Part shown: piece after piece, positions 1-40,806 of the stretch | How the letters are laid out: every line of letters begins with the position of its first letter | Position numbering within the stretch: position 1 is the stretch's first letter | IMG/VR virus record: IMGVR_UViG_3300027265_000006 | Coordinates: 1 to 40,806 of that record | DNA length: 40,806 nucleotides | Direction: 5' to 3' (one strand) | Origin: a virus | Lineage: Duplodnaviria > Caudoviricetes | Notes under the pieces: generated by a model | The model's input: only the letters and a program-made list of their open reading frames with translations | Databases searched by the model: none | Told to the model about the DNA's origin: nothing | Program-made: the position numbers and the translations under genes

Positions 1-196
1 CTGTGCTGTCTTCATCTGCAATTGCGCACCATAACTGTTGACCTGTTCCCCAGTAAGCACCACCATTGTCATACCCATCAATTAAGGTAACTCTGAATAG
101 TCTGATAATAGGCTTAGCAGGTGGCTTGCCATATTCAGACCTGCCCATATAAGCACCTCTTTCTGAGTAACCTTTCTCGAATTTGTATTCGCTCAT
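1..196 (-). CDS. Early hypothetical phage protein, partial (runs off the left edge)
   Basis: Hand translation MSEYKFEKGYSERGAYMGRSEYGKPP...GYDNGGAYWGTGQQLWC; RBS AGGAGGAG upstream; not in the ORF track. Confidence 0.75.
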   Translation of the reverse strand, partial: MSEYKFEKGYSERGAYMGRSEYGKPPAKPIIRLFRVTLIDGYDNGGAYWGTGQQLWCAIADEDST

Positions 197-229
197 AGTC
201 TCACTCCTCCTTTAATTGTCTATAAGTTA

Positions 230-787
230 TTAATATAATTTACCATTTGCAGTAAACTCATACTCATTCGCCTCTATCGTCTCAATAATCGCTTTTTCAC
301 TGGTGAGGTAATCACACTCCCTCTGAAGCATCATTGAGTAATCCTCAAGTAAGGACTTCAGGAACTCTAGGTCAATATCTTCAGTATCAATTTCATTGCA
401 ATAATCACAATACTCTGAATACCCTGATGAGCTACCAGGGACACAAAACATATCTGCATCATCCTGACATTGTCTTATCACTGACCTCTTGTACTCAATA
501 AGGTAGTCCTGTGCTGTCCTATAGGTATCACAGTGCTCACCGTGTTCAGCCAAGATAGCCTTCGCCACGTCAACGGCACTTTCAATAAACTCACCCTTAC
601 AATGCCTGTAACGGTCAAGATCAAAGCTTGTAATCTTCAATCCTATCCTTTCAGCATCCTCATAGGTGAAATCCCACCAATCATGATCAACGTTGATGTC
701 AAACAGGTTGTTTATAGCCTTCTCTTGTCCTTCAACGGACAGTTCAGCAAACTGGTAAATGTTGATTGTAACGGTCTCAGTTCTCAT
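230..787 (-). CDS. Acidic early hypothetical protein
   Basis: 185 aa, D/E rich, ends YLTSEKAIIETIEANEYEFTANGKLY; RBS GAGGAG. Confidence 0.8.
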   Translation of the reverse strand: MRTETVTINIYQFAELSVEGQEKAINNLFDINVDHDWWDFTYEDAERIGLKITSFDLDRYRHCKGEFIESAVDVAKAILAEHGEHCDTYRTAQDYLIEYKRSVIRQCQDDADMFCVPGSSSGYSEYCDYCNEIDTEDIDLEFLKSLLEDYSMMLQRECDYLTSEKAIIETIEANEYEFTANGKLY

Positions 788-793
788 TGGGTC

Positions 794-1075
794 TCACTCC
801 TCATTATCTTCAGTTGGTCCATAAGCGGACTCAAGTTCACATCCACAGTGACAGCAACACTCTTCACCCTCATAAAGGACTGTTGCACCCTCTGCTTTCC
901 ATCCGCTATGCCTGTCATGACTATTGGTTGCCTCAACGATCAGCCTGTAATTCTCACGGGCACACTTAGGACACATAAGGCCGTCAGCCATTACCATATA
1001 AACCGGATAGCCTCCTGGCCATGCGTAAGGGCTTCTTATTGCTTCCTTCACTTGTTCAAGTATTTGATTTCTCAT
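794..1075 (-). CDS. Early hypothetical protein with Cys motifs (possible Zn binding)
   Basis: YAWPGGYPVY motif, CPKC and CCCHCGC; RBS GAGG. Confidence 0.8.
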   Translation of the reverse strand: MRNQILEQVKEAIRSPYAWPGGYPVYMVMADGLMCPKCARENYRLIVEATNSHDRHSGWKAEGATVLYEGEECCCHCGCELESAYGPTEDNEE

Positions 1076-1265
1076 CGTCTCGCCTCAATATCCAAGGATG
1101 TCTCTTAATTCGTTCCAGGTTCTAGCCTCTTCATAATCTATTCCAATCTCACCTATATCGTTGATCCATACGACCTCTACTTCCAACCTGTCCTCTACAA
1201 TCACAGCGGATGTGCTGTGTTGTTCTGTATATCTCTTCATTTGTTCAAGTATTTGATTTCTCATC
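1052..1265. repeat. 25-bp direct repeat covering the first 8 codons of two adjacent early genes
   Basis: TTGTTCAAGTATTTGATTTCTCATC at 1052-1076 and 1241-1265; both proteins begin MRNQILEQ. Confidence 0.95.
1085..1264 (-). CDS. First early gene, 59-aa acidic protein
   Basis: Hand translation MRNQILEQMKRYTEQHSTSAVIVEDRLEVEVVWINDIGEIGIDYEEARTWNELRDILGY; RBS TAAGGT; below the ORF-track cutoff. Confidence 0.75.
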   Translation of the reverse strand: MRNQILEQMKRYTEQHSTSAVIVEDRLEVEVVWINDIGEIGIDYEEARTWNELRDILGY

Positions 1266-1278
1266 TCGATACCTTATT

Positions 1279-1336
1279 GGATTGTTTCGACCTTGCCTTG
1301 GTCTCGTCAGTACATTGCTTTTATGTATACACTCTC
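1279..1336 (-). ncRNA. Type III hammerhead ribozyme
   Basis: Minus strand GAGAGT-GTA-TACAT-AAAAGCA-ATGTA-CTGACGA-GACC-AAGGCAA-GGTC-GAAA-CAATCC: full CUGANGA and GAAA core, 5-bp stem I, 4-bp stem II, stem III with one G-A mismatch, GUA cleavage triplet. Confidence 0.85.
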
Positions 1337-1442
1337 ATCTGGTTACCACCTTGCCGTCATCGCTTGCGCTCAGGTATAGGGCTTATGCCGTCTTGCCTTG
1401 GCGAATCCGCCGTTGCCGTGTGTTGTCCGCTTTAATGATTCC

Positions 1443-1471
1443 AATGTACACGGTAGTGTGTTGTTTGTCAC
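1443..1471 (-). promoter_or_regulatory. Host sigma70-type early promoter
   Basis: GTGACA (1471-1466), 17-bp spacer, TACATT (1448-1443); T-tract upstream; points into the ribozyme leader and early genes. Confidence 0.7.
1448..1461. promoter_or_regulatory. Putative operator ACACG-N4-CGTGT (1 mismatch) in the early promoter spacer
   Basis: ACACGGTAGTGTGT; related copies at 5692, 37797 and 40268. Confidence 0.6.
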
Positions 1472-1479
1472 GAAAAAAG

Positions 1480-2190
1480 TGATGTCTTGTGTCGTTTAAT
1501 TGCTTTTCTTTTGTAACTATTTGATATTTCATTAGTTAGAATGAGGATTAAATGGTGACATCTGCCGACCATGTGTGCTGTGGTGTGCTGTGGTGTGCCT
1601 GGATTGAAAACAATAGATAAGAGAAAGATGAGAAAGAATTCCGACTGCAGTCATTATTGACCACGGTCGAAAAGTGCAGGCCTTAGGCCGTCCATAATAA
1701 GGTGATATAGCACAGCACAGGACATTAAGTCTTGTGTCGTAGCAATGATATCAATATCTTATGCTATATTGGTGACGTTATTGGTGTCAACTGGCCATCC
1801 TGGTCTACCTTGCTCAATCTCTTGTCCTCTTTCTCTTCATACCTTTAACTAATTGAAAACACTCAAGATCGACAAAGAAAGCTGTTCAAAGATCGAAGGA
1901 GGACCGACCCCACCGGGGGACACCACCCAGACGCATGCGTAAAGGCAGGGCTTCACATTTTTCTGCCAAATTTCAGCCTCCAAGGACCTCCATGACGCCC
2001 TCAGATATTCCACAGTCACCTATGGTTCACCATGTCCAGCCAAGGAGTGACACCCTGAAGAAGCCAAAGGAGAGTAAAGACTCCCTCAGGGTGTCAAGTT
2101 GAGCGCGTTTATCTATGGTATTGGAGTAGTCTCATCATGCATTAGCATCTGTACCATCAGTTACCTATTAGTTAACTATAAGTTTCCTCA
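1480..2190. other. Non-coding genome-end / terminal-repeat region
   Basis: No ORFs between terminase and early promoter; short repeats, hairpin at 2048-2096, phage promoter at 2194; same position as the T7 concatemer junction. Exact termini cannot be read from sequence. Confidence 0.6.
1514..1858. promoter_or_regulatory. Cluster of IHF-consensus sites
   Basis: WATCAANNNNTTR matches: TATCAAATAGTTA (minus, 1514-1526), TATCAATATCTTA (plus, 1749-1761), near match TTTCAATTAGTTA (minus, 1846-1858). Confidence 0.5.
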
Positions 2191-2193
2191 GTT

Positions 2194-2218
2194 CTCTCTT
2201 AAGAGAGGGCAGTAGTCA
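2194..2218 (-). promoter_or_regulatory. Phage RNAP promoter (phiOR-like, after terminase)
   Basis: CTACTGCCCTCTCTTAA|GAGAG aligns with T7 TAATACGACTCACTATA|GGGAG (CTC at -9..-7, C-5, T-4, A-1, G+1). Confidence 0.75.
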
Positions 2219-2250
2219 CTAATGACGCAATAACAATCAGATAGCAATGA

Positions 2251-3960
2251 TTACCTAGCATACCTGGAGTAGAGCTTACTATTCCAATTATTTCCCATAG
2301 TTACCTCTTTAACTACCCCTCGATTGACCTGATGATTGATGAAATTCTCAAGGGCTTTATCGAGGGCTTCCTGCTTGTAGCTCTTTACCGACTCATTCTC
2401 GTCCCTGGACATGCTCTCAAGCCAGTAGGCAACTGCGATGGTGAGTGCATCGACTTTATCATCATGCTTCAATGCTCCTCGCTCTTTGCACATCCGGGTT
2501 ATCTGGTAGAACAATGAGTAGTTCCGGTCAACCAATGCTGCCTTCTCGTCTTTGCGGACCACCCTCTCATCAATGATCAGCCTGTGCTGGTTCATGATTG
2601 GCTCAAGGGTGTCGATTATGCGCTTCTCCTTTTGGATGTTGTGCTTCACATCGGTGAGCTTACATTGGTGATACTGGTTCAACACCGGCTGGAAGATCTT
2701 GGTGAACATACCGTCACCGAAGTTTGCCTCAATGATGATCTCGTTGACCTTGAACTGCTTGGCGATCTTCGCCAGCTTGATAAGTGTGAGGTCATCGTAT
2801 CCCCCGGCGAACCCATCACAGTCCATGACGAACAGGTTGCCGAACAATTGATTGACTATAGCGTAGCCAGTTTGATCTTTACCTGACCCTGAGGGATCTA
2901 TGGCCATCACTCGGCCCTCATATTCAACCCAGTTGTCCTTGTCGTAGAACATAGGGCCGAACCATCGGTCCCCGGTGAACCCGATCTGGAAGAGATCCTT
3001 CATGAGTTGCTCCTTGGCAGACCCATACTGGATGCTGAGAGGAGCCTTGTCGATGTTCAGGTTGGTGATGATGAGGTCTGAGGTCTTCAGTGGGTATCTG
3101 TCTTGATCTGATAGCGAAGTGTCCAGCATGAACTGGAGAGCGAAGTCAGACTTCCCGTAGGCGAGTTCCCTCTCAAGGAGGTCTTGATCAGTGAACCGGC
3201 GTGGATCAGTGGTCTTCCCGGTGAGAGCATCGGACATCTTCTCGGCAATGAAAGGAGCCAAGGCACCGTTGTAGACATCCTTGACCGGATATCGTGCTGG
3301 CCAGATCCGACAATGGTATCCACGGTCCCGAAGGGCATTGTAGATACTCTCCTCGGTTTGAGGTGTCCCAAGGTACGTAATGCGTCCGACCTCAGGCACG
3401 ATAATAGCCTCGAACTCCATACAGGTCTTCAAGAGCTTCTCTCGCATGTCCTGGGTGAGACTGTTGTTCGGAACCTCAACGTCATCCGCAATGATATGGG
3501 TTGCACGAGATCCAGCCAGTTGCCCAAAGACGCCTGCTGACTTCACCGATGGAGCATGAGCCGCCCTGGCTGGTGCTACGTCGAAGGCGAGTTTGGACTC
3601 CCTCTGGTCTGGCAGGGGAGCGAGGTGTTTGAGGATTGGCACCTCTTTGATGAGGCGTAGTGTGAATGTGGAGAAATCATCGGCTCTCTGCTTTGACGCA
3701 GAGACAACCAAGTACTTCGATTGTGGGTCTACAAGGAGACCCCAGCAGACATAGGCACTGGTGATCCATGATTTACCGATTCCACGGAATCCTTCAATGA
3801 CTTGTCTCTTTGGTCCATGTTGGAGGTACGAGGCGATGTCATATTGGACTGGAGTCGGTTCAGGTAGCTGGAGGTGCTTCCAGATGATAAAGAGAAAGTT
3901 CCGGAAGTCATTCAGGATGGCTGGATGCACAAGTGCCGAGCTTGAATAGCGTTTCGACAT
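2251..3960 (-). CDS. terL: Terminase large subunit (T7 gp19-like)
   Basis: Walker A FRGIGKS, Walker B IIADD, nuclease motifs IDPSG and HDDKVDAL. Confidence 0.97.
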   Translation of the reverse strand: MSKRYSSSALVHPAILNDFRNFLFIIWKHLQLPEPTPVQYDIASYLQHGPKRQVIEGFRGIGKSWITSAYVCWGLLVDPQSKYLVVSASKQRADDFSTFTLRLIKEVPILKHLAPLPDQRESKLAFDVAPARAAHAPSVKSAGVFGQLAGSRATHIIADDVEVPNNSLTQDMREKLLKTCMEFEAIIVPEVGRITYLGTPQTEESIYNALRDRGYHCRIWPARYPVKDVYNGALAPFIAEKMSDALTGKTTDPRRFTDQDLLERELAYGKSDFALQFMLDTSLSDQDRYPLKTSDLIITNLNIDKAPLSIQYGSAKEQLMKDLFQIGFTGDRWFGPMFYDKDNWVEYEGRVMAIDPSGSGKDQTGYAIVNQLFGNLFVMDCDGFAGGYDDLTLIKLAKIAKQFKVNEIIIEANFGDGMFTKIFQPVLNQYHQCKLTDVKHNIQKEKRIIDTLEPIMNQHRLIIDERVVRKDEKAALVDRNYSLFYQITRMCKERGALKHDDKVDALTIAVAYWLESMSRDENESVKSYKQEALDKALENFINHQVNRGVVKEVTMGNNWNSKLYSRYAR

Positions 3961-3977
3961 TGTGTTCCTAATTACTG

Positions 3978-4020
3978 GAAATAGAAATGCCCAGGAAGCC
4001 CTCTAGGAGCCTCTCTGGGC
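3978..4020 (-). terminator. Hairpin with weak U-tract between terS and terL
   Basis: GCCCAGAGAGGCTC-CTAGA-GGGCTTCCTGGGC followed by ATTTCTATTT. Confidence 0.4.
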
Positions 4021-4077
4021 GATCAGGAGTATTTCGTGTAGGATTGGATGGATTAAGCCTTAATCATCACACAGGGC

Positions 4078-4299
4078 TTAATTGTGGCCTTGGATCTCAT
4101 CGAATGGCAGTGGCTCATCCAAGGCACCGACGTGTTCACCTTTGGGGATCTCGATGCCGATCTGGTAGTCACTGATCAACTTCAGGGCGATCTCTTTATC
4201 CTTTGGGGAAGCCGAGCCATCGGTCATGCAGTTCTTAAGGTTGTTGACGACTGACCAAAAGAGATCCTTGAGGTCTTTCTCACTGACGGCTTTGCTCAC
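4078..4299 (-). CDS. Terminase small subunit (T7 gp18-like)
   Basis: 73 aa directly upstream of terL; ASPKDKEIALKLISD and C-terminal LPFD pattern. Confidence 0.75.
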   Translation of the reverse strand: MSKAVSEKDLKDLFWSVVNNLKNCMTDGSASPKDKEIALKLISDYQIGIEIPKGEHVGALDEPLPFDEIQGHN

Positions 4300-4552
4300 G
4301 TGTGCCTCCTTTTAATGCTCTTAACTCTTCTATATACTTGTCCATCTTGTCGATCAGTTTCCCTGTGTTCTCCTCCAGGTTGCCTACCCGATTCCTGAGA
4401 ACCGGATAGTCTTCCTGTTGAGCTTGATGCTGGGCAATCCATTCGGAGTGAATCTCCTGTCTGGTTTGTAGACGTGATGCCCACCAGATCCCTGTTGCAG
4501 CCTGAAGGAAGATCGTAAAGACGAGAGCAAGGAGAGTTCCTTTGTCTCCCAT
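4280..4552 (-). CDS. Single-TM, coiled-coil lysis protein (holin-like or i-spanin-like)
   Basis: N-terminal hydrophobic helix, heptad-rich C-terminus, position in lysis cassette. Confidence 0.55.
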   Translation of the reverse strand: MGDKGTLLALVFTIFLQAATGIWWASRLQTRQEIHSEWIAQHQAQQEDYPVLRNRVGNLEENTGKLIDKMDKYIEELRALKGGTREQSRQ

Positions 4553-5328
4553 CAGGCACCTCCGTTATAAGGCTTACCGTCGAGGTAGAGCAGGCCATCC
4601 TTGACTTCCGTCTTATACCCATAGCCCTGCATGCACCCATTGACCTCATCGACCGTTGGGGTGCCGTTGGGGCTTGTGGTGCACTCTTCCCAATGCATTG
4701 GATTAACGGTGGTTGCTGCGGTCTCTTCCTTGTCCTTATCCTTGGTTGCACCGGCTCCGCTTGCAGTTGCCTGAGACTTATCGTTCGCTACGGCAACCGT
4801 TGAAGTTGTCTCGGTGGTCTTGGTCACCCCAGAGTTATCCCCAGAGGTACTGATTCGGTCCCCGACCTTCCCCATGATTGAATCGGTCAGCTTGACTGCC
4901 CCAGTGGTCACGATGCCCATCGTCACTACGCTCTTTCCATCCGATGAGTATTGCCGGTGAGATGCTTCGGTCTCCATCACGTAGGTCTTATAGGCATCCC
5001 ACATGTTGGTCCCAGGCTTACAATCATTGTCCTTGCCCCAGACACCTTTGATCATGCTCATGGTCTCCCTGTGCATCAGGGCCATGGCTTTATCGGTGCT
5101 ACCTGTAATCTTGTCGTACTGGGCGAGTTCCTGCTGCTGCTTCTCCTTTGCCCATTGGAGACATCCGCTGAGAGTGGCTTGCTCCTTCGAGGCCTCCAAG
5201 GCAACCTGGGTGGGCGTGACGAACTCAGCAGGAGACTTGGTGGAACAAGCCCCAAGGAAAAGCATAATGGTGCAGATCGTGATCAGACCAAATGTTTGAC
5301 TCAGTTGTAGCCATGCGATGTGTTTCAT
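4552..5328 (-). CDS. Lipoprotein of unknown function in the lysis cassette
   Basis: Signal peptide with lipobox LGA-C; overlapping start/stop junctions with both neighbours. Confidence 0.7.
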   Translation of the reverse strand: MKHIAWLQLSQTFGLITICTIMLFLGACSTKSPAEFVTPTQVALEASKEQATLSGCLQWAKEKQQQELAQYDKITGSTDKAMALMHRETMSMIKGVWGKDNDCKPGTNMWDAYKTYVMETEASHRQYSSDGKSVVTMGIVTTGAVKLTDSIMGKVGDRISTSGDNSGVTKTTETTSTVAVANDKSQATASGAGATKDKDKEETAATTVNPMHWEECTTSPNGTPTVDEVNGCMQGYGYKTEVKDGLLYLDGKPYNGGA

Positions 5329-5642
5329 TTCATGCCTCCGTGGGAAAGCGAGTAGTGGTTTCCATCTTTGAACCGGCCTCCCCAGGAGCCACCAATTGAC
5401 TCCCAGTATTCCCCGATGGGTTGATGATCTTCAGTACTTTGGAGCCACTTACCATCCTTAGAGAACAGGTTGAGGTCGATGGCCAGCCGCTGTTTGTGCA
5501 GGGAGGTCTCGCTACCGTAGGGACACCTTGGGTCACGATAGGCGTCACCAAGGGTGAACTCATAGCCACTCTGTTTGATGAACGTGAAAAGCTGGATGAG
5601 CATGGTGGCGAATCTCTGCTGCTTCTTCAATAATTCAGACAT
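5325..5642 (-). CDS. Endolysin, M15 family peptidase
   Basis: SLHKQRLAID, WGGRF and DGNHYS motifs; start reassigned to MSELLKK after RBS TAGGAG. Confidence 0.9.
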   Translation of the reverse strand: MSELLKKQQRFATMLIQLFTFIKQSGYEFTLGDAYRDPRCPYGSETSLHKQRLAIDLNLFSKDGKWLQSTEDHQPIGEYWESIGGSWGGRFKDGNHYSLSHGGMK

Positions 5643-5691
5643 AAAACTCCTATTGTTGTGAGGGCAGGGCGCACCGTACCCTCCAATTGTC

Positions 5692-5705
5692 ACACGATAT
5701 CGTGT
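5692..5705. promoter_or_regulatory. Putative operator, perfect palindrome upstream of the lysis genes
   Basis: ACACGATATCGTGT. Confidence 0.6.
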
Positions 5706-5727
5706 AGATCAGGACGCAAAGAAACCC

Positions 5728-5871
5728 TTACCGGATACCAATGGCCTTCTCGATCTCAACAACCCGATCTGCGAGTGCCGATACCGTGGCCTTCTTCCCA
5801 GTGTCCTGCTTGAGATTCACTTTGATCTGCTTCCGAGCCTCAAACTCAGCCTTATTGAATTTATGAGCCAT
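5728..5871 (-). CDS. 47-aa basic hypothetical protein
   Basis: Hand translation MAHKFNKAEFEARKQIKVNLKQDTGKKATVSALADRVVEIEKAIGIR; RBS GGAGGT. Confidence 0.7.
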   Translation of the reverse strand: MAHKFNKAEFEARKQIKVNLKQDTGKKATVSALADRVVEIEKAIGIR

Positions 5872-5873
5872 CG

Positions 5874-6305
5874 TTATACCTCCGGAAAGGATGGAATTAT
5901 GGATGCGAGTTCTTCCTGGGTGACCACTGCTGCGGCAAGGTCGAACACTCGGTTCTCTTCAGCGATACAGTCTGCAATGAAGTTGACCATAGTGGCCTTC
6001 TGGTCGGCTGGGTAGACACCAAGGCTCATCGAACTCTGCACCGTGAGTGGGTACTTGGCGAGGATGTGGGCTTCACAGGTTGCCTTGTTGGCTTTCTGCA
6101 CTCGGACCTTCTCGTCCTCAAACAGTTCAGCATCAAGTCCCGGCCACTCGGCCAGCTTCTCGCCGTCCCACATGTAGTGAGTTGGGTTAACGTTGAACCA
6201 CCCACAGAGGGAGGGATGGATGTCCTTGGCGTACTCGCCTTCTTTGGGGTCGCGGTTGCAGTCGATGCCTCTGTTAGTTACTGCGTTGAAAATCAATTTC
6301 CACAT
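5874..6305 (-). CDS. Putative tail fibre assembly/chaperone protein
   Basis: 143 aa directly after the tail fibre; function inferred from position. Confidence 0.5.
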   Translation of the reverse strand: MWKLIFNAVTNRGIDCNRDPKEGEYAKDIHPSLCGWFNVNPTHYMWDGEKLAEWPGLDAELFEDEKVRVQKANKATCEAHILAKYPLTVQSSMSLGVYPADQKATMVNFIADCIAEENRVFDLAAAVVTQEELASIIPSFPEV

Positions 6306-6309
6306 GGGG

Positions 6310-8262
6310 TTATCTCCTTACTCTTACAGACGAAATTACTAACTTGCCGTTGTTTACGGCAGTCTTGAAGTATCTTAACGGCGTGAACGGAAGTTCTGTT
6401 GGATTTAGGTACGTATAATTACCCCATGCGTGAGCATCGGTATCGTTGGCCGCGTTCAGTCCGTATCCTATACAGCTCTCCATGTTCACACCATCAAGGC
6501 TGGACATACCTACATCTTGCGTGCCTCCGCCGTCCCTTAAACCATAGACGATGCCAGCAATTCGGTTCTCAGGGAGAAAGGCGACATGTGAGTACTGCGT
6601 ATACGTGGGAGTGAGGTTGGACGCGAAGGTGTTTTCAGACGCCTTGCCAAACTTCATCAAGCCATCAATCATGATGAAGATGACCAGAACACCGCTTCCG
6701 GTGTTCCTGGTCCACCCTATCCATCGCCATTTCAACACGGTGCCGTCACTGGCAACTGCGGCTTCCGTGGTGTAAGCCTTCACCGCGAAGCCCCCGGCAA
6801 CCAAGCTCACCACATAGATATGGAAAATCTGGTTTGGAGTGGTGGCGAGGGCGAGCGGAGTGTCGGCAGTCAGGGCAAGAGGGACGAGGCGGGTGCTGTC
6901 CATGCATTCGCCTTTTGTGACTGTGATCTGATTGGCCCCGGTTCTGATGATGTCGAAACCGTCAATGTCGCCGTGAGGATCAAGGCCGGGGACAGTCTGG
7001 AGTCCGCTGTTGATCGCCACAGGGGCAATCTCCAGGGAGCGGTCGAGCTGCCATATCTGGAGGTCGGCGTAGATTGAGGGGATGGTGGTATCCGCCAGCA
7101 TTCCATCAGAGTTCCGAAGGCCCAATCCGTTGGTGGGTCTTGCCTCTCCTGAGTAGTATCGAATTTCGATATACCCGGCCTCACTTAGGACTACCTCCCC
7201 GCCACCTCGGCAAACCACGTTGCCATACCCACTGCCTTGGTAATCTGAGGGGGACAAGGTGTCAGTCTGGAGGATGCCGTTGACAAAGACTGCCCCTAAG
7301 AAGGTCGTTGCTGATGCAGGTGCCACCCACGTTTGGGCAAAATCTACGCGATACCTGCCAGCCGCAAGGTTGACCCTTGGAGAAGCCAGTGTGGCCCCTT
7401 GGATGTCATTCGTGATGACAGTGTTGAAGACCCTTGCGGTCCATGCATCTCCAACCATGCTGCCACCAGCAACGTTATAGGCCTCTCTGTGCTGGGCATG
7501 GAAGAAGGGATTGATCTGCTTCATCAAGGACTTCCAAGATCTCGCCCCTCCTACAGTGGACGCCAGCACCTTCCCATCCTCATCAGGATTCCCCAGTGAG
7601 TTCTCCTTCGAGGAAAGGTCGATGAACTCAGGGACATACCCATCAGTGAACGGCGTAGCGACCTTCAGGAACTTCCCTTGGTCAGCCTCGGTTAACTCTG
7701 GGAGATCCTCGGTAGCAGCCAGAGTCGCATCGCGGGCGGCTTCGGCGGTAGCTTGTGCGGTAAGAGCCGCACCCTTTGCCGCTATTGCTTCCTCCTTCGC
7801 CTCTATAGCACCGGCAGTGGGAATCATGAGGTCCACATACGCCTTCGTTGCAGCGTCCTGTGGGTCAACCGGGTTAGCCACATTGGTCACTCTTCGTCCT
7901 GCGAGATCCCAGAGGTCCGCCAGGATATCCATTGAAAGCGCGGTACCGGTTCTCTCGACCGCTTCCTGCATGATGTAGAAGAGTTCGTTCTGGCTGGCAT
8001 CGAGAGTCTCCTCATCGAGAATCGAGCTGTCCGTGAAGTCTGCAGCCCGTTCAGCGTAAGGCGTCTCCCTTTTGAGGAACAAGGTTAACCCGGCTGCTGG
8101 CATTGAGTTCATCCTGATCGTGGATGTGGTCAGCCAGGTCCACTCTTCGTTCAGGAGTCCGTTGAGGTAAACCTTCACATGCTCCCGTTCGAGATACGGA
8201 AAAGGCACAGCAAAGACTTGCACAGTCCCATCACATGGATAGGATGTATACGTATATGCCAT
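6310..8262 (-). CDS. Tail fibre (T7 gp17-type N-terminal adaptor)
   Basis: FAVPFPYLEREHVKV...RETP N-terminus; NPVDPQDAATKAYVD motif; variable C-terminal domains. Confidence 0.93.
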   Translation of the reverse strand: MAYTYTSYPCDGTVQVFAVPFPYLEREHVKVYLNGLLNEEWTWLTTSTIRMNSMPAAGLTLFLKRETPYAERAADFTDSSILDEETLDASQNELFYIMQEAVERTGTALSMDILADLWDLAGRRVTNVANPVDPQDAATKAYVDLMIPTAGAIEAKEEAIAAKGAALTAQATAEAARDATLAATEDLPELTEADQGKFLKVATPFTDGYVPEFIDLSSKENSLGNPDEDGKVLASTVGGARSWKSLMKQINPFFHAQHREAYNVAGGSMVGDAWTARVFNTVITNDIQGATLASPRVNLAAGRYRVDFAQTWVAPASATTFLGAVFVNGILQTDTLSPSDYQGSGYGNVVCRGGGEVVLSEAGYIEIRYYSGEARPTNGLGLRNSDGMLADTTIPSIYADLQIWQLDRSLEIAPVAINSGLQTVPGLDPHGDIDGFDIIRTGANQITVTKGECMDSTRLVPLALTADTPLALATTPNQIFHIYVVSLVAGGFAVKAYTTEAAVASDGTVLKWRWIGWTRNTGSGVLVIFIMIDGLMKFGKASENTFASNLTPTYTQYSHVAFLPENRIAGIVYGLRDGGGTQDVGMSSLDGVNMESCIGYGLNAANDTDAHAWGNYTYLNPTELPFTPLRYFKTAVNNGKLVISSVRVRR

Positions 8263-8265
8263 TAA

Positions 8266-11200
8266 TTATTGTCCTTTTATTGCTAATAGTTGTTCTTGGT
8301 GTTTGGCTTGGAGGGCATCCATGAGACGTGCTTGGATCTCCGGGTTCTCTTTGGTCAGCATCTGGTTGCCGATGTTGTGGTAGAGCAGTCCTGCCTTTCG
8401 GACCATCCCTCGCTTGGTTCTGCTTCCGGAATCATCGGAATCCCCTGTAGGAGCCATCTTGTAGGCAGGGGATTGAAAGAGGTCGGCAAGGTACGTCTGG
8501 AAGTCTTTCCCGCCAATCTTGGCTTCCTTCAAAGACAACTCATGGAGACGGTCTCGTTCCATTCCAGAAAGCGGAGTTGCCGCGAGGTGCTTCTTGGTGC
8601 CGAGGACAGCCTCCTTCGGGATTTCCTTCATCTTTGCTCTGATGTTATAAAGCTCCCGCTTGACCGGATCATGCTCTTCAGTCTGCTTATTGACCTGGAG
8701 ATATCCGCCCCACAAGGCGTCCTTATAATGGATCTTGTCTCCGGTGATGAGGTCTCGTTTTGCCATAACTCCTTCGGATTTAAGCCAGATCCTCTTCTTG
8801 AAGTTGTCTGCGAACTCGTTGATCTGTTTGACCTCATTGTCGAACTCCAAACGGTTGATCTGGTTCATGAAGTTCGGGATGAAGCTGGAGGTAAAGTTGG
8901 TCAGCCACCTTTCAGACTTCTTGGAGTCTCCCTGGCTGTTCAAGATCCCATCCGAGAAATCGACGAGACCCTTCAGGTAGGTCTTGGAGGCAAGGTTGTT
9001 GCTGAAGGCGAGAATCAGACCACCAGCTACTTCTCCCCATTCCTGCTCATCCGAATGCTGGATCAGCTCGGCCATGTCTGCGGTAAGTCCGAAGAACAGT
9101 CCGAACGGATCGAGCCTGGAGAATGAATGCCAAGTGTCACCGATCTTCACCGAGTACGATTGCCGGTCGATCAGGTCATTCATGCCGTTCCGGTAGTCCT
9201 CATGGGCACCGCCCGCGAGTAGTCCCTGGCTGGCCAGGAACCCGGCAGTGGCAAACATCATTGAACCTGTGGCAACCTTGGCCTCCGCAAGCTCCTTACG
9301 CACCCCACCAGCAGCAATGTCCTCCTTCATCATTGAAGACACCCTGTTGATGAACGGAGTGTGGTGTCCTGCATACTTGATGATATTGGTGGGAGTCCTG
9401 ATGAACGGCATGACGAACCGAAGGACAGGCACCTCGTTGACTACTCGCTGCACTGATTTTCCGGCTGTTCCAAGGTCTCGCTGGAAGGTGTTGTACTTCG
9501 CGTACTTCAAGGCTTCCTTGTGGTGGCCAACAGGAGGATTCTCCATGTAGCCTTTGACTAACTCCTTGAGAGCTTCACCTTCCTTCCCGGCTCTGCGTCC
9601 TTCGATTGAAGCGGTCATAGCCAGATGTCCACGGTAGTTCACGGTCTTGAACAGCTCATCGGTAGCCATCAGGACACGCCCAGGTGCACCTATCACGCTC
9701 TTGATGAGCTTAAAGGGCTTACCTAGGAGCGAGTTGTCGATGTTCAAGGACTCACCAATGTTTCCATCAAACTTCCCGAGGTTATCGGTAGGATCGATTG
9801 CGGATGTCTCATGTCTGAGAGCAGTCCACATGGTCCCCACTGGCTTCAATGGGGCGGTCCTTGCCGCTACTGCACCCTGTGTCGCGATCTCGCCTGCGGC
9901 CCTGGCTGAATGTCCGGTGACCCTGATTGCATCCATGAGACCTGTCCACATACCTACGATCTGGTCTTTCAAGACACCTCCGGTAATCTCTCCGCTTCCT
10001 CCAAGGGCATTCTTGGTTGCTGCATACCCTGATTCAGCGATAGAGTTTCCGATGACTGCGGCGTTTGATACTGCGTTGACAATCCAGGTGGTAGGAGAGG
10101 ACAACAGAGAGTTGATCCAATAATACTGGACCGCATCGAGCGACTTGGCCATCCATGACTTCTCAAGGAAATTCGCTTTGGACTTAGAGTCTGCCAGGGT
10201 GAGGAACCGTTTCGCTTTGTCACGAAGGACTTTCTCGCCACCACGACTGTGAGCCATGGTCTCCAAGGTGCCACTATCGAGCATCCCTGGTCCGACATTA
10301 ATCTTCATGGCGTTCAATGATCTGGCTATGGAACTCTGTGCACCACGGACTGTCGCTTGTACTTCAGCCAGCATGATCATGGATCTCTCAAACTTAACCA
10401 AGTCCTCAAGAGTCCCGCCGTTCTGCCCGATGTTCTGAGCTAATTTGGTAGCCTGGGTCATCAGGTCAGCATGAACCATCCTCGCCCCTGTGACATATCC
10501 GGCGAGATCTTCAGTCTTATCATTCAGCTTCCTGAGGTGACCAATGTCGATCCCTGACTCCTTGAAGTAGTTCTTGGCAACATCCCATCCTTCCTTCATC
10601 GGGATGTTATTTCTGGCCAGTGTTGCTTCGACAGTCTGGCCAACTGCGGACATGGCGGCATGGACATCTGCTGCATTCTCGATGTGATCCATGTTGACCA
10701 TTGCCTTCGCAGATCCTTCCCATTTCCCCTCATTCAAGAGGCTGTTCATCATGGTGTTCGCTTCTTCATCCGTTACAGGATGCAGGAGGATCTTCGGTTG
10801 CTCCATCGCTTCGGACAACCTGCGGGAGTTCAAATCTGCAACAGCTTGATCGAGAGGTTTGCCGCTGGCATCCAAGGCACCATCAGGCACTGATCCCTCA
10901 ACCACCTCAGTGTCCACCTTCTTACCGATTGCTCCCTTGATGCCTTTCAATGACTTGAAAAATGCGTCGCCAAGCGCACCTACGAGTACTCCTTCACCTA
11001 CATTCTTGAGTCTGGATTCAATAGCTGAATCGTCCTCATCAGTGGTCAGGTAGGAGATCACAGGAATTTTAAGGTCAGGATCGAGGCTCTGAATGGCATC
11101 TGAGAGTCGCTTCTCAGTCGGATCAAAAGCGAGGTAATCAGCGATCCCGCCTTTCGCCATGTTCGCGATAGTTGTCCCGAACTTTGCTGTGAGGCCTGCT

Positions 11201-11649
11201 GCTTTGACTGCTTTGGTGGCCGGAATCATCCCAATAAGGAACTGGGTAGCACCCTCAACAATCTTCCCTGTGCCGGTTACGGGAGCCTCTGGATGCCACA
11301 TATGCCCCTTGGACAACGGAACATCAGGTGCCATGTTGTGAAGGTCTTCCCAGTACTTCCCGGCGAAGTCCCACACCTCGTCAAGTGCTTCTGCTGTGTT
11401 CTCGATGCCGTGTGTCACGCCGCTTACTGCGGCTCTCGGAATCTCGCTGATATGTTGGCCTGCTGAATACCCTCCGTCAGGGGAGGCTTGAGGCGTCTGC
11501 TGTGGTTGGGCTTGGTTGGGCTGTGTTTCACCGAGGAGACTCAGGTAGTGCTGGTTCTCCTCTTCGAGCTTCTTACGTCTGAGGTTTCGAGCCTCCTCAT
11601 CCTTCTGGTATTGCTCTGAGAAGGACTCTTCCAAATCATTTAAAGGCAT
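8266..11649 (-). CDS. Internal virion (ejection) protein, gp16-like
   Basis: 1127 aa before the tail fibre; PFIRTPTNI and SRLDPF motifs. Confidence 0.8.
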   Translation of the reverse strand: MPLNDLEESFSEQYQKDEEARNLRRKKLEEENQHYLSLLGETQPNQAQPQQTPQASPDGGYSAGQHISEIPRAAVSGVTHGIENTAEALDEVWDFAGKYWEDLHNMAPDVPLSKGHMWHPEAPVTGTGKIVEGATQFLIGMIPATKAVKAAGLTAKFGTTIANMAKGGIADYLAFDPTEKRLSDAIQSLDPDLKIPVISYLTTDEDDSAIESRLKNVGEGVLVGALGDAFFKSLKGIKGAIGKKVDTEVVEGSVPDGALDASGKPLDQAVADLNSRRLSEAMEQPKILLHPVTDEEANTMMNSLLNEGKWEGSAKAMVNMDHIENAADVHAAMSAVGQTVEATLARNNIPMKEGWDVAKNYFKESGIDIGHLRKLNDKTEDLAGYVTGARMVHADLMTQATKLAQNIGQNGGTLEDLVKFERSMIMLAEVQATVRGAQSSIARSLNAMKINVGPGMLDSGTLETMAHSRGGEKVLRDKAKRFLTLADSKSKANFLEKSWMAKSLDAVQYYWINSLLSSPTTWIVNAVSNAAVIGNSIAESGYAATKNALGGSGEITGGVLKDQIVGMWTGLMDAIRVTGHSARAAGEIATQGAVAARTAPLKPVGTMWTALRHETSAIDPTDNLGKFDGNIGESLNIDNSLLGKPFKLIKSVIGAPGRVLMATDELFKTVNYRGHLAMTASIEGRRAGKEGEALKELVKGYMENPPVGHHKEALKYAKYNTFQRDLGTAGKSVQRVVNEVPVLRFVMPFIRTPTNIIKYAGHHTPFINRVSSMMKEDIAAGGVRKELAEAKVATGSMMFATAGFLASQGLLAGGAHEDYRNGMNDLIDRQSYSVKIGDTWHSFSRLDPFGLFFGLTADMAELIQHSDEQEWGEVAGGLILAFSNNLASKTYLKGLVDFSDGILNSQGDSKKSERWLTNFTSSFIPNFMNQINRLEFDNEVKQINEFADNFKKRIWLKSEGVMAKRDLITGDKIHYKDALWGGYLQVNKQTEEHDPVKRELYNIRAKMKEIPKEAVLGTKKHLAATPLSGMERDRLHELSLKEAKIGGKDFQTYLADLFQSPAYKMAPTGDSDDSGSRTKRGMVRKAGLLYHNIGNQMLTKENPEIQARLMDALQAKHQEQLLAIKGQ

Positions 11650-11661
11650 TGTTCTCCTTGG

Positions 11662-13836
11662 TTAAAGTTGTCTCCCTTCCATAGGGTTGAAGTAAGGCTG
11701 ACCTGCGTAACGCTGTCTGACTTCTGCAAGACGCCTCTGTTGTTCCTCTTCAGTCCCATAGATCAGTTCTTTTAAAGTTGATAGCTCGGCCTCCAAGGCT
11801 TCACTGCCATTCCAATTATCGAAACGTGACTTCAGGAAGGTAACGACCGGATGTTCCTCGGCTGGTTGTATTGGCTGTGTGTCTGTAGTGACCTGCGGTG
11901 GACCACCAACTCTCTCCCGCATGTAGTCTGCATACGTCTTCTGAGGAACCTCAGGCGCTTTAGGTTCAACAGGTTTGGACTCCTGTTTCTTCGTAGGCTG
12001 TTCTGCTTTCTTCAAAGCACCTGCTCGATGCTTCAGGTCGGCATTGATAGCCTCAAGAGCGGTGTCGTACTGATCATCACCAAAGTTCGGATTATGCTTC
12101 TTGATTTCGATCATCTTCTGCTCTCGCGTCAGCTTTGGTAACCGCATGATCTCATCAGTCGTCTTGGTCGTAACGAAGTCCTTCACATACGCTTGGGTCT
12201 CCTTGACCAGCTCAGACATCCTGCGAGGATGGGGCATCAGACCATTGTTGACTTTCTTCTCTGCCTGGATGAGAGTGTTGAGTCGATCCGAGGCAACAAG
12301 GACACGCTCGTTGACATAGACATCTCCTGTCATCTCAGCCTGCTCCTTCAAGGCTTTGTCCGCTGCACTGTCCGGATAGAGCTTCTTCATGTCGGTCATC
12401 GCAGTCGCGAATGTCTTATCCTTCACATCCGCAAGTTGTGACTTATGGGACAGGTAGGTCTCGAAGTGCATCTGTCCGGTCTGATAGAGATGATCAAGTT
12501 GCTTATCGTCGAGGATTGCGTCCCATCTGTTCTCGGCAATGGCGAGTCTGTTCTTCCTTATGGCTTCCACATTCTCGAACCCTCGTTCACCTAAGGCCAA
12601 CTCTCGGTAAGCTGTCTCCAAGTGCTTGGTCTTGCTGGTTCCAAGAGTCTTTGCATTTGCCTTCAGGCGATCCATAAATCCACTATCAGGAGTCTTCCCG
12701 GTAGAGAATGCCTCCATGAGTTCGCCCTCAAGTCCCTCGTAGACAGCCTTCTCCTGCTTGGCTATCTCCTGGTCCCTCCTGACCTCAATCTGATGCAGGG
12801 CGGCAACATGTTGACTCTCGAACTCCAGATAGGCATTGGCCACCTTTGGGTTACTGAAGGCAGCAATCCCGTTCTTGTCAGGGACTTTGACCCACCCAAG
12901 GACATCATCAATGGTTGCGTAGTCGGTTGGGTTGTCCTTGACGTGGTTGCCTAAGGCGGATACCGCAGCAGCCGTCACTTCGTCGCGTGTGATTCCGAGG
13001 AGCTTGTTGGCTTCCTGGTACTCATCAATAGTCTTCCTGAAATATGCATCGGCATCCCCGGAGTACTCACTTTTGATGAACTTGTAGTTGTCAACGATCA
13101 TGCTACGGAAGCTGGTGAGGTGGTCCTCCTTGGCTTTCACCTTGAGTCGATCTGTTTGTGCATTGGTGATCTTGTCGAGCATTTGGACACCAATGCTCCC
13201 GAGACCTTTCCGATATGAATCAGGAGTCCCGGCCACAAGGTCGAGATAAGACGCTTTCCCCTTCGCATAGATCTGTTCAGGAGTGAGATCGATATTGGCC
13301 GGATCGTCGTAGACCCTCTGCATGATATCTTCGACATACTTCTTGTCACCGGCACCCTTGGTCGTATAATAGACATCCTCGGCAAGTCCAAGGATCGTCT
13401 CAGGTGCAGCCTGTTTGAGTGCTTCATTGTGGGTGAGACCGCTCTCACGGAGCTTGTCGTACTCAACTGCGGCATCACTTGCCTTACTCTTGGCTGATGC
13501 CTCAACTGCATTCAAAGCTGTCGGCAATGCTGTCCCAAGGAACTGCACGACCGCCTGTGCTCCCTCACCACCACTAACCACCACATTGAAGGGCGTTTGG
13601 ACAGGTGCCCTCATTGGTGTATTATTGGCGGCTGCTATGAGCCCAGGGCGGTTCGGGGGGGCCATAGGTCTCAGCTTCCCTGTGTCGGATGGCTCCTGGA
13701 CCTTGGTGTGTACTTGTTGTTCGAAGGCATCGACAGGTCTTGCCGTAGTCTCAACCTTCGGAGTTGTCCAGCGGAATGAGTCCTGTGCGTTGTACTGCTT
13801 ACGCCTGTTCTCAGTCCGTGTTGTGGGTCTTGGCAT
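11662..13836 (-). CDS. Internal virion protein, gp15-like
   Basis: 724 aa, helical; synteny. Confidence 0.7.
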   Translation of the reverse strand: MPRPTTRTENRRKQYNAQDSFRWTTPKVETTARPVDAFEQQVHTKVQEPSDTGKLRPMAPPNRPGLIAAANNTPMRAPVQTPFNVVVSGGEGAQAVVQFLGTALPTALNAVEASAKSKASDAAVEYDKLRESGLTHNEALKQAAPETILGLAEDVYYTTKGAGDKKYVEDIMQRVYDDPANIDLTPEQIYAKGKASYLDLVAGTPDSYRKGLGSIGVQMLDKITNAQTDRLKVKAKEDHLTSFRSMIVDNYKFIKSEYSGDADAYFRKTIDEYQEANKLLGITRDEVTAAAVSALGNHVKDNPTDYATIDDVLGWVKVPDKNGIAAFSNPKVANAYLEFESQHVAALHQIEVRRDQEIAKQEKAVYEGLEGELMEAFSTGKTPDSGFMDRLKANAKTLGTSKTKHLETAYRELALGERGFENVEAIRKNRLAIAENRWDAILDDKQLDHLYQTGQMHFETYLSHKSQLADVKDKTFATAMTDMKKLYPDSAADKALKEQAEMTGDVYVNERVLVASDRLNTLIQAEKKVNNGLMPHPRRMSELVKETQAYVKDFVTTKTTDEIMRLPKLTREQKMIEIKKHNPNFGDDQYDTALEAINADLKHRAGALKKAEQPTKKQESKPVEPKAPEVPQKTYADYMRERVGGPPQVTTDTQPIQPAEEHPVVTFLKSRFDNWNGSEALEAELSTLKELIYGTEEEQQRRLAEVRQRYAGQPYFNPMEGRQL

Positions 13837-13858
13837 GTATCAAATGCCTCCTTTGATA

Positions 13859-14611
13859 TTAAATAGTTAACCCAGCATAAGCCCCTGACATCTGCCCTTG
13901 GATATGCTTAGGCACACTCGATAAAGCCTTGTTCACCATGGAGACCTCAGTAGCTGCAACCTTCTTGATCTTGGCATCCTGTTGCTTCCCTTTGTTCTTC
14001 AGGTTCCAACCGACGATGCCTGTATCCCAGGACTGCTGCATCACCGAGTTGGCCAATTCCTTCAAGGCTGTATTGCCGAAGATACCGGATTCACCCTGTG
14101 AGACTCGGATCTGTGCCTGTTCCTTCATGCCTTGCCGTTTCCGCTCAAAGGCCTCCGTGGAAGCTTGGCTGGAGATCTCCGTCCATTCCTGATCGAGTAA
14201 CTCCATGTCGATCAATGAGGCATCATGTGCGGCCTTCATGGACTTCCCGGCGTAATCGATGTCTGCGATTTGCTGGAGGTGTTCAAACTGGAGTTGAGCT
14301 TCATGTTGCCCGAGTTCATACTCAAGTTGCTGCTGTTTGAACGCTACGTCTTGATTGAAGGCTTCAGTCTGGTAGGCCAATTGTTGACCCTTGAAGCCCA
14401 TTTCTGCTGTGAACTGCCGATGCTCATTGAGCATGGCCATTGTCTGGAACTGTTGATTGCGATAAGACTGCATCGCATCGAAGTCCATTTTGTACTTAGC
14501 TGCTGATTGCTGCGCTTTCGAGTTTTGGTAACTCGAAACACCGCCATAAGTCGCAGAGGCGGCTGAAATAATCAGACCCGCATAAACAACCCAGAGAGGA
14601 ATATCATACAT
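13859..14611 (-). CDS. Internal virion protein, gp14-like
   Basis: Hydrophobic N-terminus, Gln/Ala-rich helices, GESGIFGNT motif. Confidence 0.75.
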   Translation of the reverse strand: MYDIPLWVVYAGLIISAASATYGGVSSYQNSKAQQSAAKYKMDFDAMQSYRNQQFQTMAMLNEHRQFTAEMGFKGQQLAYQTEAFNQDVAFKQQQLEYELGQHEAQLQFEHLQQIADIDYAGKSMKAAHDASLIDMELLDQEWTEISSQASTEAFERKRQGMKEQAQIRVSQGESGIFGNTALKELANSVMQQSWDTGIVGWNLKNKGKQQDAKIKKVAATEVSMVNKALSSVPKHIQGQMSGAYAGLTI

Positions 14612-14615
14612 CTCT

Positions 14616-15083
14616 TTACCCCCTTATTTCAAAATGATCGAACGCGTATGGTCCGTAATAAACTTCCCTTCCTGTGAAGGTGAACCCAAGTGATTCCACA
14701 TACTTCCTGTGGATGACATTCCGCCTGTCCATGATATTGGATAGTCTGTTGAATCCCTTCATCATGAACGCCACGTGACCCTTAGCCCACCTGATGATGT
14801 CCATGCCTCCCTTGGTGATCAGGTCCGTACCGACTGCCCATATGATCCCTTCTCCAGGAACGAATGTAGGCTCCACTCCGGACACCAGGAAAGGCTCACC
14901 GTCACAGCTACTTATCCATACTTTACCGACACATGCGTCTACACTGGATACCAAGGCCGTTCTGGCCGGAAGGCCAATGACAGTCTCAAGTTCATCACGG
15001 TCTGCCTTGCGGAGATTGAGCGAATACAAGAGGAGATCATCCTCCGCTTTGATGACCTCCCTTGTTTTAAATTCCCTTTTCAA
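14616..15083 (-). CDS. gp13-like internal virion protein A
   Basis: NLRKADRDE, GIIWAVGT, SLGFTF motifs; synteny. Confidence 0.8.
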   Translation of the reverse strand: MKREFKTREVIKAEDDLLLYSLNLRKADRDELETVIGLPARTALVSSVDACVGKVWISSCDGEPFLVSGVEPTFVPGEGIIWAVGTDLITKGGMDIIRWAKGHVAFMMKGFNRLSNIMDRRNVIHRKYVESLGFTFTGREVYYGPYAFDHFEIRG

Positions 15084-15084
15084 A

Positions 15085-17457
15085 TTAAGCCTTTGTTGAT
15101 CTTGTGACGTACATTCCCTCGAATGATGCGGATGTGATCTGACATGGCAGGTACGAGTCTGAAACGATGTCGATTGTGGTGTACTTGGATTTCGCCAGGA
15201 TCAGGAACTTCTCCTCGCCGGTCAACATGGATGCCTTGCCGATCTTGGAGACGCCAACCTTGACCCCGGAGAACCTCTTGACGATAGTCTCACGACCTTC
15301 AGGTGTGATCTCCAGATTGAATGCTCCGGTGTTCTTGTAGGATAAAGTGAGCGTCCTGATCTGGAGCTTGGCGTCGATAATGGACACCTTCTTGGCATCC
15401 TTCACGTACCACTCGGAAAACCTGTAACGCATGCGGAATGGCACCCCTATGGTGTACATGGAGGCTGTCCGGTCGCCTGCTGCTTTGATGGTACTTCCCG
15501 ATACTGCATTGATGTTTACCGGGAATCCTGTAACCGGATTGATTGCAGCGATTTCACCTGCATTTTCAGCGTCATACGGGAGTGTCCATGTGGTCGTAGC
15601 GGTGACTGCATCATAGACGCCCTGTACGCGCACCTGACGGTCCAGGTGAACCCTGTAGTCAAAGTCCTGATTTACCGGGATATTCTCAAGCTGGATTTTC
15701 TCGAAGGCTATCTCGTTTCCACGTTTGATTGTGAAGAGGAGACTTGTGTCGATCAGGCCCACCCCTAGGATGTCACCATCGAACGTCCATTTTGACCATG
15801 CCGACTGTGGTTTCTCATTGCCTATCCAGTAATACTTGTAGACGAATATCGTTCGCTTATCGGCATCCGAGAACGCCAGCAGCATGTCCATAGGGACACA
15901 TGACATCAGCTTAATGGTCCCGTTAGGGATGTAATGCGGACAATGGGCTGTGATGTCCGAGGCGTCCTCAACAAGCGTGTCAGGCTGAATCAAGTACTCC
16001 ATGATCGAGACAAATCCATGCCTTGGGTTCACGAAGTAGACGTTTGCCCCTGCACCAACCGGATCGGAATCAGGGGATGTTGCATACATGGTGGTGCCTG
16101 TGATTGACGCCGTGGTCGGTGTGAGGTTCGTACCAGATGATCCAAAGCTGAACTGGCCCTGCGCTGAGTTAAGCATCAGGTTCTTGTCGAATGGGATTGA
16201 GGAGTAAAGATTGACCACCATGGTGGAACTGGCCAGGGTGTCTATCGGATCGTCGTCCAATAGATCGATTGCGGTTTCCCCAAACAACTCGAAGTATCTC
16301 CCAGCTCGACTGAGGAAGAACGTGTCACTCGCCAGGAAACCCAGTCTGTTCTTAAAGAATGTCAGGTTGGTAATCTTCTTCCCTATGAAGGAAGGGACCG
16401 GACAAGAGTCGTCATCACCAACCACCCGATCTTCCCACAGGCACGGCCCAAAGGTGAACTGATCGACACCAGTACGTACCAGACGGTGAGGGAGAGTCGT
16501 CGGATTAAGTTTGTAAGGTTCACCAGGGCCAAGGCATTCAGCCCAGGCTCCATCAGAGAACTTGACGAAATAGTTGTCGAACTGGTTGCCTTCATCTCCC
16601 GTGACCTCATAGACGTGCCCCTCGACCGCATAGGTTCCTTCCACTTTCCAGTACTGGGTGTCTGTGGGAAGCTTCCCAGTCAGCGGGTAGACTCCGAGGT
16701 CCGTCCAATAGGTCGTATTAGTGGTCGCAATATTCGTCGCGGAATCCCCTGTCCATATGTAGATGTACACGTGGCGGTTGGGTCCAAGGACAACATCGTT
16801 CTTCTTGTAAGCAGCGGTGTTGTTCCAATCAAAGATGATGCTTTCAAATTTGTAGTAATAGACTTTACCATCCGTATACTTCGCCAGGTCGCCTTTCTGA
16901 TATGCCGTGGATGCCGAGTAGTCTGTGGTGGTCTCGTAGGGATCTGGGAGTTCCAAAAAGGACTGCACACGTCCGTCTATGGTGCCTGGAGAAAGCTCTT
17001 CGCCTACTGCGGCTACTTTCTCACGGTTGGCAATCAGCGTGTAGTCGGCAATCGAAATGAGCTTGTACGCCTTCTGAAGCGCCAAGGAGGTGTCCAGGTA
17101 GTCCATAACGGTGACATCCTCAGTGAACACCAGATCCTTGTCGAGGTGGCCATATCTCACCGTGCATTTCGTGCCATCAAGCTTGTAGACCTCAATCGGC
17201 TCTGTTGCGTGGCCGGTAATGAAGACGACATATCTCTCCACCAGATCCCGGTTGATCTCGTGCATGAAGGCGTTCTCGATGTTGCTTGCATTGAAGATGG
17301 CGATGTGTTCGCTGTGCGGTCGCTTATAAAGACCATCCACGATGGTCCCCATTGCGTTCTCCTGGATCTCCCCCTGGCTGTCCAGTCGCATCGTCACTGA
17401 CTGCTGGGAGATCCCATTGAATAAACCGGCGATGGTACTTGATACCAGTTGACCCAT
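15085..17457 (-). CDS. Tail tubular protein B (nozzle, gp12-like) with CBM-like insertion
   Basis: GISQQ, GLYKRP, ADYTLIANR, LPHRLVR, FFKNRLGFL, QSAWSKW motifs. Confidence 0.95.
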   Translation of the reverse strand: MGQLVSSTIAGLFNGISQQSVTMRLDSQGEIQENAMGTIVDGLYKRPHSEHIAIFNASNIENAFMHEINRDLVERYVVFITGHATEPIEVYKLDGTKCTVRYGHLDKDLVFTEDVTVMDYLDTSLALQKAYKLISIADYTLIANREKVAAVGEELSPGTIDGRVQSFLELPDPYETTTDYSASTAYQKGDLAKYTDGKVYYYKFESIIFDWNNTAAYKKNDVVLGPNRHVYIYIWTGDSATNIATTNTTYWTDLGVYPLTGKLPTDTQYWKVEGTYAVEGHVYEVTGDEGNQFDNYFVKFSDGAWAECLGPGEPYKLNPTTLPHRLVRTGVDQFTFGPCLWEDRVVGDDDSCPVPSFIGKKITNLTFFKNRLGFLASDTFFLSRAGRYFELFGETAIDLLDDDPIDTLASSTMVVNLYSSIPFDKNLMLNSAQGQFSFGSSGTNLTPTTASITGTTMYATSPDSDPVGAGANVYFVNPRHGFVSIMEYLIQPDTLVEDASDITAHCPHYIPNGTIKLMSCVPMDMLLAFSDADKRTIFVYKYYWIGNEKPQSAWSKWTFDGDILGVGLIDTSLLFTIKRGNEIAFEKIQLENIPVNQDFDYRVHLDRQVRVQGVYDAVTATTTWTLPYDAENAGEIAAINPVTGFPVNINAVSGSTIKAAGDRTASMYTIGVPFRMRYRFSEWYVKDAKKVSIIDAKLQIRTLTLSYKNTGAFNLEITPEGRETIVKRFSGVKVGVSKIGKASMLTGEEKFLILAKSKYTTIDIVSDSYLPCQITSASFEGMYVTRSTKA

Positions 17458-18035
17458 CAGAACCTCCTCTGGAGAACAGCGGAAGGCGTGGATGTCTGAA
17501 GGAAGGTCCGGTCGTCGGTGAGTCCTTCGTCACGCTCAAAGTTGATCAGTGCCTTCTGTTCGTCCTCTCCGGACATCCCGTTGATCAGGTCCGATCCAAG
17601 GTAGTTCCTTTGGAATACCCTGGCCGCTCTTACCGCGATGTAATGGCGGACATGCTCCGGAAGCTCCTCGAACGGGAGGAAGAAGACGATCTCAACCAAC
17701 ATGGTCTTCTGGTTGAATGTGAAGGTGTGGTTCTTCTTGTCGTACAATCGGTTCCCACGTTGAACTACGTCAAGATATTGGTCCATCGCATCCACTCGCA
17801 GGACGTTCTTAGGCAACACAAAGTAGCCTTCGGTGTTCGCGTTGAGCGGATAATTCTCTTCTGTGTTGCAGTGAAGTTCCTTCTTCTGGATCTCCCTGCT
17901 TATCCTTGTCAGGACATTGTAGGCCACAGTTGCCTCGGTCACCCCTGAAGTCGGGATGATGTTCACCGGCTGTTCACCGATGATCTCCAAGCAAGTATTG
18001 ACTGCATCAAGCTCGGTTGTTGGAGTAAGATTCAT
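17457..18035 (-). CDS. Tail tubular protein A (gp11-like)
   Basis: TELDAVN...IGEQPV, RGNRLYD, PFEELPE motifs. Confidence 0.95.
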   Translation of the reverse strand: MNLTPTTELDAVNTCLEIIGEQPVNIIPTSGVTEATVAYNVLTRISREIQKKELHCNTEENYPLNANTEGYFVLPKNVLRVDAMDQYLDVVQRGNRLYDKKNHTFTFNQKTMLVEIVFFLPFEELPEHVRHYIAVRAARVFQRNYLGSDLINGMSGEDEQKALINFERDEGLTDDRTFLQTSTPSAVLQRRF

Positions 18036-18049
18036 AGTCCTCCAGGCGT

Positions 18050-18088
18050 AAAAAAAGGGAGACCTTGAATTGAATCAAAGTCTCCCTT
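18050..18088 (-). terminator. Intrinsic terminator after the capsid gene (Tphi equivalent)
   Basis: AAGGGAGACTTTGA-TTCAAT-TCAAGGTCTCCC followed by a T run. Confidence 0.9.
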
Positions 18089-18106
18089 AGGGTTACTGGT
18101 TAACGA

Positions 18107-19072
18107 TTAAACCGGGTCAGCAGTCATACCAACTACTGCACACTCAGGCTGAAGAACACCGTGACCCATGGCGTAGCTGGCTACCATGAGCGTACCTTGC
18201 CGACGAATATCCCACTCAGACTGAAGCGAGATGTCCATGAGCTTAATGGTGCCTACAGCATCCTCGGTGAAGCAGATCGCCTTGACGTTACGACAGTCGA
18301 TCTTGTGGTAAGTGTCCGAGGTGTAGTCCACAGTCGGCAGCATCGGGGAAGGCACAAGCTCGATCCCAGCGATCTGGATGATCTTGCCTTCAGCCCACGA
18401 ACCGTTGGAGTTGGAGTAGTCCTTGTGAACACCGGAGAAGCCGTTGGTGGACACATACTTCGCAAGGAAGAAGTAGTCGGCAGGCTTCAGGATACAGTAG
18501 GCCTTTCCATCGACGTTCTTGTTGACGAAGTTCTCAGCACACTGGTACAGGAAGGACTCCCAGGCGGTGAACTTGTCGGCAGCAGTAGCCGAAGCGAGGT
18601 TGGCATCGAGTACCTTCAGACCACCATTGGTGCCGGTAACCGTGGCCGCAGACTTAGCCGCAAGCACGAAGTTACGCATTACATGGTTGTCAAAGGTCTT
18701 CGCCAGTTTGGACCCCATGAGCTTGGAGTATTTCGACCGAGTCTCGAAGTGCTTCATCTTCTCATCCAGGTTGTCGATAAAGACGTGCGAGATGAGCAGA
18801 GAGTCGAGGGTCAGGATCTTCTCAGCCTGGGGAACCACCTGGCCCAGGATTTCAGTGCCGGGAGTGTGGTACTCGGCATCCGGCATGTTACCCATCACCG
18901 GGAAAGACGAGGATTTGCCTTCGGTAATGGTGTGAATGGTGTGCTTATCGAGGACGACAGTCTTCTCTTCGAACTGCGAGATGACCTCCCCCGAGAAAAG
19001 CTTGAGGTAAAGTTCCCGTTTGTCGGAACCGCCGTTGATTGCACCACCATAGTTTACAGTTGCATTAGCCAC
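18107..19072 (-). CDS. Major capsid protein (gp10-like)
   Basis: LYLKLFSGEV, GKSSSFP, YAMGHGVLQPECA; GTG start after AAGGAG. Confidence 0.97.
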   Translation of the reverse strand: MANATVNYGGAINGGSDKRELYLKLFSGEVISQFEEKTVVLDKHTIHTITEGKSSSFPVMGNMPDAEYHTPGTEILGQVVPQAEKILTLDSLLISHVFIDNLDEKMKHFETRSKYSKLMGSKLAKTFDNHVMRNFVLAAKSAATVTGTNGGLKVLDANLASATAADKFTAWESFLYQCAENFVNKNVDGKAYCILKPADYFFLAKYVSTNGFSGVHKDYSNSNGSWAEGKIIQIAGIELVPSPMLPTVDYTSDTYHKIDCRNVKAICFTEDAVGTIKLMDISLQSEWDIRRQGTLMVASYAMGHGVLQPECAVVGMTADPV

Positions 19073-19328
19073 TTGAATTGCTCCTTGTAGGAATTGTTTC
19101 GCTTGTTTGTTATGCGTTTCCGCATAGTTAGTAGGCGTAACGATTCACTTCTCTTGGTTGTCCAGAGGTATCCCAAGGCGGCCCTCCTCAGAGGGCTTGA
19201 TGGGGCAAAAGATTCGCAAGGAGTTGTGATGTGTTACTGAGGGTGAGAGTGACCCTCCGGGGTGCGCTTTACTTACTCAAGTGAGGTTAAGAGGCGTGGA
19301 GGGTGTCTTCTCGGATTTACTGCGGGGA

Positions 19329-20201
19329 TTAAAGACGAGACATCTCAAGGCGTTTGAGGACGGTATCACGATAAGCGGCGTCCTTGGTGTACCTTGGGTC
19401 TTTCATTGCTTGACGGAATTCTGCTTCGGATCGAAAGGCTCCCTCAGGAAGAGTGCCTCCAGCGGTGGACCCTTCGATGAACTGCGGGTTTGACTCGGTG
19501 TATCTGGTGAAGAGACCTTTGATAGCCTCCTCACGTTTACCCAGGTCACGCTGGGCGATCTGTTCGTTGAACGTTTGGATCTCCTCAGGAGAGAGACTGG
19601 TTCTTGCGAATTGGACCATAGCCTCATAGTTGGCCTGCCCGCCGACGACACCAAAGGCGTGAGCAATATTGGCCTGCTGGAGGGCTTTGACTCCTTCGAC
19701 ATAGTTCCGGACAGTGCTCTCATTAATCCCAAACTTGGTGATCTCGGTAATGGTCTCCGGGGAGATATCGCCGGTCTCAAGGAACTCCTGGTTATACTTG
19801 TCGAAGTCCAGGGCACCTACCTGAGGTAGTTCTTCAGCGGTCTCATCCTTGGGTTCCTCAGTGCCTTCAGGTTTCTCAGGAGGCGGATCGATGGTCGTCT
19901 TCGGTGGAGTGGTGGACTGTGCAGGTGGTTTTACGTCGCCACCCTCAGGCTTCTTGCCCAGGTTCTTCTGTTGGGTGACATAGAAGGCTTCCAAGTCCCC
20001 ACCGTGCTGCATCTTGATCAGTTCGAGGACACCCTTGGTCAGGTCTTCCTCGGACTTGTACTTCCCGGCAAACAGTTTGGGTTCCTGCGGTGCGCCGGTC
20101 CCTGCGTCTGCTTTGTCGAGCATCTGCTGCTCGTAAGCTTGGTTGCCGTCATTCGGATGAGCCGTATCGACGGTTGGTGTGATAACAGTTGTTTCTCCCA
20201 T
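19329..20201 (-). CDS. Capsid scaffolding protein (gp9-like)
   Basis: FAGKYKS, GGQANYEAM, AMKDPRYTKDAAYR motifs. Confidence 0.93.
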   Translation of the reverse strand: MGETTVITPTVDTAHPNDGNQAYEQQMLDKADAGTGAPQEPKLFAGKYKSEEDLTKGVLELIKMQHGGDLEAFYVTQQKNLGKKPEGGDVKPPAQSTTPPKTTIDPPPEKPEGTEEPKDETAEELPQVGALDFDKYNQEFLETGDISPETITEITKFGINESTVRNYVEGVKALQQANIAHAFGVVGGQANYEAMVQFARTSLSPEEIQTFNEQIAQRDLGKREEAIKGLFTRYTESNPQFIEGSTAGGTLPEGAFRSEAEFRQAMKDPRYTKDAAYRDTVLKRLEMSRL

Positions 20202-20209
20202 TACTCTCC

Positions 20210-21763
20210 TTATTGTTCAGGCACGGCTTGAGGTTGCATTTGCCCTTTGGCGATCTCCCTGGCCAGCCCTGAGTTTGCTATTGTTTCCATTTGCTGCTGC
20301 TGCTGGGCAGCTTGCGTCTCCTGCTGGATCTGCTGCTGCGTCTTGATCAGACCTGTGGTACTGATGCCGAGTGCAGTTGCAATCCGCTTGATGACTTCAG
20401 CGATGAAGACGTATTGACGAGTGACATCCGGTCCCAATGCGTTGAGCTGTTGAATGAACAGGTTCAGCTTGTTGAGGTCGTGCCCACGGCCAAGGGCTTC
20501 AATGCCTGTGGTAATGGACACCGTGATCTCTTTCGGGAGTTTCTCCATGAGGCCTTGTGCTTCCATCTGCTGGATAGCCCATTCAACCAAAGGCAACTGG
20601 AACTCCTGAGCGAGGATCGAATAGATACCGCCAAGGGCGTCTTCGATATCCTGAGCCATGTAGCGGATCTCTTCTGCTGTCACCCGCTCTGCTTGACGTT
20701 GGATTGAGGAGTGCAGAAGGAAAGCCCTGGAGAGACTATCCTTCAAATCTCCTTTCTCTTGAGCGGCGACCTGAAGATCCTGCATCTTGTCCACCCTGAG
20801 GGCGACAACATCGGTCTCGGTGCCATCAACAAAGCCACCATTTGGAGCATCAATGAGGTCTTTCTTCCTGGCTATCCCATTCGGATTCCTGAGGAATACC
20901 AGTTTGGCACCGGCAGCAGTGGTCTCAACTATGGCCTTCGAGAGTTCTTCCAGGGAGTTAAAGTCCCCCAGGTGTTCCTCAACGTGGCCACGACCGTAGT
21001 TCTCACCGTCTGCCCGAGACCACACAAGTGCACGGAATGGAAAGGATCTTTCATCGAATTTACTCTTGGTGTTCGGAATGACCTTTCCACCAACTTCCTG
21101 ATGGACGTGCCATTTGTCGCCTTTGCGGATGCAGTAGGTGTAGGCGGCAACCATCTCTGCTGTGGTGCCTGAGGAGTCTTTCTCCTCTTTACCCTGCCTG
21201 AGATGCTCCGGGAGGTCTATCGGATCGATCATGTCTTTTGCAATGATCTCAACAGGTTCACCTGCTCCGTTCCTCCGGACAACATATTGGTCGAGCCTGT
21301 ACACCTTCAGTGATCCTTTCGGATGCCGGTACATCAAGGCATTCCCGGTGACAATCAGAAGACGCATGATGCGGTAGGATGGAACCCTGATTCGGGACTT
21401 CTCCATCCATACCTGAATTGAGGTCTCCCTGATGGACAACTGTTCCTCGACTTGGGTCTGGAATCCCTCTTCACCCATTTGCGCCTCAAGTTCTCTCTTG
21501 ACCTTCTCGTCCATTAGGAATCGGAAGCAAGTGTTGTTCGGGGGCATAAGGGTGAGGATGATCTTTGCGGCGAGGTTGTTGGTACACCGGGCACCCATGG
21601 ACTGCCATGGAGTCGGCAGCGGGGTATTTTCATCTGCTCCCTCTGGTGGGAGTAGGAAGGGGAGGGTTAACGCTGAACATACTCTGGCTCGATTGAGGTG
21701 AGCCTGTCGTGCTGCATCCAGTTTTTGAAATCGTGATGCACCGATTGCTGACTCTTTTGTCAT
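20210..21763 (-). CDS. Portal protein (gp8-like)
   Basis: PWQSMGA..NNLAAK, GENYGRG, ERVTAEEIR, EALGRG motifs. Confidence 0.97.
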   Translation of the reverse strand: MTKESAIGASRFQKLDAARQAHLNRARVCSALTLPFLLPPEGADENTPLPTPWQSMGARCTNNLAAKIILTLMPPNNTCFRFLMDEKVKRELEAQMGEEGFQTQVEEQLSIRETSIQVWMEKSRIRVPSYRIMRLLIVTGNALMYRHPKGSLKVYRLDQYVVRRNGAGEPVEIIAKDMIDPIDLPEHLRQGKEEKDSSGTTAEMVAAYTYCIRKGDKWHVHQEVGGKVIPNTKSKFDERSFPFRALVWSRADGENYGRGHVEEHLGDFNSLEELSKAIVETTAAGAKLVFLRNPNGIARKKDLIDAPNGGFVDGTETDVVALRVDKMQDLQVAAQEKGDLKDSLSRAFLLHSSIQRQAERVTAEEIRYMAQDIEDALGGIYSILAQEFQLPLVEWAIQQMEAQGLMEKLPKEITVSITTGIEALGRGHDLNKLNLFIQQLNALGPDVTRQYVFIAEVIKRIATALGISTTGLIKTQQQIQQETQAAQQQQQMETIANSGLAREIAKGQMQPQAVPEQ

Positions 21764-21772
21764 TGGCCTCCC

Positions 21773-22345
21773 TTAGGTAGGAATGGCCAGACCTGCTGTC
21801 GTGTTCGCACCTGCGGTGTTGAGACCTACCTGGAGGGCTTTGGTGCCCTTAGATGCCAAGGCTCCACCAGCGTTCTTCCGGTCTTTTGCAGAGCGCCCAG
21901 CTTCAAAAGCTGCCTGGCGTTCGCCTGCCTTCTTGGTCTTGTCTACTTCGCGTTGGGCATCATTACGGGCCACCCCTGAATCACTCTCGAACTTCAAACG
22001 TTGCTGCTCAAGACTCCTGGCGGCTGCAGCTTGTTGTTCGGCCATGACTCTCTGCATCTCGTCCATCTTCGCCTGGGCGGCAAGCTGTTGATCTTGAAGC
22101 TCCTTCTGGAGAGACATCTGCTGCTCCTGGGCACCGATCTGTTGGTTGTAGAAGGCCTGTTGCATGGCCATCTGTTCACCTTGGATGCGCGCTGCTTCAG
22201 ACTCTTGTGACTTGTAATAGGCCTCATCCCAGGCTTCCCATTCTGCGCGGTCGCCTTCTTGGGTGGGTGGGGTGTAATGCTTCTGGACTTTCGGGTCTGA
22301 CCGATACGGTTGATTAGGACGTTGTGTTTTCTGACTCGTACACAA
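21773..22345 (-). CDS. Virion protein, gp6.7/gp7.3-like
   Basis: Start reassigned to TTG (MCTSQK) after GAGGA; Gln-rich coil; C-terminal KGTKALQV...GLAIPT before the portal. Confidence 0.6.
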   Translation of the reverse strand: MCTSQKTQRPNQPYRSDPKVQKHYTPPTQEGDRAEWEAWDEAYYKSQESEAARIQGEQMAMQQAFYNQQIGAQEQQMSLQKELQDQQLAAQAKMDEMQRVMAEQQAAAARSLEQQRLKFESDSGVARNDAQREVDKTKKAGERQAAFEAGRSAKDRKNAGGALASKGTKALQVGLNTAGANTTAGLAIPT

Positions 22346-22346
22346 A

Positions 22347-22541
22347 TTAACTTCCTCGCGGGTTGTGGATGTCCTCCTCCTTTTCTCTTTTGAGCAGGTA
22401 CAGGAGAAGCTCGATGAGTTCCCTCTTACCTGCTCTCCTTTGTATCTCAATCAAAGACTCAGCCTCCCCAGGGTTAACAAGGGGATATGCTTTGTCTAAC
22501 TCTGCTATCAGATCAGCAGATAAGGTTGGTAATGCTTCCAT
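22347..22541 (-). CDS. Small conserved protein, gp6.5-like
   Basis: LIAELDKAYP...AGKRELIELL; first gene after the late promoter. Confidence 0.65.
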   Translation of the reverse strand: MEALPTLSADLIAELDKAYPLVNPGEAESLIEIQRRAGKRELIELLLYLLKREKEEDIHNPRGS

Positions 22542-22566
22542 AGTTACCTATAAGTTTATTCAGATT

Positions 22567-22590
22567 TCTCTTAAGAGAGGGCAGTAGTCA
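22567..22590 (-). promoter_or_regulatory. Phage RNAP late promoter
   Basis: TGACTACTGCCCTCTCTTAAGAGA, same as the copy at 2195-2218; upstream of all structural genes. Confidence 0.8.
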
Positions 22591-22700
22591 TTAATGACGT
22601 ACTATCAACTACATGGAGATGTCTACCATCCAATAAGTCACCTATAAGTTTTCAATTGTTTCACTCTTAGACGGTGGCACCGAAGGAAAACAACGGACAA

Positions 22701-23192
22701 TCAATGAGATGCCTTAAGCCAACTCAGGCGCTGTCTTGAGATGTATTTCTGAACATATTGGTTATTTGATGCCAACTCAATCCCTGTATATGGACAGTAA
22801 TATGGAGGCTTATCTGCTTGATATTCCCCGTGTTTAACATAGTCCACATAGCGTAGTAACTGTTGCCTCTTTTCACCAAGGTCGCCATAGTGATACCGAG
22901 TGAATATCCATATCTGCTTCAGCGGAAAGCATGCGTTGAGAAGGCTGAGGAGTCTCCCCAGGTCTTCCACCGGCTGATCGAAAGGCTCTCCTCCCATTAT
23001 CCTGATCTTGTCAACCATGTTTATCGAGGTCTCCAAAGACTCCACGATGTCGTAAGAATCTTTGGAGTTGCCTTGATTGAACTCCCACAACTGTGGGTTA
23101 TGACAGCCAGGACAATGGGGAGCAGCACAGCCGTTCAGGAAGATATCGAATGACCTCTCCTGTAATGAGTATTGCGTTGCTCCGATCTCCAT
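22701..23192 (-). CDS. nrdG: Anaerobic RNR activating enzyme (radical SAM)
   Basis: GCAAPHCPGCHNP, MGGEP, ASNNQ; next to nrdD. Confidence 0.92.
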   Translation of the reverse strand: MEIGATQYSLQERSFDIFLNGCAAPHCPGCHNPQLWEFNQGNSKDSYDIVESLETSINMVDKIRIMGGEPFDQPVEDLGRLLSLLNACFPLKQIWIFTRYHYGDLGEKRQQLLRYVDYVKHGEYQADKPPYYCPYTGIELASNNQYVQKYISRQRLSWLKASH

Positions 23193-23315
23193 TTAGATCC
23201 ACCACCATCTTCCGCATTTGGAACACGACACGTAAGGCATTCGCCCATTCGAGCCGATCAGGTGGAGCTTGGTGTGGTGTCCTTTGTGGAACAGCTTGCA
23301 CCAGAGTCTCTTCAT
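23193..23315 (-). CDS. 40-aa Cys/His small protein
   Basis: MKRLWCKLFHKGHH...CSKCGRWWWI after RBS GGAGG; the longer track ORF overlaps nrdD. Confidence 0.65.
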   Translation of the reverse strand: MKRLWCKLFHKGHHTKLHLIGSNGRMPYVSCSKCGRWWWI

Positions 23316-23326
23316 GATTCCTCCAT

Positions 23327-25255
23327 TTAATAGAACTGACGGTGAGGGTAGTCTTCCTTCCTCCGCACCTTGTTCCAATTGTTGACGTTCGTGAGGAACC
23401 CCACCACCCTGGTGAAGTTCTCGATTATTGGTTTCCCACAGGCACACTTGTCCTTCCTGCCGACTGACATGTGTCCATCCTCGCATCTCTGGAGGTTGTA
23501 GTTGACCGCCCAGTAGACCACTCCGGATCTCGCACAGTGATCAATCAGTTCCTCGATCCTTTTTGGATCAGTGATCTGCTCCTCCAAGTTGATATGGCAG
23601 ATAGCACCGCCGCTGAACTTCCGGTCGAAGGCACCCTGGAGCCTGATCCGTTCCAGCATGTCAGCTTCGGCAATCAATGGGATGAACTGATTCGAATAAT
23701 ATGGATACCTTTGAGGAGGTTGTGGTTCGACCCAATCATCCCAAGTGTTGAACCCAAGCAGGTAGTCTTTACTTGCCAGCTTCACGGAGCTTGACTCAGC
23801 CGGAACCTGTTCGAGATTATGGGGAGAACCGAAGTGCTCCTGGGCGGTCTTACAGCACATTGCCAGGACATCAAGAATGCGACCGGCCAATGCTTCACCT
23901 TCAGTGCTGCGGATGTCATACCCAAGGTAGACCAGTGCCTCATAGAGTCCGGTCACGCCTATAGTGCTGTACTGCTTTGACAGGGCCATGTGACCATGTG
24001 TGTAAAGAGGCATGTTACCTTCATCAATCCGCTTCTTTAGGATCTTCCTTTTGACATCATTGATGACCGAGGCGTCCACAGCCAGATCACAAAGACCCTC
24101 CATGAACTCCTGAGTTGAACTGGCCTTCTCGGCAAGCCTTGGGAGATTCAAGGTGACAACTCCAAGTGACCCGATCTTGGTTGATCCAGCACCGAAGCTG
24201 TTGAAGTACTCCTGGTCCTGCTCAGATCTCAAACGGCAGCAAGAGGAAAGAGTAGATGTCGCACCACAGTAGATGTTGATAAAGCCCCACTTGATGTTCT
24301 TCTCGGCAATCAGCTTCTTGAAGGTATGATCCAAGATCTCCCCATCCTTCACAGCAAAGCATGCCGTGGTCACCGGGAAGGTCACCGGAGTTCTCTCAAG
24401 CTCCTCATTCATCACATCCAGGAAGATCTCCTGAATGGTCATAACAATACCCGGATCTGCTTCGACACCATCCAGCACATAGGCAGGACAGAGTTCACCA
24501 AGGAAGTTCCGGTCGTAAACTGAGACATTCGTGAAGGGACTCTGGTTCCCTCTCATTGGTTGGTTCAAGGTGTAGACCAGTGACGCCAATGTCTCCTTGA
24601 CGTACCTCCAGACTCCTTCTTCCCAGTCGTCATCCATCCCGATGGGGAACCCTGCATCGACCCCTTTGGCCAGGATCTTCCTGACGTACAGGGCCATACA
24701 GATGAAAAGGTCCGCAAGGCCAGTAGCCCCAAGGGTGCTATTGCTGGCAATGATGATGAACTGTTCGACCTGAGACTTGAATGAGTACAGGTGCTTAGGA
24801 GCCACAGACTTGATCTTCTTGATCATCGGCAACCCTTCCAGCACTATATCGTAACACGAATAGTTGAAGCAGTATGGGCGACCAAAGTCACTGAAGTCAT
24901 TGATGTAAATGTCTCCATTGATCTGCATCTCGATGATGGTGTCTGCATAGGCGGGAAGGAGAGGATACTCCTGTCGCAACTGCTTCCACAGAAGGTACAT
25001 CGAGTTCAATCTAAATAGAGGCTTTGGAAGTTCAAACTGGTAGCCTATAACATCCTTGGCATCCACGTTGGCATTGGCATCCACCGAGACATCTGCAGTT
25101 GCCGTTGGGTTATTCAAGAATGCCTTCGCGTTCCTGTTCAGATCCAGTTGCTTTTCTCCGATGCCCTCCAGTTCAAACATTGCTTCACCGTATGTCTCCT
25201 TCAGATTGAGGATAAGTCTGGTGAAGTCTTCTTCGTAACTGAGTCTTATGTTCAT
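23327..25255 (-). CDS. nrdD: Anaerobic (class III) ribonucleotide reductase
   Basis: Glycyl-radical RVVGFL, finger loop SSCCRL, GVVTLNLPRLA, EQVPAES, C-terminal metal-binding Cys; no evident ATP cone. Confidence 0.95.
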   Translation of the reverse strand: MNIRLSYEEDFTRLILNLKETYGEAMFELEGIGEKQLDLNRNAKAFLNNPTATADVSVDANANVDAKDVIGYQFELPKPLFRLNSMYLLWKQLRQEYPLLPAYADTIIEMQINGDIYINDFSDFGRPYCFNYSCYDIVLEGLPMIKKIKSVAPKHLYSFKSQVEQFIIIASNSTLGATGLADLFICMALYVRKILAKGVDAGFPIGMDDDWEEGVWRYVKETLASLVYTLNQPMRGNQSPFTNVSVYDRNFLGELCPAYVLDGVEADPGIVMTIQEIFLDVMNEELERTPVTFPVTTACFAVKDGEILDHTFKKLIAEKNIKWGFINIYCGATSTLSSCCRLRSEQDQEYFNSFGAGSTKIGSLGVVTLNLPRLAEKASSTQEFMEGLCDLAVDASVINDVKRKILKKRIDEGNMPLYTHGHMALSKQYSTIGVTGLYEALVYLGYDIRSTEGEALAGRILDVLAMCCKTAQEHFGSPHNLEQVPAESSSVKLASKDYLLGFNTWDDWVEPQPPQRYPYYSNQFIPLIAEADMLERIRLQGAFDRKFSGGAICHINLEEQITDPKRIEELIDHCARSGVVYWAVNYNLQRCEDGHMSVGRKDKCACGKPIIENFTRVVGFLTNVNNWNKVRRKEDYPHRQFY

Positions 25256-25269
25256 TATTTCTCCACGAA

Positions 25270-25303
25270 TAAGGCCTCCCCAGGTTGGCCCAAGGAGGCC
25301 TTA
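25270..25303 (-). other. Strong hairpin upstream of the nrdD RBS
   Basis: TAAGGCCTCC / GGAGGCCTTA perfect 10-bp inverted repeat, extendable with GU pairs. Confidence 0.6.
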
Positions 25304-25309
25304 GTGCTG

Positions 25310-25465
25310 TTATTCGCTAGGCGGTGTTTCTTCCACAGTTGACTCAGGCTTGCCTTTCTTGCCGGTCTTCTTTGGTTCCGGACAGCACTCCAGCTTCTCG
25401 CCTTGTTTCACATACCGTCTGCTATTACAGACAGGGCATGTCTCAGCGACCAATACTTCTTGCAT
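25310..25465 (-). CDS. 51-aa small Cys-containing protein
   Basis: Hand translation MQEVLVAETCPVCNSRRYVKQGEKLECCPEPKKTGKKGKPESTVEETPPSE; fills the gap between genes. Confidence 0.55.
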   Translation of the reverse strand: MQEVLVAETCPVCNSRRYVKQGEKLECCPEPKKTGKKGKPESTVEETPPSE

Positions 25466-25748
25466 ACTCTCTTGCCTCTTTATGTTCGTTATATGGTTCC
25501 CATCCGCCGATGGTCACCCCGATCCATACGACCAGGGCAACCAGAGGGCGCTTCTTCTTCACGATGCACCACGCAAGCTTCGCGTCGGCTTTCCATTTGT
25601 TCACGCCTTCTGCATAGTCGTAGTCATGCTGAACACAGCAGGCATGCCAGTTGCCTTCAGGAAAGTTGGTGCATTCGTAGTCCGATATCAGGTTCTTTTT
25701 GGTGTCCAGTAAATGACCTCCATTCGTTGTGGATCGTGGTCCTCCCAT
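25443..25748 (-). CDS. Small protein with phospholipase A2-like CCxxHDxxY motif
   Basis: CTNFPEGNWHACCVQHDYDY...KADAKL; start uncertain (possibly CTG at 25709). Confidence 0.55.
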   Translation of the reverse strand: MGGPRSTTNGGHLLDTKKNLISDYECTNFPEGNWHACCVQHDYDYAEGVNKWKADAKLAWCIVKKKRPLVALVVWIGVTIGGWEPYNEHKEAREYARSIGR

Positions 25749-26563
25749 CGACAGATCCTGGCGACCCTTGCTTGTTGTAAGGCGTAAGCTTCTACGCTTT
25801 CACCGACCGCTTTGTATGCCTCGATTACCGAGGTCCACCAGTCCCGCTTGGGCATCTTCTGCTTCCCAGGAGGACCGTCTTTCGCCCAGGATTGAAGCAT
25901 CAGTGCCTTATCGATAGCCTCTTGGTACTTGGCAACAATGGCCGACCACCAGTCCTTCCGAGGTGTCAGAGTCAGGAGTGCCTCTGCTGCTACTGGGCCA
26001 CACTGTGGACACCCTGAGTAGCCATCCGTGGAGTCACCGATGAGAACCTGATAGAAGAACTGGTAGTCTGCGTCGAACTCGGAGATCATCTCCAAGGTGT
26101 CTCTATGCCAGAGGTAGAGTTTGCATGGGACCGACTTGAGATCCTTGTCGATTGTAGCGACCACTGTGGTATCCGGATCTTTCGACCCATAGATCCCCAG
26201 GAGGTCATCAGCCTCGAACCCTTTGGCCATGACAACTTCATATTCCTGCTCAGACCACTCCCGTAGGATAGGCAGTAACTCAGGTTTCTCTTTTTCGACC
26301 CTGTTGTGCTTATAGGTTGGGAGTACGGCGTAGCGGAAGTTGAAGTTCCCGGTCAGAAATAGCTTCACCTTGGTGCAACTACAGCGAGTCATCAATGCGT
26401 CGATGAACTGCATGATGCCGTACTTGGCCTGTTCGATCTGGAGAATCTTGGTGGATACTGTGGGGGACCAGTGGGCGATAAGCTCACAGGTTGAGGCATA
26501 GCGGAATACTACGATGTCATGGTCAACAAGGAGGGTTCTTTCAACCTTCTTGCGTGGTGCCAT
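25688..26563 (-). CDS. 5'-3' exonuclease (gp6-like)
   Basis: NFRY..PTYKHNR, FEADDLLG, TIDKDL, GDSTDGYSGCP; start reassigned to MAPRKK after GAGGAGG. Confidence 0.93.
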   Translation of the reverse strand: MAPRKKVERTLLVDHDIVVFRYASTCELIAHWSPTVSTKILQIEQAKYGIMQFIDALMTRCSCTKVKLFLTGNFNFRYAVLPTYKHNRVEKEKPELLPILREWSEQEYEVVMAKGFEADDLLGIYGSKDPDTTVVATIDKDLKSVPCKLYLWHRDTLEMISEFDADYQFFYQVLIGDSTDGYSGCPQCGPVAAEALLTLTPRKDWWSAIVAKYQEAIDKALMLQSWAKDGPPGKQKMPKRDWWTSVIEAYKAVGESVEAYALQQARVARICRWEDHDPQRMEVIYWTPKRT

Positions 26564-27236
26564 AGACCTCCTCGATGAGCTTCTCAAGATGTTCCAGGGC
26601 GAACTTGTAGTCACCCATCAGGAGGTTGAAGAGAACGAGTGCTTCCCACCATGTGAAGTTGTTTGCCACGATGAACTTCTCGATGGTGCGTTCTCCAATC
26701 GCCTTCGGCTTGAGCTTGAGTTCAATGGCCTTCTGGAGGTAGATCACTCCTTTCTCCAGGGCAACCTTTCCCTGCTTCTTCGGGTAGCGATAGATGTACT
26801 TGAGGACTGCGTACTGCACGGCATTGAGGTCGTTCTCGAAGGTGAATGGTAGTACCTCGGTGCCACGCCACATGTACCGATCCGGCTCTTGGAGTTCCTC
26901 GGTAATCATCCCATCGAGAACCTTGACCGCCGCTTTGGTAACATGGGACTGATTTACAGGCTTGAGTTTGAAGATGGTGTGCCTACTTGAGCATCCTGCT
27001 GTGAAGCCAGGACAGTCTCCTACACGATAGAACGCACAGCCACTGCAGCCTGTTACTTCCGGCACTTCAATGTAGTCTTCTGCTTTCAGCGCGGCCTTGG
27101 CTCCTGTGGATTTATCAGGAACTTCACGGTAGAACCCTCCGCTACACCCATGCGCCGGGCATTCGGCATTATCGTATGGGCACAGTCCACACCCCGCATC
27201 GTCTTCAAGATCTTCAACTTTGATCAGCTTAATCAT
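26541..27236 (-). CDS. gp1.7/DUF3310-like protein with two Cys-rich N-terminal repeats
   Basis: GCGLCPY and GCSGCAFY repeats; AVLKYIYRYPKKQGKVALEKGVIYL resembles the DUF3310 pattern. Confidence 0.55.
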   Translation of the reverse strand: MIKLIKVEDLEDDAGCGLCPYDNAECPAHGCSGGFYREVPDKSTGAKAALKAEDYIEVPEVTGCSGCAFYRVGDCPGFTAGCSSRHTIFKLKPVNQSHVTKAAVKVLDGMITEELQEPDRYMWRGTEVLPFTFENDLNAVQYAVLKYIYRYPKKQGKVALEKGVIYLQKAIELKLKPKAIGERTIEKFIVANNFTWWEALVLFNLLMGDYKFALEHLEKLIEEVYGTTQEG

Positions 27237-27955
27237 TCTTCTTTATCTCCTTTGAATCCCTCAAGATTCTCTTCATTCTTATCCCAACGCACCCGCTTGA
27301 ACCTAGGGTGTCGCATCTTCCCAGCTGGTGTCCAACCCATGAACCCGACCTCAATGATCTGATCGAGCATGTGATCTCCATTGAGATCCTCACGCATGGC
27401 ATCGGTAAACCCAGTGCCGACCTTGCCATAATTGGTGAGCAAGGCTCCCATCATTTGATCGTACTTCCCGGTTCCTGGTTGAATGCCGATCACTCGAATG
27501 TCCACGGTTATCTCCGGTTTGACTTTGTAGATCCCTTGGCCGTCCAGGCCGTACAGCACCAGACCTTCCTCGCCACGCTGAAGGGCTTGCCAGAGGTAGA
27601 TCTGGATCTCCAATTCAGTGAGGTTCAGCCTCTCCACATGGAGGATCAGCTCGGCACAGGGTGGACAGATCGGATAGAGATCCCTCGGAGACACCTGATC
27701 CACTCCGTCCTGGGTGCGGACAAGGGATACCGTGGTTTCCCAGTTGGTACGGAAGACTTCGAACATTCCCTGTACCTGAGGGTTCTTATCGAAGATCCTG
27801 TCAAACCCATAGAGAGGTTTCCCTCGCTTACTCATGGCAGACCTGTTGGGCGAATCGAGCAACACGCAAACCCCATCGAGCTTGCGTGTTACCATCCATC
27901 GGCCCTTCAAGTTCCCGCCTTTGTAAGACTTGAACTTAGGCATCTTCATCTTCAA
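27233..27955 (-). CDS. Compact ATP-dependent DNA ligase
   Basis: KLDG adenylation motif, EGLVL, KVK, VGTGFTD, RHPRF..R.DK. Confidence 0.9.
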   Translation of the reverse strand: MKMKMPKFKSYKGGNLKGRWMVTRKLDGVCVLLDSPNRSAMSKRGKPLYGFDRIFDKNPQVQGMFEVFRTNWETTVSLVRTQDGVDQVSPRDLYPICPPCAELILHVERLNLTELEIQIYLWQALQRGEEGLVLYGLDGQGIYKVKPEITVDIRVIGIQPGTGKYDQMMGALLTNYGKVGTGFTDAMREDLNGDHMLDQIIEVGFMGWTPAGKMRHPRFKRVRWDKNEENLEGFKGDKEE

Positions 27956-28511
27956 TTTCCTCCCATATATCAGAGCGTTGGATGTCTTTCCAAATAGTTA
28001 TAGGGTCATACCGTTCAACTATGTAATGACCACACGGTTTAGGTTCCCGGCAGTAACCACCTTGGGCAACGCAGGACGGGACCATGTGCCCGGCCAGTGC
28101 CGGATCAACCATGATCATTTCCTTCAGGATCTCAAACATGACATCCCTGGTTTCCTTTGATGCCTTCCAACACAACCGCAGTCGGGCCATCTCAAGGATT
28201 GCCTCGGCGTTTGCCCAGATCGTCATGTCCACCGGAGTGAACCGACCGGCATCCACGGCACCACCACGGTCACTGCGTGAGGTGGTGACGAATGGTTGCG
28301 GGTGTTGCTTGGTGTGGCGGCAGAGGTGCGTTGAGACAAACGATGGGATGCCGTATAAGGCAATCTCGAAGATCTGAGTGCGAACCGGCGAGTGCATCCA
28401 GGTGTAGATGTCATCCAGAGTGGCAGTCGAGGAGAAGTCCTTGGCAACCGTGGTCTCCAAGGCTCTCCTGGCGGCGGCGAGGTCGGTGTGCTTGGTGATC
28501 TCAACCTTCAT
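27936..28511 (-). CDS. thyX: ThyX-like flavin-dependent thymidylate synthase
   Basis: HSP, VSTHLCRH...SR, RLC..A..E.R, C-terminal PSC...CREPKPCG; RHRX7S motif degenerate. Confidence 0.75.
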   Translation of the reverse strand: MKVEITKHTDLAAARRALETTVAKDFSSTATLDDIYTWMHSPVRTQIFEIALYGIPSFVSTHLCRHTKQHPQPFVTTSRSDRGGAVDAGRFTPVDMTIWANAEAILEMARLRLCWKASKETRDVMFEILKEMIMVDPALAGHMVPSCVAQGGYCREPKPCGHYIVERYDPITIWKDIQRSDIWEEIEDEDA

Positions 28512-28656
28512 CCTCCTCCTCCTCTAACCACTGCCGATGAAGCTTCATCGCCTCATCGTAACCATCCCAGTTGTCTACGCCTGCAGCTTCCAAAGCGCGT
28601 AACTGCAGTTCGGAATCGAGGAGTTCCTCGTAACGTGCATCAGTTATTAATGGCAT
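28501..28656 (-). CDS. 51-aa phage protein with LEAAGVDNW motif
   Basis: Hand translation MPLITDARYEELLDSELQLRALEAAGVDNWDGYDEAMKLHRQWLEEEEDEG. Confidence 0.75.
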   Translation of the reverse strand: MPLITDARYEELLDSELQLRALEAAGVDNWDGYDEAMKLHRQWLEEEEDEG

Positions 28657-29101
28657 CGGCAACAAGCTCCTCTATGGCTTCCAAGGGACTCACATAGAAC
28701 GGTCCCTTGACGATCTTGCCGTTAACGGTGTGCGTGGGTTTCCAATCGTTGGCATCACAAACAAGGGTGAGTGCCGGTCCGATCAGATCCTCGGTGCCGT
28801 CCGCCTTGAGCATGTCTACGAAGATCTCGAATGCCTTTGATGCTGTCTCACTCAGATCGTAGGCCCACCTTCGTAACTCAGGAGGAACGTCAGCGAGTGA
28901 GACGAATTTCGACCATGTTCCAGCCCATACGAACAGGAAGTCACAGACCTCCTGAAGCCGGTGAGCTGGGCTTGTGGCGGCAAGGACTTCACCGATCTCC
29001 TCGGCAAGCATCTTCGATTCGAGCTTCGGGTCCAAAGCCATAAGGCCGCGATCCTTGTTCCATTTGGCTATCCTCTCGTACGACAGGTCTCTCTCTTTCA
29101 T
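28640..29101 (-). CDS. MazG-like all-alpha NTP pyrophosphohydrolase
   Basis: EEIGE...EVCD metal motif and N..K....NGKIVKGP.Y; start reassigned to MKERD. Confidence 0.75.
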   Translation of the reverse strand: MKERDLSYERIAKWNKDRGLMALDPKLESKMLAEEIGEVLAATSPAHRLQEVCDFLFVWAGTWSKFVSLADVPPELRRWAYDLSETASKAFEIFVDMLKADGTEDLIGPALTLVCDANDWKPTHTVNGKIVKGPFYVSPLEAIEELVADAINN

Positions 29102-29184
29102 CGTCCTTCTCTCCGTATTTGCAGGGACACAACAAAGGCATCCCAAAGAAATTGATCTTGGTTACGCGGTTACAAAAGCTACAG

Positions 29185-29574
29185 TTACTTTCTGAAGAAC
29201 TTCCCATGGTATGCAGGTCTCTCCCCGGTTAAGTCTTTGTTCTCAGGGAGTGCATACCCCTGGAAATAGAATGGTGGTTTAGTCCCATCATCGAGACTAC
29301 CTGTGATCTCCAACAGCTCATCCATGGTGTTTCCTTCAGCGAAGATCACACCCTCATTGATGCCGTCAAATGACACCACAAACGGATACGCCTTGGTGGC
29401 AATGATGACGTTCATCAGTTGGACCGAGATCGTCTTGATGTCGAGGACACGCAGGGCAACCCAGTTATCCATCCTGAAGTTGTCATCCGGTCTGGTCCTT
29501 GGCTCCAACAGCCTGTGTGGGTCCAGCTTGAGTGCTTCTTGAACTAAATCTTCCACAACTTTCTCTCCTTTCAA
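29185..29574 (-). CDS. Hypothetical protein
   Basis: 129-aa ORF co-oriented after DNA polymerase. Confidence 0.65.
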   Translation of the reverse strand: MKGEKVVEDLVQEALKLDPHRLLEPRTRPDDNFRMDNWVALRVLDIKTISVQLMNVIIATKAYPFVVSFDGINEGVIFAEGNTMDELLEITGSLDDGTKPPFYFQGYALPENKDLTGERPAYHGKFFRK

Positions 29575-29588
29575 TGGGTCTCAATGAC

Positions 29589-31385
29589 TCAGTGAGTCTC
29601 GGCCCAGTTGTTTCCTATCTTGTATTCCCCATCTAAGGGACACCTGAATTTGAAATGGACACCTGCGTCCACAATGGCTTGCCGTGCGATCTGGCCTGCA
29701 CGTTCGGCGTGTGCTTCAAGGACTTCGATCTGGAACTCATCGTGAACATTGGCAACAAAGCGGTAGTCAATGCCCGCTGCTTGGAGCTTTTGGTGACAAA
29801 GAACCAGCGCCTTCTTCATGATGATTGCCCCTGCTCCCTGGAGGAGAGTGTTAAGGGCAGAGTGAGGAGACCGACAGGGAACGATCCGGCCATCGAGACC
29901 TCTGATCTTCCCTACAGTCTTGGCTCTCTCTTGGATGTCTTCGATCAGCTTGGCGATTGCTGGCATTGCCTTCAGGAACTTCTTCCTGAGTTTGGCACCA
30001 AGCTTCGCATCACCACCTGCAATGGCTCCAAGGAGGTCATCCCCGGCACCGTACATCCAGGCGTAGAACCACCTCTTGGCTTCCGGCTTGGCGAGGCCTA
30101 AGGCCTTCATGTTCCGGCCATGGACATCCGTACCGTCCGCTTTGTTGCCATTGAGGACGATGTCGATGTACTCTCCATCGTCATATCGAGCGAGGTAATG
30201 GGCAAGACATCTGGCTTCCAAACCAGAGGCATCACAGCCGACCAGGACGTACCCAGGACTGACCATGAACATGGAGCGACACTCGGTCCCGTATAACGAA
30301 TCCACGGACGGCACTTGTCCCATGTTAGGCGAGAAGTGGGTCATCCTTCCGGTCACGGCACCGTTTGTATTGATGCTCCCGTGTATCCTTCCGGTCTGCG
30401 GGTTGACATACTTGAGCCACGCCTTGTCACCTTCAGCGATCTGGCCGAGGCGTTTGACAACCAGCATGTACTCACCGATCAACTGAGCTTCCGGCCAAGG
30501 CAAAGCGGCGAGTATCTCATCGTTGATCGTGGGTTCACCAGTGTTCTCAGTGAATGATGTAGGTTCCCATCCGAACTTCTCTTTGAGAACCCTAGCGATG
30601 TGCGGTCTTGAATTTGGATTGAACTCGACCAACTCAATCTTGGTCATAGGTGCTCCAGCCACATAGCCGGATTTCCTATTATCTCGTTTCGGAATGAACT
30701 CCCCTTTGCCGATGTACCAGGGAGGAAATGTGTTGTGTAGTTGCTGCTTTAACTCAGTACGCCTGACAGCGAGTTTAGCTGTCAACTCTTCGGCAAGCTT
30801 GGTGTTGAATAGGAACCCATTGATCTGCTGCTGTGCTATGATGGTGGCAACTTCATGCTCCAGTTCAAAACACTCCTGCGACAATGGGTTCTTCTTCAGT
30901 CGCTCATAGAGCTTGTAGGTAACCTTGACATCTTGGATGCAATAGGTGGACATATCCGGAGTCCAGAAAGCCCAGGCATTCTCTTTCTTGCCATAGCCTC
31001 CCTTGAACTCCCCGAGGCGGTAGCCCCAGGCTTCCAAGGAGTGTCTCCCGATGAGCTGACCAGGGAGTTTCCCTGCCCGGAACAGTCCGTAATCGATTGA
31101 CTTGATGTCGGGATAGACGGCTCTGGCGATCACCATGGTGTCGATGATCAGAGCCTTGGTGGACCACCTTGGATAAAGCTTCTTGATTACAGGGATGTCA
31201 TAGTCGATGATGTTGTGTCCGCAGATTACGTCTGCTTCGGCAAGCATCTTGAGACCATCTTCTATTGGTCTATTTTCAGGATCGAAGAGGTGTACTGTGT
31301 CGGCCTTGGTGTCATAGATGGACAGACAGTGAATCTTGGAGACTCCCCAGTAGAGGTTGTCTGTCTCAAGGTCGAATATGAGGAT
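29589..31385 (-). CDS. Family A DNA polymerase (gp5-like), probable ATC start
   Basis: In-frame 46-aa extension ILIFDLETDNL... supplies ExoI; GHNIIDYD ExoII, DASGLE motif A, VHDE motif C; AAGGAG 10 nt before ATC. Confidence 0.93.
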   Translation of the reverse strand: MLIFDLETDNLYWGVSKIHCLSIYDTKADTVHLFDPENRPIEDGLKMLAEADVICGHNIIDYDIPVIKKLYPRWSTKALIIDTMVIARAVYPDIKSIDYGLFRAGKLPGQLIGRHSLEAWGYRLGEFKGGYGKKENAWAFWTPDMSTYCIQDVKVTYKLYERLKKNPLSQECFELEHEVATIIAQQQINGFLFNTKLAEELTAKLAVRRTELKQQLHNTFPPWYIGKGEFIPKRDNRKSGYVAGAPMTKIELVEFNPNSRPHIARVLKEKFGWEPTSFTENTGEPTINDEILAALPWPEAQLIGEYMLVVKRLGQIAEGDKAWLKYVNPQTGRIHGSINTNGAVTGRMTHFSPNMGQVPSVDSLYGTECRSMFMVSPGYVLVGCDASGLEARCLAHYLARYDDGEYIDIVLNGNKADGTDVHGRNMKALGLAKPEAKRWFYAWMYGAGDDLLGAIAGGDAKLGAKLRKKFLKAMPAIAKLIEDIQERAKTVGKIRGLDGRIVPCRSPHSALNTLLQGAGAIIMKKALVLCHQKLQAAGIDYRFVANVHDEFQIEVLEAHAERAGQIARQAIVDAGVHFKFRCPLDGEYKIGNNWAETH

Positions 31386-31403
31386 GGTGTGGTGTCTCCT
31401 TTG

Positions 31404-31432
31404 TTGAAATTCTGCTGAAAGTCTGCTATTAC
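31404..31432 (+). promoter_or_regulatory. Putative sigma70 promoter for the plus-strand lipoprotein
   Basis: TTGAAA, 17 bp, TATTAC with TGn extension. Confidence 0.45.
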
Positions 31433-31463
31433 CTGCACCATTAAAACCAACTTTGAGGTAACT

Positions 31464-31766
31464 ATGCTGACTCGCTTATGTTTATTGTTTGCCTGTATTC
31501 TCCTTCTCCCCTCATGTGCACCCAAGCTCACCCAGGAAGGCTCTGGTATCCAACTGGTGGACACCAAGGACAACTGCAAGTACATCAGTGTCGTCACTGG
31601 TAGCTACGGGAATGGCACCTCAACCGCAGGAGATGCTGAAGGTGCAATGAATGAGGTGCGGAACAAAGCCGCTGAAGCAGGTGGGAATGCGTTGAAGGTT
31701 TTGAATATCGATTCAGATCATATGGATACTACAGTTGTCGCAGAGGCTCTGAGGTGCGGCTCCTGA
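31464..31766 (+). CDS. Small lipoprotein (DUF4156-like), only credible plus-strand gene
   Basis: Lipobox LPS-C; RNKAAEAGGNA motif; two further Cys; RBS GAGGT; occupies a gap between minus-strand genes. Confidence 0.85.
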   Translation: MLTRLCLLFACILLLPSCAPKLTQEGSGIQLVDTKDNCKYISVVTGSYGNGTSTAGDAEGAMNEVRNKAAEAGGNALKVLNIDSDHMDTTVVAEALRCGS

Positions 31767-31958
31767 TCACTTCCCAAAGTCCATCCAGCCGGTCACAGCT
31801 CCCACAGCCGGGACAACCCCAATACCGTGGATGATCTCGGCTTTGTAGGGTGCCTTAAAGTCACAGGATGCCAACTTGTAGATGTTCTTGGTCCACCCGA
31901 TGAGGACGAAGACCAGGAGGAAGATGTAGACGATGAAGATTGAACTGATTGCTTTCAT
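31767..31958 (-). CDS. Small membrane protein
   Basis: N-terminal TM helix; RBS AAAGGA. Confidence 0.7.
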   Translation of the reverse strand: MKAISSIFIVYIFLLVFVLIGWTKNIYKLASCDFKAPYKAEIIHGIGVVPAVGAVTGWMDFGK

Positions 31959-31990
31959 AAGTGGTTGGTTCCTTTGTTGATTTGAGTTGA

Positions 31991-32599
31991 TTATTTCAGT
32001 AGATGGTCGCGATCACCACGAAGGACTCTTTGAACAGATGACAGACTGAACCCGGTTTCATTCACAATTGTGTACTGTGTCTTACCACGCCCCTTGAGCG
32101 CAAAAATAGTCTTGATATCTTCATCATTTAGATGCCGCCGTCCTGCTTTGCTACCCTTCTTCTTAGGTGTCACCTCAGGAACATCTGTCTTGAACTCAAC
32201 AGCGGGAAGTTTGTTCAGGATCAACTCAGTAAGCTGATCGATCTTCTTACCCTGCGCGACAACCATCATCTTGAGTTCCTCATTCTCACCCTTGAGTCTG
32301 CGCCACTCCTTGACGAGTGCTGCGGTGAACTCCGGGGAGAGCTGGGCAACCACGATATAGGAGTGATCCTCGGTTACATGGTAGACTGAGATCTCACGCT
32401 TGGCCCCTTTACCTACCTCGATCATCTCCTCCATTGGAGTAAATGATATAACCTCCCGATCTGCCAACCTTTCCATGGTTCGCTTAACATTGTCGTGGCG
32501 TACCCGCTGCTCCACCGGCTTACCTTCATTGAGAAGTATGACGATGTCTTTACTACTCATGGTCTGCTCTTTCGAGCCGTTGTTTATCAATTCGTTCAT
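31991..32599 (-). CDS. Rha-family regulatory protein with C-terminal HTH
   Basis: TMSSKDI...RHDNVKRTMERL, VVAQLSPEFTAALVKEW; C-terminal TQYTIVNETGFSLSSVQRVL. Confidence 0.8.
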   Translation of the reverse strand: MNELINNGSKEQTMSSKDIVILLNEGKPVEQRVRHDNVKRTMERLADREVISFTPMEEMIEVGKGAKREISVYHVTEDHSYIVVAQLSPEFTAALVKEWRRLKGENEELKMMVVAQGKKIDQLTELILNKLPAVEFKTDVPEVTPKKKGSKAGRRHLNDEDIKTIFALKGRGKTQYTIVNETGFSLSSVQRVLRGDRDHLLK

Positions 32600-32805
32600 C
32601 TCTCCTTGACCTCCTTAATGCCATCAATGACCTCCACCAGTTCAAAAGTGACGACCTCAAAGTCATCCTTGTTTCGCCGCCAGTGTTTGAACACTTCCTC
32701 TGCGTTGTGCTTCCGTAACCAAAGGCTTCGCCCGTTGTATCCTCGAAGGAACTCCCCGGTCTTCTTGTTGCGGACTCGGTATACGTATTGGACTTGTCTG
32801 CTCAT
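32596..32805 (-). CDS. Hypothetical protein
   Basis: 69 aa with overlapping junctions to both neighbours. Confidence 0.7.
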   Translation of the reverse strand: MSRQVQYVYRVRNKKTGEFLRGYNGRSLWLRKHNAEEVFKHWRRNKDDFEVVTFELVEVIDGIKEVKER

Positions 32806-33092
32806 CTCGGAAACACTCCTCTAAATTCTTCGTCCATGATGTGGCGGTTGAGACCGTGAACCAGATTCTCCGCTATGTGTCGCATCGGAATATCCCTATA
32901 CGGATGGATGGACATGTGAGAAGCAACCTTCTGTCCTTTGTGCATAGTGGTGACCTCAATGATCACCTCATCACCGGAATGTCTGAAGTCACCTCTATAC
33001 CCATACCAGCCGTCCCTAAGGATCACCTTGGCTTCCGCATTCCGGCCAATGGCATCCTCGATAGCTCTGAGTTGTCTTGTTGTGATTTCCAT
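32802..33092 (-). CDS. Hypothetical protein
   Basis: 96 aa; RBS AAGGAG. Confidence 0.7.
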   Translation of the reverse strand: MEITTRQLRAIEDAIGRNAEAKVILRDGWYGYRGDFRHSGDEVIIEVTTMHKGQKVASHMSIHPYRDIPMRHIAENLVHGLNRHIMDEEFRGVFPR

Positions 33093-33101
33093 GGTTCTCC
33101 T

Positions 33102-33401
33102 TTAGAAGTCAGGGTTATCCTGCATGGTGAGGCAAATCTTGACGCCACTGAAGAACATCACGGTCGGCCAATGTTCACCCTGCCTCACCTTTGGGGAGAC
33201 CCTGGCAAACCTGAATCGGTTGGTTTCCCTGATGAACTCAATGGACTCCTCTCTGGTAAGCTGGATCTCCTTGATTTGTTTGTTGTTGTTCACAGCGTTC
33301 TCAAGTTCATCAATGATCTTCTCAATGATGTCTTTCTCGTATATGACTTTCATCTTTTTGATATCCTTATTAAAACAAAGGGTGCATGGATCTCTCCACA
33401 C
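33102..33401 (-). CDS. Hypothetical protein (true start may be MKVIYEK)
   Basis: Co-oriented ORF; TAAGGA lies upstream of the internal Met. Confidence 0.6.
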   Translation of the reverse strand: MWRDPCTLCFNKDIKKMKVIYEKDIIEKIIDELENAVNNNKQIKEIQLTREESIEFIRETNRFRFARVSPKVRQGEHWPTVMFFSGVKICLTMQDNPDF

Positions 33402-33420
33402 ACCCTGGTTTGATTACTGG

Positions 33421-34089
33421 TTAACGATTATAGACACCCATGATCAACTCATTGATCCGCTTGGCATCCTTCTCGCCACCCATGATATGGAATACTTCCG
33501 AGCCATCATCCTCGTTGTCGATGATCAACATGGGTTCACCAGAGCAAGCCTTGCGGACCTTGAGGGACTCGCCAGAATACTTGCCGGTGAAGGTGACAGG
33601 TTTCATGGAGCACCCGGAGACAACATCCATGATGGTCTGGGTGATAGCCTCGGCTTCCTCAACACCGTTCACATGGAAGGACACCCGCTTCACACTGTCC
33701 TCATCTTCGACCCTGAGGAAGAGCAGAGGACATCCGCAGCAGGACATTGCAACTTCGAGGGATTCGCCTTTGGCACCACGGAATTCTTTGGAGGACATGG
33801 TCACCTCGGTTTCCTCTTCAACCACCACTTCAGGAGTCGGCTCGATGAACTCTGCAACCCAGCTCGGTTCCCAGCTCCAGCTATGAGCATTGAAGATCGA
33901 CTGCGGTACTTTCGTGTAAGGGATTTCCATCAGCTCACCACTGAGGAAGAACGGAATCATCTCCTCAACGATGATAGGATGCTGGCCGATCCTGGTGATC
34001 TTGCCTTCACCATCGACGGATACAGGTGCTTTGGTCTCATTGATGATGGTTTCGAGGGACTTGAGGACTACTTTGATATTCTTGGACAT
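33421..34089 (-). CDS. Hypothetical protein with two tandem ~55-aa C-terminal repeats
   Basis: F.G...GESL.V....G.P.L...D repeated twice; RBS AAGGAG. Confidence 0.75.
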   Translation of the reverse strand: MSKNIKVVLKSLETIINETKAPVSVDGEGKITRIGQHPIIVEEMIPFFLSGELMEIPYTKVPQSIFNAHSWSWEPSWVAEFIEPTPEVVVEEETEVTMSSKEFRGAKGESLEVAMSCCGCPLLFLRVEDEDSVKRVSFHVNGVEEAEAITQTIMDVVSGCSMKPVTFTGKYSGESLKVRKACSGEPMLIIDNEDDGSEVFHIMGGEKDAKRINELIMGVYNR

Positions 34090-34145
34090 TGTGTTTCTCC
34101 TTAGATATAGTTGTGTGTTAGGTATAGTATGAATTAACTGCTTGA

Positions 34146-34673
34146 TTATGCGTTCAATTGTTTTATTCCAAGCATCTCACAGAACCACTTCTGTCCAGCC
34201 TCGGTGAAATGGGCCGATATGGTGCCGTCAGTCTTCGACTTGACATCCCTGAAGTAGCCCAGGTCGTAATACTTGGTGAATGGTTGAAGGGAGCCTTCCG
34301 GCAATACGCCCATCTCAACCAACTGCTTGACGATCAGGGTGGACCCGGTATCCAATGGGTTGTCCACGCGATCCTTGATCTTCTTGCCGAACTTACGGAT
34401 GTTGATGGTCTTTGTGGTGCATCCCTCGAAGATGTCCTTCCGCTTGGGAAAGGACGGATCGTCAACGATGATCTGTGTAGCGATCTTCCCGGTGAGTGAT
34501 GGCACAGGCGGCTCCACGGTCACCACAGGGTTACTCATGATGAGCAAGGACTCCATGATGAGACTGAGGCTCTCCATGATCTGCCTGTTGATCTCAACCT
34601 GCTCCTGGATGAAGGACTCCATGGGTGTCGGTTCTTTCGGCAGTTGCTGCTTGATTTGGTCTTTCAAATCCAT
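34146..34673 (-). CDS. Antirepressor-like protein (ANT/KilAC-like C-terminal domain)
   Basis: INIRKFGK...QPFTKYYDLGYF...FTEAGQKWF resembles the KilAC pattern; RBS AAGGAG. Confidence 0.6.
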   Translation of the reverse strand: MDLKDQIKQQLPKEPTPMESFIQEQVEINRQIMESLSLIMESLLIMSNPVVTVEPPVPSLTGKIATQIIVDDPSFPKRKDIFEGCTTKTINIRKFGKKIKDRVDNPLDTGSTLIVKQLVEMGVLPEGSLQPFTKYYDLGYFRDVKSKTDGTISAHFTEAGQKWFCEMLGIKQLNA

Positions 34674-34698
34674 ATGTTACTTCTCCTTTATAGAAGCT

Positions 34699-36351
34699 TT
34701 AAAAGTCTTCGTTCGTGAAGTTCTCTTGTTTCGCTTGGCCACCTTTGGTCTTCCCTTTGCCTTTCTTGAAAGCTCCAGGGATCTGGCCTGCATATGCCTT
34801 CATACGACCTGTGAACTGGTTGTAGATGACCGAGTCGGCCACGCCTGTGTCACCTATGTCGCGGTCCTTTAGCAACCGAAGCAGGGCAAGGTTCTTGTTC
34901 TCGCCTTGTTGATCACGCTCAAGGGAAATGACGATATCTGATAACTGCTCAAGTGATCCAGAGCCACGCAGGTCAGACAAAGATACTTCCTTCCCAGTGT
35001 TGTACGACTCGTCGCCTGGAGGTCTCTTAAGGTGGACAATGGCTAGAAATCCGACACCCGTTTCATTGATCAGTGTTCGCAGTCTGGTCATCAGGCGGTC
35101 GATGATCTTCCTTTCTGACTCATCGCCATCCTCGCTGTCTGAAACGACAATCGAGATGTGATCCAGTATGACCCATCGCACACCCAAGCTGACTACCATG
35201 TACCGAATCTTGGAGAGCAGGTTGTTGATTGCTGTAGATCCCCAATGGTCGTAGATCCAGAACCGTCCGTTGTTCAGAACAGCATCAAATGCCTCCTTCC
35301 TTTCAGTCGGAGTTGCTGCGTTGATGTTGACATGAAGTGGCTTGCTGAGGTGCAGGCCAACCCAAAACTTCGCGGTCTTCCTTTTGTTCTCTTCGAGGGC
35401 AATGACACCAACAGTCTCCTTATGGTGCATAAGAAAGTGATAACCAATCTCCCTAGTGAGGGTGGTCTTACCAATGCCTGATCCAGCCGTAACGATTATC
35501 AGTTGACCAGGGCGTAACCCTTGGAGTTTACTGTTGAGGATAGGAAAGGGGATACTAAGACCTGGGGCAGTCTCTTCGTTAAGAGCGTCCCATAGATCTC
35601 CACCTGAGATGATCCCATCGGGCCGATATTCGTTCGGCTCATAGATTGCTTTCGTTAACCGGACTCCTTCCCCGGCAACCAGCATCTCATTGGCATCTTT
35701 GAAGTCTCCCATGTTGATCGTGTAGGCCTTACCAACCGGGAGGATCTGGGCTACCTGATGCAGTGCTTCCTGCCCAGGTTCATCATTGTCGAAGGCCAGG
35801 ATGACCTTCTGGAAGCTGTTGACGTACTCAAGCCTACGCTTGAAGCATGGTAGGGCGGTCTTGGAACCTGATGGGATTGAGACGACTGGGATCTTCAAAT
35901 CCGTACACTGGGCAATCGACATGGCGTCTATTGCTCCCTCTGTTACCACCAGGATTCTTCCTCCTTTCGGGAACAGATGTTCTCCCCAAAAGCCAACTCC
36001 TTTGCTGTCTCCTATCCATCCGAACTCCTTGTCCGGGTAGCGAATGTGCTGTGCCACCCTCCTGTTATCTTTATAGAAATTCTCTACGTGAACTGGCTGT
36101 CCATTGTAGGTTCCTACGCCATAGCCATAGAACTCACAGGTTTTCTTTAATAGCTTTCGCTTCGTAAGTGCCTGGATCTCTGACTGAATTAACTCCGAGT
36201 CACCCACTTGCACCTCCTTTTCGTTGTTGAACGTGACATGCCCACAACCGAAGCAGTAACTGTGGCCATCCGAGTAGACTGAGTTGGCATCAGACGAACC
36301 ACAGTTGCTGCATGGTGTGTGATAGAGGAACGCACTATCACTGGCGTACAT
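34699..36351 (-). CDS. Primase/helicase (gp4-like)
   Basis: Zn finger CSNCGSSD..DGH.YCFGC, TOPRIM EGAID and FDNDEPG, Walker A AGSGIGKT, DLRGSG. Confidence 0.97.
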   Translation of the reverse strand: MYASDSAFLYHTPCSNCGSSDANSVYSDGHSYCFGCGHVTFNNEKEVQVGDSELIQSEIQALTKRKLLKKTCEFYGYGVGTYNGQPVHVENFYKDNRRVAQHIRYPDKEFGWIGDSKGVGFWGEHLFPKGGRILVVTEGAIDAMSIAQCTDLKIPVVSIPSGSKTALPCFKRRLEYVNSFQKVILAFDNDEPGQEALHQVAQILPVGKAYTINMGDFKDANEMLVAGEGVRLTKAIYEPNEYRPDGIISGGDLWDALNEETAPGLSIPFPILNSKLQGLRPGQLIIVTAGSGIGKTTLTREIGYHFLMHHKETVGVIALEENKRKTAKFWVGLHLSKPLHVNINAATPTERKEAFDAVLNNGRFWIYDHWGSTAINNLLSKIRYMVVSLGVRWVILDHISIVVSDSEDGDESERKIIDRLMTRLRTLINETGVGFLAIVHLKRPPGDESYNTGKEVSLSDLRGSGSLEQLSDIVISLERDQQGENKNLALLRLLKDRDIGDTGVADSVIYNQFTGRMKAYAGQIPGAFKKGKGKTKGGQAKQENFTNEDF

Positions 36352-36353
36352 GG

Positions 36354-36641
36354 TTACTTCCCGAGGAACTCACGGAGCTTACGGGCGGTAGCCACTGCTG
36401 CTTTGATCTCGGTCTCGGCGGCAACTCTGTCTGCTTTCGCCTTGTCAATGACACTTAAGGCAGCGATCTCAGCGTCCTTGGCGATTCCGGCCATTGAGAT
36501 GTGGTGAGCTTTGACCTTCTCAAGATCCGCATGGACCTTATCGAATACGGTCAGGGCCGAGGAAACCGTGGTCCTTACGAAAGGGAGGTAGTCTTTGGCC
36601 TTGGTGAAGAGGGCGACTGCAACTTTGAGGATTTTATTCAT
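36354..36641 (-). CDS. Hypothetical helical protein
   Basis: 95 aa between endonuclease and primase. Confidence 0.7.
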   Translation of the reverse strand: MNKILKVAVALFTKAKDYLPFVRTTVSSALTVFDKVHADLEKVKAHHISMAGIAKDAEIAALSVIDKAKADRVAAETEIKAAVATARKLREFLGK

Positions 36642-37089
36642 GAGGTTTCAATCTCCTTAATTCTATGATTTTATTGAATGATTGTTCGAACAGAGGCTCC
36701 TTGATCCAAGTCATAGGAATCAAACGGTTTGCCCATTTGAACCCATGCTTCTCTGCCCACATCGCGTAGGTGGTCTTGGAGCCTGCGTAGAGTTTCTGCC
36801 GGGAGTTGCTGAACACGAAACGGATCTCAAGTTCAGGGTGTAGTTCCTTCACAAGAAGGTGCTTCTGACGATCTGCTGAACTGAACTCGCCTTTGGTCTC
36901 AATGATGATCCCGTTGGCCAGGGCAAAATCAGGTGTGTAGGTGCGCTTCTTGGCAGGTTGCTGGAAGGGTATGCGGAAATCCTCGTAGGCGTATGGGATG
37001 CCATTTTGGTCGAGGAAGTCCGCATTGAGATCTTCTAACCCTGAACGATGTGCGTCCGCTTTGGTGTGGACACGGTATCGTCGGGTCAT
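36634..37089 (-). CDS. Endonuclease I (gp3-like junction resolvase)
   Basis: RSGLE, YTPDF, IETKG, DRQKHLL, IRFVF. Confidence 0.96.
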   Translation of the reverse strand: MTRRYRVHTKADAHRSGLEDLNADFLDQNGIPYAYEDFRIPFQQPAKKRTYTPDFALANGIIIETKGEFSSADRQKHLLVKELHPELEIRFVFSNSRQKLYAGSKTTYAMWAEKHGFKWANRLIPMTWIKEPLFEQSFNKIIELRRLKPHE

Positions 37090-37092
37090 AGA

Positions 37093-37767
37093 TTAGAAAT
37101 CACCGTTTGCCGGGACTTCACCACCTTTGCCTTCGAAGGGATTCTCAGGTTTCTCACGAACGAACCCATCGCCACTCGGAGCGAATCCATAGGAGGACGC
37201 TGATGCAGACGATGTGGACAGTTTGTGGATCATGACGGCCTTCAGGTCAGTCGAGATGCCGTACTTATAGAAGGGCTTATTGTCGAGACCCTTGGATTCC
37301 ATGCAGTACGGACGGTCGGCAGTGAAGGACACCTGGATCAGCGATCCGGCACCGATCATCATGCCTTTGCGGTCTTCCATGGAGATCGGGTTACCGGCTG
37401 AGTCGAACAGGTCAACATTGAACTCGAAGACCTTTCCATCGGACTTGCGGATGACCTTGGCAGGCATGGCGAAATTGAAGGCGATGTAGCCATTCTCCTC
37501 GCCGGTCTCCATGTCCTCCTCGCGGGACCAAGGTGTGACATCGACCAGCTTCTGCTTCTGTGCCGGTTTCAACTGGGAGGTAGCTGCGGCCTTCTTGTCG
37601 GCCAGGAGTGCATTGAAGACTGCTTTGAAGGCTTCTGCTTCCGGCGTGTTGTCTTCCATCGCACACTTCACCGAATACTCACCGTTCTCCTTGTAGGTGG
37701 TTGATGGGGTGATCAAGTACGCATAACGGACGATCATGATGGGGGATACGATTGTTTCTTTTGCCAT
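37093..37767 (-). CDS. Single-stranded DNA-binding protein (gp2.5-like)
   Basis: YAYL..P, FDSAG, IGAGS motifs; C-terminal GDF; synteny. Confidence 0.85.
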   Translation of the reverse strand: MAKETIVSPIMIVRYAYLITPSTTYKENGEYSVKCAMEDNTPEAEAFKAVFNALLADKKAAATSQLKPAQKQKLVDVTPWSREEDMETGEENGYIAFNFAMPAKVIRKSDGKVFEFNVDLFDSAGNPISMEDRKGMMIGAGSLIQVSFTADRPYCMESKGLDNKPFYKYGISTDLKAVMIHKLSTSSASASSYGFAPSGDGFVREKPENPFEGKGGEVPANGDF

Positions 37768-37796
37768 TGTGTAGATAACTCCTCTTGATAGGTTTT

Positions 37797-37810
37797 ACAC
37801 GTTAACGTGT
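37797..37810. promoter_or_regulatory. Putative operator, perfect palindrome between RNAP and ssb
   Basis: ACACGTTAACGTGT. Confidence 0.6.
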
Positions 37811-37813
37811 TGT

Positions 37814-40249
37814 TTAAGCGAAAAAGTAAAGGGACTCCCGCACCTTATTGAGGTCCAGGGAACCCATCTTTGGCACCTCTGGTAGGCTCTCGTACACCTC
37901 AGGAGGCAGTTGCTCCCTGAGTTGCTCCTTGAATTCTGCCAGAATGTTACCTGAGTACATCTCAATGAATGTCTCTCTTAACGTCTTGTTCATCTTCTCC
38001 ATCTCCCCCGGACTACATCCAAATGAATCATGGATGAACGCGAAGTTGGTTATCCCGTTCTCCGCACATTTATTGACTGTGAGGACTAGATGAGACGCAT
38101 CCAGTGAGTGGATGAAGTTTGGTGCGATGCCTGCTTTGCTCTTCGATACTGACGGCATGTCAGTGTCCACCGATACATTCAGGCGCACCCTGGTTGACCC
38201 GTGGAAGGTATTGACCCTCTCGGTCTTCGGCTCGTAGTAGGTCTGATGAATCACCATGCCAGATGGAGCAACCCATTTCAGGATATGCCCTGCTTTTGCC
38301 GTGATATCGGCCACCTCTCGGAACCATTTCATTGCCTCTGCTGCCTTTACGACAACCTTGTTGATTGCGTCGAGGCTTACCTTGGCCATGTACATGGTGG
38401 CCTTGGCGTAGTTGGTATTATCAGTTATGAATACCTCTCCTTTTGACCTCCTTTTCTCAAGTTCATCACATAGTTGCTCAGAGAACCCATAGACGGTCGC
38501 GCTATAGGCGAAAGTCATAGTAGGTCTCTTGGCAATCCCTCTATCGATCCTACCGTTCCATATTGCGGCCAAGGGATTCTCGGTATCCTTAGCCACGATC
38601 TTGGATGCCTCTTCAGACACCTTCATGTAGACATCTGAAGGCTTCTCATGGGGTTCAAGGTTCACATAGTATCCACCAATCTCATCACGGAGCATGGCGC
38701 TATAATGTTGCAATCCTGAACAACTCCCATCCACATTGATGGGGAGGTGAGACACGAAGGAGTCCCCCTCTTTGGCATACCCGCGCCAGTTATGGCAGAA
38801 CGCCAGGAACATGAATGGTTCATCTGCTTGCATCCAGAACCGCTGCCCATCTAATGGATTCTCAGCACTGTCGGTGATTAAAGCGGTATTATCCTTCACC
38901 CACTGGACGCGATCAGCGAAGCTGATCTTGTCTTTGCCGAAGGTATTGGCTCCATGGATGGCCAGCCAATAGGCTCCTCGGTCACCGAGTGGTTTCCCGT
39001 TGGCGAACTCAAGGAGAGCCTTGCCGTTAGCGTCAGCTTGGCAGTTCAAGTACGGCTGGAGTGGATAGATCCTTCCTCGCCAATCAGTGTTGTAGCAGAA
39101 GAAGATCTCTTTCTCGTCCTTGAACCGATCAGCAGTCCACAATTGCCAGTAAAGTGTGGATCGTTTAGACTTGGTTCGATGCCATGCGTCATACTGAACC
39201 GCGCAATCAACCTTCCACTGTTTGATCCTCTCCGGATGGGTAATGCTGAGTTCATGGAACTCCTCCTCGGTTGTCCAAAACTTCTCAGGGATGGTCATCT
39301 TCACATCGTTTTCAGGAAGCCCAGCCAAAGCATGTTCCCTACATATTTGCATCACCTCCAACACATCCCTATTGATTCTATACGGCGTGTCTTGTAGGGC
39401 ATTTAAGGCGTTGTAAACGGTCATCATTGATTCAGCCTCTTTCAAAGCTCTGATTACCTCTTTATGTTTTGATCTGACCGCAGGTATCTTATATTGGCCA
39501 GCACAGCTCAAGAACCCACCAGAGTACATAGATTCCCAGTGAGCAGGTTTGACAAGCATCGGAAGAAACTGAACAGACAACTCAGCACATTGTTGGTGGG
39601 CATTCTCAAGCCACTGTGCAGCTAATGGTGACACTTGGAGATACCTCTGGGTCTTGGCTCCGGTGCCTTTCATTGTCAATTCAAAGACATCAACCGCCTC
39701 AACCAGCTTGTAGATGAGAAATGAGCCTAATTGTGTTGCGGCCGCAGAACCACCTTTCAAAGGGTAGATCGGAATCTCCTTCTTACCCATATGGTTGCGA
39801 AGGACGTTTATCTTATAAGACACACTCTTACTGTTCATAGTTTCCTCGATTGCCTTGACGTATCCAGGCATCTCCTTCTTGAAAACCATGTAGTCAAGAT
39901 GCATCCGGATGTTCTTAGCAACCCTATGGGCCATCACAACAAGGCTCGTAGGACGAATGATCTCAAGACAAGTCTTCATCACGATGAACGCTACAGCCTC
40001 AGGTCCGGCATCCACAATGGTCTTCCGAGTTGCAAGGTAGGCAGGCGGTCCCATCTTGTGGTTCATACAGTGTTCACGAATGGTGTCAGCCAGAGGGATC
40101 AAGCACTTTCTGAGTAGGTAATTTTCTGGTGAAAGTGTGGTCACATCTCCGCGCTCAATCACTCTCCGTTGACTCGATATGTAATTATTGATGCCGATGT
40201 TGACGGCGAGTTCTTCATTCTCAAACTGTCTTTCGATGAGTGTTTTCAT
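37814..40249 (-). CDS. Single-subunit phage RNA polymerase (gp1-like)
   Basis: DWRGRIY, DGSCSGLQH, R..AKRPTMT.AY, PNFIHSLDASHL, IHDSF, YFFA end. Confidence 0.98.
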   Translation of the reverse strand: MKTLIERQFENEELAVNIGINNYISSQRRVIERGDVTTLSPENYLLRKCLIPLADTIREHCMNHKMGPPAYLATRKTIVDAGPEAVAFIVMKTCLEIIRPTSLVVMAHRVAKNIRMHLDYMVFKKEMPGYVKAIEETMNSKSVSYKINVLRNHMGKKEIPIYPLKGGSAAATQLGSFLIYKLVEAVDVFELTMKGTGAKTQRYLQVSPLAAQWLENAHQQCAELSVQFLPMLVKPAHWESMYSGGFLSCAGQYKIPAVRSKHKEVIRALKEAESMMTVYNALNALQDTPYRINRDVLEVMQICREHALAGLPENDVKMTIPEKFWTTEEEFHELSITHPERIKQWKVDCAVQYDAWHRTKSKRSTLYWQLWTADRFKDEKEIFFCYNTDWRGRIYPLQPYLNCQADANGKALLEFANGKPLGDRGAYWLAIHGANTFGKDKISFADRVQWVKDNTALITDSAENPLDGQRFWMQADEPFMFLAFCHNWRGYAKEGDSFVSHLPINVDGSCSGLQHYSAMLRDEIGGYYVNLEPHEKPSDVYMKVSEEASKIVAKDTENPLAAIWNGRIDRGIAKRPTMTFAYSATVYGFSEQLCDELEKRRSKGEVFITDNTNYAKATMYMAKVSLDAINKVVVKAAEAMKWFREVADITAKAGHILKWVAPSGMVIHQTYYEPKTERVNTFHGSTRVRLNVSVDTDMPSVSKSKAGIAPNFIHSLDASHLVLTVNKCAENGITNFAFIHDSFGCSPGEMEKMNKTLRETFIEMYSGNILAEFKEQLREQLPPEVYESLPEVPKMGSLDLNKVRESLYFFA

Positions 40250-40267
40250 TTCAAATCCTTCTTGAGT

Positions 40268-40281
40268 AAACGTTAGCGTGT
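40268..40281. promoter_or_regulatory. Putative operator upstream of the RNAP RBS
   Basis: AAACGTTAGCGTGT; one mismatch in the half-sites, 12/14 identical to the 37797 copy. Confidence 0.55.
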
Positions 40282-40335
40282 ATTAATAGAGAAAAGTGGT
40301 ACATAGTACACCGCTGTAATCAGTGCAACAGAATT

Positions 40336-40476
40336 CGCTTGGTTTCTCTTAAGAGAGGGCATGTAATGACACCAACTGGATGGAAAGTGTCGATGCAGGC
40401 GTCACCAAATAAGCGGACGCTTGGTTTCTCTTAAGAGAGGGCATGTAATGACACCAACTGGATGGAAAGTGTCGAT
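40336..40476. repeat. 59-bp direct repeat (82-bp period), each copy carrying a phage promoter variant
   Basis: CGCTTGGTTTCTCTTAAGAGAGGGCATGTAATGACACCAACTGGATGGAAAGTGTCGAT at 40336-40394 and 40418-40476. Confidence 0.95.
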
Positions 40477-40585
40477 AGGGAGAAGGAGGAGTATATCTCT
40501 ATATTGGAAGGAGGCTACCTATGGATGACTATAGTGACCATCAGCCTACCATAGGTTACCTATTAGTCTATAAGGTTTTCCCACC

Positions 40586-40614
40586 CTCTCTCTTAAGAGG
40601 GGGCAGTAGTCACT
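40586..40614 (-). promoter_or_regulatory. Phage RNAP promoter variant
   Basis: AGTGACTACTGCCCCCTCTTAAGAGAGAG, one change from the 2194 copy in the core. Confidence 0.7.
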
Positions 40615-40672
40615 TCGAGAGATTAGATAATGCTCCATTTTCAGAGCCAAAATGCAGGCTTTAAAAAGTGGT

Positions 40673-40691
40673 GTCACCAAGGCGTCACCAA
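40673..40691. repeat. Tandem GTCACCAA repeats, candidate integrase arm-type sites
   Basis: GTCACCAA at 40673 and 40684, again at 40401; GACACCAA at 40368 and 40450. Confidence 0.5.
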
Positions 40692-40700
40692 GTTTCTAAC

Positions 40701-40735
40701 AAAAAAAGGAGCTACCCATTTCTGAGTAACTCCTT
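40701..40735 (-). terminator. Intrinsic terminator downstream of the tRNA/att
   Basis: AAGGAGTTACTCA-GAAA-TGGGTAGCTCC followed by T7 tract. Confidence 0.9.
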
Positions 40736-40749
40736 AATTCAACTACAAA

Positions 40750-40806
40750 TGGTGCGAGAGGGGGGAATCGAACCCCCACGCCTAAGCGCTAGATCCTAAG
40801 TCTAGT
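40750..40806 (-). tRNA. 3' 57 nt of tRNA-Leu(TAG), probable att core
   Basis: Anticodon stem CTAGA/TCTAG with loop CT-TAG-GA, long variable arm, GGGGG-TTCGATT-CCCCC T arm, CCA end; 5' part lies outside the window. Confidence 0.93.

What the first reader, a model, noticed from the sequence alone, without database searches (positions are those of the whole stretch)
1279..1336. Hammerhead ribozyme in the early leader of a T7-like prophage
Seen: all conserved hammerhead core nucleotides in type III topology on the transcribed strand, between the early sigma70 promoter and the first early gene; predicted cut after GUA, between 1328 and 1327. Known: T7 processes its early transcript with host RNase III, and hammerheads leave 5'-OH and 2',3'-cyclic phosphate ends. 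Inference: this phage self-processes its early mRNA, giving a hairpin-protected 5'-OH message without host enzymes.
Basis: partly seen in the sequence, partly recalled or inferred. Interest (0 to 1): 0.85.

Follow-up and report, generated by a model that had tools for sequence, protein, structure and literature searches.

The report
Self-cutting RNA before phage early genes
A hammerhead ribozyme motif with a perfect catalytic core but weak outer stems sits just before the first early gene of a T7-like prophage, where it likely trims the front off the early message; such ribozymes are already known in phages, and several cultured T7-like phages carry one in the same kind of slot.

Summary
Confirmed: a type III hammerhead on the minus strand (1334-1280), full core, predicted cut 1328/1327, 63 nt before the first early AUG. 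A model built from 12 other phage hammerheads scores it 43 bits (E 2e-9; next hit 15). Rfam misses it but also misses canonical phage hammerheads. Its periphery is weak: stem I 5 bp, no U in loop I, stem III 3 bp then a mismatch, each unlike 23-24 of 24 peers, so cleavage is likely slow and decay cannot be excluded. No orthologue was found, so covariation of this copy is untested; no cleavage data exist. The slot is common: 10 of 33 T7-like contigs with enough upstream DNA, and cultured S2B, HTVC019P, HTVC021P and LKA1, carry hammerheads among early genes. Perreault 2011 already described prophage hammerheads flanking ardA and one 13 nt before a halovirus early gene. 'Without host enzymes' is doubtful: downstream gaps hold long RNase III-like hairpins. 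Earlier notes of this scan saw hammerheads in such slots on other DNA. Verdict: new member of a known kind; modest interest, mainly because cultured T7-like models make the function testable.

The parts
1280..1334 (-). Type III hammerhead ribozyme motif (whole)
   Evidence: descriptor hit; CM R1 45.8 bits, independent CM R2 43.2 bits
1329..1334 (-). Stem III 5' strand; 3 pairs, G1332/A1282 mismatch, 2 pairs
   Evidence: sequence; pairing pattern
1327..1328 (-). Predicted cleavage site after GUA (H17 = A1328); 63 nt upstream of the AUG
   Evidence: hammerhead consensus; cleavage not tested
1311..1327 (-). Stem-loop I, 5 bp, 7-nt loop without U; would become the 5' hairpin of the cut message
1304..1310 (-). 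Core strand C3-A9 (CUGANGA)
   Evidence: sequence
1289..1303 (-). Stem-loop II, 4 bp, 7-nt loop ending in A
1280..1288 (-). Core GAAA (G12-A15.1) and stem III 3' strand
   Evidence: sequence; same 3' strand start as in L244, HTVC019P, HTVC021P hammerheads
1271..1275 (-). Shine-Dalgarno-like site of the first early ORF
   Evidence: sequence; A15.1-to-AUG 21 nt vs 19-36 in 18 of the 19 peers with a called start
1085..1264 (-). First early ORF, 59 aa, no family match
794..1075 (-). Second early ORF, 93 aa, phrog_18452; shares its first 31 nt with the first ORF
230..787 (-). Third early ORF, 185 aa (phrog_5162, unknown function)
1443..1471 (-). Candidate sigma70 promoter (9/12); unverified
   Evidence: chance-level count
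1761..1790 (-). Alternative candidate sigma70 promoter (10/12); unverified
2251..3960 (-). Terminase large subunit, last late gene; marks the right end/left end junction upstream of the early leader
40753..40806 (-). 3' part of a tRNA gene, likely attachment site, next to the RNA polymerase gene (37814-40249)

Best explanation
A type III hammerhead ribozyme sits in the 5' leader of the early operon of a temperate T7-like phage and likely cuts the nascent early transcript between 1328 and 1327, probably slowly, which would leave a message that starts with a 5'-OH and stem-loop I, 63 nt before the first start codon. Shown: the motif, its strand, its spacing to the ribosome site, and the same arrangement in other T7-like phages. 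Inferred: host RNA polymerase starts upstream; the three-way junction folds once stem III closes; cleavage removes the promoter-dependent leader; the 5'-OH plus hairpin slows 5'-end-dependent decay and standardises the 5' end (a natural counterpart of the RiboJ insulator). Because loop I lacks the U of the usual loop I-loop II contact and stems I and III are short, this copy is predicted to behave more like a minimal hammerhead: active at high Mg2+, partial in the cell. It likely complements rather than replaces host processing, since later gaps of the operon hold RNase III-like hairpins.
For: Perfect core and three stems; R2 43.2 bits, inside the 24.8-63.3 range of the canonical hammerheads targeted; family structure strongly covaries (11 of 14 pairs with two-sided change). 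Cut-to-AUG 63 nt vs 60-81 in 18 of the 19 peers with a called start, out of 24. In 80 contigs chosen by RNA polymerase similarity alone: 36 descriptor hits upstream of the polymerase on the sense strand, 0 antisense, and 5 weak hits in nearly twice as much downstream DNA; 11 of 33 contigs with at least 3 kb upstream have one, 10 after dropping L178 (weak hits only). Where a type III is present it is the first hammerhead of the operon in 5 of 5 such contigs. Cultured examples: Caulobacter S2B (type III before the first annotated gene after the terminal repeat, type I later), HTVC021P, HTVC019P (type III), HTVC022P (type I), LKA1. Literature: prophage hammerheads flanking ardA cleave in vitro and in E. 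coli; the HF1/HF2 hammerhead lies 13 nt before an early gene and the mapped 5' end is within 3 nt of its cut (PMC3088659). Most loop mutations did not reduce co-transcriptional activity of a type III hammerhead (PMC9901934). RiboJ raises mRNA about twofold in E. coli (PMC6206723).
Against: Among 24 distinct phage type III peers, 23 have stem I of 6 bp or more (window 5), 24 have a U in loop I (window none), 23 have 4 or more contiguous pairs in stem III (window 3); weakest stem I and weakest total fold of those compared. No loop I/loop II complementarity beyond 2 nt is visible, unlike LKA1. Loss of loop contacts costs orders of magnitude at physiological Mg2+ (PMC6155905; PMC3088659). Predicted share of active fold with the full leader is only 0.07-0.11 for 3' ends 1270-1230, although peers score lower by the same measure (median 0.0075), so this test does not discriminate. 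No orthologue: the nearest phages by terminase (44-63% identity) have none in the DNA held (whole records of 5 of them, 4 fragmentary). The promoter is unverified.
Confidence: 0.55

Rival explanations
1. Decaying relic: the element descends from an active hammerhead of this family but has lost loop I uridines and a stem III pair in this prophage, and cleaves too slowly to matter within the life of the mRNA.
For: Three peripheral departures from 23-24 of 24 peers; the 3' strand of stem III begins like that of L244, HTVC019P and HTVC021P, whose 5' strands have U where the window has G1332; single copy in the operon where several relatives carry 3-7; nearest relatives lack it.
Against: Core, stem II and five stem I pairs are all intact and spacing to the AUG is kept; some natural hammerheads lack recognisable loop contacts (PMC3088659). 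With so few changes, an intact core is expected under either reading, and only intact cores are detected.
Confidence: 0.28
2. Destabiliser or switch: cleavage is deliberately slow or conditional (Mg2+, temperature, a phage or host protein) and the cut lowers early-gene, regulator and integrase expression, as glmS cleavage leads to decay, helping to set lysis versus lysogeny.
For: The operon ends in a MarR-like regulator and integrase; the protecting hairpin is marginal; glmS cleavage is followed by degradation (PMC6765202); Perreault et al. suggest slow phage variants may be regulated.
Against: No ligand-binding or alternative structure was found in the leader (z +0.85 and +1.53); lytic-type LKA1 has the same arrangement; peers have strong 5' hairpins (median 0.955 formed), which fits stabilisation better.
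Confidence: 0.13
3. Chance match with no ribozyme ancestry.
For: No Rfam hit; fold energy not better than shuffles; loose descriptor hits 23 of 150 shuffles.
Against: Rfam at gathering also found no hammerhead in 15 and 9 loci that hold many canonical ones; R2 E 1.9e-9; 3 of 1200 shuffles at equal stem lengths; correct strand, intergenic, and at the family spacing from the AUG.
Confidence: 0.04

Closest known systems
Bacterial, prophage and phage hammerheads of Perreault et al. 2011 (PMC3088659; passages, sections 6 and 7, supplement search)
   Same: Intergenic hammerheads near integrase and ardA genes in prophages, proposed to process long phage transcripts; some shown active in vitro and in E. 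coli.
   Different: Single copy with a weak periphery, in a T7-like (single-subunit RNA polymerase) phage; the podoviruses seen in the readable part of their dataset were PaP3 and LUZ24 (type I list; file cut).
HHphage of haloviruses HF1/HF2 (PMC3088659)
   Same: Hammerhead just before the first ORF of an early polycistronic transcript; mapped 5' end within 3 nt of the cut.
   Different: Archaeal virus, structural variant, 13 nt from the start codon; here a bacterial T7-like prophage with canonical core.
Type III hammerheads of sTRSV and viroids; the RiboJ insulator (PMC6155905, PMC6206723; passages)
   Same: Same topology and core; RiboJ places such a ribozyme between promoter and ribosome site, leaving a 5' hairpin and raising mRNA.
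   Different: Natural; lacks the U needed for the U:A:U loop contact; much weaker 5' hairpin.
RNase III sites of the phage T7 early transcript (recalled)
   Same: Processing of the early message upstream of an antirestriction gene (T7 0.3; ArdA here).
   Different: RNA-catalysed, 5'-OH end rather than 5'-phosphate (recalled chemistry; PMC6155905 legend); T7 has no hammerhead in its first 8 kb.
Temperate T7-like phages S2B, HTVC019P/021P/022P, LUZ100
   Same: Gene order small early genes, MarR-like regulator, integrase, RNA polymerase; four of these five carry early-region hammerheads by my scans.
   Different: Their hammerheads have full-length stem I and a U in loop I; LUZ100 has none in the first 7 kb.

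Membership tests
Hammerhead ribozyme, type III | Core C3 U4 G5 A6 N7 G8 A9, G12 A13 A14 A15, U16 H17 | tested here: met
Hammerhead ribozyme, type III | Three helices with core-adjacent pairs intact; stems I and II closed by loops, stem III open | tested here: met
   5, 4 and 3(+2) bp
Hammerhead ribozyme, type III | Score against a profile of natural phage type III hammerheads | tested here: met
   43.2 bits with R2; peers 24.8-63.3
Hammerhead ribozyme, type III | Rfam hammerhead model hit | tested here: inconclusive
   none, but none either in 24 loci of which most hold canonical hammerheads
Full-length (tertiary-stabilised) hammerhead | Loop I-loop II contact (U:A reverse Hoogsteen / U:A:U triple or pseudoknot) | tested here: not met
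   loop II ends in A but loop I has no U (24 of 24 peers have one); no pseudoknot seen by eye; an unrecognised contact cannot be excluded
Hammerhead ribozyme, type III | Covariation among orthologues of this element | tested here: inconclusive
   no orthologue found; family-level covariation strong
Hammerhead ribozyme, type III | Mg2+-dependent site-specific self-cleavage giving 5'-OH and 2',3'-cyclic phosphate | not testable with these tools
   needs in vitro transcription or end mapping
Temperate T7-like (Autographiviridae-type) phage | Single-subunit RNA polymerase, T7-type replication and virion genes in T7 order | tested here: met
Temperate T7-like (Autographiviridae-type) phage | MarR-like regulator and integrase before the polymerase, attachment site in a tRNA | tested here: met
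   L173 phrog_9665, partial integrase phrog_1 E 1e-4; tRNA 3' part at the window end; host flanks not seen
   intergenic hairpins of about 29 and 26 pairs in L173; cleavage by RNase III itself untested

The most novel reading that the evidence does not exclude
Many T7-like phages process their early transcript with ribozymes under a positional rule: a type III hammerhead at the head of the operon acts as a natural RiboJ (removes the promoter leader, leaves a 5'-OH hairpin before the first ribosome site), with type I/II hammerheads or RNase III hairpins between later genes. This prophage is a hybrid with a slow leader ribozyme, and cultured Caulobacter phage S2B, LKA1 and the HTVC019P-type pelagiphages allow the long-open question of what phage hammerheads do to be tested genetically.
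Probability: 0.4. Interest if true: 0.6.

Novelty: new member of a known kind. Interest (0 to 1): 0.36.

Why it matters
Hammerheads near phage genes are known, but their purpose is still called hypothetical (PMC6765202 section 13). This copy is a poor model (uncultured, no orthologue, weak periphery). Its value is that it led to cultured T7-like phages with clean hammerheads at the head of the early operon, where a single core mutation could show whether self-cleavage changes early mRNA stability, antirestriction timing or lysogeny. Searches for hammerhead with Autographiviridae, with T7-like phage gave no paper, and with pelagiphage one unrelated essay; the library lacks most subscription papers and the stored Perreault alignment file is cut, so absence from print is not established.

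Tried and rejected
Rfam at gathering and at E<=10: no hammerhead; rejected as evidence after controls. Orthologue searches: strict pattern in viral contigs 0; metagenome pattern 3 hits = the longer copy of this phage (L173), one unrelated type III hammerhead (L174), one non-hammerhead (L175); blastn of the leader against GenBank phages 0, of the motif only short chance-level hits; single-protein locus searches with ORF2 and the polymerase found none. Hammerheads are not tied to the ORF2 family: 3 of 89 loci. Model R1 was partly circular (many members picked by a window-derived seed), so R2 was built and used. Thermodynamic share of active fold does not separate this copy from peers. A conserved leader RNA upstream of the ribozyme, seen in L211/L220/L244, is not shared by the window; the window leader folds no better than shuffles. 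No second hammerhead in the window or in L173. Sequencing runs: no RNA holder listed; two DNA runs, possibly the source, carry the stretch unchanged as contigs; neither bears on expression. My T7 control windows for RNase III hairpins were placed by guess and did not calibrate the test. A bare-core pattern over 5 polymerase relatives gave 4 matches in 2 records, not followed up beyond the weak L178 hit already seen.

Full report
The observation. On the minus strand the window reads a complete hammerhead core in type III order: GUA at 1330-1328, stem-loop I (1327-1311, 5 bp), CUGACGA (1310-1304), stem-loop II (1303-1289, 4 bp), GAAA (1288-1285) and an open stem III of 3 pairs, a G/A mismatch and 2 more pairs. 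The cut is predicted at 1328/1327, 63 nt before the AUG at 1264. The bare core pattern is at chance level in the window (5 vs 5.2), but my three-stem descriptor finds only this site; shuffled windows give a hit in 23 of 150 (loose) and 0 of 150 (strict), and 15 or 3 of 1200 at 4/4/3 and 5/4/3 pairs (thresholds post hoc). Rfam finds nothing, but it also found no hammerhead in 15 and 9 loci most of which hold canonical ones. A covariance model from 12 phage type III hammerheads not picked by the window-derived seed (alignment, model; 11 of 14 pairs covary) scores the element 43.2 bits, E 1.9e-9, next hit 15.4; the canonical hammerheads targeted outside the model score 24.8-63.3.

The context. 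The window is a T7-like phage on the minus strand: tRNA 3' part at the end, RNA polymerase, SSB, endonuclease I, primase-helicase, DNA polymerase, virion genes, terminase, then about 1 kb without long ORFs and a run of small genes. L173, a longer identical copy, continues the run through ArdA (PF07275), a MarR-like regulator (phrog_9665) and the start of an integrase (phrog_1, E 1e-4). That is the order of HTVC019P/021P/022P, LUZ100 and S2B, permuted as expected of an integrated copy; host flanks were not seen. So the motif is in the early leader. The promoter is not established: two consensus sites (1471-1443, 1790-1761) at chance-level counts.

How it compares with peers. A seed from stem II found 71 loci among viral contigs, 69 with full hammerheads, often clustered. 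Among 24 distinct type III peers from the fetched loci (about half reached through that seed), 23 have stem I of at least 6 bp, 24 have a U in loop I and 23 have at least 4 contiguous stem III pairs; the window has 5 bp, no U and 3 pairs. GUA occurs in 5 of 24. Its stem I is the weakest (-0.7 vs median -5.4 kcal/mol), predicted 77% formed in the product. Spacing is typical: 63 nt from cut to AUG vs 60-81 in 18 of the 19 peers with a called start (5 of 24 had none, one lay at 114). The loop I-loop II contact is what gives fast cleavage at cellular Mg2+ (PMC6155905 passages; PMC3088659 section 7), though in one co-transcriptional screen most loop mutations were tolerated (PMC9901934 passages). 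Hence: likely active in a tube, uncertain in the cell.

Relatives. No orthologue exists in what I could search, and the 12 nearest terminase loci have none in the DNA held (0 of 5 whole records, 4 of them fragments). The slot, however, is common. In the best 80 of 597 contigs retrieved by RNA polymerase similarity (scan stopped at 7 of 64 parts; not dereplicated; L230 is the contig of L016), the descriptor gave 36 sense hits upstream of the polymerase, 0 antisense, and 5 weak hits downstream in 525 kb vs 279 kb upstream; 11 of 33 contigs with at least 3 kb upstream have one, 10 after dropping L178. In the 5 of these with a type III, it is the first hammerhead of the series; others have only types I or II. 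Of 8 cultured T7-like phages whose early regions I scanned, 5 have one: S2B, HTVC019P, HTVC021P, HTVC022P, LKA1; none in T7, LUZ100, jiawei. In HTVC019P, HTVC021P and LKA1 the type III precedes the third, second and second annotated ORF, not the first.

Mechanism. Most likely the ribozyme cuts the nascent early RNA, discards the leader and leaves a 5'-OH message beginning with stem-loop I, as RiboJ does in engineered circuits, where mRNA rises about twofold (PMC6206723 passages). That 5'-OH ends resist RNase E is recalled, not tested, and the host is unknown. Confidence 0.55; decayed relic 0.28; destabilising or conditional switch 0.13; chance 0.04. The claim 'without host enzymes' is weakened by long hairpins in later gaps of the operon (L173 1118-1192 and 1803-1872, about 29 and 26 pairs, z -5.7 and -4.9; a shorter one at 2040-2096, z -3.4). 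The first two were picked as best-folding windows, so their z-scores are inflated, and RNase III cleavage is inferred from shape and position only.

What is known. Perreault et al. 2011 (PMC3088659; passages, sections 6-7, supplement search) reported hundreds of bacterial hammerheads near integrases, clusters in prophages, a set flanking ardA active in vitro and in E. coli, and a halovirus hammerhead 13 nt before an early gene with a matching in-vivo 5' end. A 2019 review (PMC6765202, passages and section 13) calls the purpose undefined. I found no paper linking hammerheads to Autographiviridae, T7-like phages or pelagiphages (a HTVC022P transcriptome paper, PMC12753301, has 0 occurrences of either word), but coverage is partial and the Perreault alignment file is cut. 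Earlier notes of this scan describe hammerheads in early-gene slots of other phages.

Verdict. Real motif, correct call, known kind. New member; interest 0.36. The bolder reading, a positional ribozyme code for early transcripts of T7-like phages that can be tested in cultured S2B or LKA1, has probability about 0.4 and would deserve about 0.6.

Noticed in passing
window 2195-2211, 22567-22583, 40345-40361, 40427-40443, 40589-40605 (minus strand): A 17-nt motif containing a 12-bp palindrome occurs 5 times (chance 0.12): after the terminase, before the virion module and three times before the RNA polymerase gene. Likely phage polymerase promoter or repressor operator.
   Followed up: partly
L173 1118-1192, 1803-1872, 2040-2096 (minus strand; beyond window position 1): Three intergenic hairpins in the early operon, two long and RNase III-like.
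   Followed up: partly
L173 1-776, 2092-2589: Longer copy of the same phage adds ArdA, a MarR-like regulator and an integrase start; integration would separate the early operon from the RNA polymerase gene.
   Followed up: partly
window 1046-1076 and 1235-1265: First and second early ORFs start with a near-identical 31-nt stretch, suggesting gene insertion or swapping by recombination at gene starts.
   Followed up: no
L263 8984-9041 and 7068-7134 (Caulobacter phage S2B); L258 464-521; L259 972-1028 and 2948-3008; L260 2297-2359; L176 1496-1560: Hammerheads, not annotated in these records, in early regions of cultured T7-like phages; the LKA1 one has an extra base after A9 and complementary loops I and II.
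   Followed up: partly
L244 5380-5500, L220 2100-2230, L211 5640-5770: A conserved leader upstream of the type III hammerhead in pelagiphage-like contigs, also in HTVC021P/022P/019P; no Rfam match at gathering. Not shared by the window.
   Followed up: partly
L032 (1-5906): A viral contig with six hammerheads and four pistol ribozymes within 5 kb.
   Followed up: no
window 22701-25255: Anaerobic ribonucleotide reductase pair (NrdD, NrdG) in a T7-like genome, pointing to an anaerobic host.
   Followed up: no

Follow-up and report, generated by a model that had tools for sequence, protein, structure and literature searches.

Our analysis points to a type III hammerhead ribozyme, predicted from sequence on the minus strand of a phage genome. 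Its cut would fall after A1328, upstream of an early operon that has ArdA among its genes. The reading we favour, at even odds, is that this ribozyme acts in a RiboJ-like manner, trimming the early mRNA to one uniform end, with the 109-nt orphan leader upstream of the cut being discarded. The window, that is, the whole stretch of DNA that was analysed, is a single virus record of 40,806 nt whose main genes all lie on the minus strand, and these comprise a T7-type RNA polymerase, a primase/helicase, a DNA polymerase and an anaerobic ribonucleotide reductase, as well as the structural and packaging genes (portal, capsid, tail, terminase). It is a T7-like and probably temperate phage, and we infer that it infects an anaerobe. 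The leader and ribozyme lie behind the terminase gene (3960-2251), where a run of small genes begins, and the features of the locus are as follows.

1761..1790, minus strand: P1, upstream promoter-like site TTGACA-18-TAGCAT, 10 of 12 consensus matches; would give a leader of 427 nt to the same cut
1443..1471, minus strand: P2, host-type promoter-like site GTGACA-17-TACATT, 9 of 12 consensus matches; putative start near A1436
1328..1436, minus strand: leader of 109 nt predicted to be released by the ribozyme, with putative boundaries
1419..1426, minus strand: ACRACACA repeat copy in the leader; 5 of the 6 genome copies lie between 1216 and 1740
1352..1419, minus strand: ANGGCA in four copies, with first nucleotides 1419, 1399, 1391 and 1357; two of them are single-stranded, and the others have their GG(C) in predicted stems
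1400..1411, minus strand: hairpin H1, GGCG-GAUU-CGCC, pair probability 0.86-0.93
1380..1389, minus strand: hairpin H2, GGC-AUAA-GCC, pair probability 0.95-0.96
1354..1374, minus strand: candidate standard kink-turn (k-turn), by its layout and published folding rules
1345..1352, minus strand: Shine-Dalgarno-like AAGGUGGU, -10.5 kcal/mol against -6.4 and -7.6 kcal/mol for genes 1 and 2
1321..1338, minus strand: five-codon ORF MRVYT-stop with AUG at 1338, overlapping stem III, the cut site and stem I
1278..1336, minus strand: type III hammerhead
1334-1329 with 1285-1280, minus strand: hammerhead stem III, 3 bp, G-A mismatch, 2 bp
1330-1328, minus strand: predicted cut site GUA, cut after 1328
1327-1323 with 1315-1311, minus strand: hammerhead stem I, 5 bp
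1303-1300 with 1292-1289, minus strand: hammerhead stem II, 4 bp
1310-1304 and 1288-1285, minus strand: hammerhead core strands CUGACGA and GAAA, with no deviation from consensus
1085..1264, minus strand: gene 1 of the early operon, 59 aa; the operon runs on to ArdA in L250, a second contig of this phage

Hammerhead core and predicted cut site

The predicted ribozyme carries every nucleotide of the type III core (C3 U4 G5 A6 N7 G8 A9, G12 A13 A14 A15, U16 H17), as this consensus is given in the available text of PMC3088659, and its layout is that of type III: loops close stems I and II, stem III is open and the core-adjacent pairs are intact. With a model trained on 22 type III hammerheads of other phages it scores 40.2 bits (E about 2e-10), a value somewhat inflated because the training sequences were partly picked with patterns from the window's own ribozyme, and the match is the sole one in the window and L250. 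The 22 training hammerheads covary strongly, with 86% of cells paired and two-sided changes at 14 of 16 pairs. The Rfam hammerhead models gave no match to the ribozyme even at E 10. At the fourth pair of stem III the window's ribozyme has a mismatch, a position that is paired in 21 of the 22 others. Its loop I (AAAAGCA) does not begin with the U(G) of the model consensus, and just 2 bp (GC/GC) are available for contact with loop II. By eye, a complementarity of 3-4 nt between loops I and II, whose contact serves fast cleavage, was seen in 6 of 23 other cores, two of these 23 being probably misclassified.

In the predicted fold of the full precursor, stems I and II reach probabilities of 0.7-0.95 and stem III 0.10, and forcing the whole core costs 1.4 kcal/mol. 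In the transcript from P1, stem III and much of stem II are lost in the equilibrium model, which for this 500-nt RNA disregards co-transcriptional order. Self-cleavage is plausible on these models and may be slow, since stem III is weak, its fourth pair is mismatched and loop I is atypical.

Two features add to the preliminary description of this DNA, namely the Shine-Dalgarno-like site and a five-codon ORF that spans the predicted cut. The strength of AAGGUGGU, calculated against the anti-Shine-Dalgarno motif, is equalled by 3.6% of 2000 shuffles, and the site is half paired in both predicted folds. Among 23 other type III cores, four have such a site plus a start within 30 nt before the cut. 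Positions 1347-1333 agree with the gene 1 start (1273-1259) at 13 of 15 nucleotides, from which the start of the five-codon ORF may descend as a leftover copy.

Early operon and left end

L250 (44,427 nt) comes from the same phage as the window, with 100% identity over 4374 nt, and adds 1.7 kb to the run of small genes, in which ArdA is the fifth gene of the early operon (PF07275, E 6.8e-20; L250 1072-1569, minus strand). For gene 1 (59 aa) no relative was found. Genes 1 and 2 share a 31-nt start sequence at 97% identity (1076-1046 and 1265-1235, minus strand), with the first nine codons the same but one, pointing to recombination between gene starts.

A comparable early operon is present in the temperate, T7-like phage ProddE, which has ArdA, a homologue of gene 3 (27%, E 3e-8) and the same reductase genes; its leader, of about 200 nt, contains no hammerhead and has no similarity to the leader of the window (p 0.76). 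At about 1095-1200 of ProddE (L366), an 18-19-nt inverted repeat pair was found by eye, with arms in the early promoter spacer and in the leader, and this repeat is likely an operator. A tRNA-Leu, with a UAG anticodon and a long variable arm, is represented by its 3' part at the end of the window's record (40806-40753, minus strand), which lies upstream of the gene for RNA polymerase. ProddE, a Desulfovibrio phage, has a similar stretch between integrase and repressor, and for this reason the terminal tRNA part may be where a temperate phage attaches.

Two further observations concern the rest of the window. A 54-aa ORF at 28665-28501 (minus strand) has a Pfam match to the T7 gp5.9 RecBCD inhibitor (E 2.8e-16). 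Moreover, an intergenic element occurs three times (2227-2160, 22608-22541 and 40614-40547, minus strand), its copies being 82-87% alike over about 70 nt, and a shorter core of it is duplicated at about 40444 and 40362; these elements are likely phage-polymerase promoters or processing sites.

Regarding the start of the early transcript, P1 and P2 would both feed one hammerhead cut, and the 109-nt length of the fragment hinges on P2 as the start, a start at P1 giving 427 nt. Promoter-like matches at the level of P2 are not above chance (5 seen versus 6.1 expected in 4 kb), and from gene order P2 appears to occupy the place of the host promoters in a T7-like left end. One ACRACACA copy falls inside the P2 spacer and another within the leader at 1426-1419, and the repeat is clustered round both promoters, so the first 20 nt of the leader may be a DNA-level site. 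Besides ACRACACA, which occurs five times in 1216-1740, this left-end stretch holds ACGACACAAGAC at 1495-1484 and 1740-1729 and four copies of CACAGCAC, one of them inverted at 1711-1718. These left-end repeats are candidate operators or packaging signals.

Fold, repeats and kink-turn candidate of the leader

The preliminary description held that promoter and ribozyme define a discrete small RNA, a claim that survives in part: there is a candidate fragment, but it has no stable global fold, and the start at P1 offers a longer alternative. Indeed, the leader folds worse than most shuffles (MFE -21.8, z +1.35), 184 of 200 shuffles being at least as stable, and H1 and H2 are its only well-predicted structures. 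H1 had been described before and was recovered at 1411-1400, whereas H2 is new. The leader is also poor in U, with 14 in 109 nt (12.8%, versus 21.7% for the strand), a level as low being found in 2.6% of genome windows. An Rfam search over 1328-1436 returned no family match, either at gathering or at E up to 10, and for want of Rfam support we set aside likenesses to RNAs of the pistol, twister-sister, HDV-like, T-box, c-di-GMP-I and ToxI kinds. A coding role was also considered and rejected: a 49-aa minus-strand ORF (1532-1383) and plus-strand ORFs are absent from the called genes, and the former has a single weak match (E 4e-4), to a 916-aa protein. In two RNA-labelled sequencing runs the region has no read cover, which carries no weight either way. 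No RNA dataset was listed as containing the sequence, and the two DNA datasets that were may be the origin of the window itself.

Concerning the repeats, the three ACGGCA copies reported earlier were found again (1419-1414, 1391-1386 and 1357-1352), as was CCAAGGCAA in both the leader (1401-1393) and hammerhead stem-loop II (1301-1293). Finding ANGGCA four times in the leader is a modest excess over chance (p about 0.01). Any hexamer present three times occurs in 1.0% of shuffles and in 3.4% of the 4070 genome windows, and any pentamer present four times in 0.3% and 0.9%, respectively. No other of the 137 segments that precede hammerhead-like cores reaches this ANGGCA count (four have two copies, 20 have one and 112 have none); these segments are mostly gene ends and not leaders. 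A fifth GGCA copy, in loop II, gives no evidence for a special role: one scan returned 94 distinct phage hammerhead cores with GGCA in loop II, a common loop there, where pairing with GC(C) in loop I or past stem I is possible as a loop-loop contact. The repetition emphasised in the preliminary description stands for the leader, whereas the loop II copy has this simpler cause. A 10-nt exact copy of stem-loop II lies in the leader, the similarity of leader segments to downstream ones has p values of 0.03-0.09, and an anti-Shine-Dalgarno AUACCU (1377-1372) can form 6 bp with the gene 1 site (p 0.09).

The k-turn layout proposed earlier was confirmed at 1374-1354 on the minus strand. It consists of a 2-bp C-stem with a GCAA cap, a GAU bulge (1361-1359) of the required 3 nt, the tandem pairs G1358-A1370 and A1357-G1371, and an NC stem of two G-C pairs. 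Its -1b:-1n position is C1362:G1369 and its 3b:3n position the non-Watson-Crick C1356:U1372, in agreement with the rules for ion-induced folding in the available text of PMC8191799 (-1b:-1n C:G; 3b = C, not Watson-Crick). Such a hairpin arose in 1.0% of 5000 dinucleotide shuffles, and in 0.04% with a GNRA cap. In 92 unselected viral loci (1,316,942 nt), the plain pattern matched 109 times and the rule-perfect form four times (0.9% and 0.03% per 109 nt). The latter had 9 matches in 2,111,906 nt, the two samples giving 0.03-0.05% per 109 nt (about 1 per 2,000 segments), loci retrieved by the k-turn pattern itself being excluded from these background rates; the rule filter was set after the sequence was seen, and scanning very many windows yields such cases by chance. 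Within the minus strand of the phage itself, the plain pattern has a higher rate (9 matches, 2.4% per 109 nt). The preliminary description warned that a k-turn with so short a C-stem could be chance; the C-stem does have only two base pairs, but the rarity of the rule-perfect form makes chance less likely than feared.

In a nearest-neighbour energy model, which has no k-turn or protein terms, the k-turn fold lies at -1.3 to -2.9 kcal/mol versus -6.7 kcal/mol for a competing helix, UACCU/AGGUG (gap 3.8-5.4 kcal/mol). Forcing the k-turn in the full precursor costs about 3 kcal/mol, and its predicted pairing in context, from a model equally free of such terms, is 0.13-0.16 for the C-stem and 0.02 for the NC pairs. 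Upstream of hammerheads the pattern occurs in 4 of 137 segments, three being one related sequence, which is no enrichment. We put it at about even odds that the k-turn would form when a binding protein is present.

Proposed trimming of the early mRNA and its alternatives

The placement of a hammerhead at the head of an early operon is a known phage habit, according to the available text of PMC3088659. The phage and prophage hammerheads described there by Perreault et al. (2011) resemble the window's in that a consensus core stands just upstream of the first early ORF, with ardA in the operon, and processing of long transcripts was proposed for them; at HHphage of the haloviruses HF1/HF2, which heads their early transcript, the 5' end of that transcript falls within 3 nt of the cut. 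In contrast, the window has a single ribozyme whose loop I is atypical, and its leader carries a k-turn pattern. The same text (PMC3088659) is silent on the piece released upstream and calls the functions of such early hammerheads unproven. Moreover, a scan with a type III pattern gave 22 distinct loci, a few of them chance matches in genes; in four of these, a promoter-like site within 300 nt, an unrelated leader and a type III hammerhead recur together, and the window's k-turn is absent from all four.

Other arrangements of promoter, leader and type III hammerhead were noted at L253 833-1000, L268 530-768 and L014 1551-1760, and upstream of the hammerhead in L272 and L275, their leaders being unrelated and 110-230 nt long. 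In two related phages (L016/L017, also L254/L256), a GC-rich, hairpin-like non-coding stretch lies about 230 nt upstream of a type III hammerhead, without an Rfam match at gathering; it is a candidate leader RNA for which two sequences can be compared. Furthermore, an HDV-like ribozyme match of 43.1 bits, just under gathering, lies at L259 2146-2217 (minus strand), about 600 nt upstream of a type III hammerhead.

Searches for homologues of the leader itself, in collections that may lack the records nearest to the window, were negative. Blastn against phages and plasmids gave short chance matches only. The k-turn pattern retrieved 92 loci from viral contigs, none with a hammerhead behind it, and the best (L041) lies inside coding sequence; the combined k-turn and hammerhead pattern retrieved three loci from metagenome contigs, namely L250, from this same phage, and L251 and L252, where the match lies in coding genes; and the H1-GGCA pattern retrieved seven loci, none with the hairpin or a hammerhead. 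No hammerhead was found beside the terminase relatives, 12 of them viral (44-63%) and one in a Halanaerobiales assembly (74%), and 301 genomes of the phylum of that assembly gave no further terminase match. The gene 2 family gave 440 loci, and in the best 80 of them we found two hammerhead-like cores by pattern, one weak model match and no leader similarity. At 950-969 (plus strand) of L004, a partial hammerhead core match (CUGACGAG-stem II) lies upstream of a related terminase. A Halanaerobiales assembly holds a broken T7-like prophage remnant (L278 6001-10500), with a terminase 72-74% identical and ArdA-like and integrase-like fragments, and with no hammerhead.

The trimming reading, our best one and weighed at even, is favoured by the intact core, the ArdA operon, the RiboJ and T7 precedents, the two promoter-like sites leading to one cut, the unstable leader, the recurring architecture, the likeness of leader segments to downstream ones, and the comparable ProddE operon with its unrelated leader and no hammerhead. 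Host RNA polymerase would start at P2 (or P1); stems I and II would form, the short stem III would close transiently, and the RNA would cut itself after A1328. The early mRNA would then begin with a uniform, hairpin-capped 5'-hydroxyl end; the effect of such an end on mRNA stability depends on the host. The weak stem III would let the leader drop off, and its departure would remove a competing ribosome site together with two short segments that could base-pair to the Shine-Dalgarno site of gene 1. Meanwhile, invasion of the ribozyme by G-rich stretches of the leader would be prevented by H1 and H2. The GGCA repeats would be largely local duplications of hammerhead loop II and of gene-start sequence, and formation of the k-turn would be optional.

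T7 has an RNase III site ahead of its gene 0.3. As the available text of PMC4858673 describes it, the early RNA of T7, likewise made by host polymerase, is processed by RNase III into mature mRNA during transcription, whereas the cut in the window would be independent of host enzymes and would produce a 5'-hydroxyl. In RiboJ, derived from sTRSV (PMC6206723, available text), a ribozyme between promoter and ribosome site strips the leader and leaves a hairpin at the 5' end. RiboJ was engineered with an added 23-nt hairpin, in contrast to the natural, predicted ribozyme of the window, which would work like RiboJ without being a member of it. Two sets of traits weigh against trimming. Stem III makes up about 10% of the full-precursor ensemble, with a mismatch, an atypical loop I and no Rfam hammerhead match; and the rare rule-perfect k-turn, the top ANGGCA count and the low U content are traits that a leader made only to be discarded need not have.

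The last three of these traits favour a role for the released fragment as a small RNA of its own, which we regard as a tentative and less probable account. Its three hairpins, including the k-turn, would bind a host protein of the L7Ae family (YbxF/YlxQ type), or another protein through ANGGCA, as an early decoy or scaffold. According to the available texts, bacterial YbxF binds k-turns (PMC4316175), and k-turns were found in 4 of 224 orphan bacterial RNA motifs (PMC8191799). The k-turns of these four (Actinomyces-1, drum, HOLDH, plus RAGATH-18) share with the window's candidate the 3-nt bulge, the tandem G-A/A-G pairs and favourable -1b:-1n and 3b:3n positions (PMC8191799, available text). 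The leader has, however, no Rfam match to any of them, and its C-stem is only 2 bp. Sponge RNAs such as CsrB and RsmZ carry many GGA motifs (ANGGA) in hairpin loops. The leader is like them in being short and weakly folded, with a repeated purine-rich motif and small hairpins, but its motif is ANGGCA and not ANGGA, and it has two GGA only, both as GCGGA and neither in an ANGGA loop. Against a small-RNA role, the competing helix is more stable than the k-turn, two ANGGCA copies are partly buried, which leaves no common structural context, the k-turn is not enriched before hammerheads, no homologue of the leader was found, and a Pfam scan of 35 small phage proteins revealed no L7Ae or CsrA family member. 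Thus, neither a homologue nor a partner protein supports the decoy or anti-defence function suggested in the preliminary description. A bolder form, in which the first RNA of the phage would be a ribozyme-matured 109-nt k-turn decoy for a host L7Ae-family protein, with a second protein held through ANGGCA and binding also setting the hammerhead rate, seems to us unlikely.

A cis switch that times the cut is decidedly unlikely. A k-turn-locking protein, or a ribosome at AAGGUGGU and the five-codon ORF, would block stem III, so that processing and gene 1 translation would follow the state of the host. In the folding model, stem III has a probability of 0.6-0.7 without the leader and 0.10 with it, and falls to 0.02 when the k-turn is forced, a hairpin H4 then taking the ACC that extends stem III; AAGGUGGU is also predicted to be stronger than the sites of genes 1 and 2, and the site-plus-start arrangement is seen in four other cores. 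These helices are, however, all marginal (1-3 kcal/mol) and lie inside the error of the model, AAGGUGGU is half paired in both folds, and the ORF start could equally be a leftover duplicate. A gate by UAUAC (1378-1374), earlier thought able to pair across the cleavage site, has a pairing probability of 0.00 at a cost of 4.5 kcal/mol, and such a 5-mer occurs in 29% of shuffles, which speaks against it.

Very unlikely, in our judgement, is that no discrete 109-nt RNA exists, the start being at P1 or elsewhere or the ribozyme having decayed, and the stretch being an old 5' UTR and gene start left by insertion of a hammerhead cassette and, in part, DNA-level repeats. The chance-level score of P2, the weak stem III and atypical loop I, the ACRACACA copy in the leader and the loss of stem III and much of stem II in the P1 transcript are in line with such a relic, but the core nucleotides and stems I and II are all intact, P2 is at the place of a T7-like host promoter, and equilibrium folding of 500 nt is blind to co-transcriptional order. 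Finally, a put-like antiterminator acting on host RNA polymerase for the early operon is highly improbable: the put RNA is an antiterminator placed just behind an early promoter, and the leader likewise stands directly behind a promoter-like site for the host enzyme, but the two long stem-loops are absent, the ribozyme would cut the tether, and a simple scan of the sequenced early operon (L250 1-3600) found no terminator-like site on the coding strand. By eye, two imperfect hairpins with short U runs were noted further down. The antitermination role proposed in the preliminary description thus has no site from the scan that would call for it.

In brief, promoter, leader, ribozyme and first gene fit here into 250 nt. 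If the k-turn is real, the locus would supply bacterial L7Ae-like proteins with a phage RNA ligand, and its hammerhead may be gated by a protein or by ribosomes; a literature search, with most subscription papers outside its scope, found no such case. If the cut only matures the mRNA, the locus would be a natural counterpart of RiboJ and of T7 RNase III processing.
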